Shown here: in pieces, positions 1-64,000 of the stretch
How the letters are laid out: each line of letters opens with the position of its first letter
Numbering within the stretch: position 1 is the first letter of the stretch
IMG/VR virus record: IMGVR_UViG_3300045988_105372
Coordinates: 51,462 to 115,461 of that record
Direction: 5' to 3' (one strand)
Length of the DNA stretch: 64,000 nt
DNA from: a virus
The notes under the pieces: model-generated
Seen by the model: the letters and a program-made list of their open reading frames with translations, nothing else
Database searches by the model: none
What the model was told of the DNA's origin: nothing
Made by a program: the position numbers and the translations under genes

Positions 1-380
1 ATACCTTTAGTTCCTACATTACTATTATCATCAATAGTAGCATTAGCAGTATTATCAGACTTTACAAAATTATGAATAAATTTAATATCCCTAGTAGCAT
101 GATTTCTAATATCTTCACGTTCTTTACGATATAGAATATATTTTTTAGCTACGTCATGATACCCTAAATCCATTAGGAGTTCCTCAATTTGGTCTTGAAT
201 ATCCTCAATAGATTGATCTTCAGTCTCTACTACAGAATTAGTTATCTCAGTAACTGCTCTGTAAATATCTTCGTCCATTGTTTTACTAGAATTTTGGGTA
301 ATTCCAAAAGCCTTTAGTACAGCATCTCTAATTTTGTTTCTGTTAAACTCTTCTTTAATTCCGTCTCTCTTTATTACCAT
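1..380 (-). CDS. ATP-cone domain protein, probable ribonucleotide reductase (NrdD-like) N-terminus; partial, continues past window start
   Basis: manual minus-strand translation from ATG at 378-380: MVIKRDGIKEEFNRNKIRDAVLKAF... matches ATP-cone consensus (KRDG..E.F...KI..A); open to window edge. Confidence 0.55.
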   Translation of the reverse strand, partial: MVIKRDGIKEEFNRNKIRDAVLKAFGITQNSSKTMDEDIYRAVTEITNSVVETEDQSIEDIQDQIEELLMDLGYHDVAKKYILYRKEREDIRNHATRDIKFIHNFVKSDNTANATIDDNSNVGTKG

Positions 381-469
381 AAATAACATTTATAAATTAA
401 CATTTTAAATCATCTACGAAATAAGCACTATAATACTAGTACTGAACTAATAATATAGTGCTTATATAG

Positions 470-1813
470 TTATTTCAAAATTAAATTTTTTGTTTCATCT
501 AAAAAAGAGAGTGTATCTATTATTTTAGAATTAGAATAATTATAAGGAATTTCTATCAATTCTAATTTTCCTGGATGTTTACTACATATTTTTCTTAATA
601 AATTATCTCTTCTAATTTGTTTTTGAAAATCTTCTTGACTATTATGAAAAAATGGGATAAATTCATAATGTTGCTTTCCATTATATTCTATTATATAAAT
701 ACAATCATTATGTTTCACTATGAAATCTACTATAATTTTATTAGAATTACGTGCTATTTCCTTAGTCTTTATCTCATATTGAAATTTATATTTACAATGA
801 TATTTGTTTAATAAACTTTTTATAAATAATTCTCCTTTACTAGGCTCTATTTGTTCTCTAGCACATTCAGGGCATTTACACCCCTTTAAATGATTGCCTG
901 GTAATTGCTCAAATTTACCATGCTTTGGGCAAATAATAGTAATTGGAGTTTTATAATTTATATAATTAACTTCGCTATAATCATATTTCCAACCATGAAC
1001 TTCTCTAGCTTTTCTTATAAAATCTTCTTTAGTTAAAGTATAAGATTCTATAGCACAATCTGGACAATATCCATGATGGTATATTAAAGTTGATGCTAAT
1101 ATATTAAAATCTCCATGTTTTGGACAAGTTAAAATTACTGAATTAGTTATTCCAGTATAAACAGTTTTATTTGTAGTATATTCGGGATGAATTTTCTCAC
1201 ATTCTTTAATAAATTCATCTTGAGTAAATCTGAAAGTATTAGTACATTTAGGACATCCATTTTTACAATTTAAATGCTGGTAAGGTAACTACCAAAATTC
1301 TCCATGTTCAGGGCATATAATACAAACTTTTTCTCTACTACCTTTAAAATCTACTTTTGAATAATCAAATTTATAATTATACTTTTCATTAGCAGCTTTT
1401 ACAAAATCCTCTTTGGATCTAATTACTTTAAAATCTTTACTTTTTCCTCGGCATTCCTTACAAGCACATTGTCCTTTTAAATGATTACTAACTGTTTGCC
1501 AAAATTCTCCATGTTCAGGGCATATGATACATACTTTGTTATTAGTGCCCGTATAGACTACTTTGGAATAATCATATTTATTATTCCAAATTTTATTTGC
1601 TTTTCGTATAAAGGTATCTAAATCAAATTTTTTACCTGAACAAATAGCACAACCTCGTCCCTATAAATGTGAATTTGCTTCTTGCACAAACACTCCATGA
1701 ATAGGACATATTATCTTAACTTTATCTTTTGATCTAGAAACTTCTACTAGGGAATAATCATACTTATTTCCATGAATTTCTTGAGCTTTTTTAATAAAAT
1801 ATTCTTTATTCAT
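470..1813 (-). CDS. multi zinc-ribbon protein (5 repeats of YDYSxV...K(V/I)xIICPxHGxFxQ...HLxGxxCxxC) with C-terminal PD-(D/E)xK-like (DUF559/Vsr-like, D...EYNGK) domain; two in-frame TAG codons at 1661-1663 and 1289-1291
   Basis: manual translation: open from ATG 1811-1813 to TAA 470-472 except 2 TAGs falling at conserved repeat positions (HL[TAG]G, EFW[TAG]); track only lists the 82-aa C-terminal fragment 470..718. Confidence 0.6.
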
Positions 1814-1873
1814 CTGTATTATGATTTAGTTAAGATGACTATATATAGATTTGTACAAGAAGCAAATAAATTT

Positions 1874-2668
1874 TTACAAATTTAAAATCTTTTTAAGTAA
1901 TACACATTTTTCAAATTTATTCATAATATCCTTATTATTATCATTTGAAATACCTTCTGTAAAACTATTATAAACATCAAACATTGAAGCTTCTCCATTA
2001 ATTCCTATATAATAATCAGATTTAGAATCTTCAAACATACGTTTATAAGAAGCTATAACTTCAGAAGTAGCTAACTTTATTTTACCAAAACCATTATCTT
2101 CAAATTCAGTTATAGCTTGTCTTACCCAATATCCTAAACTGATATTTATGTTAGATTCTGAGGTATTAAATTCAGTATTTTTCAAAGTTTTAAGGAAAAT
2201 TCCCAATGAATCAGTAGCTTCTACTAAAGTTTTTACAGGAGAATAATCCACAGGTTTATCAGGAGATAATTCAGAAACTCTTATATAACTAGGATTAAAT
2301 ACACACATATTTAAACATGCCATATTTAATCCTGTTCTAAAAAACTTTATTATAGGTTTTCTAGTATCTAATCCATATAACATATTTATAGTTTCTTTAT
2401 GATTATCTACTGAATATTCATTTGGTAATACTGCTTCTAACCATACTCTATTAAAAGTTAAATCAGCAGTATCTATATCACCATTTTTATTATAAGTGAT
2501 TTGATCAGGTAATTTTACATGTACTCTAATATCAGAAGTTAATTTTTGAACTCTTTCTAGAAAAGGCTCAATATATCCTCTAGTAGGAAGATAATCTTTA
2601 CCTTTAATACTAGTAGCTTTTCCTTTTAATACTTCTTCTAAAGTAAATTCAGTTGGCATTCTCTCCAT
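1874..2668 (-). CDS. hypothetical protein (264 aa)
   Basis: ORF track; member of tightly packed minus-strand array. Confidence 0.5.
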   Translation of the reverse strand: MERMPTEFTLEEVLKGKATSIKGKDYLPTRGYIEPFLERVQKLTSDIRVHVKLPDQITYNKNGDIDTADLTFNRVWLEAVLPNEYSVDNHKETINMLYGLDTRKPIIKFFRTGLNMACLNMCVFNPSYIRVSELSPDKPVDYSPVKTLVEATDSLGIFLKTLKNTEFNTSESNINISLGYWVRQAITEFEDNGFGKIKLATSEVIASYKRMFEDSKSDYYIGINGEASMFDVYNSFTEGISNDNNKDIMNKFEKCVLLKKILNL

Positions 2669-2885
2669 TGTATGTGAAAAACATTATGTTATCAATAATT
2701 TCTTTATCTAATAATTTTTGTACTAAATTATGCGGAGTATCTTCGGCATAATTAACTTTGTTTATATCTACACTAGTAATATATATCCACTTACTCCCGT
2801 TGTATAATATTTGCCCACAGGGATATGAATTTTTATAGCAGATAAGTAGTGTCTTGTTATCTTTAGTAATTTCATTAGTTACCAT
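2649..2885 (-). CDS. hypothetical protein (78 aa), overlaps downstream gene by 20 nt
   Basis: ORF track. Confidence 0.35.
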   Translation of the reverse strand: MVTNEITKDNKTLLICYKNSYPCGQILYNGSKWIYITSVDINKVNYAEDTPHNLVQKLLDKEIIDNIMFFTYNGENAN

Positions 2886-3499
2886 CTTAATGTAGTGAGA
2901 AACTCTTCATCAGATACTTCTTCAAAGTCTCCGTCTCCGTAAATAACATCTGAGATATTATATTCTACTATTTTAAACTCTGGTTTGCCATGACTATGCC
3001 AATATTCTGTAACATATTTTGCATTACAATTGGGACTAGGACCTAATGCAATACTACAAGAAAATTTATTAGTTTCATAGCAATGTCCTTTATAAAAGTT
3101 TTGACATTTCTTTATATAGTCAATAATAGTATTAACTTCTTCTGGGCAAGTAATAACTTCTTTTAGTGGGAGAACTTTTTTATAATCTCTATAAGCAGGT
3201 TTATCAGGAGTAGCTTCTTTATAATCATCTTCTATACCTCCTTCTAAGAGTTGCTTAATTAATATTTCAAAAGTATCATCCCAAGTATCCTTAATACCAT
3301 ATGCATACATATAAGTATCTCTTATATAATTAAAATTATCTTGAGATAAATAATGTCTAGCATATAAAGGATCTTTCTCACTATCTTTAAATCCATTCTT
3401 AATAAACTCATCCAAATCTATAGAAGGCTGAGCCCATCTATACATTTCTACAAAACACTTATGTAAAGCTTCCTGTAAAACATCTTCTCTATCAATCAT
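2879..3499 (-). CDS. hypothetical protein (206 aa)
   Basis: ORF track. Confidence 0.5.
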   Translation of the reverse strand: MIDREDVLQEALHKCFVEMYRWAQPSIDLDEFIKNGFKDSEKDPLYARHYLSQDNFNYIRDTYMYAYGIKDTWDDTFEILIKQLLEGGIEDDYKEATPDKPAYRDYKKVLPLKEVITCPEEVNTIIDYIKKCQNFYKGHCYETNKFSCSIALGPSPNCNAKYVTEYWHSHGKPEFKIVEYNISDVIYGDGDFEEVSDEEFLTTLRW

Positions 3500-3776
3500 C
3501 GTTGTTAGTATAAAATTCTAATAATTTAAAACTATCTGCTATATGTTTAATATCTATTAATTCATTGACTACTTCTAATAATGTATCTTTACATGTATCA
3601 AATTGAGCATTATCTATATTGTCATAAAAATACCACAACTCGGTATCTGAGCAATATGAAATTCTTCCTACAGCCATACCTTCTTTGTAAACAATAATTA
3701 TGCCTTTATAATCATCAGTAATAGCTGCTAAGTCTATAGTGTGTTCACTATTTTTAGGAATAGTAATATATTTCAT
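3492..3776 (-). CDS. hypothetical protein (94 aa), tandem paralog of 3780..4043
   Basis: ORF track; shared architecture IxL..T.D.SIDxSAI...GII.AYK...G.I.Y....EW.Y.D.I and C-terminal ADSFKLxxF. Confidence 0.5.
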   Translation of the reverse strand: MKYITIPKNSEHTIDLAAITDDYKGIIIVYKEGMAVGRISYCSDTELWYFYDNIDNAQFDTCKDTLLEVVNELIDIKHIADSFKLLEFYTNNDD

Positions 3777-3779
3777 TAT

Positions 3780-4043
3780 TTAAAAATCAACTAATTTAAA
3801 ACTATCGGCGTAATTACTAGCTATTACGTTTCTTAGTAAAGCTAATAAATTTTCGTTTCGTTTGTAACTACAGTTTATAGTAATATCATCTAAGTATACC
3901 CACTCATTATTATCATCGTCATATCCAATAAATCCTATTGGTTTATTACCTTTGTATGCTAAGATAATACCTTCAGTATTTGTATCTATAGCAGAGATGT
4001 CTATAGATTTATCGGATGTTTCTGGAAGTCTTATGTCCTTCAT
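3780..4043 (-). CDS. hypothetical protein (87 aa), tandem paralog of 3492..3776
   Basis: ORF track; paralogy visible by eye. Confidence 0.5.
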   Translation of the reverse strand: MKDIRLPETSDKSIDISAIDTNTEGIILAYKGNKPIGFIGYDDDNNEWVYLDDITINCSYKRNENLLALLRNVIASNYADSFKLVDF

Positions 4044-5569
4044 TAATTATTTCCTTTAATAGTTCCCATCAAAATATCTTTATCTTTTACAATAGTATAA
4101 TTAATACTCCATTTAGTATGTCCAAAATTAGCTGTAATATAATTACTACTACCATACATACTACCTACTGATATATAATCAAATCGTTTACCAGTAGTAT
4201 AAGCATAATTATGTAAATCACCTTTTACTACATAAATATGAGGACTACATATACCTTTTTCTGCTATATAATTAGCAAAGAATAATTCAGTCTGAGGATT
4301 TAAAGTAAGAGGAAATTGTCTAGTCTGAGAATTATTATCTTTACCATGAGCATATAGGAACTGATGATCTCCAATGATAAAGTTATCAATAGGATAGTTA
4401 CTAATATAACTCTTAATATTATATTTAGTTAAATATGCAGCTAAGAGTTTTTGATTTAACCATTCAAAATCCCCACCATGATTAGATTCTCCTATAGAGA
4501 GATAATTAAAATCTTCACTTTTTACTTTTACTGTAAGAGTAGCAAAAAACTCCATCATACACTCTATAAATGCTTCACTAATTTCTTTATTATCAAGAAT
4601 CTCAGGAAGCTCATGACCTCCTCTAGTAGTTTCTTTATTGAACCCATCAATAGAATCTCCAAGATTAACTACATATACAGAATGATATTCTTGTCCCACA
4701 AAAGATTCCACAATTCTAGATAATCTAGATTTAATTTCTGGAACATCATAAGAAGGTAACTGTACAAAACTACTATATTTAGCATTATAAGCTCCAATAT
4801 GTAAATCAGATAACCATATAATTAAATCAGGATATTTTGCTTCTTTATTATTAATATTTACTGGAAGCTCTTTATAATCCTTTACTGTATTTTTAATAGT
4901 ATCTTCTATAAGTTCCTTATTTAAAGACTTAGAGGTTTCCTTAGTTAACTTAGTAACTAAAGCTCTTAAATCCTTTACCTCATCTTTCTCTATTCTTTTT
5001 AAGAAATCATTCTCTTTTTCCCTAAGATGCATTTCTTTTAATTCATCCTCAGTATATTCTTCATACATATGAGGAGCAAATGGAGAGGATGCTTTAGTAA
5101 TATTAAAAGCTCGTAAAATTCTTTTAAAGTCAATAAGAGAATAATCTGGGAAATATCTGCTGACAATCTGCTGGGTTAAACCAGAACCGTAATAAGTATA
5201 CATTCTATATACACTATTCATTTCGTTTCTAGTAAAGACTCCTGTGATTGCGGGCTTATTTCTTCTGAAAATCTCAAACTTATATCCAGTAATTTTACCA
5301 GTCTCCTCGTCTCTTATTTCCCAAGTATTAGAAGCATCATCCGTATCTTTCTTTACTTCTTTTTTCTTAGTATCCTTTAGTCTATCATATAATTCCAATA
5401 TCTTCTTATCATCTTCATCTTTATTTTCTTTCTTTCTAAGATTTCTCATTGTAATATATACAGTATTTATATTTTTTCCTGATATAGTACACTGAGCTTT
5501 TAAAGAACGATTATTATTAATTGCATCATTAAAGAACTTAATATAAGAAGATTTTGTTGCTTGTTTCAT
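4043..5569 (-). CDS. calcineurin-like metallophosphoesterase domain protein (508 aa)
   Basis: motifs LSDLHIG (DxH), NLGDSIDG (GDxxD), ESNHGGD (GNH[DE]-like), YAHGK, GDLHNY in C-terminal half. Confidence 0.6.
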   Translation of the reverse strand: MKQATKSSYIKFFNDAINNNRSLKAQCTISGKNINTVYITMRNLRKKENKDEDDKKILELYDRLKDTKKKEVKKDTDDASNTWEIRDEETGKITGYKFEIFRRNKPAITGVFTRNEMNSVYRMYTYYGSGLTQQIVSRYFPDYSLIDFKRILRAFNITKASSPFAPHMYEEYTEDELKEMHLREKENDFLKRIEKDEVKDLRALVTKLTKETSKSLNKELIEDTIKNTVKDYKELPVNINNKEAKYPDLIIWLSDLHIGAYNAKYSSFVQLPSYDVPEIKSRLSRIVESFVGQEYHSVYVVNLGDSIDGFNKETTRGGHELPEILDNKEISEAFIECMMEFFATLTVKVKSEDFNYLSIGESNHGGDFEWLNQKLLAAYLTKYNIKSYISNYPIDNFIIGDHQFLYAHGKDNNSQTRQFPLTLNPQTELFFANYIAEKGICSPHIYVVKGDLHNYAYTTGKRFDYISVGSMYGSSNYITANFGHTKWSINYTIVKDKDILMGTIKGNN

Positions 5570-5640
5570 ACTTTTTTAAAAATTAGATAGCTGTTACGCC
5601 TTTATAAATAAAAGTATCTAGTAAAATAAAAGGTATCTAA

Positions 5641-5677
5641 ATTAAAAAAGGCAGATACTCTCGCGAGCACCTGCCTT
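5641..5677 (-). terminator. rho-independent terminator (stem AAGGCAG/CTGCCTT, then U-run on minus strand)
   Basis: hairpin 5648-5677 with A-run 5642-5648 on plus (U-run in minus sense), upstream of 5700..6380 start and downstream of 6473..6832... placed between genes. Confidence 0.5.
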
Positions 5678-5699
5678 ACTTTAAAAATTATGAATAAAA

Positions 5700-6380
5700 T
5701 TAAAATTCCAAACCAAAGAACATATAGCGACCATTCTTAGTACTCTTAGATGGAGTATAAGTTACAGTAGCTACTACTGGGTCAGAGCCAATAGACTCCT
5801 TACCCTGAACGATATCGATCTGACCCTTAAAGCCCTTCTTAATAAGTTCCTTAGCCATTTCCTTAGCTGCGGTCTTAGTAGGACGAATAACCTTTGTATC
5901 TGGTTCAACACGACCAGTATCGTTACCATCCTTATCAAGAATTGCTTCACCAGCCTTTTCGTTCTTTACACGCTCAGACTTCAAAGTCTTCAGTACTTCC
6001 TTTGTATCGTGGTCTACCAAATCAAACTTCTTCTGAGTATCACGCTTACCCTCAGTCTTAATATCAACAACCTTCCAAGGACGCTCACGTGTACTTACAA
6101 CAGCACTAGAAAGAGTTACAATGAAACCACTACCAGGAGCATTCTTAGTCTTTTTCTTCAAATACTCCAGCTTAAATTCCTTCTCATCATTAGAAGTTAC
6201 TTTAGCATTCTTCTCATGGAACTTCTTCCATGCCTGTGTTGCATCACCATTAATATGAAAATTCTCTTTCTCTACCTGTGCTACTGCTACTTCCTTTGTT
6301 TCTGCACTTACTTCAAAACTCTTAAAATTAAAAATTTCACTCATTTTCAAAAATATATTAACATTAATTCTTATTATCAA
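5700..6380 (-). CDS. hypothetical Lys/Glu-rich protein (226 aa); locally GC-richer than surroundings
   Basis: ORF track; composition. Confidence 0.5.
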   Translation of the reverse strand: MIIRINVNIFLKMSEIFNFKSFEVSAETKEVAVAQVEKENFHINGDATQAWKKFHEKNAKVTSNDEKEFKLEYLKKKTKNAPGSGFIVTLSSAVVSTRERPWKVVDIKTEGKRDTQKKFDLVDHDTKEVLKTLKSERVKNEKAGEAILDKDGNDTGRVEPDTKVIRPTKTAAKEMAKELIKKGFKGQIDIVQGKESIGSDPVVATVTYTPSKSTKNGRYMFFGLEF

Positions 6381-6472
6381 ATCATCTGCGATGTTTTTTC
6401 TTTATCTTTGTAAGGCTAATATAATCTATATTTTTTGCCTCCAAAAAGAAAATTATAAAAAAATTAATTTTT

Positions 6473-6832
6473 TTAGAATGGAAGAAATTTTCCCATTAAT
6501 TCTCTTATTTTTGTTGGCATATCTTTTGGTTGCACGCCAAATGTTGGAAAATCGGTACATCCATATGAAAAATCCTCAGTGATGATAGCAATAGCTTGTA
6601 TTGTATCTTCATCAAGACCTGTTTTTTCTGCTAATTTAGCAGTTACTTCATAATAAGTAACTCCAGGTTTTTTCTTCTTCATAGAATTTACCATATATCC
6701 AAGTAATGATATAAGTGCAAATTTTAAATTTATACTTTCCCCTAAAGACCCTAAACTAAAGTATTTACGATATAAATCGGAAAGTTTAGTATAATCAGGT
6801 CTCTTGAGTAATTCCGAATCCCTCATAACCAT
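6473..6832 (-). CDS. hypothetical protein (119 aa)
   Basis: ORF track. Confidence 0.45.
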   Translation of the reverse strand: MVMRDSELLKRPDYTKLSDLYRKYFSLGSLGESINLKFALISLLGYMVNSMKKKKPGVTYYEVTAKLAEKTGLDEDTIQAIAIITEDFSYGCTDFPTFGVQPKDMPTKIRELMGKFLPF

Positions 6833-7841
6833 GCATACAATAGAATGCTACTAATTTAAGAAGATGAGTAAACTCTTTAAATCCTTTATTAAAAAGTTCT
6901 CTAGTCATAGGAACTACTTTAGTATTAAAATTTGGAATAGTTTCTACTACTAAGAAATTACTTCTAATTTTAGGATTCTCAATGTTATAATTCTTCTTAG
7001 CAGCCATAGTTAATAACCAACTATATAAAGCCATCTCTCTATAATAGTGATATTTAATAAGAGCTCCTTTAGCAAAGTTATTTATTAAATCTCCTGTGGT
7101 TTTTAAATCATTTACAGTGATTATTCCTTCTTCTTTATCTATACTATAATTATCAAGTTTAGACTTAATTTTTAGTATAAAAGGTTTATGCTCTGGAGCC
7201 TCTACTAAAACATCTATAAGGAAAGCTATCTCATTACCAATAATTGGTTGTTCTAGTAATCCTTCAGGGTTTAGTAAAGATTGAATTTGCGTATCACTAT
7301 CTAGAGACTCTAGACAGACTTTCAGTTTAGCATGATTTTTAGGATCTGTAAATATTGGTGTTCTAGCATCATTATTTTCTTTTTCAAAAGCTTTTCTATC
7401 ATACCAGTATTGAGCACAGTCTGCTAACACTTTTTCTATTTTTTTATCTGACATTTTATCTTTATAATAATCGCATTTATCAGATGCTTCTAATATAATA
7501 TCATTAGTAACATTGATACCTTGTGTTTTCTTATAAATATAGTCTGCCATTGACCCCATTTTAGCAGTAGGTCTGCTAACATCTGTTAGAAAGAAGTCAT
7601 CAGGTTGTAAAACTAAAGTATGTAACCAACTACCAAATTCCAAACTAGTTGTATTTAACTTAGTCTTACCCCAATTATCAAAGAACTCTGTTGGAGAACC
7701 ATCTTGATCTGGATTTATCTTAGATAATCTAGAGTTTGAGATATAATTATTATACTTTTCTGAGAAATAAGTATTATCATCAATATCTTCAACTCTTAAA
7801 GTCTCTATCAGAGGTTTAATAGAAATTTGACTTAATTTCAC
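6795..7841 (-). CDS. hypothetical protein (348 aa)
   Basis: ORF track. Confidence 0.5.
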   Translation of the reverse strand: MKLSQISIKPLIETLRVEDIDDNTYFSEKYNNYISNSRLSKINPDQDGSPTEFFDNWGKTKLNTTSLEFGSWLHTLVLQPDDFFLTDVSRPTAKMGSMADYIYKKTQGINVTNDIILEASDKCDYYKDKMSDKKIEKVLADCAQYWYDRKAFEKENNDARTPIFTDPKNHAKLKVCLESLDSDTQIQSLLNPEGLLEQPIIGNEIAFLIDVLVEAPEHKPFILKIKSKLDNYSIDKEEGIITVNDLKTTGDLINNFAKGALIKYHYYREMALYSWLLTMAAKKNYNIENPKIRSNFLVVETIPNFNTKVVPMTRELFNKGFKEFTHLLKLVAFYCMHGYEGFGITQET

Positions 7842-8352
7842 GTAAGTAATTGTTAAAGTCTTCCGACTCTTTTATACATTCATACCCATATTCTATCTCT
7901 TCTTTATCTAAACTATAAATCTTACCATAAGGACCCCATTTTTCATTAGATTCAGAAGCTATTAATAAGCAAGGCAATCCTGCTAGATTCATCTGAATAA
8001 AATTACTAATAGAATCATCAATGAAAATATCAACTCTACCTTTTATATACCGAGCTTTATTAGCACGCTGGCACAAGACTTGATAAACAGGTTTACTAGG
8101 ATAACCATTATTCTTTAGCCATGTTTTACTATAGTCTTTATTGCATACTCTTTTAGTACAATATAATTCAGGTATAAAGTTTATTTTATTTTTTATTGGA
8201 AGATTTATCCACCATTCTCTGTCTTTTATTAAAACTTGTTGTACATTTTTTGTTATTTCTCCATCAGACTTAGGATATCCAAATCTTTTTAAATATGGAT
8301 TCATAAACTCATTTAATGTATCATCTAAATCTAAACCAATTCTTAATTTCAT
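7816..8352 (-). CDS. HAD-superfamily 5'(3')-deoxyribonucleotidase-like protein (178 aa)
   Basis: N-terminal MKLRIGLDLDDTLNEF = HAD motif I (DxDxT). Confidence 0.55.
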   Translation of the reverse strand: MKLRIGLDLDDTLNEFMNPYLKRFGYPKSDGEITKNVQQVLIKDREWWINLPIKNKINFIPELYCTKRVCNKDYSKTWLKNNGYPSKPVYQVLCQRANKARYIKGRVDIFIDDSISNFIQMNLAGLPCLLIASESNEKWGPYGKIYSLDKEEIEYGYECIKESEDFNNYLREIKSNFY

Positions 8353-8594
8353 AGATTAAATAATTCCTCAATATCTCTTATATATGTTACCCCAATACCT
8401 TTCTTAGCCAATTCAGCTCTGATATTTATCCAGCTATCATTGTTATCAAGAATAGCATATGTATCATCGTCTAAATTTAAGTACTTATCAACTTCTTCTT
8501 TAGCCTTTTCAACAGCTTCCTCATATGAAGATGCAGTTAACTTATGAAGTTTATTTTTATTACTCTGACAAATTGCAAAAATATAATTATTCAT
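8349..8594 (-). CDS. hypothetical protein (81 aa)
   Basis: ORF track. Confidence 0.4.
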   Translation of the reverse strand: MNNYIFAICQSNKNKLHKLTASSYEEAVEKAKEEVDKYLNLDDDTYAILDNNDSWINIRAELAKKGIGVTYIRDIEELFNL

Positions 8595-8779
8595 TTGGTA
8601 TTGTTATATATAATTATCATTATAATAATAAATAATATCATTATGGTAATTGGGAGTGATAAAAATATTACCACTGCTAATGTTATCCAACTCCATAACA
8701 ATATTCCAAAAATCTTAAGTAAAATTAATATTGTACTTATTATAAAATCTATTACTCCTAAGGCTAATAGTTCTCTCAT
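8591..8779 (-). CDS. small hydrophobic membrane protein (62 aa)
   Basis: ORF track; two hydrophobic helices. Confidence 0.35.
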   Translation of the reverse strand: MRELLALGVIDFIISTILILLKIFGILLWSWITLAVVIFLSLPITIMILFIIIMIIIYNNTK

Positions 8780-9285
8780 ATTAAATTATTACTTTTAGAA
8801 TAACATTCTAATAAAGTATAAAAGAAATCCATAGGAATCATTGCTATTGCTCCTGGACTAACACTACCTTCTGTTGGAGCCTTCTTCCAGCATAGCACAA
8901 ATGACTTGTCCTTATAAGGGCAAGAATTTTCTATCTTAAAATATGCTGGAGTATTAGCAGTATGTTTTGCTTGAATATTTATAGGTAATTTTCCAGACCT
9001 ATCAATTATATCAACTTTATTATTATCTGTAAACTTACTCTCTCCTCTAGCACTTACACACTCAGTATACCCCATATCTCTAAGATGATGAATTATATCT
9101 GCTTCCCATGCACTTCCTTTATTTCTAGATTTTTTAGCTTGATAACTCTTTTTAGTATGGCTATCTATCCATTCATATAAAGTGCCATCAGCCATTTTTC
9201 CAGATTTATTACATCTAATTTTAAGAGCTGCTTGACTTATTTTAGTTTTCTCAGAGCATTCCTCTATAGATGTATAATCGTGCAC
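8776..9285 (-). CDS. hypothetical protein (169 aa)
   Basis: ORF track. Confidence 0.45.
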   Translation of the reverse strand: MHDYTSIEECSEKTKISQAALKIRCNKSGKMADGTLYEWIDSHTKKSYQAKKSRNKGSAWEADIIHHLRDMGYTECVSARGESKFTDNNKVDIIDRSGKLPINIQAKHTANTPAYFKIENSCPYKDKSFVLCWKKAPTEGSVSPGAIAMIPMDFFYTLLECYSKSNNLI

Positions 9286-9331
9286 ATCGCCGTTTTTATA
9301 TGTTATTCTAATAGCAGTATTCAGATTCTAA

Positions 9332-10342
9332 TTACTTTTTGACATAGTTACTTAATTTTTTTATATAATACTTTATAAATTTTAAAGTATTCTGTCGACC
9401 ATATTTTTTATAAAAATCACTTATATCTTTTACTTTGAATTTATGAGGTATAAAGAAATAAAGTAATTCTGGATGATTTCTTCTTATCTTAGCCATATTA
9501 AACATTCCAGGTCTATCATTATCATAAAAAGTTACTATATAAGTAAATCTTTCTTTTAGATCATTTAACATATTTTCAGACAACCATTGTGTTTCACTAT
9601 TTGGAGCACAGGCTGTTACACCTAAACCTCTTAAACACATAGTATCCTTCATACTTTTAGTTATAACTAATAAAGTACCTTTTTTAGGTAACTGACTATA
9701 ACCCTGAACCTTTTTAGAGGGCCAATTTGTTAGAAATCTATATTCTTTACGTTTAGGATAATAAATTCTCCACAATTCTTTACCTTGCATTGTTCCTCCA
9801 TAATATCCGAAGATAAAGTTATCTTTGGTCTTTATAGTTTGAATATTACCATTTAAAAATACAGTACGACAAGAATATACTTTATATTTATTTAGTAATT
9901 CTAAAGAAACTCCTTGTTTACCCCACCATTTTAATTCATCTTCTGAGAAATCTTTTATTTCTACTCGTATATCTGCTGGCTCATTTGTTTTAACAAAAGA
10001 AGTGCTTGATTGTATTACAGAATGATAATTATTTTGTCCTTTTAATAAGCCAAAATCTTTAGCTATAATATCTAATGCTTGATGGTATTTACAAGCATAT
10101 TTAGTCATAACTACAGATATAAAGTTTCCATAAAAGCTCCCATTAAAATCATGGAATATAAGTTCTCCTTTAGAGTTACGAAAAAAGGAAGCCGTAGGAT
10201 TTTTATCTTTACGTAAAGGATTACAAATTAATTTTTTTGAAACTTTTACGCCAAGATAATACTCCATATAGGCTTCCTCTGTGTTATATTTAAGTAAGTA
10301 GTCCTTAGTAATATCTGGTTTATAAGAAAAATCTAATTCCAT
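9332..10342 (-). CDS. DNA primase (Toprim domain) (336 aa)
   Basis: LLVITKSMKDTMCL and FYDNDRPG resemble Toprim E and DxD motifs of DnaG-type primases. Confidence 0.55.
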   Translation of the reverse strand: MELDFSYKPDITKDYLLKYNTEEAYMEYYLGVKVSKKLICNPLRKDKNPTASFFRNSKGELIFHDFNGSFYGNFISVVMTKYACKYHQALDIIAKDFGLLKGQNNYHSVIQSSTSFVKTNEPADIRVEIKDFSEDELKWWGKQGVSLELLNKYKVYSCRTVFLNGNIQTIKTKDNFIFGYYGGTMQGKELWRIYYPKRKEYRFLTNWPSKKVQGYSQLPKKGTLLVITKSMKDTMCLRGLGVTACAPNSETQWLSENMLNDLKERFTYIVTFYDNDRPGMFNMAKIRRNHPELLYFFIPHKFKVKDISDFYKKYGRQNTLKFIKYYIKKLSNYVKK

Positions 10343-10365
10343 AAAAACTACTTACTTTATAATTA

Positions 10366-11136
10366 CTACATATCCGCCAGCATAGCATCGAAGTCTTCAT
10401 CTTGAGCCTCCTTGCCTTCAGTAGAGTCAATAGATTTAGCCTCTTCTGAATCAGCTGCTGGTACAGGAGTAGTAGGCTTACGCTTCTCCATATCCTCTTT
10501 CTGCTTAATCTCATAACTAGAGAATGACAATTTATCTTCCTCTAAGCTAGCAAAATTATCACGGATATAGAACTGTCCATCACTATTAATAGCTCCAATA
10601 TCAGGAATCTTAGCAAATACATTACCAGTTTCCTTTGAAATTCCCTTTTCATCCTTTTTCTTTTCCTTACGACCGCTAAGCTTTAAATAAAAGTTTTTAT
10701 TCATACAATGCTTAGTCAATACTGCCTGGAAAAGCTGCATGAATTGGTCAGTACTCTTACAAGCAGGAGCTTTAGTTATAAACAATTCTTTAGCTTTATC
10801 ACCACCTACTACTGTTATAATATGCAGCATAAAACCTTTAAGCTGTTCAAATGCTGAAGGAAGTACATATGGGAATTCTACGCCCTTAGAATCCTTTCTC
10901 TTACCCTCATATCTTTTAGCAGAACTTTCATTAGGATAAAACAATGATTCTTGATAAGTTCCTTGCTCTCCTTCAAAATGAAGTACCAGAGATTTCCAAG
11001 TTGTATTAGGGTCTTGCTTACCTTGACCCTCCTTAACTTCTATACTTTTTAACTGAACGAGATAAATTCCATAAGGACGAAGACCTTTCTTACTTGTAGG
11101 ATTAATATCACCAAGACCACCAAAATTTAAATTCAT
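10366..11136 (-). CDS. hypothetical protein (256 aa), acidic C-terminus (possible ssDNA-binding protein)
   Basis: ORF track; acidic tail DEDFDAMLADM typical of SSBs; weak. Confidence 0.45.
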   Translation of the reverse strand: MNLNFGGLGDINPTSKKGLRPYGIYLVQLKSIEVKEGQGKQDPNTTWKSLVLHFEGEQGTYQESLFYPNESSAKRYEGKRKDSKGVEFPYVLPSAFEQLKGFMLHIITVVGGDKAKELFITKAPACKSTDQFMQLFQAVLTKHCMNKNFYLKLSGRKEKKKDEKGISKETGNVFAKIPDIGAINSDGQFYIRDNFASLEEDKLSFSSYEIKQKEDMEKRKPTTPVPAADSEEAKSIDSTEGKEAQDEDFDAMLADM

Positions 11137-11148
11137 ATTGCTATATTA

Positions 11149-11754
11149 TTAAAGATTATCGAAATTAAAATCATTATCTGAGATTTCTGTATCATCTGCG
11201 TTGCCGTCAATAAGACTAGCCATTTCGTCATCTAATTCATCTTCTGATGCAATATCCTCTGCTTCAGGAACTACATCTTCTTTAATCTCAGGCTCTCGAT
11301 TACCTGTTAATATAAACAATCCATCAATTTTAGGATGTGGAGTGAAAGTAAACTCATTACCATGCTCAGCAAGGTTCTGGTTATTCTTTCCTCTATATGA
11401 AACTGCATTCTTCTGAGTTAATTTATTACCTGACTGCGTACCAAATGTTTCAGCAGCTCCGATAACTAAGCACTCCTTCTTATTAAGTTTCTGCTGTTTA
11501 ATGTCTACCTTATCTCCTGGTTCTACACCAAGAGCCTCAACAGCAGCCTTATTAAGAATATACTTATTCTCCTCAAGAATTAATAGTGGATTAGGATTTG
11601 TATCATCTACTTCTGAATCTTTCTTTTTAGAAGAAGACTTACGAGTAGACGGCTTCTTTACAGAATCATCTTTCAATTCACGTGTATCAGTAAAAATTTC
11701 TCCAGTTTCTTCATTAAGCCACTCGGACTTAATTGTCATTTTAATTAGCTTCAT
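11149..11754 (-). CDS. hypothetical protein (201 aa), acidic termini
   Basis: ORF track. Confidence 0.45.
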   Translation of the reverse strand: MKLIKMTIKSEWLNEETGEIFTDTRELKDDSVKKPSTRKSSSKKKDSEVDDTNPNPLLILEENKYILNKAAVEALGVEPGDKVDIKQQKLNKKECLVIGAAETFGTQSGNKLTQKNAVSYRGKNNQNLAEHGNEFTFTPHPKIDGLFILTGNREPEIKEDVVPEAEDIASEDELDDEMASLIDGNADDTEISDNDFNFDNL

Positions 11755-12496
11755 TTAAAATATTGTCATCATTATTGGTTTCATTATGGTCATCTGCGAT
11801 TTCTTCTTCTTCCTCACCATATTCAAAGTTATGGATAGTATCTAAAACCTTCTGCATATTAGGTTCAATCAGTTTATCTTTAAAACATCCATCAACACTA
11901 CGACAAGTATCATTACCATTGGTTTTGGTTCTAAAGAAATAACTAATATTGCCCTCATCATCAACCTGACGTTCAGTATATAAAATATAAGAAAATAAAC
12001 CATCAATATTTACAGTTCTATCCAACATTTTACCACTAGAATATAACTGCCAATGTTCATCGAGGTCAGTACCAGCATTAATAATATGACTAATGAATAC
12101 TACATTAAGATCTTCACGCAGTTCACTAGCTTCCATGATTAAATCATAGTAATTTTTAGCAAACACAACGTGCTTATCCCAACCTTTTTCAAGGGCAGAA
12201 TCCATTATATTATTTGAAAGACAATAGTTAGCATCATCTACGACTACTGTCTTAATATCAGAACGTAATTTATCAATAATCTTTAACCACTTACCAATAG
12301 TAGTATAATCATTAGACACAAGCCAATTTCCAACTGGCTTCTTATTTACAACTTCAGCTTTCTTGTACTTACGTCTAAATCCAGGAATTTGAAGTTGCTT
12401 GTTAGTACAACTAATGATAAATGTTGATTTATAATCTAAATAACGCAAAGAAGTGCTTTTTCCGGTACCACTCAAACCTGCTAAACCAATAATCAT
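11741..12496 (-). CDS. P-loop NTPase (251 aa), Walker A GLAGLSGTGKST at N-terminus
   Basis: Walker A at residues 4-15; kinase-like or RecA-like. Confidence 0.5.
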   Translation of the reverse strand: MIIGLAGLSGTGKSTSLRYLDYKSTFIISCTNKQLQIPGFRRKYKKAEVVNKKPVGNWLVSNDYTTIGKWLKIIDKLRSDIKTVVVDDANYCLSNNIMDSALEKGWDKHVVFAKNYYDLIMEASELREDLNVVFISHIINAGTDLDEHWQLYSSGKMLDRTVNIDGLFSYILYTERQVDDEGNISYFFRTKTNGNDTCRSVDGCFKDKLIEPNMQKVLDTIHNFEYGEEEEEIADDHNETNNDDNILNEAN

Positions 12497-13575
12497 AAAC
12501 TATAGTCTAATTTATTTTTCACTTTTTCATCTTTATCTTCATTCTTTATTGTATTATCTGTTGAACTGTTATTTGTAGCTCGATATCTAGAATAATCAAA
12601 GATTTCTTCTGGCTTAGGCATTTCCATCCACTTATTTACTGCTCCGTCAAAGAAACAGCAATCAGCTACTTGGTTTTCTCCATATCTTGACTTTAGTACA
12701 AGAATACTTCGAAACCTATAACCCATTTCTTTAACTTGGTAACCTCTATAAGTTGTTCTTTTATCAACTTGAGGATTATATACAGCTAAAATAATTTCAG
12801 AATTCTCTGAAACAGTGGATGTTTCCTTAATATCCTCCACCATTGGCTCCATGAAAGCTTCATTCTTTTTTCTTTCCATGTTAGCCACTGCTCTATTGGA
12901 TTGCATAACAATAATTGGAGATAATCCTGTTTTATTTCTAATGATAACTAATTTATTAGTATAATCATCAATTTCTCCTTTTCTGTTTCTTCCATTGGAT
13001 GGTTGGATCAATCCAACATGGTCAGTTACTGAAAGTATTACTTTTTCAGGGTCTTTCGGAATATATTTATTCTCTGTAAATTCTCCTTCTTTTTTAAGCT
13101 CTTCCATTGTAACTTTTATGAGCCTATCAGAATTAAAAGAGCCTTCGTATATAGTTAGTACTTTATATACTTTTTCTAGCCAATCATATCCTAGTTGTAC
13201 ATACTCATATAAATCATCAGGTAAAATATAATCTTTACCTATAGATAATATTTGTTTAGCAGTTACAACAATATGATAGGTATCATATAAATAGGTACTT
13301 AATAATTTAGCTATAATAAAGTCTTCTTTCATTTCAAGAGCAAAGAAAATAATTTTTAATTTATTATCTTCTAAATGTTCTTTTAAAGGAGCATATATGT
13401 AAGAATATAATACACATGAACTTTTACCTTGTCCTGAACTCGCAAATAAAAGAGTCATGGTACTTTTAGTAATACCTCCTATTAATTCTTCCAATTTAGG
13501 AAGACCCATACTAAATCCTTGATTAAATCCTTGTCTACCAAGCTCTATCGAACGTTTAAAACTTTCTAAACTCAC
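12493..13575 (-). CDS. DnaB-like replicative helicase C-terminal (RecA-fold) domain protein (360 aa)
   Basis: Walker A LLFASSGQGKSS, Walker B-like ILSVTDHVGLI. Confidence 0.5.
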   Translation of the reverse strand: MSLESFKRSIELGRQGFNQGFSMGLPKLEELIGGITKSTMTLLFASSGQGKSSCVLYSYIYAPLKEHLEDNKLKIIFFALEMKEDFIIAKLLSTYLYDTYHIVVTAKQILSIGKDYILPDDLYEYVQLGYDWLEKVYKVLTIYEGSFNSDRLIKVTMEELKKEGEFTENKYIPKDPEKVILSVTDHVGLIQPSNGRNRKGEIDDYTNKLVIIRNKTGLSPIIVMQSNRAVANMERKKNEAFMEPMVEDIKETSTVSENSEIILAVYNPQVDKRTTYRGYQVKEMGYRFRSILVLKSRYGENQVADCCFFDGAVNKWMEMPKPEEIFDYSRYRATNNSSTDNTIKNEDKDEKVKNKLDYSL

Positions 13576-14183
13576 AGAGTGGTGATTGAATTATAATTCA
13601 TACCTGAATCTCCATTCTTTAAAGCTTCAAGGTCTTCCCATTTTTCATCTACAATAAATGTAGCTAAGCTATAATTAATAATACCATTATCAGTATTAGC
13701 TTCCCAATCTAGTAAATCAATAATCTTTTTATGAAGTTCTTCATTCCAATGGATTTTCTTTCCATAAGTTCTATAAGCATCTTCAAGACTATTAAACTTT
13801 TTAGAAACACCTAGCATACTAGTTAAGCATCCATTAATATTTCTAAATCTAGGATAATGTTCTCTAAGTTCTTTTCCCATTTCAAAGGAACTCTTAGCTA
13901 AACATTTTAGGAAGTTTTTATTAAATGGTATCTCTTCAGGAACTAGTTTCATTCCTGGAATAATTTTATAACTTTTAAGGATAAGACCTTTATCTTGTAA
14001 AGATTTAAGTATATCTATAAAACTTCCTACATACTTTTTATCAATAGCCAAATACCTACGAAGATAATCTTCTGAATAATCTTCTATATAAGCATTAATA
14101 GCTTTAATAACAAATAATTCAGTAGGAGTAATATTATATTTTTCTAAAATTGTTATTTCTTCATCAATGTTTAAATCAAACAT
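13572..14183 (-). CDS. hypothetical protein (203 aa)
   Basis: ORF track. Confidence 0.45.
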   Translation of the reverse strand: MFDLNIDEEITILEKYNITPTELFVIKAINAYIEDYSEDYLRRYLAIDKKYVGSFIDILKSLQDKGLILKSYKIIPGMKLVPEEIPFNKNFLKCLAKSSFEMGKELREHYPRFRNINGCLTSMLGVSKKFNSLEDAYRTYGKKIHWNEELHKKIIDLLDWEANTDNGIINYSLATFIVDEKWEDLEALKNGDSGMNYNSITTL

Positions 14184-14261
14184 ACAGTAATTCGGATAAT
14201 TAAAAGTCTTCCATACTGTAATTAAGTTAATCTCTTCTCAGAGCGATATTAATACATAGAT

Positions 14262-15392
14262 TCAGAATCTAAAATCAAATTTAGGAACTATCTTTTCACC
14301 TGGGGTAAAGTCTTTACCTTGTAATACTTTATCCAATTCTGATTCGTCTATAGTTATAAAAGAATCTCCCTTATGAGAATCATAAAACCACTTGGTCTCT
14401 TGAGTCCTATTTAATACTATATTGAATATCTCTGCTGTCTTACCTTTTTCAAAGCGGATTGATCTTCCTCTCCGTTGACAAGCTCTAGTAGTTGAACTAT
14501 CTAATCCAAATATAATAGCTACAGAAAGACCTTTTACATCAAGTCCTTCATCAGCTTTTTTTACTGTAGATAATAGAGTCACCTTTCCAGAGTTAAAATC
14601 TTCAATAGCTGTAGCACTTCTTTTCTTAGAAGTTCTACTAGAATATACAGTAGCATTAGGAATTTTTTCTGCCATTTTAATATTATTAGCAAAAGTTATT
14701 ATTTTTTTATCCTTTCTAGCTTCTATAATTTTCTTTACTATTTCAATTTTCTTTGAATGATTATTTATGAAAGCTTTTTTCTCATGCATAGTAGACCAAA
14801 ATCTGATAGCATGATAATTTATATTTTGCAATACTTCAGATTTTTTGTTAGGATCACTACACATAGAATCTCTTAGGAGTAGTTTATTTCGCCAACCCAT
14901 AGGACCGGCTAATTTATTAACTAACTCCCAAGAGAATCCGAAGAATTCAAAATGAGAAATGAATTCTTTATTTATTTTTTCATATTCTTCTAAATCATCA
15001 ACATTTACTAAGACTAGATATTCTTTATATGGGCTAACCCAACCATTTGCAAGACAAGTATTAATATCAATAGTATCAATTACTGGACAGTATTTTGCTA
15101 ATATTTTATCTCTACCATCAAGACGCTCAAAAGTAGCTGTAAGACCTAAGATAAATTGGTATTTTACTACTTCAAATAATCTTACAAAAGTCTCAGCTGC
15201 ATATCTATGCGCTTCATCCAGTACTAAAAGATCATATTTGGCAGGATGTTTTATTACAGTGTTTATTATTTGTACATCACAACTTAATCCTAGCCCATTA
15301 GAATCTATATGACCACACCATTGTTTTTGTAAAGTTTCTGTTGGCACAATTATTAGTACTCGATATTGTGGAAAGTGTTTTAACACTGTTTT
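14262..15392 (-). CDS. SF2 (DEAH-box/SNF2-like) helicase, C-terminal exon/segment carrying KT of motif I, motifs Ia (LIIVPTETL), II (LDEAH), III (TATFER), V, VI (QRRGRSIR)
   Basis: ORF track 14262..15386 begins with GTG; in-frame extension AAA ACA (K T) gives ...KTVLKHFPQYRVLIIVPTE; motif I N-terminal part lies 350 nt upstream. Confidence 0.6.
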   Translation of the reverse strand, partial: KTVLKHFPQYRVLIIVPTETLQKQWCGHIDSNGLGLSCDVQIINTVIKHPAKYDLLVLDEAHRYAAETFVRLFEVVKYQFILGLTATFERLDGRDKILAKYCPVIDTIDINTCLANGWVSPYKEYLVLVNVDDLEEYEKINKEFISHFEFFGFSWELVNKLAGPMGWRNKLLLRDSMCSDPNKKSEVLQNINYHAIRFWSTMHEKKAFINNHSKKIEIVKKIIEARKDKKIITFANNIKMAEKIPNATVYSSRTSKKRSATAIEDFNSGKVTLLSTVKKADEGLDVKGLSVAIIFGLDSSTTRACQRRGRSIRFEKGKTAEIFNIVLNRTQETKWFYDSHKGDSFITIDESELDKVLQGKDFTPGEKIVPKFDFRF

Positions 15393-15741
15393 AATACAGT
15401 TTAGTCCTACTCTGGATTTCGATTTTGTTATCGTATAGTTTTTTATCTATACTTCTTACTATTACTAGCAAGTCCCGCATAAATTTTTACCCACTTATTT
15501 CAGTTGGGGTATCGAACACTCGTGGAGAAATTATATTCTAATGAAAATAGTCTAGCTATTAACTAGATTATTTATTAGTTTCATTCTCTATGCTGTACGG
15601 TGTAGAAGATTCTTTAATTTCTTCTATTACCTCGGTATTACCCTCTATAGGGCTTTCACCGATTTTGCTCGATGATAATTCCGAAGATTCCTCTATCGGA
15701 ACGGCATCGTAATTAACAGGTATATGACCCGCTTTTACAGT
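15393..15741 (-). other. ~349-bp intervening element inside helicase Walker A (between GFG and KT codons); candidate intron or other insertion
   Basis: upstream ORF ends ...GTIVASTGFG then loses helicase similarity; downstream resumes KTVLKHF; flanked by ACTGTAAAA / ACTGTATTAAAA direct repeats; contains R/S-like CCAGAGTAGGACTAAAC. Confidence 0.35.
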
Positions 15742-15873
15742 ACCAAATCCAGTAGATGCGACTATTGTCCCTACACAACGATTTTTTATCCATTTTCTAC
15801 GACACTCTTCTTGTCGTTCATCTCTAGTGATTTTATGAAATAGTTCTCCTTCAATCAGAGAGTTTGTAGCCAT
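15568..15873 (-). CDS. helicase N-terminal segment (Q-motif region + first half of Walker A ...VGTIVASTGFG) followed by out-of-context 57-aa tail
   Basis: ORF track; ASTGFG matches AxTGxG of SF2 motif I. Confidence 0.5.
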   Translation of the reverse strand: MATNSLIEGELFHKITRDERQEECRRKWIKNRCVGTIVASTGFGTVKAGHIPVNYDAVPIEESSELSSSKIGESPIEGNTEVIEEIKESSTPYSIENETNK

Positions 15874-16837
15874 TGTAATCAGCTACTGCTTTGATTTGTT
15901 TAATACGCTTCTCCCACTCTGAAGCTTGCCATCTAACCTTATTTTCGAGATGCAGTAAAACTTTATCTCTTAAGGTTTCCAATTGTACTTTAGTCAGATC
16001 ATTATAACGCTTATCATATTTATCCTTACGGAAGGTAAGCATTGCGCTAAACTCTTTTAGAGTTAAGCCTTTTCTATCATCAATTTTTAAAACAAGACCT
16101 TTTCTGTCTTCAGGATTCTTAGGGTCTCTCAATTTAATATTTAGAAGTTCAGCAACTTGCTTAATTCTATCTATTAAACGACCATTCTCGTCTTTCTTAT
16201 TTAATTCTAATAACTCAGAACGTGTAAACCACAATCCAAGCTCAGTAATAAATGTAAGAGTAATGTGTTTACGGACACATTTACCTAAAGCAGATAAACA
16301 AGCTTCTCTAACGATATACAATGGTAATGAAGCAAACATGGTAAATGAATCTTCATCACTATTCATAATATCATTAAGGGTCCACTCTTTAAAGAGAGTC
16401 TCTGCAATAGCACTAACATTTGTCTCGCCCTCACCACTTTCTGCATTCTCTTTAGCAAACTGTTCTGCCTGAGCAGTAATCTGCTGATTGAGCATATTAA
16501 AGAAACTAGTTCTTACAATACCTTGTCTAGTACTACCTTCACCTGGGTACAATAGCCAAATTAAGAACAACTCAGCATTACAGCGAGTTCTTTGATCTTC
16601 AATCTGTTCCAACAAAACTCGTCGTCCAGGATTTTCATAGTTGTCACTATAAAGCATTGATTCACAATGTTTATATGCTTTACGTAATTCTTCTTCAGTC
16701 ATATCTACCATTTTCATAGAAGACTGAATGCGTTCACCATCTACAATTTTTCTGGAACCTTTCCAGAGAAATGTTTCTACATCATTATTCTTAGCTTCAA
16801 AAGCTTGATTGAGTTTATCACCTAAAACTGTTGTCAT
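15851..16837 (-). CDS. hypothetical protein (328 aa)
   Basis: ORF track. Confidence 0.5.
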   Translation of the reverse strand: MTTVLGDKLNQAFEAKNNDVETFLWKGSRKIVDGERIQSSMKMVDMTEEELRKAYKHCESMLYSDNYENPGRRVLLEQIEDQRTRCNAELFLIWLLYPGEGSTRQGIVRTSFFNMLNQQITAQAEQFAKENAESGEGETNVSAIAETLFKEWTLNDIMNSDEDSFTMFASLPLYIVREACLSALGKCVRKHITLTFITELGLWFTRSELLELNKKDENGRLIDRIKQVAELLNIKLRDPKNPEDRKGLVLKIDDRKGLTLKEFSAMLTFRKDKYDKRYNDLTKVQLETLRDKVLLHLENKVRWQASEWEKRIKQIKAVADYNGYKLSD

Positions 16838-16853
16838 AAATCTTAAAGATTAT

Positions 16854-17192
16854 TTATTGTATTATTATATCATCTACGTTTTTAGGTCTCTGAGGGACAA
16901 ACTTAATAAACCAGACATTATTATATCTGTATTTCTGTTGTGTGTCTCCATCGTACCATTCATCTATCCCTGCTATTACAGGCTTCACTTCGAGATAACC
17001 AATATCCCCATAATTTATAGTAGCAGCGCTCCAATTAGGAGGTTGAGTACACATAAGGTATTTAGTCTTTTCTCTAAGCTTATCCTCATTATCTAACAAT
17101 TCGAATACATATATCACATAGCCTAAGCTATCATTAAATTTCTCAAGTAATTTACTATAAACAACCATTAATTGATAAATAAATTTCCGCAA
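16854..17192 (-). CDS. hypothetical protein (112 aa)
   Basis: ORF track. Confidence 0.45.
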   Translation of the reverse strand: MRKFIYQLMVVYSKLLEKFNDSLGYVIYVFELLDNEDKLREKTKYLMCTQPPNWSAATINYGDIGYLEVKPVIAGIDEWYDGDTQQKYRYNNVWFIKFVPQRPKNVDDIIIQ

Positions 17193-17400
17193 TAATATGG
17201 TAATCCTTTTTCAAGGCGTAAATATTATTTATCAATTTTTAGTAATTTTAGTTATCTAGGATTATAATTTCTGCATCCATACTTAGCAAAATTACATTTA
17301 AGCATGCCCATATTTACTAAGCATTTATATCTTTTACAATTCTTACAATCTCTATCTGGAAATTTAAATTTCTTACCGTCAGTATCCTTTATGTAAGTAT

Positions 17401-17766
17401 CTAATGTATTAGAGCACATATTATAGATAATATACTTATACCTCCAAATAAATAATTCAATTTTGATAATTTTTTATTTTGTATATACAATTCATTATTT
17501 TTATCAGATTGAATCTTTATTTGATAATTTTTATATGTTAGCGTACTATCCAGCGTATTTACTAAAGATTTGTAGTTATTTATTTGAATTTTTTGTAGAC
17601 TATCATTTACTAGTAAATATTTATGCTCATTAAAAATAAGATTAGTTATTTTTAATTGATACGGTGTCAATAAGAAGTTTTCTCCCGACTTCTTGAATGT
17701 AGTTTGTGAAAAACTGCATGTCGCTATCAGGAGACTGCTTAATAATATTGTCCTTCTCTTTAACAT
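17401..17766 (-). CDS. putative secreted/lipoprotein (start trimmed to MLKRRTILLSSLLIATCSF signal peptide)
   Basis: ORF track 17401..17814; signal-peptide-like N-terminus from internal Met. Confidence 0.4.
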   Translation of the reverse strand: MLKRRTILLSSLLIATCSFSQTTFKKSGENFLLTPYQLKITNLIFNEHKYLLVNDSLQKIQINNYKSLVNTLDSTLTYKNYQIKIQSDKNNELYIQNKKLSKLNYLFGGISILSIICALIH

Positions 17767-17974
17767 AGATAGTTTTATTATAGTAGATAGCAGTATCACA
17801 CTTATCGATATCAACTTTAATAGAATTTTTCTTACTATTTAATGAGTCTATTTTTCTTTCTAAGGTATCTGTAGGCATTACAGTAGTAGATTTAAACCCT
17901 TTATATAAAAAGATAGTAGCTCCTATAATAGTAATAAAAATTAATATTAAAATTAATCTATCTAAAAGTTTCAT
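17642..17974 (-). CDS. membrane-anchored hypothetical protein (110 aa)
   Basis: ORF track; N-terminal TM helix; 3' end overlaps next gene by ~125 nt in another frame. Confidence 0.4.
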   Translation of the reverse strand: MKLLDRLILILIFITIIGATIFLYKGFKSTTVMPTDTLERKIDSLNSKKNSIKVDIDKCDTAIYYNKTIYVKEKDNIIKQSPDSDMQFFTNYIQEVGRKLLIDTVSIKNN

Positions 17975-18408
17975 TAATCTGCTACTGCCTTATTATATAA
18001 AGCTGCTTTTTGAGCTAAAGCTTTAGTTTTTTCTTTAGCTTTTTCATATTTATCTTTAGCTTTAGCATATGCCACACTATACTGCTCAGGATATTGTTTT
18101 ACGTGATTAACTTCATTATCAAGTATATATTTTACAGTCTCAATATTAAGAAGTCCTGCTCTACCTAATAGTACGTTGGTATTTCTATCACTAATACTTT
18201 TACCATAAGCAATTTTCTTACCAAGTTCGTTGTTGTGTTTATCTACCGGATTACAGAAAGATACTCCAAAACTAAGAACTCTAGTAGGATTTTCAAATAC
18301 AGCACTTTCTCTAAGAACAGCGCATACTACAAAGTAATGATCTTTACCTTCAAAGTCTACAAAACTACCTTCTCTGTAATCTACAAGTTTCTGCTTAGTG
18401 TTTGTCAT
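17974..18408 (-). CDS. hypothetical protein (144 aa)
   Basis: ORF track. Confidence 0.45.
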   Translation of the reverse strand: MTNTKQKLVDYREGSFVDFEGKDHYFVVCAVLRESAVFENPTRVLSFGVSFCNPVDKHNNELGKKIAYGKSISDRNTNVLLGRAGLLNIETVKYILDNEVNHVKQYPEQYSVAYAKAKDKYEKAKEKTKALAQKAALYNKAVAD

Positions 18409-18674
18409 AATTTTTTAAATTTGGAATTATTAATAATATAATCTAGAGGAGCTGATACTAAGTCAATGGATTTTATAATTCTGTATCCAATTTTTTTAGT
18501 AACTTGTATCCTCTCTTTAAGAGGTTTACTTGAAGATATAAACTTGCTACCTAGCAATTCCTCTCTATCTTTATAGTGAGCATATGCTGTAAGTTCATAG
18601 ACGAACATCTTAGAAACTGTAATGTCTCTATGATGTTCGTCTCTCCAAGTAGTTATAGGAATGGACTTAATCAT
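18405..18674 (-). CDS. hypothetical protein (89 aa)
   Basis: ORF track. Confidence 0.4.
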   Translation of the reverse strand: MIKSIPITTWRDEHHRDITVSKMFVYELTAYAHYKDREELLGSKFISSSKPLKERIQVTKKIGYRIIKSIDLVSAPLDYIINNSKFKKL

Positions 18675-18988
18675 TCCTCCATCAAAGTAGTATTGTTAGG
18701 AGTTTCCCCCACAATATCATATAATCTATGAAGTTCTTTTGTATAGGAATCTAAATATTGTTGCATAGTAAAAGCCTTTTCAGAATTAGCTTTAGCTACT
18801 CTATATCTAGCAATTGATGCCATAGCTCCAGATAAGGTTAATCCATATCCTGCTAAAGTAAGTTCCTCTCTAGCCTCTCTAGTTTTAGATTTGGCATTAA
18901 TGGTCTTCATAATATATAAATCCCAATGAGGACAACTTTCATCATTTGTTGAAGATCTTAATTCAAAATCAGACTCTTTAATTATCAT
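18671..18988 (-). CDS. hypothetical protein (105 aa)
   Basis: ORF track. Confidence 0.4.
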   Translation of the reverse strand: MIIKESDFELRSSTNDESCPHWDLYIMKTINAKSKTREAREELTLAGYGLTLSGAMASIARYRVAKANSEKAFTMQQYLDSYTKELHRLYDIVGETPNNTTLMEE

Positions 18989-19247
18989 AGATTACTTTGA
19001 TCCAATACCACCAGGTCTTGTTGTTGCATTCTTTACTGTTTGAGGGAGCTTATCCCACCATACCTGCTTCTGACGAAGTCTTTCAAGCTTTGCCTTATAC
19101 TTCATTTTAACTAGAATTGAAAATTAAAAGAAAATTAATCATCTGTGTAATATTAAAATTATCTAGGTAAAATACCATAATTTAGTCATAGACACATCTA
19201 GAATAGCCTACAAACTTCTAAATTTAGAATCATGAACAATTTATCAC

Positions 19248-19286
19248 TCTAGAAATGAAAATGTCTTAGAGAGACTCTGAGACATT
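19248..19286 (-). terminator. rho-independent terminator (AATGTCT...AGACATT then UUUCAUUU)
   Basis: hairpin 19260-19286 directly after stop of small ORF 19266..19445. Confidence 0.4.
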
Positions 19287-19445
19287 ACCTTCAAAGTGCT
19301 CATCAGCATACTTACGAGCATCTTTGATATCATCGAAATATCTACTTGGTTTTAATCGGTCACTACGTTTTACCGCAATTTTACCACCAGTAGTACGATA
19401 AATAGTAATAGTGTCCACTGTTGCTTTTACAATTTCTTTAGCCAT
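19266..19445 (-). CDS. small hypothetical protein (59 aa), below ORF-track cutoff
   Basis: manual translation MAKEIVKATVDTITIYRTTGGKIAVKR...; start 2 nt after stop of upstream gene. Confidence 0.35.
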   Translation of the reverse strand: MAKEIVKATVDTITIYRTTGGKIAVKRSDRLKPSRYFDDIKDARKYADEHFEGNVSESL

Positions 19446-19447
19446 AA

Positions 19448-19663
19448 TTAATTATTTTTAAAAATTTTACTTAAAGTTTCTGTTAATTCAGGGTACAGGT
19501 AATACAGTGCTAATAACGTATTTATAATTGGACATACTAATATTAATATTGTTATTATATTAGTAGGAACATTAATTTCAGTCCATCTGTCTATAACAGC
19601 AAATGCAGATCCAATATAAATAGTTATACCTGCAACAATTATTATTGATATAACTAAATACAT
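19448..19663 (-). CDS. small membrane protein (71 aa)
   Basis: ORF track; two TM helices. Confidence 0.4.
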   Translation of the reverse strand: MYLVISIIIVAGITIYIGSAFAVIDRWTEINVPTNIITILILVCPIINTLLALYYLYPELTETLSKIFKNN

Positions 19664-20076
19664 TATTCTAATAATTCTAAACTAGCATTACTAGCTAATT
19701 CATCCGCTAGATTATTACCAAAACAATCTTGATGTCCCCTAACATGGGTAAATTTAATATTTTTTATTAAAGATTTAACTCTTTCATATTCTTTATCTAA
19801 AATATTCCAGAGCTCTACATTCTTTTTTTTCTTCCATCCTTTAGTAAGACATCCTAATACATATTGACTGTCACTTATAAATTCTACTTCATCTATTGGA
19901 GTTTTAATGGATTTAAAAGCACATAGCATAGCAATTAATTCCATTTTATTATTAGTAGTATGTTTAAAGCCTTTAGAGTATTTTTTAAATACTTTATCAT
20001 CCTTCATCCATACTATTCCAATACCTCCCTGGTCAATAGAAGATTTATAAGCACCATCAGTATAAATCTGTAACAT
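19663..20076 (-). CDS. rnhA: ribonuclease HI (137 aa)
   Basis: IYTDGA...E...D...HVRGHQD...NNLADELA catalytic DEDD(H) pattern of RNase H fold. Confidence 0.7.
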   Translation of the reverse strand: MLQIYTDGAYKSSIDQGGIGIVWMKDDKVFKKYSKGFKHTTNNKMELIAMLCAFKSIKTPIDEVEFISDSQYVLGCLTKGWKKKKNVELWNILDKEYERVKSLIKNIKFTHVRGHQDCFGNNLADELASNASLELLE

Positions 20077-20078
20077 AG

Positions 20079-20405
20079 TTATAAAGATATGTAATCTGCA
20101 TATTCAAATACTATTCCGTTCTTTTCAGGATCAAAATACGTTGTAGACATACAAAAAGTATCAAAACTATGAGCTTTTCTATAACCATTTAATAAATCTC
20201 TGACGTATTCTTCAGTATCACTTATTGTGGAAATATAACAGTGTCCCTCACCTTTAATAACAATTCGTATATCTGAAGCATCATCTAAATCTCCAGTACT
20301 AGAACTAATTTCCCAAGTTCTATTATCTGTAAATAATGCTTCTAACTCTAAATTAATGTCATGAATTAAGTCAGGGTCTAATTCATTTTTATTTATAATG
20401 ATCAT
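20079..20405 (-). CDS. hypothetical protein (108 aa)
   Basis: ORF track. Confidence 0.4.
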   Translation of the reverse strand: MIIINKNELDPDLIHDINLELEALFTDNRTWEISSSTGDLDDASDIRIVIKGEGHCYISTISDTEEYVRDLLNGYRKAHSFDTFCMSTTYFDPEKNGIVFEYADYISL

Positions 20406-20546
20406 TTTTATTCCAAAGTATTAAATAACAACGTTCTCCTTCTAAATTTGAATACCACAATATACATTGGTTATCTGTAATATCTAATCTTGGATCAATT
20501 ATAATTATTACCAAAATAATAGTTATAATAAGTCCCAAAATATACA

Positions 20547-21356
20547 TTAGATAACCTTAAACATTGTAACATTCTCAGGAAGATTGTCCCAGTCTTTATA
20601 AGAATTAGTAAACCATACGTGATTAAAATTTTCTGACAGATTCTTTATACCCTTAGGATTTACCATATGAGTAACTGCGATATTCAAACGTTCCTTAGGA
20701 ACACCTAAAGTATTAAATGCTTTAGCAATACCACAAAAAGTGCCTCCACCATCACATAAATCATCAAGAATTAATAATGGTTTATCACTAATTATTTCAG
20801 GATTGTCTATTTTAATCTCTAAGATTCTTCCAGTAGTTAAATCTCGAACTTTACTACAAGTAATTGCTGTACGATTATATCTGAATTCATTTCTCTTTTC
20901 AGCTCCAGCATCTGGGAAAACTAATTGAAATTCTTTCCAAGTATTATTAGATGGATTCTTTTCAGCGTAAAGAGGCATGAATTTAACTCCGAATCTAGGA
21001 TCATAATAAACATCAGAATGAGGTTCTAAAATTTCAATAGTCTCTGCATTACAATTTTTTAATACATTTAAGACTATTTTTAAAGTGAATGGTCTATTGA
21101 AAACCATTACTCGATCCATTCTCATACTCATTAAGTAATAGATATTTATTTTATATAGAACTTCATGTCTATCAAGGATATCTAAAACTTGCATAAGTAT
21201 AAATAAGTCTTCAGCATTAGTAATTCTACATTGCACTAATACTTGCTCCTTATGGCTGAATTCTTCTAATGAAATTTGAACTTCCCCATCAGGGAATCTA
21301 GAGATAGAATACTTAATATCACTATCTTCTAAATGTACTAAATTTAATTGTTGCAT
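20547..21356 (-). CDS. ribose-phosphate pyrophosphokinase (Prs)-like phosphoribosyltransferase-fold protein; candidate ADP-ribose pyrophosphate synthetase (Adps) of NARP1
   Basis: PRPP/PRTase loop LLILDDLCDGGGTF; sits 2 genes from NAMPT-like gene. Confidence 0.55.
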   Translation of the reverse strand: MQQLNLVHLEDSDIKYSISRFPDGEVQISLEEFSHKEQVLVQCRITNAEDLFILMQVLDILDRHEVLYKINIYYLMSMRMDRVMVFNRPFTLKIVLNVLKNCNAETIEILEPHSDVYYDPRFGVKFMPLYAEKNPSNNTWKEFQLVFPDAGAEKRNEFRYNRTAITCSKVRDLTTGRILEIKIDNPEIISDKPLLILDDLCDGGGTFCGIAKAFNTLGVPKERLNIAVTHMVNPKGIKNLSENFNHVWFTNSYKDWDNLPENVTMFKVI

Positions 21357-21838
21357 AATTTATAAATATAAAGAGTTATTGTTGAATCATTAGCAAAAAG
21401 TTCTTGGAGCATAGGATAAACTACTCCGTCCCAATCTCCTCCTGCTAATCCACATCCTAATTTATAAGGAATGCCTATCTCTGTAATCTCGTTATCTTTA
21501 CAAAAGTCTTTTAAATCTAATAAAGCTTTTTTAAGAGCATCATAATCAGTATGCCTATTTTCAAAAGGAGCTACTGATTCAGTGAAAGAATATTCTCCAA
21601 ATAAATTAGCTACGAGATTAATAGGTTCATCTCCTGTTATACATACTTGACATTTCCCTAATAATTTTTTAGAATATTTAAAATATTTACAATAATTGGC
21701 ATATCGTGTATATACGCTATTCCATTTATTTTTAATAGCCTTAGCTATACCTGCCCCCATTACTCCTAAACAATTAGTTTGATGGGCTATAAGAGGTAAG
21801 TTTGATTGGAGTAAATCTCCATTAACAACTTCTATCAT
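21344..21838 (-). CDS. macro domain (ADP-ribose-binding/hydrolysing) protein (164 aa)
   Basis: IAHQTNCLGVMGAGIAKAI ... GIPYKLGCGLAGGDW macro-domain glycine-rich motifs. Confidence 0.6.
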   Translation of the reverse strand: MIEVVNGDLLQSNLPLIAHQTNCLGVMGAGIAKAIKNKWNSVYTRYANYCKYFKYSKKLLGKCQVCITGDEPINLVANLFGEYSFTESVAPFENRHTDYDALKKALLDLKDFCKDNEITEIGIPYKLGCGLAGGDWDGVVYPMLQELFANDSTITLYIYKLCNN

Positions 21839-23388
21839 ACTAATGTTGAATTTACACGTTCACGAATTTCAGAAAGAGAATATTCTCTTACTAATTCTCC
21901 ATCTACAAAGACTGTTTTAAGACAACCTTGCAGTTCTGCATCCTTGGTCTGCTGGTCATAAGCGACATACTTACCATCCTCTTTTTCAACTCTTATAAGA
22001 CCTTTGAGAGAGTTCTTTGTTCCATCATCAGTCTTTGGGTGCTTATAGATTTCTATAAGTTTACCATTAATGGTGCATGCGGTCGCTTTAACTGCGAAAC
22101 CCAAAGAATCTCTACTCTTAAACTGATAAGTATAAGATCCAATACCTAGAACAAGATTACAAGCTGCCATATGAGCGTTTTCCAATCTAGCATAGATATC
22201 ACGCTGACGCTCCAGAGTAATAGAATCTCCATAAAGCAATCCAACCTTGGTACTTGGATAACGATAGTCATTTACAGTAGTATTCCATCCAAAGATTTTT
22301 CCTAGCATATAATATGCTCCATAGTACTGACCTTCAGATACTTCTACATAATGATTTTCATCATCGTCCATAAATGGATTGAAATCACAGTAATACTTAC
22401 CTTCTTTCATAGCAGTATGATAGTGAGGATTTGTACGAAGACCACAAATAATGTCTACTGGATCACCACTATCAGGACGAATTACTACTCGACCAACACG
22501 TTTCATAATATCTGCCTTAAGCTTAGGCAAGAATTTCTCAACTACCTGCCAAAAATCCCAAGTATCAGATACTATTGAGATAATACCTGTTGGATATAAG
22601 TCATTAATAAGACGGCGGTATGTTTCAATCTCACCATCCTCACCTCCTGCGCACATTACTGAATGTTCCGAAGCCGGAACAGTTGCAGCTACAAGTTCTT
22701 CAGTAACATTTGCATTGTAATAATGTTCTACTGCTTCAATAGCAGGAATTGTTTCACTACCACAGAATGAAGTCATATGAGCCATACCGGAGATAATAGC
22801 AGCATCAAGTCCTGCCATACCTCTCATTGAGAAATCGTGACAAGAGAAACCTAGATTTACTTCCTCTGGGAATCCAGTCTTTCTAGCATGTTCCATAAGT
22901 CTCTTTTTATAGAGACGAGCACTTGTTGCAGAAGTACAAGGGAGCCATAGAGTACAACTAATTAAAGTTTCCAAGTAATTAGTCAACCAGAAGAAATCAG
23001 GAAGAGTGTTCTTAATAGTCATCATAGGTACTCTTATAGGACAGATAGAACCTTCAGGAAGAGCTTTAATTTCAATAGGAAGATACCCCAGATCATAAAG
23101 TTCTTCAATATGCTTTGTCCCAACCTGGTTAAGGTCTACAAAGTTACCTACACGATAAGCAAATTGCTTAATAGCTTCTTCCTTAGGAAGAGCAAACCAT
23201 TTGTTAAATTCCTCTATCAAATACTTCTTTACAAAGTACTGAATACCAAATACTACAGAACCTTCTGTAGCTTCTGGGAAGTAACGATTACTTCTAGGAG
23301 TCCAGTTACTATAGACCATTTGTGTACCCTCTGGGTACATACGATGATGACCAAGCTTGTAGCCATCAGTTGCATTAATAATTTCCAT
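21835..23388 (-). CDS. nadV: nicotinamide phosphoribosyltransferase (NAMPT/NadV) family protein; candidate nicotinamide ADPR transferase (Namat)
   Basis: 517 aa; N-terminal NATDGYKLGHH...YSNWTPRS and overall length typical of NAMPT family. Confidence 0.65.
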   Translation of the reverse strand: MEIINATDGYKLGHHRMYPEGTQMVYSNWTPRSNRYFPEATEGSVVFGIQYFVKKYLIEEFNKWFALPKEEAIKQFAYRVGNFVDLNQVGTKHIEELYDLGYLPIEIKALPEGSICPIRVPMMTIKNTLPDFFWLTNYLETLISCTLWLPCTSATSARLYKKRLMEHARKTGFPEEVNLGFSCHDFSMRGMAGLDAAIISGMAHMTSFCGSETIPAIEAVEHYYNANVTEELVAATVPASEHSVMCAGGEDGEIETYRRLINDLYPTGIISIVSDTWDFWQVVEKFLPKLKADIMKRVGRVVIRPDSGDPVDIICGLRTNPHYHTAMKEGKYYCDFNPFMDDDENHYVEVSEGQYYGAYYMLGKIFGWNTTVNDYRYPSTKVGLLYGDSITLERQRDIYARLENAHMAACNLVLGIGSYTYQFKSRDSLGFAVKATACTINGKLIEIYKHPKTDDGTKNSLKGLIRVEKEDGKYVAYDQQTKDAELQGCLKTVFVDGELVREYSLSEIRERVNSTLV

Positions 23389-23878
23389 TAATTGATTCTT
23401 TTAATGTTAAACCTATACTATATTTATAAAACACTTCAGTTATATAACTCTTAGTTTTTTTGTGGATTTTCATATGAGGCTGTTGTTTAAGCCACCATGT
23501 ATATTCTCTTCTAGGGTCAGCTCCATATGTTTTAGCTGCTGCTAAATAATCACATATAAGTTCTAGAACATATTTTTTAGGCATTTTAGCAGGAATTCCT
23601 CCATTATCTAAGGAATGTATCCAATATTCATAATGATGAGGATTTCTTCCTCTATGGTGAAGGAATGTTTGACTATATCCTAATATTCTACACTCATTCG
23701 CTAAAGAGCTCATTTTATCATCCCAATACTTAATAGCTCTTGAAAATTCTGTAAAACTAAATTTAGACAAATCATGAGTAATACCTTGCCAATATAATCC
23801 TATTTGAAAGCAATATTTAGCAACATAATACTTATGAGTTAAGATTCGCTTTATTAATTTCAACCAAACTAAGTTCAT
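23375..23878 (-). CDS. hypothetical protein (167 aa), His-rich patch HHRGRNPHHYEYW
   Basis: ORF track. Confidence 0.45.
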   Translation of the reverse strand: MNLVWLKLIKRILTHKYYVAKYCFQIGLYWQGITHDLSKFSFTEFSRAIKYWDDKMSSLANECRILGYSQTFLHHRGRNPHHYEYWIHSLDNGGIPAKMPKKYVLELICDYLAAAKTYGADPRREYTWWLKQQPHMKIHKKTKSYITEVFYKYSIGLTLKESINGNY

Positions 23879-24102
23879 AATGCTGATAATTTATTTATAT
23901 AAATATCTGAATATTTCTTTCCAAGTTTTTGCATTATACTATAGAAACTTCTTCTAAAACTGCTATCTTTCATACACAATATCTTTATATTAGAAATTAA
24001 ATCTTCTGGTATATGTGCTTCAGAATATTCTTTAGACACTATTTCAGAAGATTTAATTAATTCTACTAATAAAGATACTTGATTAGCTTTTTGATAATTC
24101 AT
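23875..24102 (-). CDS. hypothetical protein (75 aa)
   Basis: ORF track. Confidence 0.35.
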   Translation of the reverse strand: MNYQKANQVSLLVELIKSSEIVSKEYSEAHIPEDLISNIKILCMKDSSFRRSFYSIMQKLGKKYSDIYINKLSAL

Positions 24103-24284
24103 AAGTGAGAATCCCTAATTGCTGTATAATATCCTAGAATAAAAAAGTCTTTACACTTTCCTAACTCTCTATTAAACATTAATAGATATATAGGAGACTC
24201 TGCAATTAATGTTTTCCAAGCTTTATTTACTTTTATTTCAAGAGTATCTGAATTCATAATCCTTCTTTTTCTAAGGAATTCCAA
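24099..24284 (-). CDS. hypothetical protein (61 aa)
   Basis: ORF track. Confidence 0.3.
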   Translation of the reverse strand: MEFLRKRRIMNSDTLEIKVNKAWKTLIAESPIYLLMFNRELGKCKDFFILGYYTAIRDSHL

Positions 24285-24320
24285 TAGTCTGCTTCTAGAT
24301 CATTCCAATAATCATCTAGA

Positions 24321-24548
24321 TCACTTATAATATCTGTTAGATCTTCCATCAGGTATACAATATAAAATTAGCAATATAATACAGAGTATAATTATAAGTC
24401 CTATTCCTATTAAGAATGGGCTAAAAACAACTAACCATGAAATATCTGAATGTAAAATAACTTTAGCAACTAATAAAATAATAAAAGTTACTGGAATAAC
24501 CCATCCTCCACATCCTAAATTTACATTTACTTTATCACTTGACAACAT
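24321..24548 (-). CDS. small membrane protein (75 aa)
   Basis: ORF track; hydrophobic. Confidence 0.35.
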   Translation of the reverse strand: MLSSDKVNVNLGCGGWVIPVTFIILLVAKVILHSDISWLVVFSPFLIGIGLIIILCIILLILYCIPDGRSNRYYK

Positions 24549-24717
24549 TTAATAAAGACTTTATATAATCAATAGATTCCTTCACAGATAAGCAGCCTCC
24601 ACTCTTTAACATAATGTAAGAGCTTTCACCAACTTCTTCTACTAAGGAAATATCATCTACGGCTATTAAATATCTTCTATTAATATTGTCATTGTCTAAT
24701 GTTAAATCAATAAACAC
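24535..24717 (-). CDS. hypothetical protein (60 aa)
   Basis: ORF track. Confidence 0.3.
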   Translation of the reverse strand: MFIDLTLDNDNINRRYLIAVDDISLVEEVGESSYIMLKSGGCLSVKESIDYIKSLLNVVK

Positions 24718-24782
24718 ATTTAATCATATTAATAATTTTCTATAATAATCATCTACGTTATGATAAGTAAGATAATATAATA

Positions 24783-24983
24783 CTATAAAGATTTAATTCT
24801 AGTACAGATCGTTTCTACAGCATTATTAAACTCTTGCTTATTACTATCTAAAATAGTTTCTCTTAAAAACCCTAAATATGAAGTACTACGACTAGTAATA
24901 GATGGTAATTTAAGATTTACTACAATACATTTATTACCATCTATTCTAATTCGTAATGCTCCACACTTTTTATACTTAACCAT
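24783..24983 (-). CDS. hypothetical protein (66 aa)
   Basis: ORF track. Confidence 0.3.
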   Translation of the reverse strand: MVKYKKCGALRIRIDGNKCIVVNLKLPSITSRSTSYLGFLRETILDSNKQEFNNAVETICTRIKSL

Positions 24984-25091
24984 TTAAATTAATAAATATT
25001 AGTAATGCTAATACAAAAATAGGGACTAATAAGATAAACTTACTAGTCCCTTTCTCCTTGCCATCAAAGGCTTCTACAATTTCTTTTAATG

Positions 25092-25514
25092 TCATCTGTT
25101 CATCATATAATTAAAAAATTTATTTTTTGGAAGAGTTCTTAATAATTTTAAAGTATCACTTGCGTAGAAATATCCATCAGTATAATAGTGACTTCCTTCA
25201 GGAATTATAAATAAACCTATAGTATCAATAGATTCATCAATATCAAAACTATTATGTGTATCTCCACGACATTCATATCTTCCAGCATAAGGACTTACTA
25301 TCTTTATATTATATCCAAAAGAATGTAGTCCTATATCTACAGATACACTATTCTTATTTCTGTCTAAGTATGATGTATAAGTTTCTCCTATATTATATCT
25401 ATAATTAAATATTGGTGAATAATAACCTAACCTACCATAATTTATTAGAGCTTTCCATACACATATGTTAGAAGTAGCTACACATTCTTCTTTATATCGC
25501 AAATATAAACACAT
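25092..25514 (-). CDS. member of 4-copy paralog family (MC[WL]... VYK, GYHS(Y/F), FIIP(K/E)G motifs) (140 aa)
   Basis: shared motifs with 43463..43858, 44324..44761, 44765..45208. Confidence 0.45.
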   Translation of the reverse strand: MCLYLRYKEECVATSNICVWKALINYGRLGYYSPIFNYRYNIGETYTSYLDRNKNSVSVDIGLHSFGYNIKIVSPYAGRYECRGDTHNSFDIDESIDTIGLFIIPEGSHYYTDGYFYASDTLKLLRTLPKNKFFNYMMNR

Positions 25515-25897
25515 TATTTAAGAATTTTAACTTTTACATGTTTGATACTGATTCGTTTAGAATTTTTGGGGTGTATTAATATATCAATACGATGTTTATG
25601 TCTTTTATTCATAACATCCCTAACTTCATATATCCCAAATCCTTCTATAAATACTTTTTTAGGTTTATTCTTTGGAAATAAATAAAGTAAATCACGAGAT
25701 ATAGCACACCACTTAATTTTATTATGTTTTAAATGGTGTAAATTTATTTTAGAACCATCAGCTGTAACTAATGGTTTACTGTCACATTGACTCTTTACTG
25801 GCTGATAACAAGTAAGAGTTACATGAGTTATTGTTTGAGCAATACTTTTAGTGCATAAGAAACATAATAATATTAATATAAATTTAAATCTTCTCAT
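25514..25897 (-). CDS. secreted protein with signal peptide (127 aa)
   Basis: MRRFKFILILLCFLCTKSIAQ signal peptide. Confidence 0.45.
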   Translation of the reverse strand: MRRFKFILILLCFLCTKSIAQTITHVTLTCYQPVKSQCDSKPLVTADGSKINLHHLKHNKIKWCAISRDLLYLFPKNKPKKVFIEGFGIYEVRDVMNKRHKHRIDILIHPKNSKRISIKHVKVKILK

Positions 25898-25912
25898 TAT
25901 AAATAATCTTTA

Positions 25913-26314
25913 TTAGTTATGGTATATATTACCACTCATAGTACTAACATTTCCACCAACATTACCACAAGTAACATCACCACTCATTGTTAATACTCCA
26001 CCTTTAACGTCTTTACAAGTTACATCACCACTAGCCGTATTAATAGTTGTAACATCTCCTGTAACTGAAACATTACCACTACCAGTATGTACACTAGCTA
26101 CATTACCTTCTATTTTCACTTCTATAGATGGACTTTTAAGATCTTCTCTTAATTTTCCATTTACATAAATTTTACCATTATTAATACTAATGGTTTGTGC
26201 TCCTTCTATTTTAACATTGTTAATCCAAGTAGTACCATTAATATCATTTAATGTTGTTTCAATTGTATTAATTATTTCCATAATATATAAAATTTTTAAA
26301 ATGTATACAAACAA
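25913..26314 (-). CDS. bactofilin-like beta-helix repeat protein (133 aa)
   Basis: repeats of G(N/D)V(S/T)V/TGDVT...: VKIEGNVASVHTGSGNVSVTGDVTTINTASGDVTCKDVKGGVLTMSGDVTCGNVGGNVSTMSGNIY. Confidence 0.45.
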   Translation of the reverse strand: MFVYILKILYIMEIINTIETTLNDINGTTWINNVKIEGAQTISINNGKIYVNGKLREDLKSPSIEVKIEGNVASVHTGSGNVSVTGDVTTINTASGDVTCKDVKGGVLTMSGDVTCGNVGGNVSTMSGNIYHN

Positions 26315-26370
26315 AAAAAGTCGAGCTTATTGCCCGACTCAACATCAGTAAGTACCCCTTTGGTACTTAC
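26307..26370 (-). terminator. tandem-hairpin rho-independent terminator ending the upstream tRNA array transcript
   Basis: hairpins AGTCG...CGACT (26319-26339) and GTAAGTACC-CCTTT-GGTACTTAC (26348-26370); A-run 26307-26319 on plus = U-run on minus. Confidence 0.5.
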
Positions 26371-26740
26371 AAATTAAATAATAAGATTAAATAATTGGAG
26401 GCATGTATAATCTACAATACTGATTAGCATACCAAGTCCAACCCTTCTTAAATGCTTTTAAAGTTCTTTTTAAAATTTTCATCATAATAAATCAAATTTA
26501 AAGTTTAACTTATAAAATATCTAGGAGGAGAGTTTAAAAAATTAAGAATCCCAGGTAAATCACCCCTGTTAGAGACATGGTCTCTATTTTTATTATTTAG
26601 GATTCTATAGGAATGCAAAAAACCATCGAATCATTCCAGTTCGTAGGTTCTACGACACCTAATAGGCGAGTATGCATCGTTGAGAGGCACCCTATAAGTT
26701 ACGTTGCTCCTGTAACTAGTATTCTAGAGCTTTATCATAG

Positions 26741-26818
26741 TGTGAGATGTGGGAATCAAACCCACGCAAGCCTTCACATTGGAAGTGTGATGTGCGCCTT
26801 CAACTACACTAATCTCAC
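26741..26818 (-). tRNA. tRNA-Gly(UCC)
   Basis: manual cloverleaf: acceptor GTGAGAT/ATCTCAC, anticodon arm TCACA-CTTCCAA-TGTGA, T-arm GTGGG-TTTGATT-CCCAC. Confidence 0.6.
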
Positions 26819-26830
26819 ATTGTTTAATAG

Positions 26831-26904
26831 TGGAGCGTAGGAGATTCGAACTCCTAAGAATGCCTGCGTGCAAAGCAGGTGCTGACCATTTGAGCCGACG
26901 CCCC
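26831..26904 (-). tRNA. tRNA-Ala(UGC)
   Basis: acceptor GGGGCGT/ACGCTCC (G3:U70 present), anticodon arm CCTGC-TTTGCAC-GCAGG, T-arm TAGGAG-TTCGAAT-CTCCTA. Confidence 0.7.
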
Positions 26905-26914
26905 AAATTGGAGA

Positions 26915-27391
26915 TTACTCTCCAGTTAATTGTTTTATTTTAAGTTTAGCTTGTGTTAATTTATATATTAAATCAGATATAGTATTTTTATTATCTTTAA
27001 GCTGCTTTCTAAGACCTTTAATAGCTAATTTCATGCTATTAAAGTCTTTCAAATTATTTGCCATAGATTCTAATTCTCTAAAAGACTTAGTATCATCAAA
27101 TAAAGATATATTAACTTTAGCTCTTAACTCTCTAATTTTAAGATTCTGTTTCTCAATCTCATTTTCTAAAGACTGAATCTTATTATTTAAAGATTCTATA
27201 CCAAGTCCATTTTCTAATTCATCTATATAGGATTCTAATTCTCCGATTTTTTGTTCTAATCCAGCATAATGCTTTTTTCTTTCAGCATCATACTCTTTAA
27301 ACCTATTTATTTTGCTTTTTAAAACAGCTATAATAAAATCCTTTTTATCATAAAAGTTTGCGTCAGATTGATAATTAAAAGTTTTTTTCAT
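26915..27391 (-). CDS. coiled-coil protein (158 aa)
   Basis: ORF track; heptad-rich LE/IE sequence. Confidence 0.45.
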   Translation of the reverse strand: MKKTFNYQSDANFYDKKDFIIAVLKSKINRFKEYDAERKKHYAGLEQKIGELESYIDELENGLGIESLNNKIQSLENEIEKQNLKIRELRAKVNISLFDDTKSFRELESMANNLKDFNSMKLAIKGLRKQLKDNKNTISDLIYKLTQAKLKIKQLTGE

Positions 27392-27413
27392 ATTATTTAT
27401 TTTTTTTAATTAG

Positions 27414-27485
27414 TTGTGGGTATTGGACTCGAACCAATGACCGTTTGCTTATGAGACAAACAAGCTACCACTGCTACAACCCACG
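27414..27485 (-). tRNA. tRNA-Met(CAU) (C1:A72 mismatch)
   Basis: anticodon arm TTTGT-CTCATAA-GCAAA, T-arm ATTGG-TTCGAGT-CCAAT. Confidence 0.6.
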
Positions 27486-27494
27486 ATATTAAAG

Positions 27495-27566
27495 AGCTTC
27501 AAGTAGGATTTGAACCTACGACCCGCACTTTACAAGAATGCTGCACTACCACTGTGCTATTGAAGC
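27495..27566 (-). tRNA. tRNA-Thr(UGU)
   Basis: acceptor GCTTCAA/TTGAAGC, anticodon loop CTTGTAA, T-arm GTAGG-TTCAAAT-CCTAC. Confidence 0.65.
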
Positions 27567-27712
27567 TTAAATAAAGGCGAATATGGCATTAGACGGGCGA
27601 ACTATCGTGACCATATTCTAATAATACATTGAGCTATCAGGCATACTCGTGGATCGCCACCGCTACCTCTAACAACCGCCTAGTTAAATGCTAGGTCCTC
27701 TCCATTATTTGC

Positions 27713-27788
27713 GGAATATAAGGGACTCGAACCCTTAGTTTTACTAGAGTGACAGTCTAGTTCCCTTACCAACAGGGCTTAATACTCC
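27713..27788 (-). tRNA. tRNA-Asp(GUC)
   Basis: anticodon arm CTAGA-CTGTCAC-TCTAG, T-arm AAGGG-TTCGAGT-CCCTT, acceptor GGAGTAT/ATATTCC. Confidence 0.65.
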
Positions 27789-27799
27789 ATGTGTCTTTG

Positions 27800-27880
27800 C
27801 GCCTAGACTAGGATTCGAACCTAGGAACCTTTCGGGGCAAGTTAACAGCTTGCTGCCGTTGACCACTTGGCTATCTAGAC
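27800..27880 (-). tRNA. tRNA-Asn(GUU) with unusually long (11-nt, CCCGAAAGG mini-hairpin) variable region
   Basis: anticodon arm GCAAG-CTGTTAA-CTTGC, T-arm CTAGG-TTCGAAT-CCTAG, acceptor GTCTAGA/TCTAGGC. Confidence 0.5.
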
Positions 27881-27891
27881 GAAAGTCCTGA

Positions 27892-28047
27892 TTAATCAGG
27901 ACATACAGTTGAATCAATAGCAGTAGTATCAACTACTGTAGTATCAACATTAATAGAATCATTTGAAGTTGAATTTACTGAATTATTTGAACCAGTAGAA
28001 CAACTCAAGAGTGTAAATAACACACTAAATACAAGTAATTTCTTCAT
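27892..28047 (-). CDS. small lipoprotein (51 aa; MKKLLVFSVLFTLLSCSTG lipobox)
   Basis: manual translation; signal peptide + LSC lipobox; stop inside palindrome CCTGATTAATCAGG. Confidence 0.4.
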   Translation of the reverse strand: MKKLLVFSVLFTLLSCSTGSNNSVNSTSNDSINVDTTVVDTTAIDSTVCPD

Positions 28048-28116
28048 TTTTTATTCTTTTTTATCGTATTGACTATTATAAATCTAAATTTTATTATTCA
28101 AAATATAATTTTAATA

Positions 28117-28156
28117 AAATTTAAAAATGAACCGAGAACTTCCCAATTCTCGGTTC
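28117..28156 (-). terminator. rho-independent terminator (10-bp stem GAACCGAGAA/TTCTCGGTTC + U-run)
   Basis: hairpin 28129-28156, A-run 28117-28128 on plus. Confidence 0.5.
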
Positions 28157-28327
28157 TGTGTACTAAGGTAAGTACGACCCTTCCAATTTCATGTTGAAAT
28201 CTTCAAAAAAGTCAGTATATTTATAGATATATACATCTGGGAATCAGGTTAATCGTAAAATTCGTAACTATAACAGTCCTAACCCGTTTGTGATATAAAT
28301 ATAATTTAACTATAAAAATTATAAAAG

Positions 28328-28549
28328 TTAATTTTTGTTTACTTTATTATTTTTAATTAAATTATTTATTTCTGTCTCTGTGAGTTCTATCTTGTAATCC
28401 CCATAACTTAAAGAATAATTAAAATCAAATAAATAGACAAATTTATTATCTATATATTGAGCACATTGTGGAATTACACTAATATTAATAACTGTAAATT
28501 TAATATTGTCTAAGACAATACTTTCATACAATTTAAATTTGCTAGTCAT
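28328..28549 (-). CDS. hypothetical protein (73 aa)
   Basis: ORF track. Confidence 0.35.
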   Translation of the reverse strand: MTSKFKLYESIVLDNIKFTVINISVIPQCAQYIDNKFVYLFDFNYSLSYGDYKIELTETEINNLIKNNKVNKN

Positions 28550-28587
28550 AATAAACCAAAAGAGGGAACTCTAAATAGAGTCCCCTC
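28549..28587 (-). terminator. rho-independent terminator (GAGGGAACTCT...AGAGTCCCCTC)
   Basis: ~11-bp imperfect stem followed by UUUUGGUUUAUU in minus sense. Confidence 0.45.
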
Positions 28588-28714
28588 AAAAGATTGAGTT
28601 TCCTTTTAATTATCACGACTATAATTCACGTTTCACAACGTTCAATAAGTATTCCTTATTACTGATGCTATTATAGTTGTGAATTTTTTTTCTAAAAATA
28701 AAATCTTAAAAATT

Positions 28715-29083
28715 TTAATTCTGAATCATAGCACGAAGCTCTTCAATAGATTTATTCTCAAGAGCTTCGTCCTCTTTCTTTGCGATAAGCTCAGCAATAC
28801 GTTTGTTACGAGCATCAATCTGTGCTCTATTAATATTGTCTTTACGAGCCTTTAATTTAATATTAATTACATCTTTTACGATGCTGAAACGAAGTTCATC
28901 ATCATTTTCTTCAGCTGGAAGCTCTTCAATGAAAGACTTCTTAGGAGCCTCACTAATTTTCTTATCCAGCATAATAGCTAAAGTGTTAAGATTCTGCAGA
29001 GATAAGTCGAACAAATCTTCTGTAGTAATCATACCCTTGTTTGTCTTAAAACGTAATTTCTTTTGTAATGCTTCTTTGTACAT
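28715..29083 (-). CDS. hypothetical protein (122 aa)
   Basis: ORF track. Confidence 0.45.
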   Translation of the reverse strand: MYKEALQKKLRFKTNKGMITTEDLFDLSLQNLNTLAIMLDKKISEAPKKSFIEELPAEENDDELRFSIVKDVINIKLKARKDNINRAQIDARNKRIAELIAKKEDEALENKSIEELRAMIQN

Positions 29084-29095
29084 TGTTGTTAATTA

Positions 29096-30160
29096 TTAAA
29101 TGTTTACTTTATAAATTTTACCTGAATCTACTCTAACCATAAGTGAATTACGAGAAGTAGCTATAAATCCTAAACCACTCATCTGATTATTATCATAAGG
29201 AGTTAAAGCTTTAGATGCTAATACTTCAAATACTCTCTTATGATTCTTAGTGAGTTCGTCTTTAAGATACTCATTAAAATATCCACGAACAGCATCTGGA
29301 TTCTTACAATCCTTCAACATAAAGAAATAGTGCTTAGCACCTACCTTATTATTTCCCCAGTAATTTGGAGATAAACATATAGCAGACACTTCAACAAAGT
29401 TCTGAGTCTTTACTCCCCAAATTTCTTTAGATGCTGTAGTACTACTTAAATGTTCTTTAGTAAAGATAACTTCACGTCCATTAGAAGTAAAGTCTAATAC
29501 TGGAACATCGCTCTTATGAGGGACGTCTTTATCATACACATAAGTATGAACAACTCCATTGAGTTCTACTTCTACTTCAAATCCTAAATCAATATTTTCA
29601 ACTTTAGCAAAGTTGTTAATAAATACTTTATAAGTACCTGCTTTAGGAATTCCTGAGAAAATGATATTTTCTACAGCATTGCGAGAGAATTTCTTAGGAT
29701 TATTACGTTCTTCAAAAGCACTACCTCCACAGGCATTCATATCTACATCAAGAAGGTCTGCTTTATTACCATAATAAATGTGTCCATAAGGACTATCCAT
29801 ATGTAAATCTAAATCATCGTAATTATACCAATGAAGAGAGATTCTCATATAGCCATCTACCTTACCTCCTACTTCTTTAACACGTTGTTTAATAGCATCA
29901 GAGATATTACCATTATATGCCCAAGCAAACCCATTATTCCATTTAAACATAGAAGGAGCTTCTTTATTAACTGGGGCAGTAAGAGTTACTAAATTATTAT
30001 TTAACTTATTGTCAAAGAATAATTCAAGCTTACTAGCCTTAGAAACAATATTATTAAGGAACTCTTCCATAGTTGTTGGAATCGCAGTCTTCTCAAAGTC
30101 TGTAGCAGTTTTGCTAGTATTAGAAGTTTCATTCATAAGAGAATCAAATCCTCCTAACAT
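29096..30160 (-). CDS. C-terminal part (354 aa) of a ~680-aa protein split by a 13-bp tandem duplication
   Basis: removing one copy of ACTCAGGTAGAAA (30286-30311) fuses 30270..31142 in-frame to this ORF. Confidence 0.5.
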   Translation of the reverse strand: MLGGFDSLMNETSNTSKTATDFEKTAIPTTMEEFLNNIVSKASKLELFFDNKLNNNLVTLTAPVNKEAPSMFKWNNGFAWAYNGNISDAIKQRVKEVGGKVDGYMRISLHWYNYDDLDLHMDSPYGHIYYGNKADLLDVDMNACGGSAFEERNNPKKFSRNAVENIIFSGIPKAGTYKVFINNFAKVENIDLGFEVEVELNGVVHTYVYDKDVPHKSDVPVLDFTSNGREVIFTKEHLSSTTASKEIWGVKTQNFVEVSAICLSPNYWGNNKVGAKHYFFMLKDCKNPDAVRGYFNEYLKDELTKNHKRVFEVLASKALTPYDNNQMSGLGFIATSRNSLMVRVDSGKIYKVNI

Positions 30161-30269
30161 TCTCTTACGAGTTTCTCTATTTACAAAGATAACATCTTCA
30201 ATAGATATATCTTCTACTTTAGCATGACGACGCTCTAAAGCATCTTCATAGCCAAGTTCTACTACAGTT

Positions 30270-31142
30270 TTATAAGCATTTTCTACCTGAGTTTTCTACC
30301 TGAGTTTTAGTGATAATACCCTTAGGTCTCTTATAATTATAAGGAGCAACCATAGCTTCAAACTTCTTAACTGAACTTTCAACATTGTTAGTATCAGTTA
30401 TGTCTTTAAGAAGCTGACCTATAGCACTATTAAGTATATGTGTTACAGCATCAGGAAGTACACAAGAAGATATCCAAGCATAATTATCTAACTCAAAACC
30501 TTCCAAGTGCTTATTCTCTATTGTATCAAGAGCAGTCTTTAAAGCACTCACTTGACGTAGATAAGTGTCACCTCTATAGAGGTTATCATCTGCAATTAAG
30601 TCTAATACTGTTTGTACAGAATTATAGTTAATTTCAGATAAAGTTCTTATCCATACATCATGTGAAGATTTAGCACCTGCACGGAATGTTGGAGTCTGAG
30701 ACTTATCCATAATTAAATTACTTGTAGGAGTAGCATAAAAATGGTTCCAAGTAATTATTTCTTTAGAAGGTAGTATTTGCTGATTACATTTACAACCCAT
30801 TGTAGTCTCTTCCGTAACAAATGCATTCCTAATTTTAGTATTTTTAAGCACTTGTAACATATTGTCTACAACTTTAGCAAACATTCCTTCAGCATGAACA
30901 TCCTCCCAGTAAGAATGTATTTTATAATTCTCATCTACAGAGACTAATGCTCCATAGCGAGTAATGAAATGTTTACAATTTACACAGTTAAATTCTTGAC
31001 GTACGGCTCCTTCAGGGAAAGATTCCATATAAGCCATCCATAAAAATTCTTTTTGAGTGTCAAGAATAAAGAGATGCTTGTTCTCTTTAATCATCTTATT
31101 ACATGCTTCTGTAACAAGATTTCTAAAATCTAAGTATTCCAT
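30270..31142 (-). CDS. N-terminal part (290 aa) of split ~680-aa protein; frame terminated 9 codons after the 13-bp duplication
   Basis: ORF track; see 30286-30311 repeat. Confidence 0.5.
   Translation of the reverse strand: MEYLDFRNLVTEACNKMIKENKHLFILDTQKEFLWMAYMESFPEGAVRQEFNCVNCKHFITRYGALVSVDENYKIHSYWEDVHAEGMFAKVVDNMLQVLKNTKIRNAFVTEETTMGCKCNQQILPSKEIITWNHFYATPTSNLIMDKSQTPTFRAGAKSSHDVWIRTLSEINYNSVQTVLDLIADDNLYRGDTYLRQVSALKTALDTIENKHLEGFELDNYAWISSCVLPDAVTHILNSAIGQLLKDITDTNNVESSVKKFEAMVAPYNYKRPKGIITKTQVENSGRKCL
30286..30311. repeat. perfect 13-bp tandem duplication ACTCAGGTAGAAA x2 (minus sense) causing a +13 frameshift
   Basis: plus strand TTTCTACCTGAGT TTTCTACCTGAGT. Confidence 0.8.
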
Positions 31143-31190
31143 AAAATTTTTAAAAGTTAGAAAAAGAGGGAGAGATTATTCCCTCCCTCT
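31143..31190 (-). terminator. rho-independent terminator (AGAGGGAG...CTCCCTCT + U-run)
   Basis: GC-rich 8-bp stem 31165-31190, A-rich 31143-31164 on plus. Confidence 0.5.
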
Positions 31191-31204
31191 GTGATACTTA
31201 ATGT

Positions 31205-32758
31205 TTATACATTTACATTGGTGTTTTCTACATCGCCATTAACGTTAACATTCTTATTAACCTTAGCATCAATGGTGTTAGCCTTCATAATGTCTGCCAT
31301 ATCTACACCTGTGGCATCTTTTACAATGTCACGAGTCTGCTTAATAATAGCAGGTACATTACCAGAAATACCAGAAGCCTCAGAACCATTAGTTCCATAA
31401 ACTGTCATATTGCTAATCTTACTCATAGGTTCAGCAATATACTTAGCCATATCAGGAAGAACTTTCTCATTAAGTTTAGAAAGCATGTCAATTACAGCAA
31501 TAGAGCCATACTTACTGTATGCTTCAGCCTTCTTCTGCATAGCCTCAGCTTCTGCAAGACCCTTAGCCTTCACACCTTCAGCTTCTGCCAAAAGTTTAGC
31601 TTTAGTACCTTCAGCTTCTGCAGTCAAGGTCTGTTGAGTAGCATATGCTTCAGCTTCACCCTTAGCACGAATACCTGCTGCCTCCTGCTCCTGAGAATAA
31701 CGATTAGCTTCAGCCTTAGCTTTTACAGCCTTAGCAGTTTGCTCTGCTTTATAAGCTTCAGCCTCAGCCTCACGCTTCTGCTTCTCCAAAGCAGCCTGAG
31801 CATCAATTTCTGTCTGATACTTGTCAGCATCAGCCTTAGCATTTACATCTGCAAGATACTCATTCTGCTTAATCTTAATCTTCTCCTCAGACAAGGTCTG
31901 TTCTTTACGAGTCTTCTCAATATCAGCATCTACAGTCTTGATATTAATAGTTTTCTGCTGCTCTTGCTGCTGAATTTCATATGCGGCATCAGATTCAGCC
32001 TTCTTAATATCAGATAATCTCTTCAGTTCGGCTCTCTTAATAGCTAATTCATTATTACGTTCAGCAATAATGGTGTCAGCCTTTACTCGTGCTTCATTAG
32101 CCTCATTGTCAGCCTCAGCCTGAGCCTTAGCTACATCTCTATCAGCATTAGCACGGGTAATCTTAGCATTCTTCTGAATAGCTGCTGTATTATCAGCTCC
32201 CAAATCACGGATCAAGCCTTTCTCATCAGTAATATTCTGAATATTGCAAGACAAAATCTCAAGACCTAACTTAGTCATATCAGGAGCTGCCTTCTTCTGA
32301 ATTTCATCAGAGAATGCATCTCTATCAGTGTTAATCTTAATCAAGTCAAGAGAACCTACTACTTCACGCATATTACCCTCCAAAGAATCTTTCACTTGAG
32401 CTGCAATCTGCACAGAATTCATATTCAAGAAGTTCTTAGCTGCAAGTCTAGTGCCTTCTGTATCAGGTTTTACCCTAACTTTACATACGGCATCTACCAT
32501 TACATCCAAGAAATCATGAGTAGGAACTGGTTGTGAAGTCTTAACATCAACTGTTACTTGACCAAGATATACTTTATCTAATCGTTCAAGTACAGGAATT
32601 TTTACTCCACCACCACCGATAAGTACTCGTGGCTCCTTACGAAAACCTGAAAGAATGTACGCCATCGAAGGAGGAGCTTTAACATACATTGTAGCAATAA
32701 TAACAAGCAGTACAATAATAACGACTGCGATAACACCAATAAGAACTAAATGTTCCAT
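31205..32758 (-). CDS. flotillin-like SPFH/band-7 domain protein with N-terminal TM helix and long Ala/Glu-rich coiled coil (517 aa)
   Basis: TM helix LVLIGVIAVVIIVLLVIIA, SPFH-like region, EAEA/KAKA coiled-coil repeats. Confidence 0.55.
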   Translation of the reverse strand: MEHLVLIGVIAVVIIVLLVIIATMYVKAPPSMAYILSGFRKEPRVLIGGGGVKIPVLERLDKVYLGQVTVDVKTSQPVPTHDFLDVMVDAVCKVRVKPDTEGTRLAAKNFLNMNSVQIAAQVKDSLEGNMREVVGSLDLIKINTDRDAFSDEIQKKAAPDMTKLGLEILSCNIQNITDEKGLIRDLGADNTAAIQKNAKITRANADRDVAKAQAEADNEANEARVKADTIIAERNNELAIKRAELKRLSDIKKAESDAAYEIQQQEQQKTINIKTVDADIEKTRKEQTLSEEKIKIKQNEYLADVNAKADADKYQTEIDAQAALEKQKREAEAEAYKAEQTAKAVKAKAEANRYSQEQEAAGIRAKGEAEAYATQQTLTAEAEGTKAKLLAEAEGVKAKGLAEAEAMQKKAEAYSKYGSIAVIDMLSKLNEKVLPDMAKYIAEPMSKISNMTVYGTNGSEASGISGNVPAIIKQTRDIVKDATGVDMADIMKANTIDAKVNKNVNVNGDVENTNVNV

Positions 32759-32836
32759 AAATTTGTAAATGTTTAAATAATAAAAATTAAATATCTAAGA
32801 ACTAACTGATGTTAATTCCAAGGGGGCATTTATTTT

Positions 32837-33991
32837 TTATAATTCGTAATTTACAAGACCTGTAGCTTTACTTGTAGAATAGCAACTATTAATTATATAT
32901 ATTCTAATATTCCCATAATCAGTCATAGTTACTACATATTTTTCTTTAATACTTACCATCAATATACGATCATCCTCAAAATAATCTCCAGGTTCCAGAT
33001 ATTTTAACTCTTTATCCTCAGTAGTGGAACCATAATCCTCATTGAACTTAGTAGACCATTCATTATAGAATTTTCTTTCTTCACTAGTATATTTCTCCCA
33101 ATCTTTCTTTTTAATTTCTTTAAACTTATAAAAAGCTTTTAATATATTCTTTATATTTTCAGGAGTAAATTTCAAGTCACAATGTCTGATTTGTACTTCT
33201 CTATACAAATAAGTAAATCTAGAGAATTCAATATTAAAAGTTTCTTTAATATTAGGAAGAGCTTTCACTCCATGAATATTAATTTCAGTTGCTATAGCTT
33301 TAATTAAGTCTATAGTAATAATATTCATAGAATGAGTTAACTCTATAACCTTCTCTATAGCAGTTTTATCTTCCAAGATATCATTAAGAATCTCTCTAGT
33401 AACTTCCTCAGAAAGATTACTGAAAGACTTTTTATATCTTATTCTAGAAGGTCTACCAAGAAGATTTGGGTCTACATTTAACTCATTAGTAGTAAGTAAA
33501 AATACCTTACGATAAATAGAGTTATAAGTACCATCCATGAAAGAAAGAACATCAGAAGAATTTTTAAATTCTTTCTCATATTCATCAAAGAAGAAGATAC
33601 AGTCAAAATCAATAGATGTAGATAAATATTTTATTAATTTACTATTAGTATCAACCCCCATTGATTGCACTAAGATTACAGGAAGCTGTAAACGATTACA
33701 AAGTTCCTTTGCAACGACCGTCTTACCAGTTCCTTTGATTCCATCTAGCAGAACACCTAAATTTCCTGTAGTGTTCTCATATGTCTTTAAGACATAATCA
33801 ATAAATTTTTGGTTTAGACCATACAGTTTGTAATCAAACGTAAAAGACTCAGCGATTTTACTTAAGTAAAATCCAGTCATTGAGACTTTTACTTCATAAA
33901 TACCTTTCGGTAATCCTTCAGGATGAGATACTGTTGTTGCACTACCCTGACTAAAAACGTTGCCATCTTGCAACCAAATTTGTTTACCCAT
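32837..33991 (-). CDS. AAA+ ATPase (384 aa)
   Basis: Walker A GIKGTGKT, Walker B IFFFDEYEK. Confidence 0.6.
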   Translation of the reverse strand: MGKQIWLQDGNVFSQGSATTVSHPEGLPKGIYEVKVSMTGFYLSKIAESFTFDYKLYGLNQKFIDYVLKTYENTTGNLGVLLDGIKGTGKTVVAKELCNRLQLPVILVQSMGVDTNSKLIKYLSTSIDFDCIFFFDEYEKEFKNSSDVLSFMDGTYNSIYRKVFLLTTNELNVDPNLLGRPSRIRYKKSFSNLSEEVTREILNDILEDKTAIEKVIELTHSMNIITIDLIKAIATEINIHGVKALPNIKETFNIEFSRFTYLYREVQIRHCDLKFTPENIKNILKAFYKFKEIKKKDWEKYTSEERKFYNEWSTKFNEDYGSTTEDKELKYLEPGDYFEDDRILMVSIKEKYVVTMTDYGNIRIYIINSCYSTSKATGLVNYEL

Positions 33992-34105
33992 TTTGATAAA
34001 TGTTTAATAATTACTTTAATAAATTTATAAGAATATCTATGTTATATAACATATTATCAATTATTTTAATAGAGTTATTAATATGTTCTTCCATAATTAA
34101 CAGTT

Positions 34106-34150
34106 AAAATTAAACAAAAATCCCTGAACTATAATAATAGCCCAGGGATT
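34106..34150 (-). terminator. rho-independent terminator (AATCCCTG...CAGGGATT + UUUUUG)
   Basis: 8-bp stem, 16-nt loop, U-run in minus sense. Confidence 0.4.
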
Positions 34151-34182
34151 AAAAACAAATAATAAAAACAGTTCTATGAACT

Positions 34183-34300
34183 AGTGGAGCATTGGAGAGT
34201 CGAACTCCAGTCTTGCATATTTGCATCAAAACGTTCTTACAGCATAGGTTTTAAAGACTATCCTTGTCTGTTAGGGTTGACAAGATTAGCATTGCCAACT
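34183..34300 (-). ncRNA. tRNA-like element: perfect T-arm TGGAG-TTCGACT-CTCCA and 3' acceptor-like ATGCTCCA but no canonical D/anticodon arms
   Basis: manual inspection; lies in 650-nt non-coding region. Confidence 0.25.
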
Positions 34301-34646
34301 TCCACCACTCTGTTCCTAAAGTATACAGAGAACTAATAAAGAAATAAAAGAATAATGCACCTTTCCGTTCCCAAGCAAGTGCTGCTCGGTTTCTTAGGCT
34401 GCAATAGCGTAAGAAACAGGAGTCATATTGATAACTCTAGCGATTATTGTTTTGTTGTCTCTCCAACTGTCTTGCTGTGTTTCTTATCTCCTATACAATC
34501 AAAACCACGAATGCCCCAATTTAAAAGAGTCCTAAGTTAGAACTCTTTTATAAATTAGTGTCTACCACGTAAATAATTGTAATTATTATACCAATCATCT
34601 GGATCTATTCTATCTTCATTATCCATAATTTAAAACTTAATTAATG

Positions 34647-34976
34647 TTAAAAACTAAATTGAATATCTCTATTGACATCTAATAATCCTCCTTGCCAATT
34701 AGATTGAATATCCATACTAAACCATGTACCATATTTAGTTCTTGCAAACCAAATAAGATGATCGTCGTACTCAGGAATATAACAACCTATAAAATAGTCA
34801 GTATCTCCATTCCATATCCAACTACAGTTAAGAGCACTATTAACTAAATGTATCTTTAGATGTATATCAGCTTTATTAAAAGGAATTACTTTCTTTATAT
34901 AAGCTTTATATAACCTACTTGGTGAACATTTACCATCATCAAAGAAATTATAAATCTGTCTCTTTTTCGGAATCAT
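34647..34976 (-). CDS. hypothetical protein (109 aa)
   Basis: ORF track. Confidence 0.45.
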   Translation of the reverse strand: MIPKKRQIYNFFDDGKCSPSRLYKAYIKKVIPFNKADIHLKIHLVNSALNCSWIWNGDTDYFIGCYIPEYDDHLIWFARTKYGTWFSMDIQSNWQGGLLDVNRDIQFSF

Positions 34977-35574
34977 TAATCATACATTGTCTTAATATAG
35001 CTTCATTAACTATATTATCATTTGCTCTTGCGAGTTTATCTAGTAATTCCAGATTAAATTCTTCTTTTTGAAACTTGAATTGAATCCAATTAGGTTCAAA
35101 TTCTCTGTAATCTAGATGAGACAGAGGTTCATCTGTATTTAATACATATTTAACTAGTCTAGTTAAACGTTCTCCAGCTAGTTTAGATACTACAAAACCA
35201 GATAAATCATAACCTACACCTCTACTTCTCCAATATTCACCAACTTCAGGTTTAGAATCCGGAGCAACATAGAACATTTTATAATAATCTGAAGACTCTA
35301 AAGTTACATAAGTACCTAACTGACTACTACAACATATACCTAAACCAATATTAGAATACAAATTTCCATCACGCTCTAATGTAAGAAATACTGGAACTTT
35401 ATCAGGGTCTAAATTATTAATCTCACAATTACGTAGTGCAGTGTGAACATACTCAAGTAATTTAGATACTGATATAGTACTTAGTTTAGTATCTTCTTCA
35501 CTTTTGTTCTCTTTAATGGCAGCATCAGAACATCTAGTGTGCCAATTTTTCCATTTATCTCCTTCTAAATACAT
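34948..35574 (-). CDS. hypothetical protein (208 aa)
   Basis: ORF track. Confidence 0.45.
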   Translation of the reverse strand: MYLEGDKWKNWHTRCSDAAIKENKSEEDTKLSTISVSKLLEYVHTALRNCEINNLDPDKVPVFLTLERDGNLYSNIGLGICCSSQLGTYVTLESSDYYKMFYVAPDSKPEVGEYWRSRGVGYDLSGFVVSKLAGERLTRLVKYVLNTDEPLSHLDYREFEPNWIQFKFQKEEFNLELLDKLARANDNIVNEAILRQCMINDSEKETDL

Positions 35575-35683
35575 AGCAATTAACTTATATAATACAATAA
35601 AAAAGTCATAGAAACAATTAATATTCCTATCATAATAAAGAATAGAATTATAAATTGAATATCTGCATTCATATTATAAATAC

Positions 35684-35893
35684 TTAATCACCTCCAGGCA
35701 GGCTATCTAAATACTGTGGAATAGTTACTTCAGTATTATTCTTCTCTTTTTCAAGTTGCTGAATAGCATTTGACTGTCTATCTACAATTATTTGCAATTC
35801 CAGAATTTTTGCTTTCTGATAATAGTAGCTAGGAACTGACCAAGCTAAAACAATTATAAAACAAATTGTTGGTAATATCCAAAGTTTATTCAT
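35684..35893 (-). CDS. small membrane-anchored protein (69 aa)
   Basis: ORF track; N-terminal TM. Confidence 0.35.
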   Translation of the reverse strand: MNKLWILPTICFIIVLAWSVPSYYYQKAKILELQIIVDRQSNAIQQLEKEKNNTEVTIPQYLDSLPGGD

Positions 35894-35912
35894 ATTTTTT
35901 ATTTTTTTATTT

Positions 35913-36152
35913 TTAACACCAAATTACATAAACTCCATGGTTCCCCTTATAACGAAGACTAATCTCAAATCCTAACTCTTTAAGGTAATTATAATATTTG
36001 TCAACATTAGTTGGCGGAAGTATAGAACCAATCCAAGCTGCATAATTACCTTTACTAGCTTCTTTAATTATAGCAAAGTTTATTTGATCTAATATATGTG
36101 GGTCTAATACAGCAGACCTAGATATAGTCTTTGCTTCTGTTGCTTTAGTCAT
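35913..36152 (-). CDS. hypothetical protein (79 aa)
   Basis: ORF track. Confidence 0.35.
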   Translation of the reverse strand: MTKATEAKTISRSAVLDPHILDQINFAIIKEASKGNYAAWIGSILPPTNVDKYYNYLKELGFEISLRYKGNHGVYVIWC

Positions 36153-36553
36153 AACTTTTTAATTTTTAAACTAGCATCTTTAAACCATATATTAAGTCTA
36201 TCTATGGCACTTTCCCATTCAGATTGAGAGCAGATTTTATAATATTTTAAAAAGTTAGTATTATCTGCATTAAATTGGTATATACCTATACATTTACCAC
36301 CAGGAGTGATTTTAGTTACAGTATATCCAGTACCATCATTGATAACTACTTTTAGATAAGATGTGTTATCTTTATAGTAAGGATGTTCTCTAAGAGCGTG
36401 ATTACTAACTTGCAGTTTTTTAGCTCTTATATTATTTATTATTTCTCCTATAATATTCTCTATATTATCTCTTTGACTTAGAAACTTTATTTTAAGTTTT
36501 TCCAAGTCCTCAATAGACATTTCCGAATAGTTATTTATATTTTCTGTTTCCAT
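36149..36553 (-). CDS. hypothetical protein (134 aa)
   Basis: ORF track. Confidence 0.45.
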   Translation of the reverse strand: METENINNYSEMSIEDLEKLKIKFLSQRDNIENIIGEIINNIRAKKLQVSNHALREHPYYKDNTSYLKVVINDGTGYTVTKITPGGKCIGIYQFNADNTNFLKYYKICSQSEWESAIDRLNIWFKDASLKIKKL

Positions 36554-36555
36554 AA

Positions 36556-36855
36556 CTATAATTTTTTTAATATTTTTACATTCTTAATTAATGGCTCACC
36601 ATCAGTACCAGTTTCATCTAACAAATCACCGGTTACTAGATATTTATTGCCAGTAAAGTATTTTACATTATATATAAAATCATTAAATGCCATCTCATTT
36701 GTTAGAGATGGAAGAACAGGAGAGTATATTCCATTTATGTTTTTATGAGCTTCATAAACAGACACACCCTTTTCTTTACCTATTACTTCATTATTATTGT
36801 TCCATATAGATGAACATTCATCATCTGGAATTTCACCAAATCTATAGAATATCAT
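36556..36855 (-). CDS. hypothetical protein (99 aa)
   Basis: ORF track. Confidence 0.4.
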   Translation of the reverse strand: MIFYRFGEIPDDECSSIWNNNNEVIGKEKGVSVYEAHKNINGIYSPVLPSLTNEMAFNDFIYNVKYFTGNKYLVTGDLLDETGTDGEPLIKNVKILKKL

Positions 36856-37001
36856 TTATTTTTTTAAGTTCTATACTACTAAATGCCAAAAATATCCATC
36901 TACTAGTTGAGATATATCTGGTTCTAAACTTTTTAGGTCTTTGAGAATGGAGTATGTAAATTCTTCTAAGATCTCTAAGTCATTGTCACTGTTATTCATG
37001 T

Positions 37002-37352
37002 TCAGTTCTCTTTAATACCTAGAATATCGTTGATTTTCCTTTCAATAAACTCATCAGAAGTATTTTCTTTTATTAGAGCATCAATGTCAGGCAACTCTAC
37101 ATCAACTTTATCTTCTTGTACTTTTGAAGTGAGCATACCAATTACTAATTTCGCCCAAGGACTATTAGCCATATTTGTTAATGAATCCTTTTGGATTTCA
37201 TAAGCTTTCTTTAATTCTCCATTATCACGGAAATATCTGAGAACATCTGTTAGTGCAGCAACAAAGTTTTTATCAGACATTGAATTATTTTTAGCCTCTT
37301 CCAGTTTAATCATTAGAAAAAGCAATGATGAATGTAAATCTGTTTTGCTCAT
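37002..37352 (-). CDS. hypothetical protein (116 aa)
   Basis: ORF track. Confidence 0.4.
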   Translation of the reverse strand: MSKTDLHSSLLFLMIKLEEAKNNSMSDKNFVAALTDVLRYFRDNGELKKAYEIQKDSLTNMANSPWAKLVIGMLTSKVQEDKVDVELPDIDALIKENTSDEFIERKINDILGIKEN

Positions 37353-37354
37353 AA

Positions 37355-37732
37355 CTATTCTTCTCTTATACCAAATGGAGTTCCATCTGCAAATGTATAT
37401 TCTTTAATAGCATCTGAATAATTAATAGTATCATCAACATCTGTTATAAGACTATACTCGATTTCTCCTATTAGTTTAGTCCATCCAAATGGTTGATGCT
37501 TTTGCATTTCTGCCCAACACTCTTCTGCATTCTTGAATGGACGATACTTTGGTTCTGGCTTGATGCGATATTCTGTATTATTCCAAAACTCAATCTCTTT
37601 CATTTCCGTCCAATCATTCATATCTTGCCAACTTTTGCTTAATGCACTCGGCTTTGTCCTACACTCAATTGCCTCTCCTTCTGCAAAAGCTTGCAGAATA
37701 GGATAAAATTTTTTAGCTTGATTTCTGTTCAT
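37355..37732 (-). CDS. hypothetical protein (125 aa)
   Basis: ORF track. Confidence 0.4.
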   Translation of the reverse strand: MNRNQAKKFYPILQAFAEGEAIECRTKPSALSKSWQDMNDWTEMKEIEFWNNTEYRIKPEPKYRPFKNAEECWAEMQKHQPFGWTKLIGEIEYSLITDVDDTINYSDAIKEYTFADGTPFGIREE

Positions 37733-37737
37733 ATTAA

Positions 37738-38082
37738 TTATAATTTGATTGGAAAACCATGAACATAAACTTCACGATTGTCATAAGTACCATCTTTTTT
37801 CTCCATATGGAAGAAAAGGGTCAAACTCAATGTCGCACACATAAACCTTTCCGATGGTGAACGATATGGAACTATTCTGGAAAGCTGACCTACACGTCCA
37901 TCCTCATCCATAATCTTATCTCCAATTTTAACAGGCAAGGCTTTAATATAGTCTTCTTGAAATTGTTTCATTTCTTGAAGTAGCTCATCGCGTCTTACAT
38001 TTAATTTGTCCCTTTTATCTATAAAAGATCTAATAATTTCTAGCCATCTTTCTGCATTCCTTTCTACTTCTTCTTTAGTCAT
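37738..38082 (-). CDS. hypothetical protein (114 aa)
   Basis: ORF track. Confidence 0.4.
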   Translation of the reverse strand: MTKEEVERNAERWLEIIRSFIDKRDKLNVRRDELLQEMKQFQEDYIKALPVKIGDKIMDEDGRVGQLSRIVPYRSPSERFMCATLSLTLFFHMEKKDGTYDNREVYVHGFPIKL

Positions 38083-38513
38083 ATTCTATTTACTTCTTTT
38101 ATAGTAATATTAACACGGAATGAGAATCCATTACCTATTTTATACACTCTATGACCAACATAGACAGTTTTAATTTCGTAGGAGTGCTTCAATTCTTTAG
38201 TTTTAGATTGATTTTTGTAAAACTCTGGAACTCTATTTACTTCCCACCAAGAACCTCCTTCATCGCCACGAGATTCTATCCATACAGGTTCTTTAGTATC
38301 TTTATCTTGACAATAAACCATACCACGAACTTTATCATACATAAAGATTGATTCTACCTCAAAATCTACGTCTTCTAGAGTGGCATAAAATTTACAATAT
38401 TCATCAAATTTAACAAAAGATTCTTCATCATTGTATAAGTCTATTTTGAGTATTTCTAGATTATTCTTTTCGACAATTTCTAGAATTGACTTTTTAACAT
38501 TTATTTTACCCAT
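38079..38513 (-). CDS. hypothetical protein (144 aa)
   Basis: ORF track. Confidence 0.45.
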   Translation of the reverse strand: MGKINVKKSILEIVEKNNLEILKIDLYNDEESFVKFDEYCKFYATLEDVDFEVESIFMYDKVRGMVYCQDKDTKEPVWIESRGDEGGSWWEVNRVPEFYKNQSKTKELKHSYEIKTVYVGHRVYKIGNGFSFRVNITIKEVNRI

Positions 38514-38817
38514 TATTCATCCTCTAATTCTTTAAGTGCATCCTCAATATTGCCCATAGCCTTCCAAAGAAGATTATGCTGAGTAGCACCGCCTTTATTG
38601 TATTCATCAAGCTGACTGAATGCTTGACTTAATAATTCCTTAATTTTGCTCATTACTTTCTCTCCTTTGTATTACATGTTGCTTGGTCTCCTTCATAGTA
38701 AGGAGCACCAACTTTAGGTAATACTTGAGTATCCATATTACAGGAACATTGCATCACCCAAGGTGCGTTTACCTTTCCACATCTAGGGCATATCCATCCT
38801 TCTTGTGCCATATTATT

Positions 38818-39072
38818 TTATTTTTTAAAAACTACCGCAGAATCTACTGGTGTATTTCCTTCATACGTGATACGTAATTCAGTTTTACCTTTATATACAT
38901 CGATTGCTCGTGGTCTACTATTTATGTATCCAATAATAAGTAATAAACCAGTTATAAATCCTACATAAGATATTATAACACCTATTTTTTCATCAGATTC
39001 ATGTATGATTGCTATTTCTAAACAAATAGTAAGAATCACAAGAAGGATTCCTAATATTAACCAAATTAACAT
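38818..39072 (-). CDS. small membrane protein (84 aa)
   Basis: ORF track; two TM helices. Confidence 0.35.
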   Translation of the reverse strand: MLIWLILGILLVILTICLEIAIIHESDEKIGVIISYVGFITGLLLIIGYINSRPRAIDVYKGKTELRITYEGNTPVDSAVVFKK

Positions 39073-39116
39073 TTCTTTTATTTTATCTTCTCCCTTTTAT
39101 AGGAAAGAGTGATTAA

Positions 39117-39380
39117 TTACTCAACTATAACTTTCCAATCTTCTGCTAAGATATCACACTGAGTTGGAGTATAGAATCCAACATCACCATCTTTGCAGCG
39201 AATAGCAATGTATTCCTTATACAGAACTTTTCCATCTTTATCAGCAATAGAGTTTTCTATACCTGTCCTAGCTGGATAGTTTGCCGATGGAACATAATAA
39301 AGAAATTTATCTCCACTCCAACATTCACGTCTTACTTTCTTGCCATTTTTAATGGCTTCAATCATTTCTTGTATTTTCAT
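39117..39380 (-). CDS. hypothetical protein (87 aa)
   Basis: ORF track. Confidence 0.4.
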   Translation of the reverse strand: MKIQEMIEAIKNGKKVRRECWSGDKFLYYVPSANYPARTGIENSIADKDGKVLYKEYIAIRCKDGDVGFYTPTQCDILAEDWKVIVE

Positions 39381-39569
39381 ATTATTTATATATTACTCTG
39401 TTACTTTCTCATAAGTCTTATCAAAAATATCAGGCTTATAAGGATAGAACTCTCCGTTTATACCTTTGATGATGTAATCACCAATATTAGCTTTCATATT
39501 ACCTTCTAATGTGGGAATATAAAACCCATTTTTATCTTTAACATCATCAATGGTTATTACTATTTATGT

Positions 39570-39712
39570 ATGAGAGTATTAAACATTTATTTGATTTGGA
39601 CACTCTTCTGTTTCATCAGGAACAGAAATTTCGTCCCACATATCACACTTACCTTCATCATTGTAGATACACGGTCTGTGACAGATTCCTCTAATATCTT
39701 CTCTTAGCATAT
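39570..39712 (-). CDS. small Cys-rich protein (~47 aa, MLREDIRGICHRPCIYNDEGKCDMWDE...)
   Basis: manual translation; below track cutoff; coordinates approximate. Confidence 0.3.
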
Positions 39713-39717
39713 GTACA

Positions 39718-39897
39718 TTATACTTTTTTATTATTCATTATATAAGCCAGATCGTGTACTTTGTGGTACATTTGACAAACATCTTCAAGACTTCTTGTGT
39801 CCAAATCATAGTACATCCTTCCGTAACTTTCAGTTATTACTACAACCTGTCTGTCACGGAGGATTCGCCATATCATTCTCAATTTATGTTTCATATG
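39718..39897 (-). CDS. small hypothetical protein (~59 aa, MKHKLRMIWRILRDRQVVVITESYGRMYYDLDTRS...)
   Basis: manual translation; coordinates approximate. Confidence 0.3.
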   Translation of the reverse strand, partial: HMKHKLRMIWRILRDRQVVVITESYGRMYYDLDTRSLEDVCQMYHKVHDLAYIMNNKKV

Positions 39898-39899
39898 CT

Positions 39900-40130
39900 T
39901 TACTTTTTATGATGATTATACTTTTTGATAGCATCCTTCTTAGAAGCTGCCATGATTTTAATTCCCTTAATAGTAAACTCATGTTGCTCCTTTGGCTGAC
40001 ACTTTTGTTTATTAGAAGAAATGTTGCCTTTAGGAATAGCTAATGGTGTATTTCCAAAGCATGCAGGGAAATCGCCTATCAGATAGTCCAATTCAGCTTG
40101 CATGCCAATCATTGATAATAATCCACTCAT
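39900..40130 (-). CDS. hypothetical protein (76 aa)
   Basis: ORF track. Confidence 0.35.
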   Translation of the reverse strand: MSGLLSMIGMQAELDYLIGDFPACFGNTPLAIPKGNISSNKQKCQPKEQHEFTIKGIKIMAASKKDAIKKYNHHKK

Positions 40131-40365
40131 ATTTTTACTCCTTAATTTCTTTAAAGATTATATTCTTTTGGTCTGAACGTTCCTTAGTACTACAAGAATA
40201 GTGTTTCTTCATTCTTTACAGCCATTTACGATGTTTCTTTTCCCATTCATCTAAAGAAAGAGCTTCATCTATCTTGCCTAATAATCTCATGTGTTGATAG
40301 TAACTATTATAAGAATCAATTTTTGCTTTATATATATCTCCAATTTTTCTTCTCATTACCATACG

Positions 40366-40788
40366 CTATTTCTTTTTATCAAATCTATTATTAATAATAT
40401 CTTTTGGTAGTATGTCAGATAAATAAGCCCACTTAATGATTTGGCATCTACTAATTGAATGTCTCCAAGATTCTTTATTCCAAAGAATGGATTCTTTAAA
40501 TTGTAGATAAGTATTGTTATCAAAACCAAGGGTAATAATATCGCTCTTACTCTTATCTGGTTCTTCTGTATTTGGATGCCACAAGTCCTTCAAGAATTCA
40601 TTAATAGCCCACTTAGCACCCTCCATAAAAGCATCTTTATAACAAGCTTGAAAATAATCCGAAATATATGATTCTTCTGAATGTTGCTTAGCAGCATCTT
40701 CTATTTTCTTATCGTCCATCATATTTTTAAGTTTTATAGTGACCTCCACGACCAGTATTGTTCTGGGGCTAAGAAGGTATATGGGCAT
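40366..40788 (-). CDS. hypothetical protein (140 aa)
   Basis: ORF track. Confidence 0.45.
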   Translation of the reverse strand: MPIYLLSPRTILVVEVTIKLKNMMDDKKIEDAAKQHSEESYISDYFQACYKDAFMEGAKWAINEFLKDLWHPNTEEPDKSKSDIITLGFDNNTYLQFKESILWNKESWRHSISRCQIIKWAYLSDILPKDIINNRFDKKK

Positions 40789-40833
40789 AAAGCCTTAACT
40801 TACTTTCGCTCATTCTGTGTCGTGGAGGTTGTA

Positions 40834-41544
40834 CTATTCAGGATTATTTCTTGTGCCTAGAAGATGTTCATTACCTTCGTAAGGAATACAATATTTACGA
40901 CTAAATCCGATACACCGAAAAGGATATTGTGATTCTTCTCTATAATGAGAAAAGAGGTCAGCTTCCCATACATCATCTTTCTCATTTCGTCCCAATACTT
41001 TATCGAATGTCTTAAACTCACACTTAGGCTTTTCAATCTCCAAAGTTTCAAGATTGAGCTTGCCATCCAAACGCTTCTCTATGGTGTTAATGTAGGTCTG
41101 AGCAATATCCTTATCTTCAAGGGAATATCTTTCAGTTGTGCATAAGAATTCTTCGTAATATACGATTTTATTCTTATCTTCACTGTTAAGGTAATGCTTA
41201 CAATAAAAACTTGTATAAGTATCATCGTACCATTTGTCAAAGATAACCTCTGTGCCACCATCATTACTTATCAGTACATCACCTTTTTCCCATTGGAACT
41301 TAGACCAATCACGCATTTCCTTAGATGGGAAGATAATACATTCTCCGCCATCATACATATTACCAAATTTAATTAAGGTACATTCTCCAGATTGTGTTAA
41401 ACCAAATTTTGAAGTACAGAAGTTTATTTTAAAAATTTCATCTGTTACTGCTTCAGAACTACATTTACCGTGAATCATAGAATACAATTTAGTACCCCTT
41501 GGTTTATTCTTCAAGATTTCTGCTATATTAAGTTTCTGTTCCAT
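40834..41544 (-). CDS. hypothetical protein (236 aa)
   Basis: ORF track. Confidence 0.5.
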   Translation of the reverse strand: MEQKLNIAEILKNKPRGTKLYSMIHGKCSSEAVTDEIFKINFCTSKFGLTQSGECTLIKFGNMYDGGECIIFPSKEMRDWSKFQWEKGDVLISNDGGTEVIFDKWYDDTYTSFYCKHYLNSEDKNKIVYYEEFLCTTERYSLEDKDIAQTYINTIEKRLDGKLNLETLEIEKPKCEFKTFDKVLGRNEKDDVWEADLFSHYREESQYPFRCIGFSRKYCIPYEGNEHLLGTRNNPE

Positions 41545-41703
41545 AATCTACTTAATTTTAATAAAACATATTGTATATTATATCTTCATATTTAAGTTTA
41601 TCTATTACTTTATTCAAGTAATCGATAGCCACTTTACAATCAGGTCTAAATTTTTTTATCTCAGAAACTAGTTGCTCTAAATCTGATAATCTAGTATTCA
41701 TAA

Positions 41704-42102
41704 TTAACTATTAACACTAGTTACAATAGAGTTTAAAACTTTATTCCAATTAGATTCTGGTCTTTCTTCAAAATCTAGATCTTGAAAATCCTTCATTACA
41801 GCAAGATAAGCATCTTTAAATTGGTGAGGAGTAATCTTTTCCCAATCTTCAATATCATATATATAAGAATAGTCTCTAGTGATACAATCCTTATCTAAAC
41901 ATATATAATATATGTAATTATCTTTTATCGAAACAATTTTTATTAAATCATTCCATTTTGTATTTAAGTAACAATCACCAACAGTAAACTTAGAAATTGC
42001 ATTTCTCTTTTCTAGTGCTTTAATTTTACTATAAAGATTATTACTTTCTTCTTGTAATTTCTTATATGTATTTTTTAGTTCTTCTAATGTTTCCATAATC
42101 AA
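41704..42102 (-). CDS. hypothetical protein (132 aa)
   Basis: ORF track. Confidence 0.45.
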   Translation of the reverse strand: MIMETLEELKNTYKKLQEESNNLYSKIKALEKRNAISKFTVGDCYLNTKWNDLIKIVSIKDNYIYYICLDKDCITRDYSYIYDIEDWEKITPHQFKDAYLAVMKDFQDLDFEERPESNWNKVLNSIVTSVNS

Positions 42103-42716
42103 TTTTTATAAATGGCATCAAGAATATCTCTAAAATTAGGATTATCTATTACTGCTTGAGCATCTTTTTTATTTTTAAAATAGATGTTATTAGAAATAGT
42201 CGCCCAATAATAATCTACTTTATAGATATCGCCCTTATATATAATAAAATATTTATATTCATTTTTATCACTCCAGTTTGGCTTCCAATCCCCATTATAA
42301 TATTTAGCAATATTCATTAGTCTACTTAAAGCAACTAACTTAGAGGCATTGCTTTCATTGATAATTATACTCTTACAATTCTTGCCTAGCTTTAAGGTAT
42401 CTTCAACATCTTCATAAGTAATAGTACTCTGCTTAAATCTAACTATACCTTTAGCTAAATCACTATTTTCTAAATCTATCTTCATTCCTTCAGGAATATC
42501 AATAGTTAATTGATTATTCTTTATTTCCATATTATTTATTTCTTTAAATATTATACCAGTTTTATCAGTTCTGCTAACATCAGTACAAAGACCTAAAGAT
42601 TCCCTAATTGAGAAACAATGATCATGCAAAATACAACAATCATCACATGTAATACCCTTTACTACTTGATAGGTTTTACCATCACAAGTAAATATTTCAC
42701 CTAATTTTCTTTCCAT
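42099..42716 (-). CDS. hypothetical Cys-rich protein (205 aa)
   Basis: ORF track. Confidence 0.45.
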   Translation of the reverse strand: MERKLGEIFTCDGKTYQVVKGITCDDCCILHDHCFSIRESLGLCTDVSRTDKTGIIFKEINNMEIKNNQLTIDIPEGMKIDLENSDLAKGIVRFKQSTITYEDVEDTLKLGKNCKSIIINESNASKLVALSRLMNIAKYYNGDWKPNWSDKNEYKYFIIYKGDIYKVDYYWATISNNIYFKNKKDAQAVIDNPNFRDILDAIYKN

Positions 42717-42736
42717 AATTCTTTTGTATTATATGC

Positions 42737-43084
42737 TTAACTTTTAAAATGTTTAACTATATAATCTAGAGCTTTGTCATACTCTTCTCTAGTGCACTCT
42801 CTACAATATGCATTACTGAAGGCTCTATAATAAGGATAAACTTCCATGGTAGCATACAGCTCAGATGTATTAACTTCATACACAAATATAACATCTTCTT
42901 TAATATCATAGACTTTACAGTATAAACCATTATTATCAGTATAATAGCCCTTCTTGATATTCTTTAATACTATTTTATCTCTTAGCTCATTAATCTTATT
43001 TACTAAAGCTGTATCTTGCGCACTTAATAGAGTTCGTTGCTTTTGCAATTCTCTAATTTGATTAAAAATTTCTTGATTGTCCAT
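42737..43084 (-). CDS. hypothetical protein (115 aa)
   Basis: ORF track. Confidence 0.45.
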   Translation of the reverse strand: MDNQEIFNQIRELQKQRTLLSAQDTALVNKINELRDKIVLKNIKKGYYTDNNGLYCKVYDIKEDVIFVYEVNTSELYATMEVYPYYRAFSNAYCRECTREEYDKALDYIVKHFKS

Positions 43085-43104
43085 AATTTATTTGTTAATG
43101 TATT

Positions 43105-43147
43105 AAATATAAAAAGGAGTATACTAACTAAAAGTTAATATACTCCT
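43105..43147 (-). terminator. rho-independent terminator (9-bp stem AGGAGTATA/TATACTCCT + UUUUUAUAUUU)
   Basis: hairpin 43115-43147; A-run on plus 43105-43115. Confidence 0.5.
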
Positions 43148-43462
43148 ATGAAACCTGGCATTTCAGTCTATCAAAGACTTTGGAGAAGTAATACGAATCG
43201 AACGTACTTCGACTACTTAGATAATAATCATGTTTCGCCTTATCACCTGTCCTACATACTCCGGATTATGTAGGTAACTTCTCTTTTCCCTAATTAGGTA
43301 CAACGATTGAAACTTCGCAGTGGGGGGATTTACGAATCTAACGTACTTTGAAACTTTCGTTTACAAATTCCTGGGGGTTACTAGAATTACCCATTCATTG
43401 TTTCCGTTTCTTATCAATCTGCCCTATAATATTCGCGACTATATAGGTATCCCCCAAATTGG

Positions 43463-43858
43463 TTATTCTTCTAATAATCCTAAATATTTAATATCAGTAC
43501 TAACTACTTCTCTATATGCATAGTTGATATATACAGTAGCACCTACTGGAATTTCAAATATTCCTATTTCAGCACAATACATTCTACCCTTAGCCATTTC
43601 TTCAGTTAAGTATGAATGATAACCTTCATGTATATAAAAACGATCATAATTCCAAAGTTCTCCCACACATCCCATAACAGATCTACACCTTTCAAATTTA
43701 GGTCCTATCTTTACTGTAGGCATAGTCTGAGATTTATAGTATCTAAAATTTTGATATAAACTTATAAAGATACCTAAAGTTTTTGCCGTGCCTACTTTAT
43801 AAACTTTCAAAGGCTTCTTCAATACAATTGGAGTTGCCATATAATTTGACCAACACAT
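43463..43858 (-). CDS. MCW-family paralog (131 aa)
   Basis: N-terminal MCW, VYKVG, GYHSY motifs shared with 3 other genes. Confidence 0.5.
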   Translation of the reverse strand: MCWSNYMATPIVLKKPLKVYKVGTAKTLGIFISLYQNFRYYKSQTMPTVKIGPKFERCRSVMGCVGELWNYDRFYIHEGYHSYLTEEMAKGRMYCAEIGIFEIPVGATVYINYAYREVVSTDIKYLGLLEE

Positions 43859-43884
43859 AATTTAATTATTAAATTGTTTTACTA

Positions 43885-44103
43885 TTATTTAAATAATTCT
43901 ATAATTCTCCAATAGATGATTGTATGATAAATACTATATTGTAATATCCAAAATAACAATAGAAGTGTACTATACGTCCCTATTCCAAAACTATAAAATA
44001 TTCGTTTATCTGAATAACTGGAACTAGTATACATTCCCATAAATATAGCAATATAAAGTATTATCATAAATATAGCCATTATTAATTGAATAAACCAAGG
44101 CAT
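43885..44103 (-). CDS. small membrane protein (72 aa)
   Basis: ORF track; hydrophobic. Confidence 0.35.
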   Translation of the reverse strand: MPWFIQLIMAIFMIILYIAIFMGMYTSSSYSDKRIFYSFGIGTYSTLLLLFWILQYSIYHTIIYWRIIELFK

Positions 44104-44105
44104 AA

Positions 44106-44327
44106 TTATTTATATGTATTGGCATCCAAATCAATAGCTGTCATTCCTTCTTTAAATTTAGAATAAATAACTATCTTATGAGGTTTCTTTTTAGAATCAT
44201 ACATTATTTCTAATGTTTTATTCTCATAAGCCCAGCTTCTCTTACCTGTCCACGTGTCAGGATAATTATAACTATTAACTAAAGTAACAATTAATAATAA
44301 TCCTATAATTAATAATGCTTTTTTCAT
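44106..44327 (-). CDS. small secreted protein (73 aa, signal peptide)
   Basis: MKKALLIIGLLLIVTLVNS signal peptide. Confidence 0.4.
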   Translation of the reverse strand: MKKALLIIGLLLIVTLVNSYNYPDTWTGKRSWAYENKTLEIMYDSKKKPHKIVIYSKFKEGMTAIDLDANTYK

Positions 44328-44761
44328 AATTTTATATATTTACCTGTGTAAATAATGTTAGAAGAAACTAATTCTTCACCACAATTTTCATAATATGTAG
44401 AACCTTTAGGTATAATAAAAGTTGCCACGTAATACCTATTACGCATATTTATACATCCTCTAGTATTACCCAATAAAATTGTCCTAGAAGCAATCCCTAT
44501 CTCATTAAAAGGTAAAGATATACTTTTATAAGAATGATAACCTGAGTAAATTATTCCTAAATTAGAAGGTAATAATTGGGGTAATTTTACCCCATCTACT
44601 ATAGGAACTAACGTAGTTACTCTATTTAATCCTTTTGGACAATACATATAACTTTGGTATAAACTTAAAAACTCTTTAGTAGTTTCAATTATATATCCAA
44701 GTTTATATACTACAATATCTCTTTCTGCTATTCTAGCAGGACCTGTACCTGTCCAACACAT
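44324..44761 (-). CDS. MCW-family paralog (145 aa)
   Basis: MCW..VYKLG..GYHSY..FIIPKGSTYY. Confidence 0.5.
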   Translation of the reverse strand: MCWTGTGPARIAERDIVVYKLGYIIETTKEFLSLYQSYMYCPKGLNRVTTLVPIVDGVKLPQLLPSNLGIIYSGYHSYKSISLPFNEIGIASRTILLGNTRGCINMRNRYYVATFIIPKGSTYYENCGEELVSSNIIYTGKYIKL

Positions 44762-44764
44762 AAT

Positions 44765-45208
44765 TTATAATTTTAAATATTTACCAGTATAAATGATTTT
44801 ATCAGACACAATTTCCCCACAATTATTAATAGTATAGACAGCACCTTTAGGAATTATAAAAGTTGCTATATAACTATCATTTTCAAAAGGTATAAACATT
44901 CTTCTATTTCCAAATATCATACGTTTGCATCTATATACTCCCTTGACTTTGTGAAAAGCAGAATTACATACAAATTGTACTCCAGTATAACTATGATAAG
45001 CTTTTTCTATCTTAATCGTCCCATATCTTCTAGCTATCTCATTACATTCAAGGGTTGGTATTTTATATAATATATTTGCAGTATAATTAAAGTTTTTAAC
45101 GATAGATACACATGATTGCTTATTAGCCAATGTAACTAGTTTATAAACTTCAATATCTTTATCTGCAACTTGATATTTTACATTTCTTAAAATTTCTATC
45201 CAACACAT
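44765..45208 (-). CDS. MCW-family paralog (147 aa)
   Basis: MCW..VYKLV..AYHSY..FIIPKGAVYT. Confidence 0.5.
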   Translation of the reverse strand: MCWIEILRNVKYQVADKDIEVYKLVTLANKQSCVSIVKNFNYTANILYKIPTLECNEIARRYGTIKIEKAYHSYTGVQFVCNSAFHKVKGVYRCKRMIFGNRRMFIPFENDSYIATFIIPKGAVYTINNCGEIVSDKIIYTGKYLKL

Positions 45209-45210
45209 AA

Positions 45211-45420
45211 TTATTTAATTAATTTATAATCACCAACTTCAAATCCTTCTTCAATAGAACTTAAAGTCCAATCCTCATCCCAGTTATCTACATCATAAGG
45301 ACATATTAATTCAATTTTAGCATAATTAGATGCTCTATCTAATTCCAAAATTTTATAATATAAATAACTCACTTTAGTGAAATTAAATACATCACCCACT
45401 TTTAACTTTATTTTTTCCAT
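45211..45420 (-). CDS. hypothetical protein (69 aa)
   Basis: ORF track. Confidence 0.35.
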   Translation of the reverse strand: MEKIKLKVGDVFNFTKVSYLYYKILELDRASNYAKIELICPYDVDNWDEDWTLSSIEEGFEVGDYKLIK

Positions 45421-45441
45421 ATGTTAATGTGTTATTTAATT

Positions 45442-45483
45442 AAACAAAAAAAGAGCCTAACTAGATTAACTAATTAGACTCTT
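45442..45483 (-). terminator. rho-independent terminator closing the tRNA array (AAGAGCCTAA...TTAGACTCTT + U7)
   Basis: 10-bp stem (1 mismatch), A-run 45442-45451 on plus. Confidence 0.45.
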
Positions 45484-45513
45484 TAAAATAGAATAATATA
45501 ATAAAAGAAATAG

Positions 45514-45589
45514 TGCTCAGAGTGGGGCTTGAACCCACATGTGACCATTACCGTTTCTACTGTGTATAAGACAGAGCGGATATCCGAGC
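45514..45589 (-). tRNA. non-canonical tRNA-like gene (76 nt): good acceptor GCTCGGA/TCTGAGC and T-arm GTGGG-TTCAAGC-CCCAC, but no normal D-arm; internal hairpin CTGT-CTTATAC-ACAG (possible UAU anticodon)
   Basis: manual folding. Confidence 0.3.
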
Positions 45590-45598
45590 ATTTAAAAG

Positions 45599-45668
45599 AT
45601 GTGTCTGAGGGTCGTTAATCCTCTCCTTTCTCAGTCAAGAGAACGTTGCAACTTGCCACTAAGACACA
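45599..45668 (-). tRNA. non-canonical tRNA-like element adjacent to previous (acceptor TGTGTCT/AGACACA, 6-nt anticodon-like loop, atypical T-loop)
   Basis: manual folding; weak. Confidence 0.2.
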
Positions 45669-45797
45669 CTGTTTTTGAGTTTTTGTAAGTCCTCCGACTT
45701 ATTAAAGTTTTCGCACAATTTTGATAAGAGCTCTACTTTCACAAGCAAAACTCTTTTATTTTTAACAACTTATAAATTAAAATAATGATAGAAAAAG

Positions 45798-45869
45798 GAA
45801 ATGCGGACAGATTTGAACTGCCAATCTTCTACTCTACGATAGACGCTCTAGCTATTGAGCTACGCATTT
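45798..45869 (-). tRNA. tRNA-like gene with 4-bp anticodon stem and 8-nt loop UCGUAGAG (canonical acceptor AAATGCG/CGCATTT, D-arm GCTC/GAGC, T-arm GGCAG-TTCAAAT-CTGTC)
   Basis: manual folding. Confidence 0.4.
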
Positions 45870-45896
45870 CTATATATACTAGTATTGCTATATAGC

Positions 45897-45937
45897 CTTA
45901 TTTAAAAACTCATACTACTTTCGCAAGCAGTATGAGT
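45897..45937 (-). terminator. hairpin (9-bp stem ACTCATACT/AGTATGAGT, loop ACTTTCGCAAGC) followed by U-run in minus sense
   Basis: perfect 9-bp inverted repeat; loop shares TACTTTCRCAAGCA with hairpin at 45740-45770. Confidence 0.4.
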
Positions 45938-46013
45938 TAATGTGTAAGTCATTTTATTGACTTATCAACTCAACTACAAGAAATTCATCAATTTTCACAA
46001 ATTAATAATTAAT

Positions 46014-46093
46014 ATGTCGCTTAGACGGGATTCGAACCCGTAAGACCATTCCTGGTCAAGGGATTTTCCTACTACACTTGCTTTTATACAAGC
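46014..46093 (-). tRNA. tRNA-like gene with canonical T-arm ACGGG-TTCGAAT-CCCGT but aberrant D/anticodon region (loop TTGACCA)
   Basis: manual folding. Confidence 0.3.
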
Positions 46094-46096
46094 TAA

Positions 46097-46201
46097 CTTA
46101 AATAAAGGGATTCGAACCCTTAATCCTCAAGAGATATTTAATGACGACTTTAGAGGCGCTTCCGTCAATCTGCTGCCGTATACCAATTCCGCCATATTTA
46201 A
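46097..46201 (-). tRNA. 105-nt tRNA-like gene (acceptor TTAAATA/TATTTAA, T-arm AAGGG-TTCGAAT-CCCTT) with ~30 extra nt in the body (contains CUCUAAAG)
   Basis: manual folding. Confidence 0.3.
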
Positions 46202-46694
46202 GTTATTGTAGTCTGGACTATTTTATTACCTTATCAATTAACTTCGAAGTAAGGAATTAGGTTTTACCTCTCTCAATGAGCGTCTCCTTTTTTACATAAT
46301 GCATTATTATTATAACCTTATTACTAAGGATGAAGTCTAAACCATTCCTTTTAATTAACTTAGGTATCTCCTCTATAGTCTCTACACATTTATGCTGTAA
46401 CACTCCAATTTACATTTAAGATAGATTAGCGTTCTATCACAATTTAGCTCGTCACCACCAAAACCTATGTTACCATAAGTGAGGCTTCTGTCGCAAGTTA
46501 ATTAGATTTCTGAATACTGCTTCTATAATCATTACTCTGCTTCTTACACAGATGCTAACCTTTTTACAATTAGTAATTAACTTGTTTAATTAGGGAGATT
46601 CTACTTCTATTATTTCTAATAGAGCACTCAAATTCACCATTACTGGTGTTCCAAAAGTCCCTCGTGTATCCCAGTTTCACCACTAAGCGATAAA

Positions 46695-46726
46695 GCAACT
46701 AATTATCTGCTAGTTGCCAACAATAT
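46695..46726 (-). repeat. 32-nt repeat GCAACTAATTATCTGCTAGTTGCCAACAATAT (hairpin GCAACTA/TAGTTGC); second copy at 49157-49188
   Basis: identical by eye in both copies; precedes tRNA-Arg at 49 kb and a degenerate tRNA-Gln-like remnant here. Confidence 0.7.
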
Positions 46727-46757
46727 TTATTTTATAAATCCTATAACTATTATGGTA

Positions 46758-47117
46758 TTACAGTTGTTTTAACATATTTGTAGCTACATATAATGAAATA
46801 TCCACAGTTGTATGAATATCATCATTTAATTTTAAGATATATGTATTATTTTCATCATTCTTTCTAGTTATCTCAGATATGTATTTATGATTTATTAAAA
46901 ATCCTTGTGTTGCAAGAATAAAATTAATACATAAAACACGTGAAATATTTTTTAATGAACAACACACAATAATACTATTGCCATGAACATCTATTATAGT
47001 ACTATATTTACCAGATGTTTTTATACATACAATGTCATTTATGTTTATTTGTCTGTACTCTCGTCCCTTAAACACTAAAAATGTATCAGAGTCAATCTGT
47101 ATTGTTTTTATTTCCAT
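46758..47117 (-). CDS. hypothetical protein (119 aa)
   Basis: ORF track. Confidence 0.45.
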   Translation of the reverse strand: MEIKTIQIDSDTFLVFKGREYRQININDIVCIKTSGKYSTIIDVHGNSIIVCCSLKNISRVLCINFILATQGFLINHKYISEITRKNDENNTYILKLNDDIHTTVDISLYVATNMLKQL

Positions 47118-47122
47118 ATCTC

Positions 47123-47512
47123 TTAACCCATAATAAAACGAGCATCTACAATATTTTCAGGATGATGAATAGTTTTAGTTAATCCTATCATCGCCCATTT
47201 CACAATATCAGAATGTTTAACTCCACTTTTAAGTTCATGGTAAAACATTAAATCATAAGCTTCTCCACTTTTAAAAGTTACTTTGATTTTAAATGTAGGC
47301 TTTTCATCATTTCTAATAAGTTCGTCCATTTCTTCATCAGTTACCATGTAACTGAACAGAGGATTAGAAAGATGTTCTTTTTTGTACCTCTTTTCAAGTT
47401 CAGCTAAATTTAACTTTGCACACTTGAGTACATGTTTACAACCAAATTTCTTAGCACTTTCTATTTGTGCTATTAAATTGGTTTTACTAATAAAATAATC
47501 TTGTCTTGTCAT
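47123..47512 (-). CDS. hypothetical protein (129 aa)
   Basis: ORF track. Confidence 0.45.
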   Translation of the reverse strand: MTRQDYFISKTNLIAQIESAKKFGCKHVLKCAKLNLAELEKRYKKEHLSNPLFSYMVTDEEMDELIRNDEKPTFKIKVTFKSGEAYDLMFYHELKSGVKHSDIVKWAMIGLTKTIHHPENIVDARFIMG

Positions 47513-47703
47513 AATTTATCTATAATTAATGTGTTAATAATCTATTTAAATAATAGGCGATTTTCACTGGTTATATTTAAACTATTCCATTGTCCTCAGC
47601 TATCTAACGTTCTTTCTCTTTTTAACCCAAATGATTAATTTTAAGGTAATTACGCTATTTAATAGAGTCGCTGAGAGTTGTTTAGTACCTATTTATTAAT
47701 TAG

Positions 47704-47776
47704 TAGAGGATGACAGAGTTGAACTGCCTATTAGGGAGTCAAAGTCCCTCGTGTGAAACCGTTACACTAATCCTCC
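47704..47776 (-). tRNA. tRNA-Gln(UUG)
   Basis: acceptor GGAGGAT/ATCCTCT, anticodon arm AGGGA-CTTTGAC-TCCCT, T-arm GGCAG-TTCAACT-CTGTC. Confidence 0.65.
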
Positions 47777-47826
47777 GAATAAAATACTATTCTCACGAAC
47801 CATATTTTATATTACAAGTATGAATA

Positions 47827-47917
47827 AAGCGGAGAAAGAAGGATTCGAACCTTCGAGCCATGTAATATGACTAACACCTTAGCAGGGTGCCACTTTCGAC
47901 CACTCAGTCATTTCTCC
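47827..47917 (-). tRNA. tRNA-Ser(GCU), type II with long variable arm
   Basis: acceptor GGAGAAA/TTTCTCC, anticodon arm GCACC-CTGCTAA-GGTGT, variable arm ~18 nt, T-arm GAAGG-TTCGAAT-CCTTC. Confidence 0.7.
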
Positions 47918-47922
47918 AATAA

Positions 47923-47950
47923 AGCTTCCTATCTTCACAGACAAGAAGCC
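47923..47950 (-). promoter_or_regulatory. hairpin with conserved loop CTATCTTCACAGAC (family 1) immediately 5' of tRNA-Ser
   Basis: stem GCTTC/GAAGC; loop identical to 48115-48128. Confidence 0.5.
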
Positions 47951-48029
47951 TAACAACTCTTTAACGTTATAAAGTCCGCTGACTTTATATTTTAAACATT
48001 AATCGTATTAGTTTTTTAAATATGGAAGA

Positions 48030-48103
48030 GTAGCACTAGCGATGCTCGAAATCGCCTTTGGATCTTGAAAGAATCCCGTCCTAACCAGCTAGACGATAGT
48101 GCC
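48030..48103 (-). tRNA. tRNA-Glu(UUC)
   Basis: anticodon arm GGATT-CTTTCAA-GATCC, T-arm GCGAT-TTCGAGC-ATCGC, acceptor GGCACTA/TAGTGCT. Confidence 0.65.
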
Positions 48104-48108
48104 AAGTA

Positions 48109-48136
48109 GATTCTCTATCTTCACAGACTGAGAATC
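48109..48136 (-). promoter_or_regulatory. hairpin with conserved loop CTATCTTCACAGAC (family 1) immediately 5' of tRNA-Glu; different stem (GATTCTC/GAGAATC)
   Basis: loop identical to 47929-47942; stems not homologous but complementary. Confidence 0.5.
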
Positions 48137-48178
48137 TCGTGTATTACAAATGAATACTTTTAATAAATTAAAAATTAA

Positions 48179-48252
48179 TGGTGCTCCCTGACAGTACTGA
48201 CCTGTCTTCCCGAAATTAAAAGTTTCGTGCTTCACCTTAAAGCTTAGAGAGC
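48179..48252 (-). tRNA. tRNA-Lys(UUU), CCA encoded, atypical T-loop GUCAGUA
   Basis: acceptor GCTCTCT/AGGGAGC-A-CCA, D-arm GCTT/AAGC, anticodon arm CGAAA-CTTTTAA-TTTCG. Confidence 0.55.
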
Positions 48253-48296
48253 TAATTTATAATCTTATTTTGCATAGAATTTTATTCTTGTATATA

Positions 48297-48371
48297 GTGG
48301 AGATACGTGGAATCGAACCACAATCTCGGGATTTTCAGTCCCGCGCTCTGACCTTCTGAGCTATATCTCCA
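48297..48371 (-). tRNA. tRNA-Phe(GAA)
   Basis: acceptor GGAGATA/TATCTCC, D-arm GCTC/GAGC, anticodon arm CGGGA-CTGAAAA-TCCCG, T-arm TGTGG-TTCGATT-CCACG. Confidence 0.75.
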
Positions 48372-48478
48372 TAGCCCACATTTCTATAAAGGAGAATAGT
48401 GGTAACACCTACCTATACTAATAAATTTATTAGTCAGGATTTATCCAAACACACTAACAATATATCAAATTAAATTTG

Positions 48479-48561
48479 TACGGTAGAAAGGATTCGAACC
48501 AATGACCTTCTCGAAATGACCTATTATAAAAGAGATGCTCTAACCACTGAGCTACTACCGT
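48479..48561 (-). tRNA. tRNA-like gene (83 nt) with canonical acceptor/D-arm but anticodon stem TCTC/GAGA enclosing 19 nt (contains direct repeat AGGTCATT x2)
   Basis: manual folding; T-arm region ATTGGTTCGAATCCTTT identical to 48992..49072. Confidence 0.4.
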
Positions 48562-48616
48562 AAGTACTAGTTTATATCGGAAAACTAGTAAAACGTTAAC
48601 ACATTATTATGGAAAC

Positions 48617-48967
48617 TTAAAAGCCAAATGAAAACATGGTATTTGCGGAAGTACTAAGAGTTACATAAGGAATTTTATTTCTTACTGTAATAAAGACAAT
48701 AAAGCGTCTTCCTGTATTAACCTCTCCACAATTATGGATTTCTACTCCATCTTTCATTTCAGAAGAGTATATTTTTAATACCATTTTACCAAACTTACTA
48801 TTATTAAAAGTAATAGTTTTTCTAGCTTCATTATATACTACTGAAGTTTTAATGTAAAATGGGTCACTCCATTCACCATCTTGATAAACAGTGATAGAAC
48901 CATAATTAAACGCATGAGCTATTGTAGTTAATACAATAAAACTCATTAATAAAATAATCTTTTTCAT
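48617..48967 (-). CDS. secreted protein with signal peptide (start trimmed to MKKIILLMSFIVLTTIAHA)
   Basis: ORF track 48617..49015; upstream 16 codons would overlap tRNA-like gene. Confidence 0.45.
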   Translation of the reverse strand: MKKIILLMSFIVLTTIAHAFNYGSITVYQDGEWSDPFYIKTSVVYNEARKTITFNNSKFGKMVLKIYSSEMKDGVEIHNCGEVNTGRRFIVFITVRNKIPYVTLSTSANTMFSFGF

Positions 48968-48991
48968 ATTACTCAATCTTTTTAATGTTAG

Positions 48992-49072
48992 TACGGAGTA
49001 AAGGATTCGAACCAATATAACCTCTCTATGAATTGTGGAAATGAGGTGCTCTAGCCATTAAGCTAACTCCGT
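48992..49072 (-). tRNA. tRNA-like gene (81 nt) with anticodon stem ACCTC/GAGGT enclosing 20 nt; paralog of 48479..48561
   Basis: manual folding. Confidence 0.4.
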
Positions 49073-49077
49073 ATATG

Positions 49078-49152
49078 TGGTCCTAATGCGGCTCGAACGC
49101 ATAACATCGAATTTAGAAGATTCGTACTCTAATCCAGTTGAGTTATAGGACC
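49078..49152 (-). tRNA. tRNA-Arg(UCU)
   Basis: acceptor GGTCCTA/TAGGACC, D-arm ACTC/GAGT, anticodon arm CGAAT-CTTCTAA-ATTCG, T-arm ATGCG-TTCGAGC-CGCAT. Confidence 0.75.
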
Positions 49153-49156
49153 AAGT

Positions 49157-49188
49157 GCAACTAATTATCTGCTAGTTGCCAACAATAT
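49157..49188 (-). repeat. second copy of 32-nt hairpin repeat GCAACTAATTATCTGCTAGTTGCCAACAATAT, 4 nt upstream of tRNA-Arg 5' end
   Basis: identical to 46695-46726. Confidence 0.7.
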
Positions 49189-49205
49189 ATATGAACTTTA
49201 CAGAA

Positions 49206-49469
49206 TTACTCTATTATTTCAGTTTCAGATATACACCATTTACCATTAATTTTAACGGCTTCTACCTGTTTATTATTTACTGTCTCAAGAGATACTTTAT
49301 TTTCTAAAGTTCTATTGAACGAAATAATGTATTTGTTAGCCTCTTCTTTAGAATTGACTACACGAGACTGAATGCTATTGTTAATAACATTATATATCTT
49401 TCTTAAAACTTTCATAATTATAATTTTTATAAAGTTAATAGTATATAGAGCATTGTTTCTCAACAACAC
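49206..49469 (-). CDS. hypothetical protein (87 aa)
   Basis: ORF track. Confidence 0.4.
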   Translation of the reverse strand: MLLRNNALYTINFIKIIIMKVLRKIYNVINNSIQSRVVNSKEEANKYIISFNRTLENKVSLETVNNKQVEAVKINGKWCISETEIIE

Positions 49470-49584
49470 TCTACTATAGTTTCAAATATCCATTGTAAAA
49501 GTAAAAATTTGTTAATTTCAAATTTTATAGTTTAAATCATCATATTTTGCAAATTTTAAACTTTAATACAATACAAAGACAATT

Positions 49585-50100
49585 TTATAGTATGTCTGCA
49601 ATATCCACATCATTATCTCCTGGATCTGGATAATCTTCAATATCACATGTTGTATCATCCTCATTATATTTTGAATGATAAGCAATGTGCTCTAACTTAT
49701 TAATAATATTGTTTACTTTAGCTAATCTATTATAAGTAGAATCCAAAGCCTGATTTAAAGCGTTTGCAATAACTTTACACATAGTATGCATAGCTTTATC
49801 TCTCACAATTCGATTAGCTACTACCTGGTCGTCCTCATCATTTTTACTTAAAGTAATTTTAGAAACGACTGTTACAGTAGAATTATCAACAGTAAGTCCC
49901 CAAGAAGCAAGGTTTTTAATGAAAATCTTTCTTTCTTTAGAAGTCGCAATTTTAAGGAATACAGAAGTATCAGCACTTGAAACTTTTATATTAGCTCCTT
50001 CTAAGTAATCCATTATGTACTCTAAATCACAAGACATAGTACAAAACGTACTGTTACCAACTCTCTCAATGCTGTACTTTACTTTCTTAATTGTCTGCAT
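49585..50100 (-). CDS. hypothetical protein (171 aa), acidic C-terminus
   Basis: ORF track. Confidence 0.45.
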   Translation of the reverse strand: MQTIKKVKYSIERVGNSTFCTMSCDLEYIMDYLEGANIKVSSADTSVFLKIATSKERKIFIKNLASWGLTVDNSTVTVVSKITLSKNDEDDQVVANRIVRDKAMHTMCKVIANALNQALDSTYNRLAKVNNIINKLEHIAYHSKYNEDDTTCDIEDYPDPGDNDVDIADIL

Positions 50101-50482
50101 TTTCTTTCGTTTTAGATTGTTTGAACAATTTAATGATGCCTTTTAAAGCATATTCTGGAACATTGCCACAAAGACATCCACCATTTACATACAGTTTAAT
50201 ATTACCATAAGTAAATTTAGTAATCTCAAGATTCCCTTCAGCGCCATTAGATTCATTCTCTAACCATACTGGAAAATCTTTCCATTCATCTACAGTTAAT
50301 GATTCATCAATAACTGAATGTTCTTCAATAGTCGGTTTCAGAGCTTTAAAATGCTTTAAGACTAAAGTCTTATGCACTGAATCAGCAAACTCTAGTTTCT
50401 TTGGTTTCTTGCTAAGAAAGAAGTAATCTTCACCAATCTTAGCCACAACATTTTTCTGTTTAACATTAAATAATAATTCCAT
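50087..50482 (-). CDS. hypothetical protein (131 aa)
   Basis: ORF track. Confidence 0.45.
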   Translation of the reverse strand: MELLFNVKQKNVVAKIGEDYFFLSKKPKKLEFADSVHKTLVLKHFKALKPTIEEHSVIDESLTVDEWKDFPVWLENESNGAEGNLEITKFTYGNIKLYVNGGCLCGNVPEYALKGIIKLFKQSKTKENADN

Positions 50483-50493
50483 AATTTTTAAAA

Positions 50494-50892
50494 TTAATAG
50501 TTATATCTACTTAGTTCAAGATCAACTTCAGAAATTAATCTAGATTTATATGTAGCTAATGCTGTTTTATAAGTTTCAGAGTCAGCTTCATAATGACCTT
50601 CGATATATTCTAAAGTTCCCTCTTTGAACATTACAGTTTTAGATGATAAGTTATCTGATAGAAATACTATTCCATCAGATGTCAAAGATTTACTTCTAGT
50701 AAATCCTTTATTATACATATTAATATGTATATACAAACAATCGTAGAGACTTAAAGCATTGTTTATATTGCTTCTTATATCTCTTAGCTGATTAAGTTTT
50801 ACTTGTTTTATTACTTTATTATGATTGGCAATAGCCCAAATCACACATAGAATAAAAGCAAGTATAACAATTCCTAGCAAACCTTTATCCAT
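50494..50892 (-). CDS. membrane-anchored protein (132 aa)
   Basis: ORF track; N-terminal TM helix. Confidence 0.45.
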   Translation of the reverse strand: MDKGLLGIVILAFILCVIWAIANHNKVIKQVKLNQLRDIRSNINNALSLYDCLYIHINMYNKGFTRSKSLTSDGIVFLSDNLSSKTVMFKEGTLEYIEGHYEADSETYKTALATYKSRLISEVDLELSRYNY

Positions 50893-51244
50893 ATATTCTT
50901 GGTTCTGTATTAATGTTTTTAGAACTCATATATTGGTAAAGCCATTTAACATTATTTACAACAAAAGTGTTACCTTTTATATCTGTAAATAATATTTTCT
51001 TGTACTTATCCATAATCAGTCCCGATAATACTAACAAAGGATTTCTAATATATGCTGCAAATGTTCCCCCCTTTATACTTTCTCCAGAAATAATTCTTAA
51101 TGTATTATTAAGATATTGATATTTCTTATTGAAAGCATTAGCATAGTTAGCATGTGTAGTCTTAGAAATATTGTACTCTGCATCAATCTGTGCTGAGAGC
51201 ATTATTACTAATTCTCCCAGAGTATTGTGATTCATTGTCACCAT
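50885..51244 (-). CDS. hypothetical protein (119 aa)
   Basis: ORF track. Confidence 0.45.
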   Translation of the reverse strand: MVTMNHNTLGELVIMLSAQIDAEYNISKTTHANYANAFNKKYQYLNNTLRIISGESIKGGTFAAYIRNPLLVLSGLIMDKYKKILFTDIKGNTFVVNNVKWLYQYMSSKNINTEPRIYG

Positions 51245-51408
51245 TGATAAATTCCTCCCAAAGATAATTGTGCTTGTAATGTTTCTAAGTCACTCTTGAT
51301 TGGAAGTTCTTTACCATGAATAGCTTTGTACTCCTTACTTACTTGTGCAATAGTTTTCTTTTTAGAAAAGACTAATGCTGTAATCTTAATAATGTCTTTT
51401 GTCTCCAT
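51238..51408 (-). CDS. small protein (56 aa, METKDIIKITALVFSKKKTIAQVSKEYKAIHGKELPIKSDLETLQAQLSLGGIYQW); stop overlaps start of next gene (ATGGTGA)
   Basis: manual translation; translational-coupling overlap. Confidence 0.4.
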   Translation of the reverse strand: METKDIIKITALVFSKKKTIAQVSKEYKAIHGKELPIKSDLETLQAQLSLGGIYQW

Positions 51409-51504
51409 TTTTTTAAACTATTTAATTATTAATAATGTGCCATCACCTTTCTCATTAAGAGTCTGCTACTTTGGATATGTAGGATGTAGGTTTACACTAG
51501 AGCT

Positions 51505-51525
51505 CTATCTATCACAGACCGAACT
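51505..51525 (-). promoter_or_regulatory. family-1 motif CTATCTATCACAGACCGAACT within small inverted repeat (TAGAG...CTCTA)
   Basis: 19/21 identity with 51589-51609; core shared with 47929/48115 copies. Confidence 0.45.
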
Positions 51526-51540
51526 CTAATATTTGTCTTT

Positions 51541-51574
51541 GTAATCTATTGTGCTTATGGACATAATAGATTAC
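51541..51574. repeat. 10-bp perfect inverted repeat GTAATCTATT...AATAGATTAC between the two family-1 motif copies
   Basis: seen directly. Confidence 0.6.
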
Positions 51575-51588
51575 TAAAGTAACTAGCC

Positions 51589-51609
51589 CTATCTGTCACA
51601 GACCGAACT
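51589..51609 (-). promoter_or_regulatory. family-1 motif CTATCTGTCACAGACCGAACT
   Basis: see 51505-51525. Confidence 0.45.
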
Positions 51610-51763
51610 AGCGAAAATGATCTAAACTGTATATTGTTGATAACTATTTTATTTTAAAAATACATAAGTCTTGTCTTATGATTAACTAATTTTCTTTCCA
51701 AGATGCCAACTATTTATTATACTCTATAGTACTAGAGTACAGAGATTATCTTCATTCTTTTAC

Positions 51764-52138
51764 TTAATAAACTTCACTTCTTAAAGATTCATAGCCTTCA
51801 TACATTGGAAATTCTGAGTTAAGAGTAATCTTAATAAAGACTCTGTCGTCGATAGTTACAAGTCCTACAGTTTTAATATTGCGATTACAATTATCAAAAC
51901 TAGTACAAATAACTGTATTAGAGGTAAAATCTGCTACGCCTTTAAAACCCATATCAACAAGAACTTTACACATTGGTGTCAAGTAATAAATTTTACCTTC
52001 TTTAATAACACAAGAAGAAAATGGAATTACTCTATCACTAATGTGATAAGTTCTAGCATCATGATCTATTATGAGAGCTTTACCGGCAAGACTCTCACAA
52101 CCTGATACAATTTTTTTATTTAATTTCTCTGTATTCAT
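51764..52138 (-). CDS. hypothetical protein (124 aa)
   Basis: ORF track. Confidence 0.45.
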   Translation of the reverse strand: MNTEKLNKKIVSGCESLAGKALIIDHDARTYHISDRVIPFSSCVIKEGKIYYLTPMCKVLVDMGFKGVADFTSNTVICTSFDNCNRNIKTVGLVTIDDRVFIKITLNSEFPMYEGYESLRSEVY

Positions 52139-52577
52139 CGATTACATCAATTAAGTCTTGGAATGTATATTTTCCAATATCTGATTTATCTTCAACCCAA
52201 TAAAGAGCTTTAGCAATCTGTTTGAGTTCAGACTTAGTTAATTCACCCAACTTATATTGCTGAATTTTTTTAACTAGTCTTTGCATAGTATCATAAGCAT
52301 TATAAGAAAAAGTATGTTCTCCACCAGATTTTCTAGTGTATGTAATATATTTACTATCACAATACTTTACATTATCTGAATGCTTAATAAGACCATTAGC
52401 ACAAGCATTCATTCGAGCTTCCAAAGCTTCTACTATAATATTAGTATAAGCCTCAAATACTTCTTCTGCAAACTTCTTGAAATCTCTTTTTGATGGAGTT
52501 TCAGAGAAATTTACTTTTTTAATAGGAATAGTCACAGAAATTGTATATTCCTTCTCATTTTGAAATACATTTATCAT
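52116..52577 (-). CDS. hypothetical protein (153 aa)
   Basis: ORF track. Confidence 0.45.
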   Translation of the reverse strand: MINVFQNEKEYTISVTIPIKKVNFSETPSKRDFKKFAEEVFEAYTNIIVEALEARMNACANGLIKHSDNVKYCDSKYITYTRKSGGEHTFSYNAYDTMQRLVKKIQQYKLGELTKSELKQIAKALYWVEDKSDIGKYTFQDLIDVIDEYREIK

Positions 52578-52659
52578 AAATTCATTTTTTTAAAATCATC
52601 GTATGCTATTTTACTCATTCCTATAAGTAGAATAATTAAAATAATATTTTGTAAAAATA

Positions 52660-53124
52660 TCATAACTTATAATTATTTTGTTGGTACTCTGCTACTAATA
52701 ACTTAGCATTATCTGCAAGTGCTATAATGTTAGATTTTAACAATCTTTTATACGCACATAAGACAATGTCATAGCATGTCTGTGTAGAATCATATGGTTC
52801 TTCTTTACGATCTTCCCATTGTGCAATGGTTAAAGTATTAAGACCATAGATTCCTCCAATATAAACCTCATTTATTGTCATAAGGTTTATATCTTTAGTT
52901 CTAAACATTCCATATTTATCTGGACCAAGGTTAGCATTACGAAACCCTTTACGCCAAATTCTTTTATGGAGTATCATACACTCAGATAGAGTATTGGCAT
53001 TACCAATTTTAGTAAGCCAACACTCATAACTATTAACAAGACCTTGTTGAAGTTTATAATCTGCAACATTCTTGTTTAATTCCCTTTTATGGAAAATTTT
53101 ATTCCAAATGTTGTATTTCTTCAT
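52660..53124 (-). CDS. hypothetical protein (154 aa)
   Basis: ORF track. Confidence 0.45.
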   Translation of the reverse strand: MKKYNIWNKIFHKRELNKNVADYKLQQGLVNSYECWLTKIGNANTLSECMILHKRIWRKGFRNANLGPDKYGMFRTKDINLMTINEVYIGGIYGLNTLTIAQWEDRKEEPYDSTQTCYDIVLCAYKRLLKSNIIALADNAKLLVAEYQQNNYKL

Positions 53125-53129
53125 TTTAT

Positions 53130-53429
53130 TTAAATAGCTAAATTATTTATAAGTTTAAATATCGCAGTATCAATAGATACATAATACATTTTTCGTTGTG
53201 TAAATTTCCCATTAATTATAAGATTCATCAACTTAGCTAATTCTACTGAATATGGAATATTAGTAGCTTTTACCAAGAGTTGGACTGCATAATTATGAGA
53301 TTTACGATTGGCTACAGCTATGTTATGTGTTTTAATAACTTGTTTACGCCAATGTAAGTGTTCTTTAGTTTTTATCTCTCGCAGATACAATTGATGTACC
53401 TGCAAGAGACTTGATCGACCTGTTAACAT
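53130..53429 (-). CDS. hypothetical protein (99 aa)
   Basis: ORF track. Confidence 0.4.
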   Translation of the reverse strand: MLTGRSSLLQVHQLYLREIKTKEHLHWRKQVIKTHNIAVANRKSHNYAVQLLVKATNIPYSVELAKLMNLIINGKFTQRKMYYVSIDTAIFKLINNLAI

Positions 53430-53440
53430 ATTATATGGAA

Positions 53441-53692
53441 TTATTTATTCATATTTACTTGGATTTTTGTATTACTTCTATCCAATGCTTTATACACAGG
53501 ATCATCAGCATACATACCTCTAGCTACAACATTGTTGTAGTATCTATCGACTTCGCTAATTTGATTAGCTTGGTTACGTACTACATTACGTAAGTCAGAG
53601 TTTTCTGACTGAAGAGTAGCTATTGTAAATAACAATGCTACAACTACTATCCCTAAAAGAATAGTAGAGATTACAAAGATATTCTTTTTCAT
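53441..53692 (-). CDS. membrane-anchored protein (83 aa)
   Basis: ORF track; N-terminal TM. Confidence 0.4.
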   Translation of the reverse strand: MKKNIFVISTILLGIVVVALLFTIATLQSENSDLRNVVRNQANQISEVDRYYNNVVARGMYADDPVYKALDRSNTKIQVNMNK

Positions 53693-53724
53693 TTCCGTAA
53701 AGTTTATTTGTTTAACTAAAAAGT

Positions 53725-53750
53725 GAGCAGTTTATAGTCTTACTCAGGAC
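53725..53750 (-). promoter_or_regulatory. family-3 promoter-like motif (GAGCAGTTTATA + hairpin GTC-TTACTCAG-GAC), 30-60 nt upstream of 53441..53692 start
   Basis: minus sense CCTGAGTAAGACTATAAACTGCTC; shared with 55237-55262 and 55733-55758. Confidence 0.45.
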
Positions 53751-53771
53751 TCGAACGGACTAAAACAATCA

Positions 53772-54206
53772 TCAAATGATATCCCACTCTCTGAGAGCTT
53801 CTAGTGGTGTAGCACCATTATTAAGCTCTCTTTGTACCTCTTCCTCAAGGTTAAATTTAGCTGCAATACGAAGTGCATCTTCAGCAGTTTTAACCATTGA
53901 AGATTTAGCAGTTTTTACAACCACTTCTGTTTTAGTAGTAACTTTAATTTGTTTAGCTACTACATATTTACTCGAAAGAATGAGTATAATCAACATCATA
54001 ACGCTCATTGCTTCCTCATTACTTTTTGGAGTAAGTTCATTGAGATACTTTACTGCGGAATTTCTTCTAGTGTTTCCGTAAACCACCGCACTCTCAGAGT
54101 CTGCTGCTATGAGCAACTCCTCTGATTTAAACAATACTTTTATCATTTTTTTATGTGTTAATGTGTTAAACAATAGAACTCCAGTCAGGTTATAACCCTG
54201 ATACAA
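53772..54206 (-). CDS. hypothetical protein (144 aa)
   Basis: ORF track. Confidence 0.45.
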   Translation of the reverse strand: MYQGYNLTGVLLFNTLTHKKMIKVLFKSEELLIAADSESAVVYGNTRRNSAVKYLNELTPKSNEEAMSVMMLIILILSSKYVVAKQIKVTTKTEVVVKTAKSSMVKTAEDALRIAAKFNLEEEVQRELNNGATPLEALREWDII

Positions 54207-54237
54207 TGCTTTTATTTACTGGAGTTATAATGAATAA

Positions 54238-54747
54238 TTATCTTACGAATCCTGGAACGGATACGATGAATCCGTCTTTTCTGATACAATCTGGATGACC
54301 TGTAGCCGGAGCTACTACATCTGTTCTGCCTTTCTCTTTTGCTGCTGCTAATACCATTGCTGACACAATATAAATTGTGCCTTCTTCTGGCTCAGGAAGA
54401 TTTTCAATCTCACCGTAGAACACTGTGGAAATACCACAGCAAAAGTTGCTAAATTGGTTCTCAACACGAGCAACTTTACCTGATGGATGGTACTCTGTAC
54501 CATTGTTCAAAGTTATAGTGTGAGGTGTTAAGTTAATAAACTTATTAGGAATAATCTCGAAATTTCTTCTTTGAAGATTATCAAGATCTCCTTCAGTACC
54601 ATCAAGTTCTTTATAGTGGCACTTATACATAAGTACACCGCTCATAGTTGACCAATGACCAGTGATAACACCAGTCACACTGGTATCCTCAGTGCCTAAT
54701 GCAAAGAGGATTACTTTAGTTCCATTTTTTACGATATTCTTTTCCAT
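54238..54747 (-). CDS. hypothetical protein (169 aa)
   Basis: ORF track. Confidence 0.45.
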   Translation of the reverse strand: MEKNIVKNGTKVILFALGTEDTSVTGVITGHWSTMSGVLMYKCHYKELDGTEGDLDNLQRRNFEIIPNKFINLTPHTITLNNGTEYHPSGKVARVENQFSNFCCGISTVFYGEIENLPEPEEGTIYIVSAMVLAAAKEKGRTDVVAPATGHPDCIRKDGFIVSVPGFVR

Positions 54748-55236
54748 ATTGTTAATGTGTTAAATTTATATTCATAGATACCTAATAACGTACAACTGTT
54801 ACTAGGTATTTCGTCCAGCCTCATCAGTATGAATTTTATAGTCTCCTGGTTGACTAAACAATTTCTCTTACTCCTTGTTTAAGGGAAGCCTCTCTTTTAG
54901 CACCGAGGTTATCGCTTTAATAAATAATGTAGAGTCCTTCAACACTTACTATCCCCTCCACTAATTGTCTTTACGCTTTCTTACTTCTAAAGTCTTTTTA
55001 ATACTTTACCAGTAATACTTTCAATGTGTTACGACGTGCTAAATACTGCCTGTACAAACCTATAAAAGGATAAACATCCGTTCTACTATTTAGCTATATA
55101 CTAGGATGATTTTTCAACTTAATTTAAAACATATTAGATAGGAACAGGTTTTACACAATACCCTGTATTACTTTCCGACTGTAGTACGGCAACCTATAGC
55201 TAGATATATCCTAGCCAGATTTTTTAGATTAAACAC

Positions 55237-55262
55237 AGCAGTTTATACACTTGCTCAGGTGT
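55237..55262 (-). promoter_or_regulatory. family-3 promoter-like motif (AGCAGTTTATACAC-TTGCTCAG-GTGT) with no ORF within 40 nt downstream; heads a 490-nt non-coding stretch
   Basis: minus sense CCTGAGCAAGTGTATAAACTGCT. Confidence 0.4.
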
Positions 55263-55278
55263 TTTGTTATATACACAT

Positions 55279-55467
55279 TTAATCAAAAATGTAATATACT
55301 AACACTTTGTTTGCAGCCTTTACATATGAAATGCAAGGTATGTTTAATGATTTGGTGAATTTGTCTGCTAAGTCATTATTATGAAATATTATTTCAATTC
55401 CACATTCTGATATAAAGCAGCTTTGAATACTATTATCTGCTTTTCCTTTTTCGATTATTGCTTTCAT
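55279..55467 (-). CDS. hypothetical protein (62 aa)
   Basis: ORF track. Confidence 0.3.
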   Translation of the reverse strand: MKAIIEKGKADNSIQSCFISECGIEIIFHNNDLADKFTKSLNIPCISYVKAANKVLVYYIFD

Positions 55468-55478
55468 ATTTAATGTTA

Positions 55479-55700
55479 TTATTGTTCATTACCAACAACA
55501 GTTATGGATTTAATATCTTTATATTCAAGAATAATATTATTCATGTATTCATTACTAAATACTATTCTATCAAGATACTCATATTTATTCATTCCATAAG
55601 CATTAGTTATAACACCACCATTAGTAATAATAACTCCATGTACTTTCTCAATATTTGCACATAAGATATTTACTATATCATTTAATACATTTCTATCCAT
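55479..55700 (-). CDS. hypothetical protein (73 aa)
   Basis: ORF track. Confidence 0.35.
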   Translation of the reverse strand: MDRNVLNDIVNILCANIEKVHGVIITNGGVITNAYGMNKYEYLDRIVFSNEYMNNIILEYKDIKSITVVGNEQ

Positions 55701-55732
55701 AATTTTAATGTTAAAGAGTTAATAATCTAGTT

Positions 55733-55758
55733 AAGAGCAGTTTATACACATGCTCAGG
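55733..55758 (-). promoter_or_regulatory. family-3 promoter-like motif (AGCAGTTTATACAC-ATGCTCAG-GTGT), ~40 nt upstream of 55479..55700 start
   Basis: minus sense CCTGAGCATGTGTATAAACTGCT. Confidence 0.45.
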
Positions 55759-55767
55759 TGTTTGTGG

Positions 55768-56070
55768 TTATCTACAAATATCAATATCCATATCAGCCCC
55801 TCGATTTGCTTCAAACGCGTCCCAATCAAAACCTTCTTTTGCAACTTTTAAACTATGCTCTACTTCAGTTGCATAAGATTTAAGTTGTTTATAGAATGTA
55901 ATTTTACCGGTGTGTGTTATAGACTGTCTGTATAGTTTATAGCTACGTTCAGGATGTTTTGTAGCCTCTCTTCTTCCCCATTTAGTTAGTTGATGAGGAT
56001 TGAGTCCTATTTTACACATTGTCAAATCATCACCAACAATTGTGTATACTACAATATAAAAATACTGCAT
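55768..56070 (-). CDS. T5orf172/GIY-YIG-related domain protein (100 aa)
   Basis: FYIVVYTIVGDDLTMCKIGLNPHQLTKWGRR resembles T5orf172 domain. Confidence 0.45.
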   Translation of the reverse strand: MQYFYIVVYTIVGDDLTMCKIGLNPHQLTKWGRREATKHPERSYKLYRQSITHTGKITFYKQLKSYATEVEHSLKVAKEGFDWDAFEANRGADMDIDICR

Positions 56071-56313
56071 AACTTTATACGATTTACCTTATACTATCGC
56101 GAGGTTTTTAAATGAATATTAAGCACTTTAGTTTTAAGACCTATAAACCACGTTGAGGTATGCTTTGCGTTATAGGATTTCGTCTAAAGTAAACTTTAGA
56201 CAGGGATTTCAACCTATGGAATAAAAACCTTTTTGTTTGTTTTATTTTATTTGTGTTTTGTTATTTTTAGTAAAACATCTTACAAAGAATAAAAATATTA
56301 TTGTATAAAATTC

Positions 56314-56515
56314 TTATAAATTGTTTGATGTGATGATGATTTTTGGAGTGATATATAAGTTGGTTTTAGTGAGAGAGATTGGGAAATTGAGGAAAGGTTT
56401 GTTTGATGGATGGGAGTTCGTGTGCACACAAACTCATACCAATCCATACAAACAACTAACCTTCCTCACCCAATCCCAACTTATCCCCCACCAATTCCAA
56501 CTATCTCTCCAAACA
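56314..56515. repeat. long imperfect inverted repeat: C-free arm (56314-56418) and G-free arm (56425-56515) around perfect palindrome GTGTGCACAC (56420-56429)
   Basis: base composition and reverse-complement similarity checked by eye (GGAGAGATAG...ATTGGGTGAGGAAGGTTAGTTGTTTGTATGGATTGG vs GGAGTGATAT...ATTGGGAAATTGAGGAAAGGTTTGTTTGATGGATGGG). Confidence 0.6.
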
Positions 56516-56689
56516 GCATATTTGACCACGATAACTTTATCATTTTCAATGAGCAACATAAAAATTCCAACAATTTGTGTCGGAAGTTGAACATTGTAGA
56601 ATTCCAAAGTTTCGAGATCAACAAGCTTATTTTTTCCATAAACTCCCTTTATAGTTCTGAACATATACAAAAATACAAAGAAATTTATA

Positions 56690-56727
56690 AAAAAAATTTT
56701 AAAGGAGAGAGATTACTCTCTCCCCTT
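56690..56727 (-). terminator. rho-independent terminator (AGGAGAGAG...CTCTCTCCCCT + U-run) after 56732..57145
   Basis: 9-bp GC-rich stem, A-run on plus 56690-56703. Confidence 0.55.
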
Positions 56728-56731
56728 TTCT

Positions 56732-57145
56732 TTACTTAGTACCAATTACGTTATTAAAACGTTTTGCTCCACCATAGTTTTCAAGAGTTTCAATATCAGC
56801 TGTGAAACCTTTGAAACCCTTCTCGTTGATGATTTTAACGGCGTCATCAACATCAGCCGCTCCAGGTGCCAACATAGCCAGCACTCGGTTACAATTAATA
56901 GTACGAACGCCATCTAATCCCTCTATAGTGACGTTAGCCATGGTGGCAACTACTGCCTTTGAGGCAGCAATTCCTCTCATAACATCACCTGGCATTGGTT
57001 GTTCACTAGCTGACACTGAAGTGTCATCAGTGAATGTAAATTTGATACCTGTGGCTTTGCCGTTCAATGCAGCCTGAATGGCTGCAGCACCCATGCTTAC
57101 TTGGCGGAGTGTCAAATTGCCACCGCCCTTAACTGAAATTTTCAT
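56732..57145 (-). CDS. hypothetical protein (137 aa), ~43% GC vs ~30% locally (possibly highly expressed or acquired)
   Basis: ORF track; composition. Confidence 0.5.
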   Translation of the reverse strand: MKISVKGGGNLTLRQVSMGAAAIQAALNGKATGIKFTFTDDTSVSASEQPMPGDVMRGIAASKAVVATMANVTIEGLDGVRTINCNRVLAMLAPGAADVDDAVKIINEKGFKGFTADIETLENYGGAKRFNNVIGTK

Positions 57146-57549
57146 AATCTTTAACTTTTTAAAATGTTTGTTAATTTTTTGTTTGGTTTTTACTCCAAAT
57201 ATGTGGGGGGCTCTAAGGGGCAGTGAACACCCGTGTAAATCACTAAATTTAATTAAAAATTAACTACTTCAATAAAAGCCATTAATGTAACAGTTCCTAA
57301 AAAATAACGGGGGGGAATATATAAAGTAACCTTAAAAATTTTAAAATTTTAAAAATGTAAAATATTTTTCACGTATAAGATAAGAAGAGTATTTTCATAA
57401 CTCCTTGATTATCAGACACTTACAAATTTTTTATGCACTCACAGATTTATTTTATTCATTGGAGGATTCACTTCATTCATTCCTACATTTGTTCTATTCA
57501 TAATTTTTGTGACATAATTTTTGTGAATTTATTTTGAATCATATAAAAA

Positions 57550-58029
57550 ATGAATAAATTAATTTTAATTAAAACAAATGTTAATATGAAACAAATAGAA
57601 TCAATTAAAGTTGGAGTGGGTGGAGAGATATTATCAGCTGAAGTTAAAACTATTAAAACTGTTAGTGCTGAACAATTCTGCCAGATATATTTAAGAGATA
57701 ATGAAGAATTTTATAAGTTATCTAAAGCAGAGTCTAATGTATTAGCTGTTTTATGGTATACTTCTAATTATTATGAAGATAAAGATAGGGCACTTCCAGG
57801 AAATAAGATTTCTTTAGATGAAGAACTTAGAGATACTATTAAAATTAAAACTAACTTAGCTGCTGGAACTATACGTAATACTATTACTTCTTTAGTAAAG
57901 AAAAAGATGTTATTAAAAGATTCTAGATATAAAGCTGTTTACTATTTAAATCCTGAATACTTTTTTAAAAGTAAAATATCTGATAGAACTCAAATTATAA
58001 AAAATATAATTGAGTATAAGTTTATTTAG
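57550..58029 (+). CDS. putative winged-helix DNA-binding / RepL-like replication-regulatory protein (159 aa)
   Basis: first gene of a short plus-strand block; weak resemblance to RepL-type proteins; tentative. Confidence 0.4.
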   Translation: MNKLILIKTNVNMKQIESIKVGVGGEILSAEVKTIKTVSAEQFCQIYLRDNEEFYKLSKAESNVLAVLWYTSNYYEDKDRALPGNKISLDEELRDTIKIKTNLAAGTIRNTITSLVKKKMLLKDSRYKAVYYLNPEYFFKSKISDRTQIIKNIIEYKFI

Positions 58030-58239
58030 TAATTGAATTTTTAAAATTTTAATTTTAATTTCTTAAAATATTAACTTTTACAAAAATTAACTTTTAATAT
58101 TCTCTACCTCGACTATATTACTCGTGTAATCAAAAAGAGATATTAAATGAATAAAGAACAACTAATACAAAGTATTAAAGACCTTCCTGATTAGTATAAT
58201 ATAAATTTATAGGTTATTGATAATGTAATTCATATAACC

Positions 58240-58449
58240 ATGACTAAAAAGGTAGATGAATTTGAAGAATATTGTAGTAAATTAGATGATGAAACATTTA
58301 ACAATGCTTGTCTAATATTTGGAATTATCTCAGATATATCTTTAGAAGATTTTTCTTCTAATTTAGATAATTCTAAATATAAAAAATATAAACAAGAATT
58401 TAAACACATAGTTGATTTTTTAAATGATAGAAACATTACAAAAAATTAA
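58240..58449 (+). CDS. hypothetical protein (69 aa)
   Basis: ORF track; plus-strand block. Confidence 0.35.
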   Translation: MTKKVDEFEEYCSKLDDETFNNACLIFGIISDISLEDFSSNLDNSKYKKYKQEFKHIVDFLNDRNITKN

Positions 58450-58636
58450 TAAGATAGTTCCTAATCTTACAGTATCTCAATTAATAGAACTAGTAAATAT
58501 TATTAATGGACCTAAATTAACTATAGACAATATGGTTTTAAAAGATATACCACATAATGGGTTTATTACAGTAGACACTAATAGTATTAAAACTACTTCT
58601 ACTGAAAATCCTTTTAGTGTTAGTAGTTATCTATAA
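58424..58636 (+). CDS. hypothetical protein (70 aa)
   Basis: ORF track. Confidence 0.35.
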   Translation: MIETLQKINKIVPNLTVSQLIELVNIINGPKLTIDNMVLKDIPHNGFITVDTNSIKTTSTENPFSVSSYL

Positions 58637-58940
58637 AGATAATATTCTCCTATGGTGTAATGGTTAGCACAGAAGACTCTTAATATAAGGAGCTTTATAT
58701 GGCGACATATATTGAAACTCTTCCCCTAATAAACCGAAACCTCGAATATAGTAATATATTCTTTGGCGAGGGCTTACTAAATTAACTTATAAAAGTTATA
58801 AATGGCGTAGAGACTATACAGGGAAGCATCTCTAGTAGATGAAGAAATAGTCCAGACTACAACATCCTAATAGGATGGCTTATGTAAAAGTAAGAGTAGT
58901 ATGAAATCTTTTAGTCAGGGTTCGAATCCTTGTGGGAGAA
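58636..58940 (+). tRNA. intron-containing amber suppressor tRNA, tRNA-Sup(CUA), Gln-like D-arm; exons 58636-58670 and 58904-58940
   Basis: exon1 TCTCCTA-TG-GTGT-AATGGTTA-GCAC-A-GAAGA-CUCU; exon2 AAA-TCTTT-TAGT-CAGGG-TTCGAAT-CCTTG-TGGGAGA-A; spliced anticodon loop CUCUAAA. Confidence 0.7.
58671..58903 (+). other. 233-nt group I intron in anticodon loop (between positions 35 and 36) of the suppressor tRNA
   Basis: 5' splice after U pairing to G of internal guide GGAG (P1 CUCU/GGAG), terminal G at 58903, core-like AGAGACTATAC ... AATAGTCCAGACTAC (P7 GACUA/UAGUC). Confidence 0.6.
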
Positions 58941-58941
58941 C

Positions 58942-59223
58942 ATGATAGCAGCAATTTATGAATTAAATGGTAAGATTTTAAAAACAACTAATCTTACTAA
59001 AAAATTAAAACGATTAAAATCAGAACCTAAGATTCTATTTCAATTAGAAAATGGAACAGAAGCTGATTTAGACCAATGGATTAAAGACAACCAAAATATA
59101 AATTCTAATTTAGAAGAAGATATAGAAATTAAAAAATATCATTATAGAAATCCAATTACAGGATATACAATGACTTCTATATATGATAATCTAGATGTTA
59201 ATGGTTATATAAAAATTGATTAA
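58942..59223 (+). CDS. hypothetical protein (start trimmed to MIAAIYELNGK so as not to overlap tRNA 3' exon)
   Basis: ORF track 58930..59223. Confidence 0.4.
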   Translation: MIAAIYELNGKILKTTNLTKKLKRLKSEPKILFQLENGTEADLDQWIKDNQNINSNLEEDIEIKKYHYRNPITGYTMTSIYDNLDVNGYIKID

Positions 59224-59412
59224 TGACTAACAAAGAATTAAAAGACTTAAAGTCTAAAATGAACAAAGTACTTAATGAAGTACAGTAGATTATTGATACT
59301 ATAGGAGATAATGATTTACAAGATAATCAATTAACTCTTGATTTTTGTGATAAGTTAAATGAATTATCTGTTACTTATTAATAAATATTTGGGGATGGAT
59401 ATTTATTAATTT

Positions 59413-59460
59413 AAAAAAATAGCCGAGGCTTCTCATTTGAGAAACTTCGGCTATTGTGGT
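59413..59460. terminator. bidirectional rho-independent terminator between convergent plus block and minus late block
   Basis: hairpin AGCCGAGG-CTTCTCA-TT-TGAGAAA-CTTCGGCT (59421-59453) flanked by A8 upstream and T-rich downstream. Confidence 0.55.
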
Positions 59461-59465
59461 TTTAA

Positions 59466-60602
59466 TTATTTTATATATAAAAAATTTCCTCCGCCCGTAT
59501 TTTGAGCATCATATTTTAGTAAGTCATCTCTAGTAAATATTTTATCAAAAGTTCTTAATCCTGAATGATAAGTACCATTATCTAAAGTATATAAATCTAC
59601 TGTTTTAACATTGTTTCTAGATTTCATAGCTTCTATCTCATCTCTAATATTATCTATACTTCCGGAAACTAAACGAACTTCTTTACCCGCCTATATAATT
59701 ATTCTTCCTCCAGCTATAGAACCATATTCATCAGTTCTATTATTATTAGCTAAAAAATTTAGTCTGTTATTTACAGATTTACCATTTACTATAGCATTTA
59801 ATATAGGACTTTTTCTAGAACCATTAGAATTACTTTCCATGAATAATACATTATCTTTAGAATCTGTTTTAAAACCAGTAACTGTATTTTTAAATGTTGG
59901 AGAAATCATACTTCCATTAGGAATATCTGAATATTTACCAAAAACAAATTTACCAATAGAATCTATACCTATATAATTCTAATTATTAGGAGATATGCTT
60001 TCTTTAGATTTGAAATTAGAAAAAGCAGTAATAGGAGCTGCTACACTATTTATAGGAGTATAATCACCTCTATTTCTATAACCAAAAGTATGCTTTGTTA
60101 AATTTATGGATTCTGGTATACGATATCTTCTAGAGTTTATTTTAGTAGTATCATTTATAGTATAACTATTTGGAGATATTTCTATTTCTAAATTTTCTCT
60201 CCTCTTATTTTTAGTTACTTTTTTATTAGAAATTTTAATTCTTTTACTAGTATGCTCAGGTTCTGAATCAAAAAATAACTATAGTTTTCTACTTAATCCA
60301 TTTCCTACTAAATTAATCAACTATTTACCACGTTCCCACATTGTTTCTTCTTTCTATTTAGAAGTAGATATTTTTTTAGCAGTGGGCATTTCTTTATATT
60401 TTGCAGGATGGTATACTAAGGTAGATGTTGGTTTAGTAGGATCTACTCCTTTAGCCTAAACCTATGGAAATATTATACTATTAGCTTTATCAGAATTAAT
60501 TTTAAAAGGGACTTTATTTGATTTTCTTCTACCATACAACTACCCATCTTCATACCAATAATCATATATTGAATCATTGTTAGTAATTACCTATACAGCC
60601 AT
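59466..60602 (-). CDS. late-region protein (378 aa) with 10 in-frame TAG codons; function unknown (virion-type gene block)
   Basis: manual translation: frame open for 379 codons with no TAA/TGA in ~72% AT DNA; ends ...NTGGGNFLYIK-TAA. Confidence 0.5.
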
Positions 60603-61723
60603 GGTGTTCTTACTATTACTGGAGTTCCTAACTTATCTAATATTTTTAATCCTAATACAGCTTTACTGTCTAAATCATATGAACTCCATTTCTACTTATA
60701 TTCATCAGGATTAAACTTCCAAATATCTTGTGCTCTATATACTTTCTTACCATTAGATGTTCCTTCCTAAACTAAATGTCCAGCAGCATCAACTCCATTA
60801 TCTCCAAAGTCTAGATTATTATTAGCACCTTTCCAAGGAGTTTTATTAGTTATATTAGAAGCTTTCTACATAGATTTCTTAGTAAAGAAATCTAAAGTTT
60901 CAGTATTTTCATATACAGGAATATCTTTATATGGATATATCTTTCTTATATAATTCTCATGTGGACCATAATCTACATTTATTTTCTTTACTCCATAAGA
61001 AGGATTTATAGTTTTATTATATAAATAAGCATCAATCATATCATTACCTTTAGCTGCTTTCTAAAATCCAGTATATGCTTCAGGAGCATAGGTATTGTAA
61101 CCTACACCAGTTGATATATAAGACAATACTCCAGCATGCTTTTTAGGACTTGCCTTATGCATATTATATACTATGTCTTCTATAGGATTCGCATTATTAG
61201 AAGTTCTCATAGCTACTTCTACTCCACGTTTTAAAGGAGCTTTTACAGCATATCCTATTGCAGGAAGCATTACTAAATAATTACTAGCTTTAGTTGGATT
61301 CTTAGATATATCTAAAGCACCTTTAGTATAATCATATACTGCCTAAGCGGCTGGAGCTAAAGCATAACCTATTCCTGAATTAACTAATGCTTTAATAGGA
61401 CTAGTATTATTATTCCAACTATCTACTTCTCTAGCATAAGCTCCTTTTATAGGATGGGTTCTATTCTTATTACTATAATTATATAATTTAGAATGAGTAT
61501 GTCCTACCTATTTTATAGTCCCTCTATTATCTACAAATACATCTTGTACCCCATTTAAAGTTCTAACGGGAATAACTCTCTACTAATATTTAGCACCAAG
61601 ATATGAAGATTTAAATCTAGGATGATTTAGTCTATTATAATATTCCATATCTATAGCCATCTATTTATTCCGAGTATTATTATTTACTCCTTTATTTTGT
61701 TTACTCTCATCTACTATTGGCAT
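60587..61723 (-). CDS. late-region protein (378 aa) with 9 in-frame TAG codons; contains VGHTHS patch
   Basis: manual translation from ATG 61721-61723 to TAA 60587-60589; track fragment 61061..61270 is an internal piece. Confidence 0.5.
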
Positions 61724-61937
61724 ATTTATACTTTATTTTTCCATATACTAGTTATACTATCAATTCCTAGTAATCCCATACAACAATATAAAACTGTATC
61801 TATCATATCAGGAGCTTGTATCTAACTAATAGAACAGTATATTAGAATAATTAAACTTACTATCCATCCTAATATTCCACACACTCTTTTACTACTTATT
61901 CCAGTATGTGCTGTTATTAATTTAATTAAAAACTATT

Positions 61938-63308
61938 TCATTTCTAAGAATTATTTAAGAACGGTAAACTCATACCTATAGGTGCTGCTATTCTGAGTGC
62001 ATTAGAATCTAACTCAGGAATAGTTAATCGAGAATCTCGTAATATATTTCCAGTTATTCCTTTAAGAGGTATTCTATTTCTTTTCATATTAAGTGGAATT
62101 AAAAAATCCTCATTTATTTCATACTCAATATTAGGATCATTACCTATTATATTAGAAGCTTTATACTAGTTAAGCTACGTTTTTGGTATATCTATATACT
62201 ATAATTCTATAGAATTGTCAACTCCTTCTTTTATAGCTTTTCTTCGAGTATTAGAAGCATATATTAATGTTTTTCTTGGGTTATCAGTAAACCACATTCC
62301 TGTATATTTAGCTGTTCCATCCGGAGATGGAGTAAATTTACCATTAGTACCAGAAGCTCTATATAATCTTACCATACCCTAATCTAATTTAGGTTTCTAA
62401 AATATTCCTACTTCAATAGGTTCTTTAGTTCCCTTCATAGTAAGTTGTCTAGTTCCATTCTAGATAAATCCAAAGTCTTTACCAAATCTATTTATACCAT
62501 GAATACCTCCTTTAGATATAGAACCCCAAGTAGAGAGATTAGCACCTTCAGGTACTTCATCTGCTACCTTAGCAAATAGCTACATTTTATTACCATAACT
62601 TAGACCATTTCTATCTGTTTTAAAATGAACTGAATAATTATTAGGTTCAATATCCTTTACTAGTTCAAATCTTTGATTAGGCTATTGTTTAAAGAAATAA
62701 GAAGTAGCTTCATTTCCTTCAGCTTTTCCAGTACTCCAAGCCTTTCTAGTAGGTTTATAATAAGATAACTGCATAATAGGATTATCTCCTGTTGTATATT
62801 CTTTAGCAGCTAAGTTATTAGTAATTCCTTGAGATACATTTTTAGTTAAATTTCCAGCAGTTTCATTAAGTAAACTATTTCTTGCCCAATGTGAAACGGC
62901 ATTCTAACCCATTTTAGAAAGAGCTATTTTGCCTAAACTCAATCCTAAATTTCCTGCAGCAGTTCCTACTATAAATTCTCCTACTGGATCAGCTCCTGAC
63001 ATAGCCCCTGCTTGAGGATTAGTACTAGTTTTAGTATTTCCCTACTAATCCTTTACTGTAACTACCTCACTATGAGGCACACTCCTCTTAGCTAAAGCTA
63101 TCCTCTCTTTAATTGGTAGATTATTATATTTAGCTTTTAAATTTTTAGCAACAGGCTATAATCTATTTTTTAAATTAGTAGGATTAAGAATTCCCGTAGA
63201 TTGAGCGTTTCTAGTTATTTCCTAATCCTACTTAGATTGTTGCCACGGTAATCCAGTGGTTTTAAAATTTAATTTACCTGCTTTCTAATATTTAGGTATC
63301 CATTTCAT
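61938..63308 (-). CDS. late-region protein (456 aa) with ~17 in-frame TAG codons
   Basis: manual translation from ATG 63306-63308 (MKWIPKY[TAG]KAGKLNFK...) to TGA 61938-61940. Confidence 0.5.
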
Positions 63309-64000
63309 ATCTCTTTAAATATTTATTCCATAACTATCGATCTCTTTCATCTACAAAATTTAGAAATTCTTGTAATTCATTCAATTGTATATTTATATCT
63401 TTCATTTCTTTAGATATATTTTATATTGATCATAAGGATTATCTATATATCTCTATGTAGGAGTCACTGTAATTTCAGGCAGTACAACTCCGCCTTTATA
63501 AATCATAGTAGTCTAACCATCCTAATTACCATCTGCAGTTCCAAATAATGTAAGATTTGGATTTTGCATTCCGAAATCAGTTAAATAAAATTTGATTCCT
63601 GATTTATTAAATTTGCCCCTAGAAGGGTGTGTAGGATGATTACTTAATTTTACATTATCAAGATAATGTTCTCTAGAATTAGGAGTTAACTAAGACAATA
63701 ACTTATTATTAACGTTATTATAATTTCCATTCCCATATTTTACCTAATTAGGAAATTCCCAAATTATATTAGCTAGAGCTCCTGTAGTAAAACTTCCACC
63801 CTACTATAACTACTATGGAGTAGGCAAAACTTTACCTTTTTGATATTTAGGAACTAATTTAAGCATTTCTAAATTTATTTATATATTTTGCAACATTAGT
63901 GCCATTAGCATCAGCGCCTCCTGCAATACCATACTTATAATAATTTTTAGTCCATTTTGGATTTAACCATGATGCTGCTATAGCTTCTCCAGTAGCTGCT
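63292..64000 (-). CDS. late-region protein, 3' end only (continues beyond window), TAG-containing; stop TAA overlaps next start
   Basis: manual translation ...LQEFLNFVDERDR[TAG]LWNKYLKRYEMDT-TAA. Confidence 0.4.

Follow-up and report, generated by a model that had tools for sequence, protein, structure and literature searches.

The stretch of DNA analyzed here (the window, 64,000 nucleotides of a gut phage genome) carries on its plus strand a tRNA gene in two halves. Judged from its sequence, this gene encodes a tRNA(CUA) of the amber-suppressor type, and a group I-type intron separates its anticodon positions 35 and 36 (Table 1). Exon 1 comprises the acceptor 5' strand, the D arm, the anticodon stem 5' strand and the loop nucleotides C32 U33 C34 U35, and ends in ...GAAGA-CUCU. 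Exon 2 begins with AAA-UCUUU and comprises A36 A37 A38, the anticodon stem 3' strand, the variable loop, the T arm and the acceptor 3' strand. When the exons are joined (predicted junction ...GAAGACUCU followed by AAAUCUUUU...; 40-mer of the predicted spliced tRNA spanning it, GGTTAGCACAGAAGACTCTAAATCTTTTAGTCAGGGTTCG), they give a 72-nt tRNA with the loop CUCUAAA and the anticodon CUA. ARAGORN calls this joined 72-mer a tRNA(cta), of 73 nt in its own count, and it is identical at 72/72 positions to the contiguous tRNA(CUA) genes of the sister phages L008 and L006, the L008 gene scoring 63.6 bits on the Rfam tRNA model (RF00005; cut-off 29). Both results bear out a preliminary description of this DNA, which had proposed a split tRNA(CUA) gaining its CUCUAAA loop by splicing. 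Its coordinates had to be corrected, since the tRNA starts at 58646 and not at 58636, the 5' junction lies between 58680 and 58681 and not at 58670, and the intron measures 223 nt instead of 233 nt.

In the scan of the window, the locus was missed by ARAGORN with default settings and by Rfam at gathering thresholds. With its intron search switched on, ARAGORN detects the split gene and misplaces the splice sites, reporting the window gene as His(atg) or Lys(ctt) and the split genes of the phages cr115_1 and Lak-B1 as Ser(cga); for this reason we took the intron boundaries from intronless alleles. A protein-spliced (bulge-helix-bulge) tRNA intron was rejected, as the intron's location at 35/36, its size and its ribozyme architecture speak against one.

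Table 1. Coordinates of the split tRNA(CUA) gene, of the predicted helices of its intron and of related features in the window
Feature	Position	Strand	Remarks
tRNA(CUA) exon 1	58646-58680	+	corresponds to the 5' half of the contiguous L008 and L006 genes
Group I-type intron (predicted), 223 nt, ORF-less	58681-58903	+	between anticodon nucleotides 35 and 36; exactly missing in sister alleles
tRNA(CUA) exon 2	58904-58940	+	discriminator A58940; CCA not encoded
P1	58677-58692	+	exon CUCU and intron U1 with internal guide AGGAG (58688-58692)
P2 hairpin UAUAUG/CAUAUA	58696-58711	+	GCGA (GNRA) loop; compensatory changes in 6/6 pairs
P3 5' strand CUUCCC	58720-58725	+	partner 58821-58826; two-sided changes in 5/6 pairs
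P4, enclosing P5 and P5a	58734-58771	+	P4: C58734-G58771, C58735-G58770, G58736-C58767
P6a hairpin UAACU/AGUUA	58783-58798	+	covariation in 5/5 pairs
P7 5' strand GACUAU	58812-58817	+	preceded by GUAGA (J6/7 and bulged A)
P3 3' strand GGGAAG	58821-58826	+	partner 58720-58725
P8 hairpin CAUCU/AGAUG	58827-58841	+	short form
P7 3' strand AUAGUC	58847-58852	+	inside J8/7-P7' motif GAAGAAAUAGUCCAG
P9.0	58856-58860 (ACUAC) with 58896-58900 (GUAGU)	+	encloses P9 and P9a; invariant in sample
P9	58863-58877	+	covariation in 5/5 pairs
P9a	58879-58894	+	covariation in 2/5 pairs
tRNA-Leu(UAA) with same-family intron copy	46017-46689	-	within the window
Four long ORFs with 9, 9, 16 and 9 in-frame TAGs	59466-63878	-	need tRNA(CUA) for translation

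The split gene lies at the boundary of a TAG-poor and a TAG-rich gene block. TAG-containing genes, whose presence in the window the preliminary description had noted, adjoin the tRNA gene with 9-16 in-frame TAGs each, and in relatives TAG is kept as TAG at 93 of 101 aligned positions. PHROGs searches with nine neighboring proteins gave no matches, and blastn against phage records returned a single match, the unverified scaffold MT835539. The amino acid inserted at TAG could not be read from substitutions in the relatives because these are too close. As for the Gln-type D arm noted earlier, its 3-bp GUG/CAC D-stem is indeed common to the phage's own tRNA-Gln(UUG), but the two tRNAs are only 55% identical overall and the resemblance to tRNA-Gln is limited to this stem and the U1-A72 pair. 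For phages of this kind, the assignment given in the literature is Gln (PMC10879173).

Architecture and covariation of the intron

The features by which the intron had been recognized, namely P1 with a U·G pair at the 5' splice site, a terminal G and the core motifs GUAGAGACUAUAC and AAAUAGUCCAGACUAC, were all found. P1 would consist of C58677-G58692, U58678-A58691, C58679-G58690, the splice-site wobble U58680·G58689 and U58681-A58688. The guide follows its target exon, being GGAG with CUCU in suppressor tRNAs and GAGU with ACUU in tRNA-Leu(UAA) introns (L022 and L029). At the other end, the terminal base is G58903, a boundary set independently by the intronless alleles, and the covariance-model alignment stops there. 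In silico splicing by the same rule (after a U, with a G as last intron base) produced an ARAGORN-valid tRNA in 34/34 loci. In two relatives (L023 and L033), the last intron position is an A and not a G.

RNAalifold yielded the helices P2, P3, P4, P5, P5a, P6a, P8, P9.0, P9 and P9a. Once the P3/P7 pseudoknot is included, the paired cells amount to 93.3% across 15 homologs against 34-45% in slid controls, 33 of the 57 pairs show double (compensatory) changes against 8-15 in the controls, and the covariation score reaches 0.44 against 0.04-0.08, a value attained by none of 500 shuffles. The 57-pair count leaves out the intended P6 pairing, proposed as C58773-G58805 with U58774·G58804, which is invariant. 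The middle pair of P4 is A-U in 8 sequences, C-G in 5 and G-C in 2, and P5a (GAAUAUA/UAUAUUC with a GUAA loop), which P4 encloses along with P5 (CC/GG), has double changes in 6/7 pairs. P7 crosses P3 and would thus form the pseudoknot; it is paired in 100% of cases and invariant among the homologs. Neither P7 nor P9.0 carries covariation, because both are invariant in the sample, and part of this invariance stems from the 18-nt search word by which the homologs were collected. A putative guanosine-binding site, G(A)GACUAU/AUAGUCC with its bulge, can form; it is invariant and matches the core string common to bacterial tRNA introns. P8 of this copy is devoid of the CCUAAG...UAUGG tetraloop receptor that is present in P8 of L015, so that folding could be weaker. 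Altogether, the comparative data indicate that a group I architecture made of P1, P2, the P3/P7 pseudoknot, P4-P6, P8 and P9 is conserved and, among the core helices, covaries in P3, P5a, P6a, P8 and P9.

When 13 homologs, leaving out this sequence and its near-twin L011, were used to build a covariance model, it matched positions 58716-58903 with 191.8 bits (E 4.4e-44; GC content of the match 35%), well beyond chance, and ended exactly on G58903, which together with the covariation upholds the assignment to group I. The search with Rfam RF00028 (Intron_gpI), suggested as a check in the preliminary description, did not: in E-value mode this copy obtained 16.8 bits (E 0.065), below the gathering cut-off of 50, and we attribute the miss to its very AT-rich sequence. 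A homolog likewise located in a tRNA(CUA), L060, reaches 56 bits on the same model, and of the 10 introns with the same core that were tested from bacterial tRNAs, only 4 pass the cut-off, indicating that RF00028 is insensitive to this subclass. Folding of the single intron sequence was uninformative (z = -1.55). A nhmmer profile of 107 bacterial introns matches 58802-58941 (E 7.9e-15), with a score dropping from 48 to 7.9 bits when both core retrieval motifs are masked, so that this match is evidence for a shared core and not for overall homology. By its common core sequence and compact size, the intron is of the bacterial tRNA type, which generally goes by the subgroup name IC3.

Sister alleles and relatives in phages and bacteria

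Among the loci of the same lineage, 9 have an empty site, 2 (the window and L011) carry this intron and 4 carry a 1003-nt insert. Sister phages with flanks 96-99% identical possess the same tRNA either intronless or with a different insert at the same site; compared with the intronless L003, the flanks of the window locus are 98.9% and 99.3% identical. The 1003-nt insert, present in L009, L010, L013 and L016, contains the gene of an HNH endonuclease of 272 aa (phrog_10822, 2.7e-42), and its RNA part gave no match in Rfam. The L011 intron is 95% identical to that of the window, with its pairing preserved and an upstream flank 84% identical. An endonuclease ORF is absent from the window intron, which is too short to hold one, and HNH endonuclease ORFs are present in many of its relatives. 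This presence/absence polymorphism among sisters points to a selfish mobile intron and not to a dedicated regulator. In L003-L006, a candidate HDV-like (theta) element follows the intronless allele of this tRNA; Rfam gave no match for the one after the L003 tRNA.

Members of this intron family also interrupt tRNA(CUA) in Lak-B megaphages, where the split gene was found in four genomes (Lak-B1, B3, B6 and B9), and in the crAss-like phage cr115_1; at least three unrelated phage groups have the intron in their suppressor tRNAs. The complete genome of cr115_1 yielded no tRNA(CUA) besides the split gene, which lies directly upstream of TerL; in-frame TAGs number 7 in TerL, 12 in the portal gene and 80 in gp52, against 0 in the polymerase, primase and helicase genes. 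Ordinary phage tRNAs for Leu, Arg, Lys and Ile also host this family. A further stretch of the window, 15627-15693, is possibly a third intron-like element, for which Rfam gave no match. At least eight different tRNA bodies have an intron at the suppressor loop CUCUAAA, where two unrelated inserts share the site, and the introns of suppressor tRNAs are not clearly separable from those of phage tRNA-Leu(UAA) (70-80% core identity). These sequence comparisons suggest retargeting of the guide and possibly also horizontal spread of suppressor cassettes. In a further, less probable reading, the intron, helped by co-conversion of the exons, might carry entire suppressor-tRNA cassettes from one phage lineage to another, unrelated one and thereby propagate recoding. 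This reading is supported by Lak-B1, which has a window-like tRNA with its intron, whereas the suppressor of Lak-B2 at this locus is of another kind and intronless.

In bacteria, the core GUAGAGACUA (J6/7-P7)...AUAGUCCAG (P7'-J7/9) was found in at least 120 loci. The scan pattern had 19 fixed bases and was run on 596 Gb, for which about 100 chance matches are estimated, so the number of matches carries no meaning; what counts is that split tRNA genes (Leu, Met or Ile with CAU, Arg) surround the core in 14/14 loci examined, in hosts including Nostoc, Bradyrhizobium, Polynucleobacter, Vibrio and Akkermansia. Among bacterial tRNAs, group I introns are known from the cyanobacterial and plastid tRNA-Leu(UAA), the Azoarcus-type tRNA-Ile(CAU) and the Agrobacterium-type tRNA-Arg(CCU). 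The window intron resembles them in its size class (about 200-250 nt), its anticodon-loop site, its set of helices, both core strings and a P1 built with anticodon-loop bases. It differs from them in that the host gene is a phage stop-codon suppressor tRNA(CUA), the guide has been switched to CUCU as its target (GGAG, not GAGU), the site is 35/36 and not 34/35, and the sequence is very AT-rich, hence its low RF00028 score. Group I introns are also familiar from protein genes of phages, such as td, nrdB and sunY of T4.

Further protein genes with such introns have been described in crAss-like phages (PMC7886860) and Jug phages (PMC12880540). They belong to the same mobile self-splicing class, often with HNH or GIY-YIG endonucleases and frequent in gut phages, but they reside in mRNAs, whereas the window intron resides in a tRNA that defines an alternative code. 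In Patescibacteria, tRNA-Asn, tRNA-Asp and tRNA-Tyr contain group I introns at 35/36 that were found by experiment to splice accurately; these introns share the position and the fact of being missed by standard tRNA finders. They sit in bacterial sense tRNAs, and in the passages searched of that 2026 paper a suppressor tRNA goes unmentioned and phage occurs only in the title of a reference (PMC13011429). Theta (HDV-like) ribozymes adjoin suppressor tRNAs of recoded gut phages (PMC10879173), and in this same ecological group of phages they likewise couple a ribozyme physically to the maturation of a code-switching tRNA. [quoted passage not shown] In the same Lak megaphages, "enigmatic" introns of Tyr, Phe, Gly and Thr tRNAs, one of about 93 nt, were called by a eukaryote-mode tRNA scan; they were not classed as group I and include none in the suppressor (Devoto et al. 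2019, PMC6784885). Tables S2A/B of that paper contain no Sup-CTA for Lak-B1, B3, B6 and B9, precisely the four Lak genomes with the split gene. In the literature searched, no account of a phage suppressor tRNA split by an intron turned up, in agreement with the novelty presumed in the preliminary description.

Splicing, mobility and the decoding of TAG

We consider it very probable that a mobile bacterial tRNA-type group I intron inserted at 35/36 of a phage amber-suppressor tRNA(CUA) gene, where its splicing would be obligatory and its nature selfish. The primary transcript would fold into the ribozyme, the guide AGGAG pairing with C32-U35 of the anticodon loop to form P1; an external guanosine would then attack after U58680, the terminal G58903 would dock and the exons would be ligated. 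The CUCUAAA loop with its anticodon CUA would arise only upon ligation, making splicing obligatory before the TAG-rich genes can be translated. Most likely, the intron is a selfish element that persists through efficient splicing. The comparisons above establish the structure of the gene, the exact insertion, the group I architecture and its recurrence in unrelated recoded phages; from them we infer that the intron is catalytically active, how well and when it splices, and how it moves.

The preliminary description had regarded splicing as a second gate on the code switch. This stands only trivially, in that the tRNA has to be spliced; as an evolved regulator it does not fit sisters that are intronless or carry the HNH insert. 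A true gate, in which slow or conditional splicing, responding perhaps to GTP level, Mg2+, temperature or a phage or host factor, times the switch to TAG as sense and adds a control on late-gene translation, therefore seems to us quite improbable. It would accord with the lack of any CUA anticodon before splicing, the location of the gene between TAG-poor and TAG-rich blocks, the placement of the cr115_1 gene just ahead of TerL, the recurrence of the intron across at least three unrelated phage groups, in their suppressor tRNAs, and the control of suppressor tRNA maturation already proposed for HDV-like theta ribozymes in recoded phages (PMC10879173). Yet the nearly identical sisters have the same TAG-rich genes and live without the intron, so it is dispensable for the life cycle; moreover, the family occupies ordinary phage tRNAs including the tRNA-Leu(UAA) of the window, an unrelated HNH-bearing insert uses the same site in other relatives as expected of a homing hot spot, and the intron has no sensor-like extra domain. 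If splicing were conditional or rate-limiting, the ribozyme would be a timer or switch for TAG-as-sense decoding of late and lysis genes.

The selfish intron may still depend on help, an idea that overlaps with the preferred reading and that we hold to be unlikely: efficiency in vivo would require an RNA chaperone of phage or host, or a maturase-like endonuclease encoded elsewhere. The AT-rich RNA with its weak fold, the lost P8 receptor and the HNH ORFs of many relatives could be read in this way, but self-splicing is classic for compact tRNA introns of this kind. Besides, 223 nt leave no room for an ORF, and the Patescibacteria introns at the same position were verified by experiment to splice accurately (PMC13011429). 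It is very improbable that the insertion killed the gene, with the intron no longer splicing and TAG being decoded by another phage tRNA or by the host. Only 64 kb of the phage genome is visible and a further tRNA(CUA) may lie elsewhere, and the sub-threshold RF00028 score, the missing tetraloop receptor and the terminal A of L023 and L033 could hint at decay; nevertheless, the exons match intact alleles at every position, all helices of this copy are intact amid compensatory evolution across the family, L011 has kept the pairing of its intron despite its diverged upstream flank, and neither cr115_1 nor the published tRNA table of Lak-B1 offers another tRNA(CUA). Finally, we give practically no credence to an assembly artefact or chimeric contig, in favor of which nothing was found, since the same arrangement occurs in L011 from another IMG/VR sample (3300001528), in four manually curated Lak-B genomes, and in RefSeq cr115_1 together with several cr115-like contigs.

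Under the preferred reading of an obligatorily spliced selfish intron, the alternative code of these phages would hang on RNA-catalyzed splicing, which would provide a testable handle on the timing of the code switch. The suppressor anticodon loop CUCUAAA appears as a recurrent target of mobile introns, and a natural intron-interrupted suppressor tRNA could serve as a ready part for splicing-dependent control of stop-codon suppression. For Zeta crAss-like phages, recoded genomes with no detectable suppressor tRNA were stated as a puzzle in 2025 (PMC12386605). Since default tRNA finders and Rfam miss split genes, recoded phages can seem to lack the suppressor they need; split genes explain this apparent absence in several TAG-recoded phage genomes, the concrete missed cases being RefSeq cr115_1 and the published tRNA tables of Lak-B1, B3, B6 and B9.

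The split tRNA(CUA) gene and its boundaries

In the region 58400-59200, two tRNA halves are separated by an insert of 223 nt. When the exons are joined in silico, they give exactly the tRNA that the preliminary description had announced, with the loop CUCUAAA and the anticodon CUA. The split was thus correctly recognized in that description, but the 233 nt proposed between the halves came from a 10-nt arithmetic slip, and the 5' junction placed at 58670 actually lies at 58680/58681. The insertion boundaries are unambiguous because exon 1 and the insert end in different bases: a U precedes the intron, whose last base is, as formerly noted, a G, which the uninterrupted alleles of relatives fix at G58903. 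The spliced product is identical at 72/72 positions to the contiguous genes of two close relatives (L008 and L006), and the L008 gene scores 63.6 bits with the Rfam tRNA model (cut-off 29). The split locus was missed by default ARAGORN and by Rfam at gathering thresholds. At the other end of the gene (58940-58944), a small ORF follows almost at once: its ATG (58942) is one base away from A58940, the tRNA 3' end, so that the downstream message would be essentially leaderless after tRNA 3' processing. About 30-75 nt separate the two in relatives.

Coordinates of the split tRNA genes and of other elements in the window
Feature	Position	Strand	Remarks
tRNA(CUA) 5' half	58646-58680	plus	UCUCCUA-UG-GUG-UAAUGGUUAG-CAC-A-GAAGA-CUCU
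Insert in tRNA(CUA)	58681-58903	plus	223 nt
tRNA(CUA) 3' half	58904-58940	plus	AAA-UCUUU-UAGU-CAGGG-UUCGAAU-CCUUG-UGGGAGA-A
Split tRNA-Leu(UAA)	46017-46689	minus	exon 1 46689-46655; exon 2 46067-46017
Intron of tRNA-Leu(UAA), same family	46654-46068	minus	587 nt
tRNA-like element in P9 region of tRNA-Leu intron	46097-46201	minus	GGGTTCGAATCCC T-arm; Rfam tRNA 33 bits, cut-off 29
RAGATH-1 hammerhead ribozyme	54772-54856	minus	75 bits, cut-off 56.3
Match to P2-P5 of bacterial tRNA-intron profile	15627-15693	minus	nhmmer E 2.5e-5
Phage-encoded tmRNA	34182-34517	minus	
Odd tRNA-like gene	45797-45869	minus	ARAGORN two-base 'anticodon ta'
Odd tRNA-like gene	48478-48561	minus	ARAGORN Tyr(ata)
Odd tRNA-like gene	48992-49072	minus	Rfam call only

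Group I architecture of the insert

Homologs were collected from the 47 IMG/VR loci (44 distinct) that contain an 18-nt stretch of the window's putative P7'/J7-9, and by blastn, which located copies in the megaphages Lak-B1, B3, B6 and B9 and in crAss-like cr115_1. From an alignment of 15 compact copies (11 in tRNA(CUA), three in tRNA-Leu and one in tRNA-Lys), RNAalifold predicted P2, a long-range P3, P4, P5, P5a, P6a, P8, P9.0, P9 and P9a; the P3/P7 pseudoknot was added by hand before pairing and covariation were counted. The structure paired 93.3% of the cells versus 34-45% in slid controls, showed changes on both sides in 33 of 57 pairs (8-15 in controls), and reached a covariation score of 0.44 (0.04-0.08 in controls); none of 500 shuffles equalled any of these three measures. 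P7, in which GACUAU pairs with AUAGUC downstream of a bulged A, does not vary in this alignment and therefore fits the structure but carries no covariation. As proposed in the preliminary description, the last exon U pairs with the G of the guide: in P1, AGGAG faces CUCU-U, with the splice-site wobble U58680·G58689. The guide tracks the exon across hosts, being GGAG/CUCU in suppressor tRNAs and GAGU/ACUU in the tRNA-Leu introns of L022 and L029. For the 34 loci whose boundaries are defined, in-silico splicing by the rule of a U before and a G at the end of the intron gave a valid tRNA in every case (CUA, Leu UAA, Arg UCU, Lys UUU or Ile UAU). The loci L023 and L033 carry near-identical introns in two different tRNA(CUA) bodies; these end in GUAGUACA before AACCC, with an A in place of the expected G. 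Decay, use of another 3' splice site or an unusual last nucleotide could account for this.

RF00028, the Rfam group I model suggested as a check in the preliminary description, gave 16.8 bits at 58670-58873 (E 0.065 in Rfam E-value mode) versus a cut-off of 50, and the test was therefore not passed on its own. A covariance model of 13 homologs, from which the window and its near-twin L011 had been left out, matched 58716-58903 over its full length, ending at G58903, with 191.8 bits (E 4.4e-44), of which about 36 could stem from the retrieval word, the remainder being independent. The homologous intron L060, hosted by a tRNA(CUA) whose variable arm is long, reaches 56 bits with RF00028, above the cut-off. 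A pattern scan found the core GUAGAGACUA...AUAGUCCAG in at least 120 bacterial loci, a count that is not evidence by itself because about a hundred chance matches to the 19 fixed bases are estimated in 596 Gb. All 14 loci examined (Nostoc, Bradyrhizobium, Polynucleobacter, Vibrio, Akkermansia and others) lie within split tRNA genes, including tRNA-Leu(UAA), a tRNA with anticodon CAU and tRNA-Arg(CCU or UCU). Only 4/10 tested bacterial introns with this core pass RF00028 (52-62 bits), indicating that the model hardly detects even the classical introns of the subclass; the AT-rich phage copies score below its cut-off. When a profile of 107 bacterial copies, based on sequence only, was run on the window, it matched with E 7.9e-15, falling to 7.9 bits with the two core motifs masked. 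The common feature of the bacterial and window introns is the predicted catalytic core, not the overall sequence; IC3 tRNA introns such as those of Azoarcus and Anabaena have this core. Altogether, the predicted group I intron in the amber-suppressor tRNA(CUA) is well supported by comparative evidence, although not by the Rfam threshold.

Alleles, need for splicing and probable mobility of the intron

Alleles were collected from 13 IMG/VR loci of close relatives (exact match to an exon-1 27-mer) and from the GenBank scaffold MT835539 (L016). Nine loci (L001-L008, L012) have an uninterrupted tRNA(CUA) gene, one (L011) has the window's intron at 95% identity, and in four (L009, L010, L013, L016) the identical position is taken by another insert of 1003 nt, which follows the same exon U, begins with U and ends in G. 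The window flanks share 98.9% (upstream) and 99.3% (downstream) identity with intronless L003. An HNH endonuclease of 272 aa (phrog_10822, E 2.7e-42) is encoded in the 1003-nt insert, and its gene lacks in-frame TAGs; the insert's RNA tail of about 230 nt had no Rfam match and contains the group I-like strings GACUAAAU, AGAGACUGG and GAUAGUCU.

The preliminary description regarded splicing as a second gate on the code switch. Up to about 56 kb, TAG is scarce in the window, each long ORF containing 0-2; the four minus-strand ORFs at 59466-63878 then have 9, 9, 16 and 9 in-frame TAGs, and TAG is conserved in relatives at 93/101 aligned TAG positions. ARAGORN found no second tRNA(CUA) in the visible 64 kb of the phage genome; the general need for the predicted splicing in recoded phages is settled by the complete genomes of cr115_1 and Lak-B. 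In cr115_1 (RefSeq NC_055898), in-frame TAGs occur in TerL (7), portal (12) and gp52 (80) and are absent from DNA polymerase, primase and helicase. For this TAG-recoded phage, RefSeq (NC_055898.1) annotates no suppressor tRNA and default ARAGORN returned only Leu, Leu and Arg tRNAs; the sole CUA tRNA found in the complete genome is an unannotated split gene that lies at complement 30533-30833, a short distance upstream of TerL. It is preceded by a conserved pseudoknot-like element (CCCUUACGUGGAGGGU...CCACGUG), which L023 and L033 also have 5' of their tRNA. Published Lak tables give Sup-CTA in B2, B4, B5, B7 and B8 and none for B1, B3, B6 and B9 (PMC6784885, Tables S2A/S2B), and blastn found the split gene in exactly these last four genomes. 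Lak-B1 has an intron and a tRNA like the window's (62/72 identical, with compensatory stem changes), while Lak-B2 (415400-415800), at the corresponding locus and with an identical downstream flank, has an intronless Sup(CUA) whose different body resembles the L036/L039 tRNAs. We infer that this difference is compatible with cassette exchange or replacement, or with exon co-conversion during homing.

Splicing would thus be an obligatory maturation step, and to that extent the gate holds; nothing indicates regulation, and anything beyond maturation is unsupported. One phage lineage shows three states at one site (empty, ORF-less intron, 1003-nt insert), the intron family also occupies ordinary tRNAs, including the tRNA-Leu(UAA) inside the window, and core identities of 70-80% do not separate Leu-hosted from suppressor-hosted copies. 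These states, the HNH insert, the ordinary hosts and the unseparated cores point to a mobile selfish intron targeting a conserved loop.

The full-text literature searched, with most subscription journals outside it, nowhere described a suppressor tRNA carrying a group I intron, an absence that is not proof. The main recoding papers mention introns for protein genes only (10.1101/2021.08.26.457843; PMC7886860), the theta-ribozyme paper mentions none (PMC10879173), and the introns that Devoto et al. called 'enigmatic' and left unclassified lie in Lak Tyr, Phe, Gly and Thr tRNAs, not in the suppressor (PMC6784885). A 2026 study (PMC13011429) found that bacterial tRNA group I introns occupy nearly every anticodon-loop position, including 35/36, where they escape standard tools and splicing was shown; the passages searched do not mention suppressor tRNAs, and 'phage' occurs once, in a reference title. 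Group I introns in tRNA anticodon loops are a well-known kind, and the suppressor tRNA is a new and consequential host gene. Split suppressor tRNAs have immediate practical value for annotating recoded phages.

Other elements in the window and its relatives

The split tRNA-Leu(UAA) was also missed by default ARAGORN and Rfam. Its intron gave two partial matches (57.2 and 55.9 bits) with R1, our covariance model of the family, and in-silico splicing gave Leu(taa). The element at 46097-46201 has the appearance of a tRNA lying inside the intron of another, recalling the observation by Devoto et al. in Lak phages. The 15627-15693 stretch, unmatched by Rfam or R1, is flanked by ORFs 14262-15455 and 15851-16849, which might be halves of one gene. 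Another RAGATH-1 copy is present in L036, a phage that also has a split Sup tRNA. In L003-L006, an element of about 60 nt without Rfam match, GAATAGCGTAAGTAGAAACCTCCACGTGGTGCTATTCGGATAACGCTAATTCTAC (about 7732-7795 in L006), lies directly 3' of the intronless Sup tRNA within an insert of about 75 nt. [quoted passage not shown]

Follow-up and report, generated by a model that had tools for sequence, protein, structure and literature searches.

Partial reassignment of the amber codon TAG to glutamine has been described for the Zeta group of crAss-like phages and for Lak phages (PMC7886860, PMC6784885, bioRxiv 10.1101/2021.08.26.457843). In the Zeta group, whose genomes are 145-192 kb, the reassignment is found in late genes (PMC7886860; PMC12386605). 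Lak megaphages of Prevotella use code 15, have genomes of ~540 kb and combine TAG-free regions of >5 kb and TAG-rich structural regions with a CTA suppressor tRNA; their tRNA genes contain "enigmatic" introns, one of which holds a tRNA-like element (PMC6784885; PMC8346664). In the model of Borges et al., stop-codon recoding sets the timing of late and lysis genes (bioRxiv 10.1101/2021.08.26.457843). An intron in the suppressor tRNA is not mentioned in PMC7886860 or PMC12386605, and recoded genomes without a detectable suppressor have been reported.

Here we analysed a 64,000-nt stretch of viral DNA (the window) that ends in a 4.5-kb block of TAG-rich genes on the minus strand. We estimate a probability of about 90% that this block is the 3' part of a code-15 (TAG = glutamine) operon in a large (~165-190 kb) gut crAss-like phage, with an intron-split suppressor nearby and with recoding as a putative timer.

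When the primase was searched by tblastn, unannotated gut 'Bacteriophage sp.' scaffolds matched at 48-99.7% identity; otherwise the best matches were crAss-like phages (30-35%), and no Lak record was among the matches listed. The contigs of relatives were 164-189 kb, the same size class as the Zeta group. Dense introns and homing endonucleases, tRNA clusters, TAG recoding in part of the genome and a CTA suppressor tRNA are also common to the Zeta group and the window. On the strength of the primase similarity and the size of the relatives' contigs, the phage appears to be of the Zeta crAss-like type and not a Lak megaphage; its TerL, MCP and portal genes lie beyond both the window and the loci retrieved. 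A Lak affiliation had first been taken from megablast, which returned short stretches of 87% DNA identity to Lak. It was rejected because, of 24 kb queried, these covered only ~0.3 kb, and because both the crAss-like primase and the relatives' contigs of ~170-190 kb speak against it. The window resembles Lak phages in reading TAG as Gln, in its TAG-free and TAG-rich regions, in its CTA suppressor tRNA and in the introns of its tRNA genes; unlike in Lak, with its ~540-kb genome, the replication proteins point to Crassvirales. An earlier reading of the DNA made from the letters alone (the sequence-only reading) had compared the block with crAss-like and Lak phages, which was apt.

Four open frames on the minus strand

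Four ORFs lie in series on the minus strand at 59466-63866. Together they carry 43 TAGs in frame, TAA and TGA are absent from the frames, and a hairpin follows the series.

63402..63866, minus strand: ORF1, 154 aa, 9 in-frame TAGs, stop TGA (open frame 63402-63878, 159 codons)
61938..63308, minus strand: ORF2, 456 aa, 16 in-frame TAGs, stop TGA (open frame 61938-63314, 459 codons)
60587..61723, minus strand: ORF3, 378 aa, 9 in-frame TAGs, stop TAA (open frame 60587-61732, 382 codons)
59466..60602, minus strand: ORF4, 378 aa, 9 in-frame TAGs, stop TAA (open frame 59466-60632, 389 codons)
59413..59463, no strand given: likely bidirectional terminator, an imperfect 15-bp hairpin between an A run and a T run

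ORF3 overlaps the start of ORF4 by 16 nt. The hairpin, which separates the recoded minus-strand operon from a convergent plus-strand cluster, was read from the sequence and coincides with terminator-like near-matches in Rfam; it was not found by a simple terminator scan.

None of the 1364 sense codons of the four ORFs is TAA or TGA, compared to 272 of 2728 codons (~10%) in the other two frames. The longest TAA/TGA-free runs observed were 458, 388, 381 and 165 codons, and in 300 dinucleotide-preserving shuffles the longest such run averaged 117 codons (SD 22, maximum 227). The sequence-only reading had given frames of 379, 379, 457 and 230+ codons; the first three were confirmed, and the fourth is 159 codons long, with TGA/TAA above 63878. 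Its ~10-17 TAGs per frame had to be corrected to 9-16 per ORF, and the standard-code ORF list over the block indeed consists of just the scraps that it had named.

Such scraps, and the lack of any match for the four ORFs in Pfam and PHROGs, would fit decayed or non-coding DNA (pseudogenes) in which TAGs have accumulated. Against this stand the complete absence of TAA and TGA in frame and the hundreds of full-length homologues, at 30-98% identity. Up to 11 relatives share the TAG sites of the block, which were never seen replaced by TAA or TGA, the relatives' ORFs show no frameshifts or scattered TAA/TGA, and structure prediction gave confident folded domains. We therefore consider decay to be next to negligible as an explanation. 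As the four ORFs are interrupted by in-frame TAG alone and their homologues span the TAG sites, they are genes of the code-15 type: real, conserved genes that require read-through of 43 TAGs.

The ORF3 family had no match in Pfam, PHROG or PDB. For ORF2, gut metagenomes yielded >600 close homologues. No match to ORF2 was found by tblastn against GenBank phages, and the closest record, MT835539, lacks ORF2. ORF2 was suspected to be a hypervariable (DGR) target from its at least 120 distinct clusters at 92-96% identity, and this was dismissed since the variation is dispersed, with a mean column identity of 95%. TAA was also considered as a sense codon, on account of a 395-codon frame open for TAG and TGA, and was rejected as an effect of AT-rich composition: such frames are common on both strands, and there was no supporting homologue.

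TAG in the place of glutamine codons

Among the glutamine-type codons of the block, TAG occurs 43 times, CAA 15 times and CAG once. CAA and CAG make up 1.17% of codons, or 4.33% when TAG is included, compared to 2.40% in the TAG-free genes. CAA or CAG was the biggest class of distinct replacement types at the window's TAG sites (8/24), and of the 9 cases in which a relative carries TAG, 3 show CAA in the window. In distant homologues of ORF3, Q accounts for ~18% of residues at the TAG-aligned columns against a background of 4.1% (~4-fold). A standard-code crAss-like homologue (P0063), which is translated correctly in code 11, aligns over ORF3 residues 82-375 in a single frame that crosses five TAG sites. 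Repeated motifs show the same exchange. ORF2 begins with MKWIPKY(TAG)KAGK and ORF1 with MLKLVPKYQKGK, so that the Q of the shared PKYQ motif is TAG in ORF2 and a normal Gln codon in ORF1; likewise, one copy of the GEFWQ motif repeated in a homing endonuclease of the window has its Q as TAG. TAG has thus largely taken the place of CAA and CAG in the four ORFs. That TAG is a sense codon in the block, as the sequence-only reading had claimed, is borne out by the conservation of the TAG sites, by the lead of CAA/CAG among the replacements, by the depletion of normal Gln codons and by the one-frame alignment to the standard-code homologue.

The intron-split suppressor tRNA

The window encodes an amber suppressor, a Gln-type tRNA(CUA) at 58646-58941 on the plus strand. 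The gene is split by an intron and lies 0.5 kb from the recoded block, on the opposite strand.

58646..58680, plus strand: exon 1 of tRNA(CUA), ending ...GAAGA-CUCU
58681..58903, plus strand: intron of 223 nt with a group I-like architecture, which splits the anticodon between U35 and A36
58904..58941, plus strand: exon 2 of tRNA(CUA), starting AAA-UCUUU

Because the intron splits the anticodon, default tRNA finders overlook the suppressor: neither ARAGORN in default mode nor Rfam reported the intron-containing gene as tRNA(CUA). The intronless allele of relatives was called tRNA(cta) by ARAGORN, and the tRNA(CUA) genes of the crAss-like phages cr7_1 and cr53_1 gave a collinear alignment with the spliced sequence, which would be a 73-nt tRNA with the loop CUCUAAA. 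The suppressor that had been proposed to lie in the window is therefore present, and becomes visible only once the 223 nt are removed. Three odd tRNAs (45797-45869, 48478-48561 and 48991-49072) were examined for a CUA anticodon, and none is able to give one. The scanned proteins of the window included neither an RF2 nor a GlnRS.

The body of the tRNA bears on the identity of the inserted amino acid. Replacements at TAG sites are not exclusively Gln, and some sites stand opposite TAT, AAA, GAA or AGA in relatives, which would be consistent with TAG encoding another amino acid (e.g. Tyr, Lys, Glu or pyrrolysine). ARAGORN's label 'Pyl' also points this way, although the program gives it to every cta anticodon. 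In contrast, the acceptor stem begins with the pair U1-A72, and the body is 79% identical to tRNA-Gln(CUG) and ~86% identical to crAss-like tRNA(CUA) genes annotated as Gln. Together with the predominance of CAA/CAG among the replacements, the near loss of CAG and depletion of CAA in the block, and the PKYQ and GEFWQ motifs, this favours Gln and makes a different amino acid very unlikely.

In the intron, the splice site lies at a U.G pair of P1 (CUCU/GGAG), GACUAU/AUAGUC forms P7, the final base is G, and manual folding allows a P3/P7/P8/P9 core to be drawn. The splice junction reads CUCU/UAAUAUAAGGAG...UAUG/AAA, the 5' exon ending in the U that pairs with G. Seven intronless alleles in relatives have the junction exactly as predicted, which fixes the intron position. 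Compared with the L015 copy, the intron shows eight differences, of which seven fall in loops or junctions and one changes G-C to G.U. Rfam covariance models, including those for group I, gave no match to the intron at E <= 10. The intron is apparently self-splicing.

Group I introns of the IC3 type occupy the anticodon loops of bacterial tRNAs such as cyanobacterial tRNA-Leu(UAA) and Azoarcus tRNA-Ile. We take the suppressor intron to be akin to these in its insertion into the anticodon loop directly after a U, the U.G pair in P1, the terminal G, the GAGACU...AGUC core of P7 and the presence/absence polymorphism; one variant carries an HNH homing endonuclease. Unlike the IC3-type tRNA introns, it resides in an amber suppressor gene, is inserted between positions 35 and 36 and leaves the Rfam models silent. 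Three alleles of tRNA(CUA) occur in the population: an intronless one, one with an ORF-less intron of 219-223 nt and one with a 1003-nt intron carrying an HNH endonuclease. We lean towards the view that mobile introns of group I architecture use the suppressor tRNA gene as a homing site, in which case the code change in this phage would depend on RNA splicing.

Two codes in one window and their possible use

The 2-57 kb region has no in-frame TAG in 12,209 codons (57 ORFs). It encodes a primase, a DnaB-like helicase, another helicase, exonucleases, NAMPT and a tRNA cluster. The absence of internal TAGs agrees with the sequence-only reading; its statement that these genes end in TAA or TGA alone does not hold, as 5 of the 67 ORFs of at least 100 codons in the TAG-free region end in TAG. 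TAG therefore still serves as a stop there. A special TAA/TGA back-up behind these TAG terminators was considered and discarded, since in a control the next in-frame TAA or TGA followed any stop at a median of 6 codons. TAG-bearing genes also occur outside the block.

470..1825, minus strand: HNH homing endonuclease with 2 in-frame TAGs, one of them in the repeated GEFWQ, in a region otherwise TAG-free
58147..58449, plus strand: 100-aa ORF directly upstream of the suppressor tRNA; its 2 in-frame TAGs are conserved in 11 matches at relatives' loci

As the small plus-strand gene upstream of it has conserved TAGs, the suppressor tRNA is not part of an 'early' unit that keeps cleanly to the standard code. 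Besides the HNH endonuclease, two tRNA introns are present in the window. An intein-like insertion was observed in a neighbouring gene of a relative.

The C-terminal domain of ORF4 (aa 142-378) weakly resembles NAGPA/DUF2233, and in homologues of ORF4 this domain is joined to Amidase_2 or SLT domains. The weak resemblance hints at a phosphodiester glycosidase or an activity related to peptidoglycan. In relatives, the same operon has an SLT gene further upstream, and in a crAss-like contig the standard-code homologue of ORF3 is flanked by the portal gene and the major capsid gene. The operon probably encodes enzymes that attack the cell envelope and are associated with the virion or with lysis. 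From the domain fusions and gene neighbourhood, the label 'late genes' for the block is plausible.

Under the code-15 reading, host RF1 would end translation at the TAGs of the block early in infection, at a time when the replication and tRNA genes at 2-57 kb, which are free of TAG, would be translated normally. The phage tRNA(CUA) would be transcribed, spliced and then charged with Gln by host GlnRS; with the charged tRNA the ribosome would read TAG as Gln and the operon proteins would be made. The code would thereby time translation, a role already proposed for it in other recoded phages. Suppression might instead be deliberately partial, with TAG as a leaky stop and both truncated and full-length products functional. 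The ORFs of the TAG-free region that end in TAG would fit this, as would the presumed presence of host RF1 and the lack of any visible phage gene for RF2 or an anti-RF1 factor in the window. However, with 9-16 TAGs per gene, inefficient read-through would yield almost no full-length protein, and conserved domains lie downstream of many TAGs, as in ORF4, where seven precede the domain at aa 142-378. We consider a leaky stop to be highly improbable.

The arrangement is like the model of Borges et al. in that standard-code early genes lie beside recoded lysozyme-/amidase-related genes, a homing endonuclease is recoded and the suppressor tRNA adjoins the recoded cassette. It is unlike that model in that the tRNA is intron-split, on the opposite strand and convergent with the operon, and flanked by small genes that themselves contain TAG.

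For annotation, these results mean that the region needs code 15, as otherwise at least four real genes are lost. TAG-to-Gln recoding in such phages is already known, and the intron-split suppressor is a modest addition. The window provides one more clear two-code phage genome, in which TAG-free replication genes lie beside a TAG-rich, envelope-enzyme-linked operon with a suppressor tRNA. If the suppressor gene is indeed a homing site for introns, such split genes would be one concrete cause of undetected suppressors, which have been reported for ~60% of TAG-recoded phages. Searches that allow for introns may recover suppressors reported as 'missing' from many recoded phages, and the code switch may be subject to a further level of control through splicing.

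Open frames and the reading of TAG

Four consecutive minus-strand ORFs (ORF1-ORF4) form a putative operon at 59466-63866, beside a split tRNA gene.

Features of the block and its surroundings
63402-63866 (-): ORF1, 154 aa, 9 TAG, open for TAA/TGA
61938-63308 (-): ORF2, 456 aa, 16 TAG, open for TAA/TGA
60587-61723 (-): ORF3, 378 aa, 9 TAG, open for TAA/TGA
59466-60602 (-): ORF4, 378 aa, 9 TAG, open for TAA/TGA
59413-59463: imperfect 15-bp hairpin bordered by A and T runs, 3' of the ORF4 end (59466)
57547-58032, 58147-58449 and 58424-58636 (+): ORFs of a plus-strand cluster, continued by tRNA(CUA) and two small ORFs to 59381
59493-59744, 61714-61739 and 61942-63856: segments compared with the relative MT835539 in the mosaic operon

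In-frame TAA or TGA was found at 0 of the 1364 sense codons of ORF1-ORF4, compared to ~10% of codons in both other frames. The longest TAA/TGA-free runs in the block were 458, 388, 381 and 165 codons. The chance control, 300 dinucleotide-preserving shuffles, gave a longest run of 117 codons on average and of 227 at most. The open TAG-bearing frames are real, chance is excluded, and ORF1-ORF4 need TAG read-through. The sequence-only reading was right that four minus-strand frames are open for TAA/TGA and that the standard-code ORF track holds only scraps here (pieces of 53-121 aa), but its fourth frame of 230+ codons has only 159, because TGA and TAA stops lie above 63878.

The block uses 43 TAG, 15 CAA and one CAG codon. 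CAA and CAG make up 1.17% of its codons, or 4.33% with TAG included, compared to 2.40% glutamine codons across 57 ORFs at 2-57 kb. Among 10-13 related loci from IMG/VR and GenBank (protein identity 65-98%), the TAG sites are nearly always TAG and never TAA or TGA. When the distinct replacements at the window's TAG sites are counted by type, CAA/CAG forms the largest class (8/24), with AGA, TAT, AAA and GAA also present, and the window has CAA in 3/9 cases at TAG sites of relatives. The ORF3 family extends to distant members at 28-36% identity. One of these, P0063, a crAss-like homologue encoded in the standard code, aligned with residues 82-375 of ORF3 without a change of frame over five TAG sites, and in the nine TAG-aligned columns of the distant homologues Q accounted for ~18% of residues against a 4.1% background. 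Within the genome, the Q of the N-terminal motif M-K-x-[IVL]-P-K-Y-Q is a normal glutamine codon in ORF1 and TAG in ORF2, and the GEFWQ repeats of a homing endonuclease (470-1825) have a normal glutamine codon in one copy and TAG in another. Collectively, codon usage, conservation, distant homologues and within-genome motifs support TAG as glutamine and show that, in these comparisons, it behaves evolutionarily as a glutamine codon. The proposal that TAG is a sense codon is borne out by the conserved sites, the one-frame alignment to a standard-code homologue and the depletion of glutamine codons; the readthrough proteins do have homologues, which span the TAG sites.

A suppressor tRNA gene split by an intron

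The split suppressor gene was missed or misread by default tRNA finders: no CUA tRNA was reported by ARAGORN in default mode or by the Rfam tRNA model, and ARAGORN with introns allowed gave a split tRNA at 58646-58941 (+) with a misread anticodon. Joining ...GAAGACUCU (end 58680) to AAAUCUUU... (start 58904) yields a tRNA of 73 nt whose anticodon loop, CUCUAAA, contains the anticodon CUA. The spliced tRNA is ~86% identical to crAss-like phage tRNAs annotated as tRNA-Gln, and it aligns gap-free with CUCUAAA- or CUCUAAC-loop tRNAs of cr7_1, cr53_1 and MT836720 and with a tRNA-Gln(CUG) (79% identity). In seven related loci the gene is insertion-free and joined exactly at the predicted junction; a 1003-nt insertion occupies this point in five others, and in one more the insertion is 219 nt long and resembles that of the window. 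The seven intronless alleles decisively settle the predicted splice junction, and ARAGORN called the intronless allele tRNA(cta). Exact-match scans of IMG/VR found the intronless junction in 9 contigs, the intron in 4 (one of 180 kb) and both in none. With the intron removed, this is a Gln-type tRNA(CUA), encoded 0.5 kb from the operon; suppressor and recoded genes do share one window, as had been proposed. Across the window and loci L001 and L006-L017, one exact site is polymorphic, with an intronless allele, a 219-223-nt ORF-less intron and a 1003-nt intron encoding an HNH endonuclease, which is written in the standard code.

U precedes the intron, and its last base is G. A pairing of the 5' exon terminus CUCU with GGAG, ten bases inside the intron, is possible and would put a U.G pair at the splice site; a P7 (GACUAU/AUAGUC) together with P2, P3, P8 and P9 stems can be drawn. 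Eight differences from the copy in a relative (L015) fall in loops or junctions, with one exception that turns G-C into G.U. Since this architecture fits and an Rfam search gave no match at E <= 10, we label the intron only 'group I-like by architecture', and infer that it may self-splice. The tRNA-Leu(UAA) gene at 46016-46689 (-) is split after U34, the classical group I site of that tRNA, by a 587-nt intron with the core motifs of the suppressor intron. Its would-be P9 region holds a tRNA-like fold (46097-46201; Rfam tRNA 33 bits). Lak phages reportedly have a similar 'tRNA inside a tRNA intron'.

Other tRNA genes are also unusual. Paralogues at 48478-48561 (-) and 48991-49072 (-) have anticodon loops of 18-19 nt, with inserts of 11-12 nt that are too short to be group I introns. 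With introns allowed, ARAGORN read the second as an ochre suppressor, tRNA(UUA), even though TAA serves here as the main stop. 'TAA suppressors' have been reported in all Lak phages. A tRNA-like gene at 45797-45869 (-) (Rfam tRNA 49.5 bits) has an anticodon loop, CGUAGA, that includes UAG; no normal anticodon can be assigned because the loop has only 6 nt.

The operon, its surroundings and the phage

Pfam and PHROGs searches matched none of the four recoded ORFs (0/4). The C-terminal half of ORF3 gave a confident structure prediction (pLDDT ~80-90), and a PDB fold search with ORF3 found no match. In a standard-code crAss-like contig, the ORF3 homologue lies between the portal and major capsid protein genes, after the large terminase. 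The relatives' operon starts ~3 kb further upstream and includes genes for an SLT transglycosylase and a glycine-rich membrane protein; all of these contain TAG in frame. The SLT gene and the head-gene position of the ORF3 family suggest that the operon probably encodes virion-associated or lysis proteins that breach or lyse the cell envelope, consistent with the label 'late'. An N-terminal motif, M-K-x-[IVL]-P-K-Y/L-Q, is common to ORF1, ORF2 and distant ORF3-family members (61938-63866 (-); L018, L035), opens proteins P0056, P0070, P0074 and P0079, and within the window occurs in this operon only; it may direct targeting or processing, such as incorporation into the virion. The operon is mosaic between close relatives (96% identical), with ORF1 and ORF2 replaced or extended. 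In MT835539 (L001), ORF2 is absent, ORF1 is replaced, ORF4 has an in-frame 252-nt deletion and 1.2 kb is inserted between ORF2 and ORF3.

The hairpin at 59413-59463 looks like a terminator for both strands, and was not picked up by a simple terminator scan. GC skew switches sign between ~57.0 and 59.5 kb, where the small plus-strand cluster points towards the operon. Its 58147-58449 gene has two TAGs conserved in 11/11 matches in relatives' loci, which places the suppressor among recoded genes instead of in a purely standard-code unit.

Genes at 2-57 kb specify a primase, a DnaB-like helicase, a second helicase, exonucleases, NAMPT, an AAA ATPase and an SPFH protein, with at least 14 tRNAs and a tmRNA-like gene. 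The genes of this region had been said to lack internal TAG, which holds (0/12,209 codons in the 57 ORFs), and to end with TAA or TGA, which does not always hold: TAG is the stop of 5/67 ORFs (>=100 codons), and thus still a terminator there. The tmRNA-like gene (34182-34517 (-); Rfam 48.9 bits vs 47) has the ARAGORN-predicted tag peptide ARVINMTPVSYAIAA. A RAGATH-1 hammerhead ribozyme at 54772-54856 (-) (75 bits vs a gathering score of 56.3), directly upstream of ORF 54238-54759, may allow a polycistronic transcript to cleave itself there. The HNH homing endonuclease at 470-1825 (-) (PHROG 559, DUF723 zinc-ribbon repeats) carries two in-frame TAGs amid the otherwise TAG-free replication region, paralleling the recoded intron endonuclease of Borges et al. 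(bioRxiv 10.1101/2021.08.26.457843).

The G+C content of the window is 30%, and nearly every gene lies on the minus strand. Among public records, unannotated human-gut 'Bacteriophage sp.' scaffolds are the nearest (~96% identity). These aside, the primase (9332-10351) is closest, among the matches listed, to crAss-like phage primases (30-35% identity), and close homologues of the block proteins occur on contigs of 164-189 kb. Primase similarity and contig size fit the Zeta group of crAss-like phages. Megablast matches to Lak megaphages cover only ~0.3 kb. A small protein gene at 36558-36870 (-), 87% identical in DNA to Lak-A1, Lak-A2 and Lak-C1 and ending in TAG with TAA seven codons further on, suggests that this crAss-like phage and the Lak phages have exchanged genes.

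Proposed scheme and relation to known recoding

Following the published model (bioRxiv 10.1101/2021.08.26.457843; PMC7886860), host RF1 would block ORF1-ORF4 until the phage tRNA(CUA) had been transcribed and spliced, and charged by host GlnRS; TAG would then be read as glutamine. In this scheme the one locus-specific step is excision of the intron from the tRNA precursor. Lak megaphages and several crAss-like groups are established examples of partial TAG-to-Gln recoding by way of a phage suppressor (PMC6784885, PMC8346664, PMC7886860, PMC12386605), and metaproteomic confirmation is cited in a 2026 preprint (10.64898/2026.08.21.746148). The initial call was thus correct, and it adds a new genome to a phenomenon already known. 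An intron-split, polymorphic suppressor gene finds no mention in the papers searched, which stress that for many recoded phages no suppressor can be found; in work on Lak phages, tRNA introns were called 'enigmatic' and led to tRNAscan-SE being set to eukaryotic mode (PMC6784885, PMC8346664). We regard the intron-split suppressor as a modest extension of phage recoding and no new kind of system.
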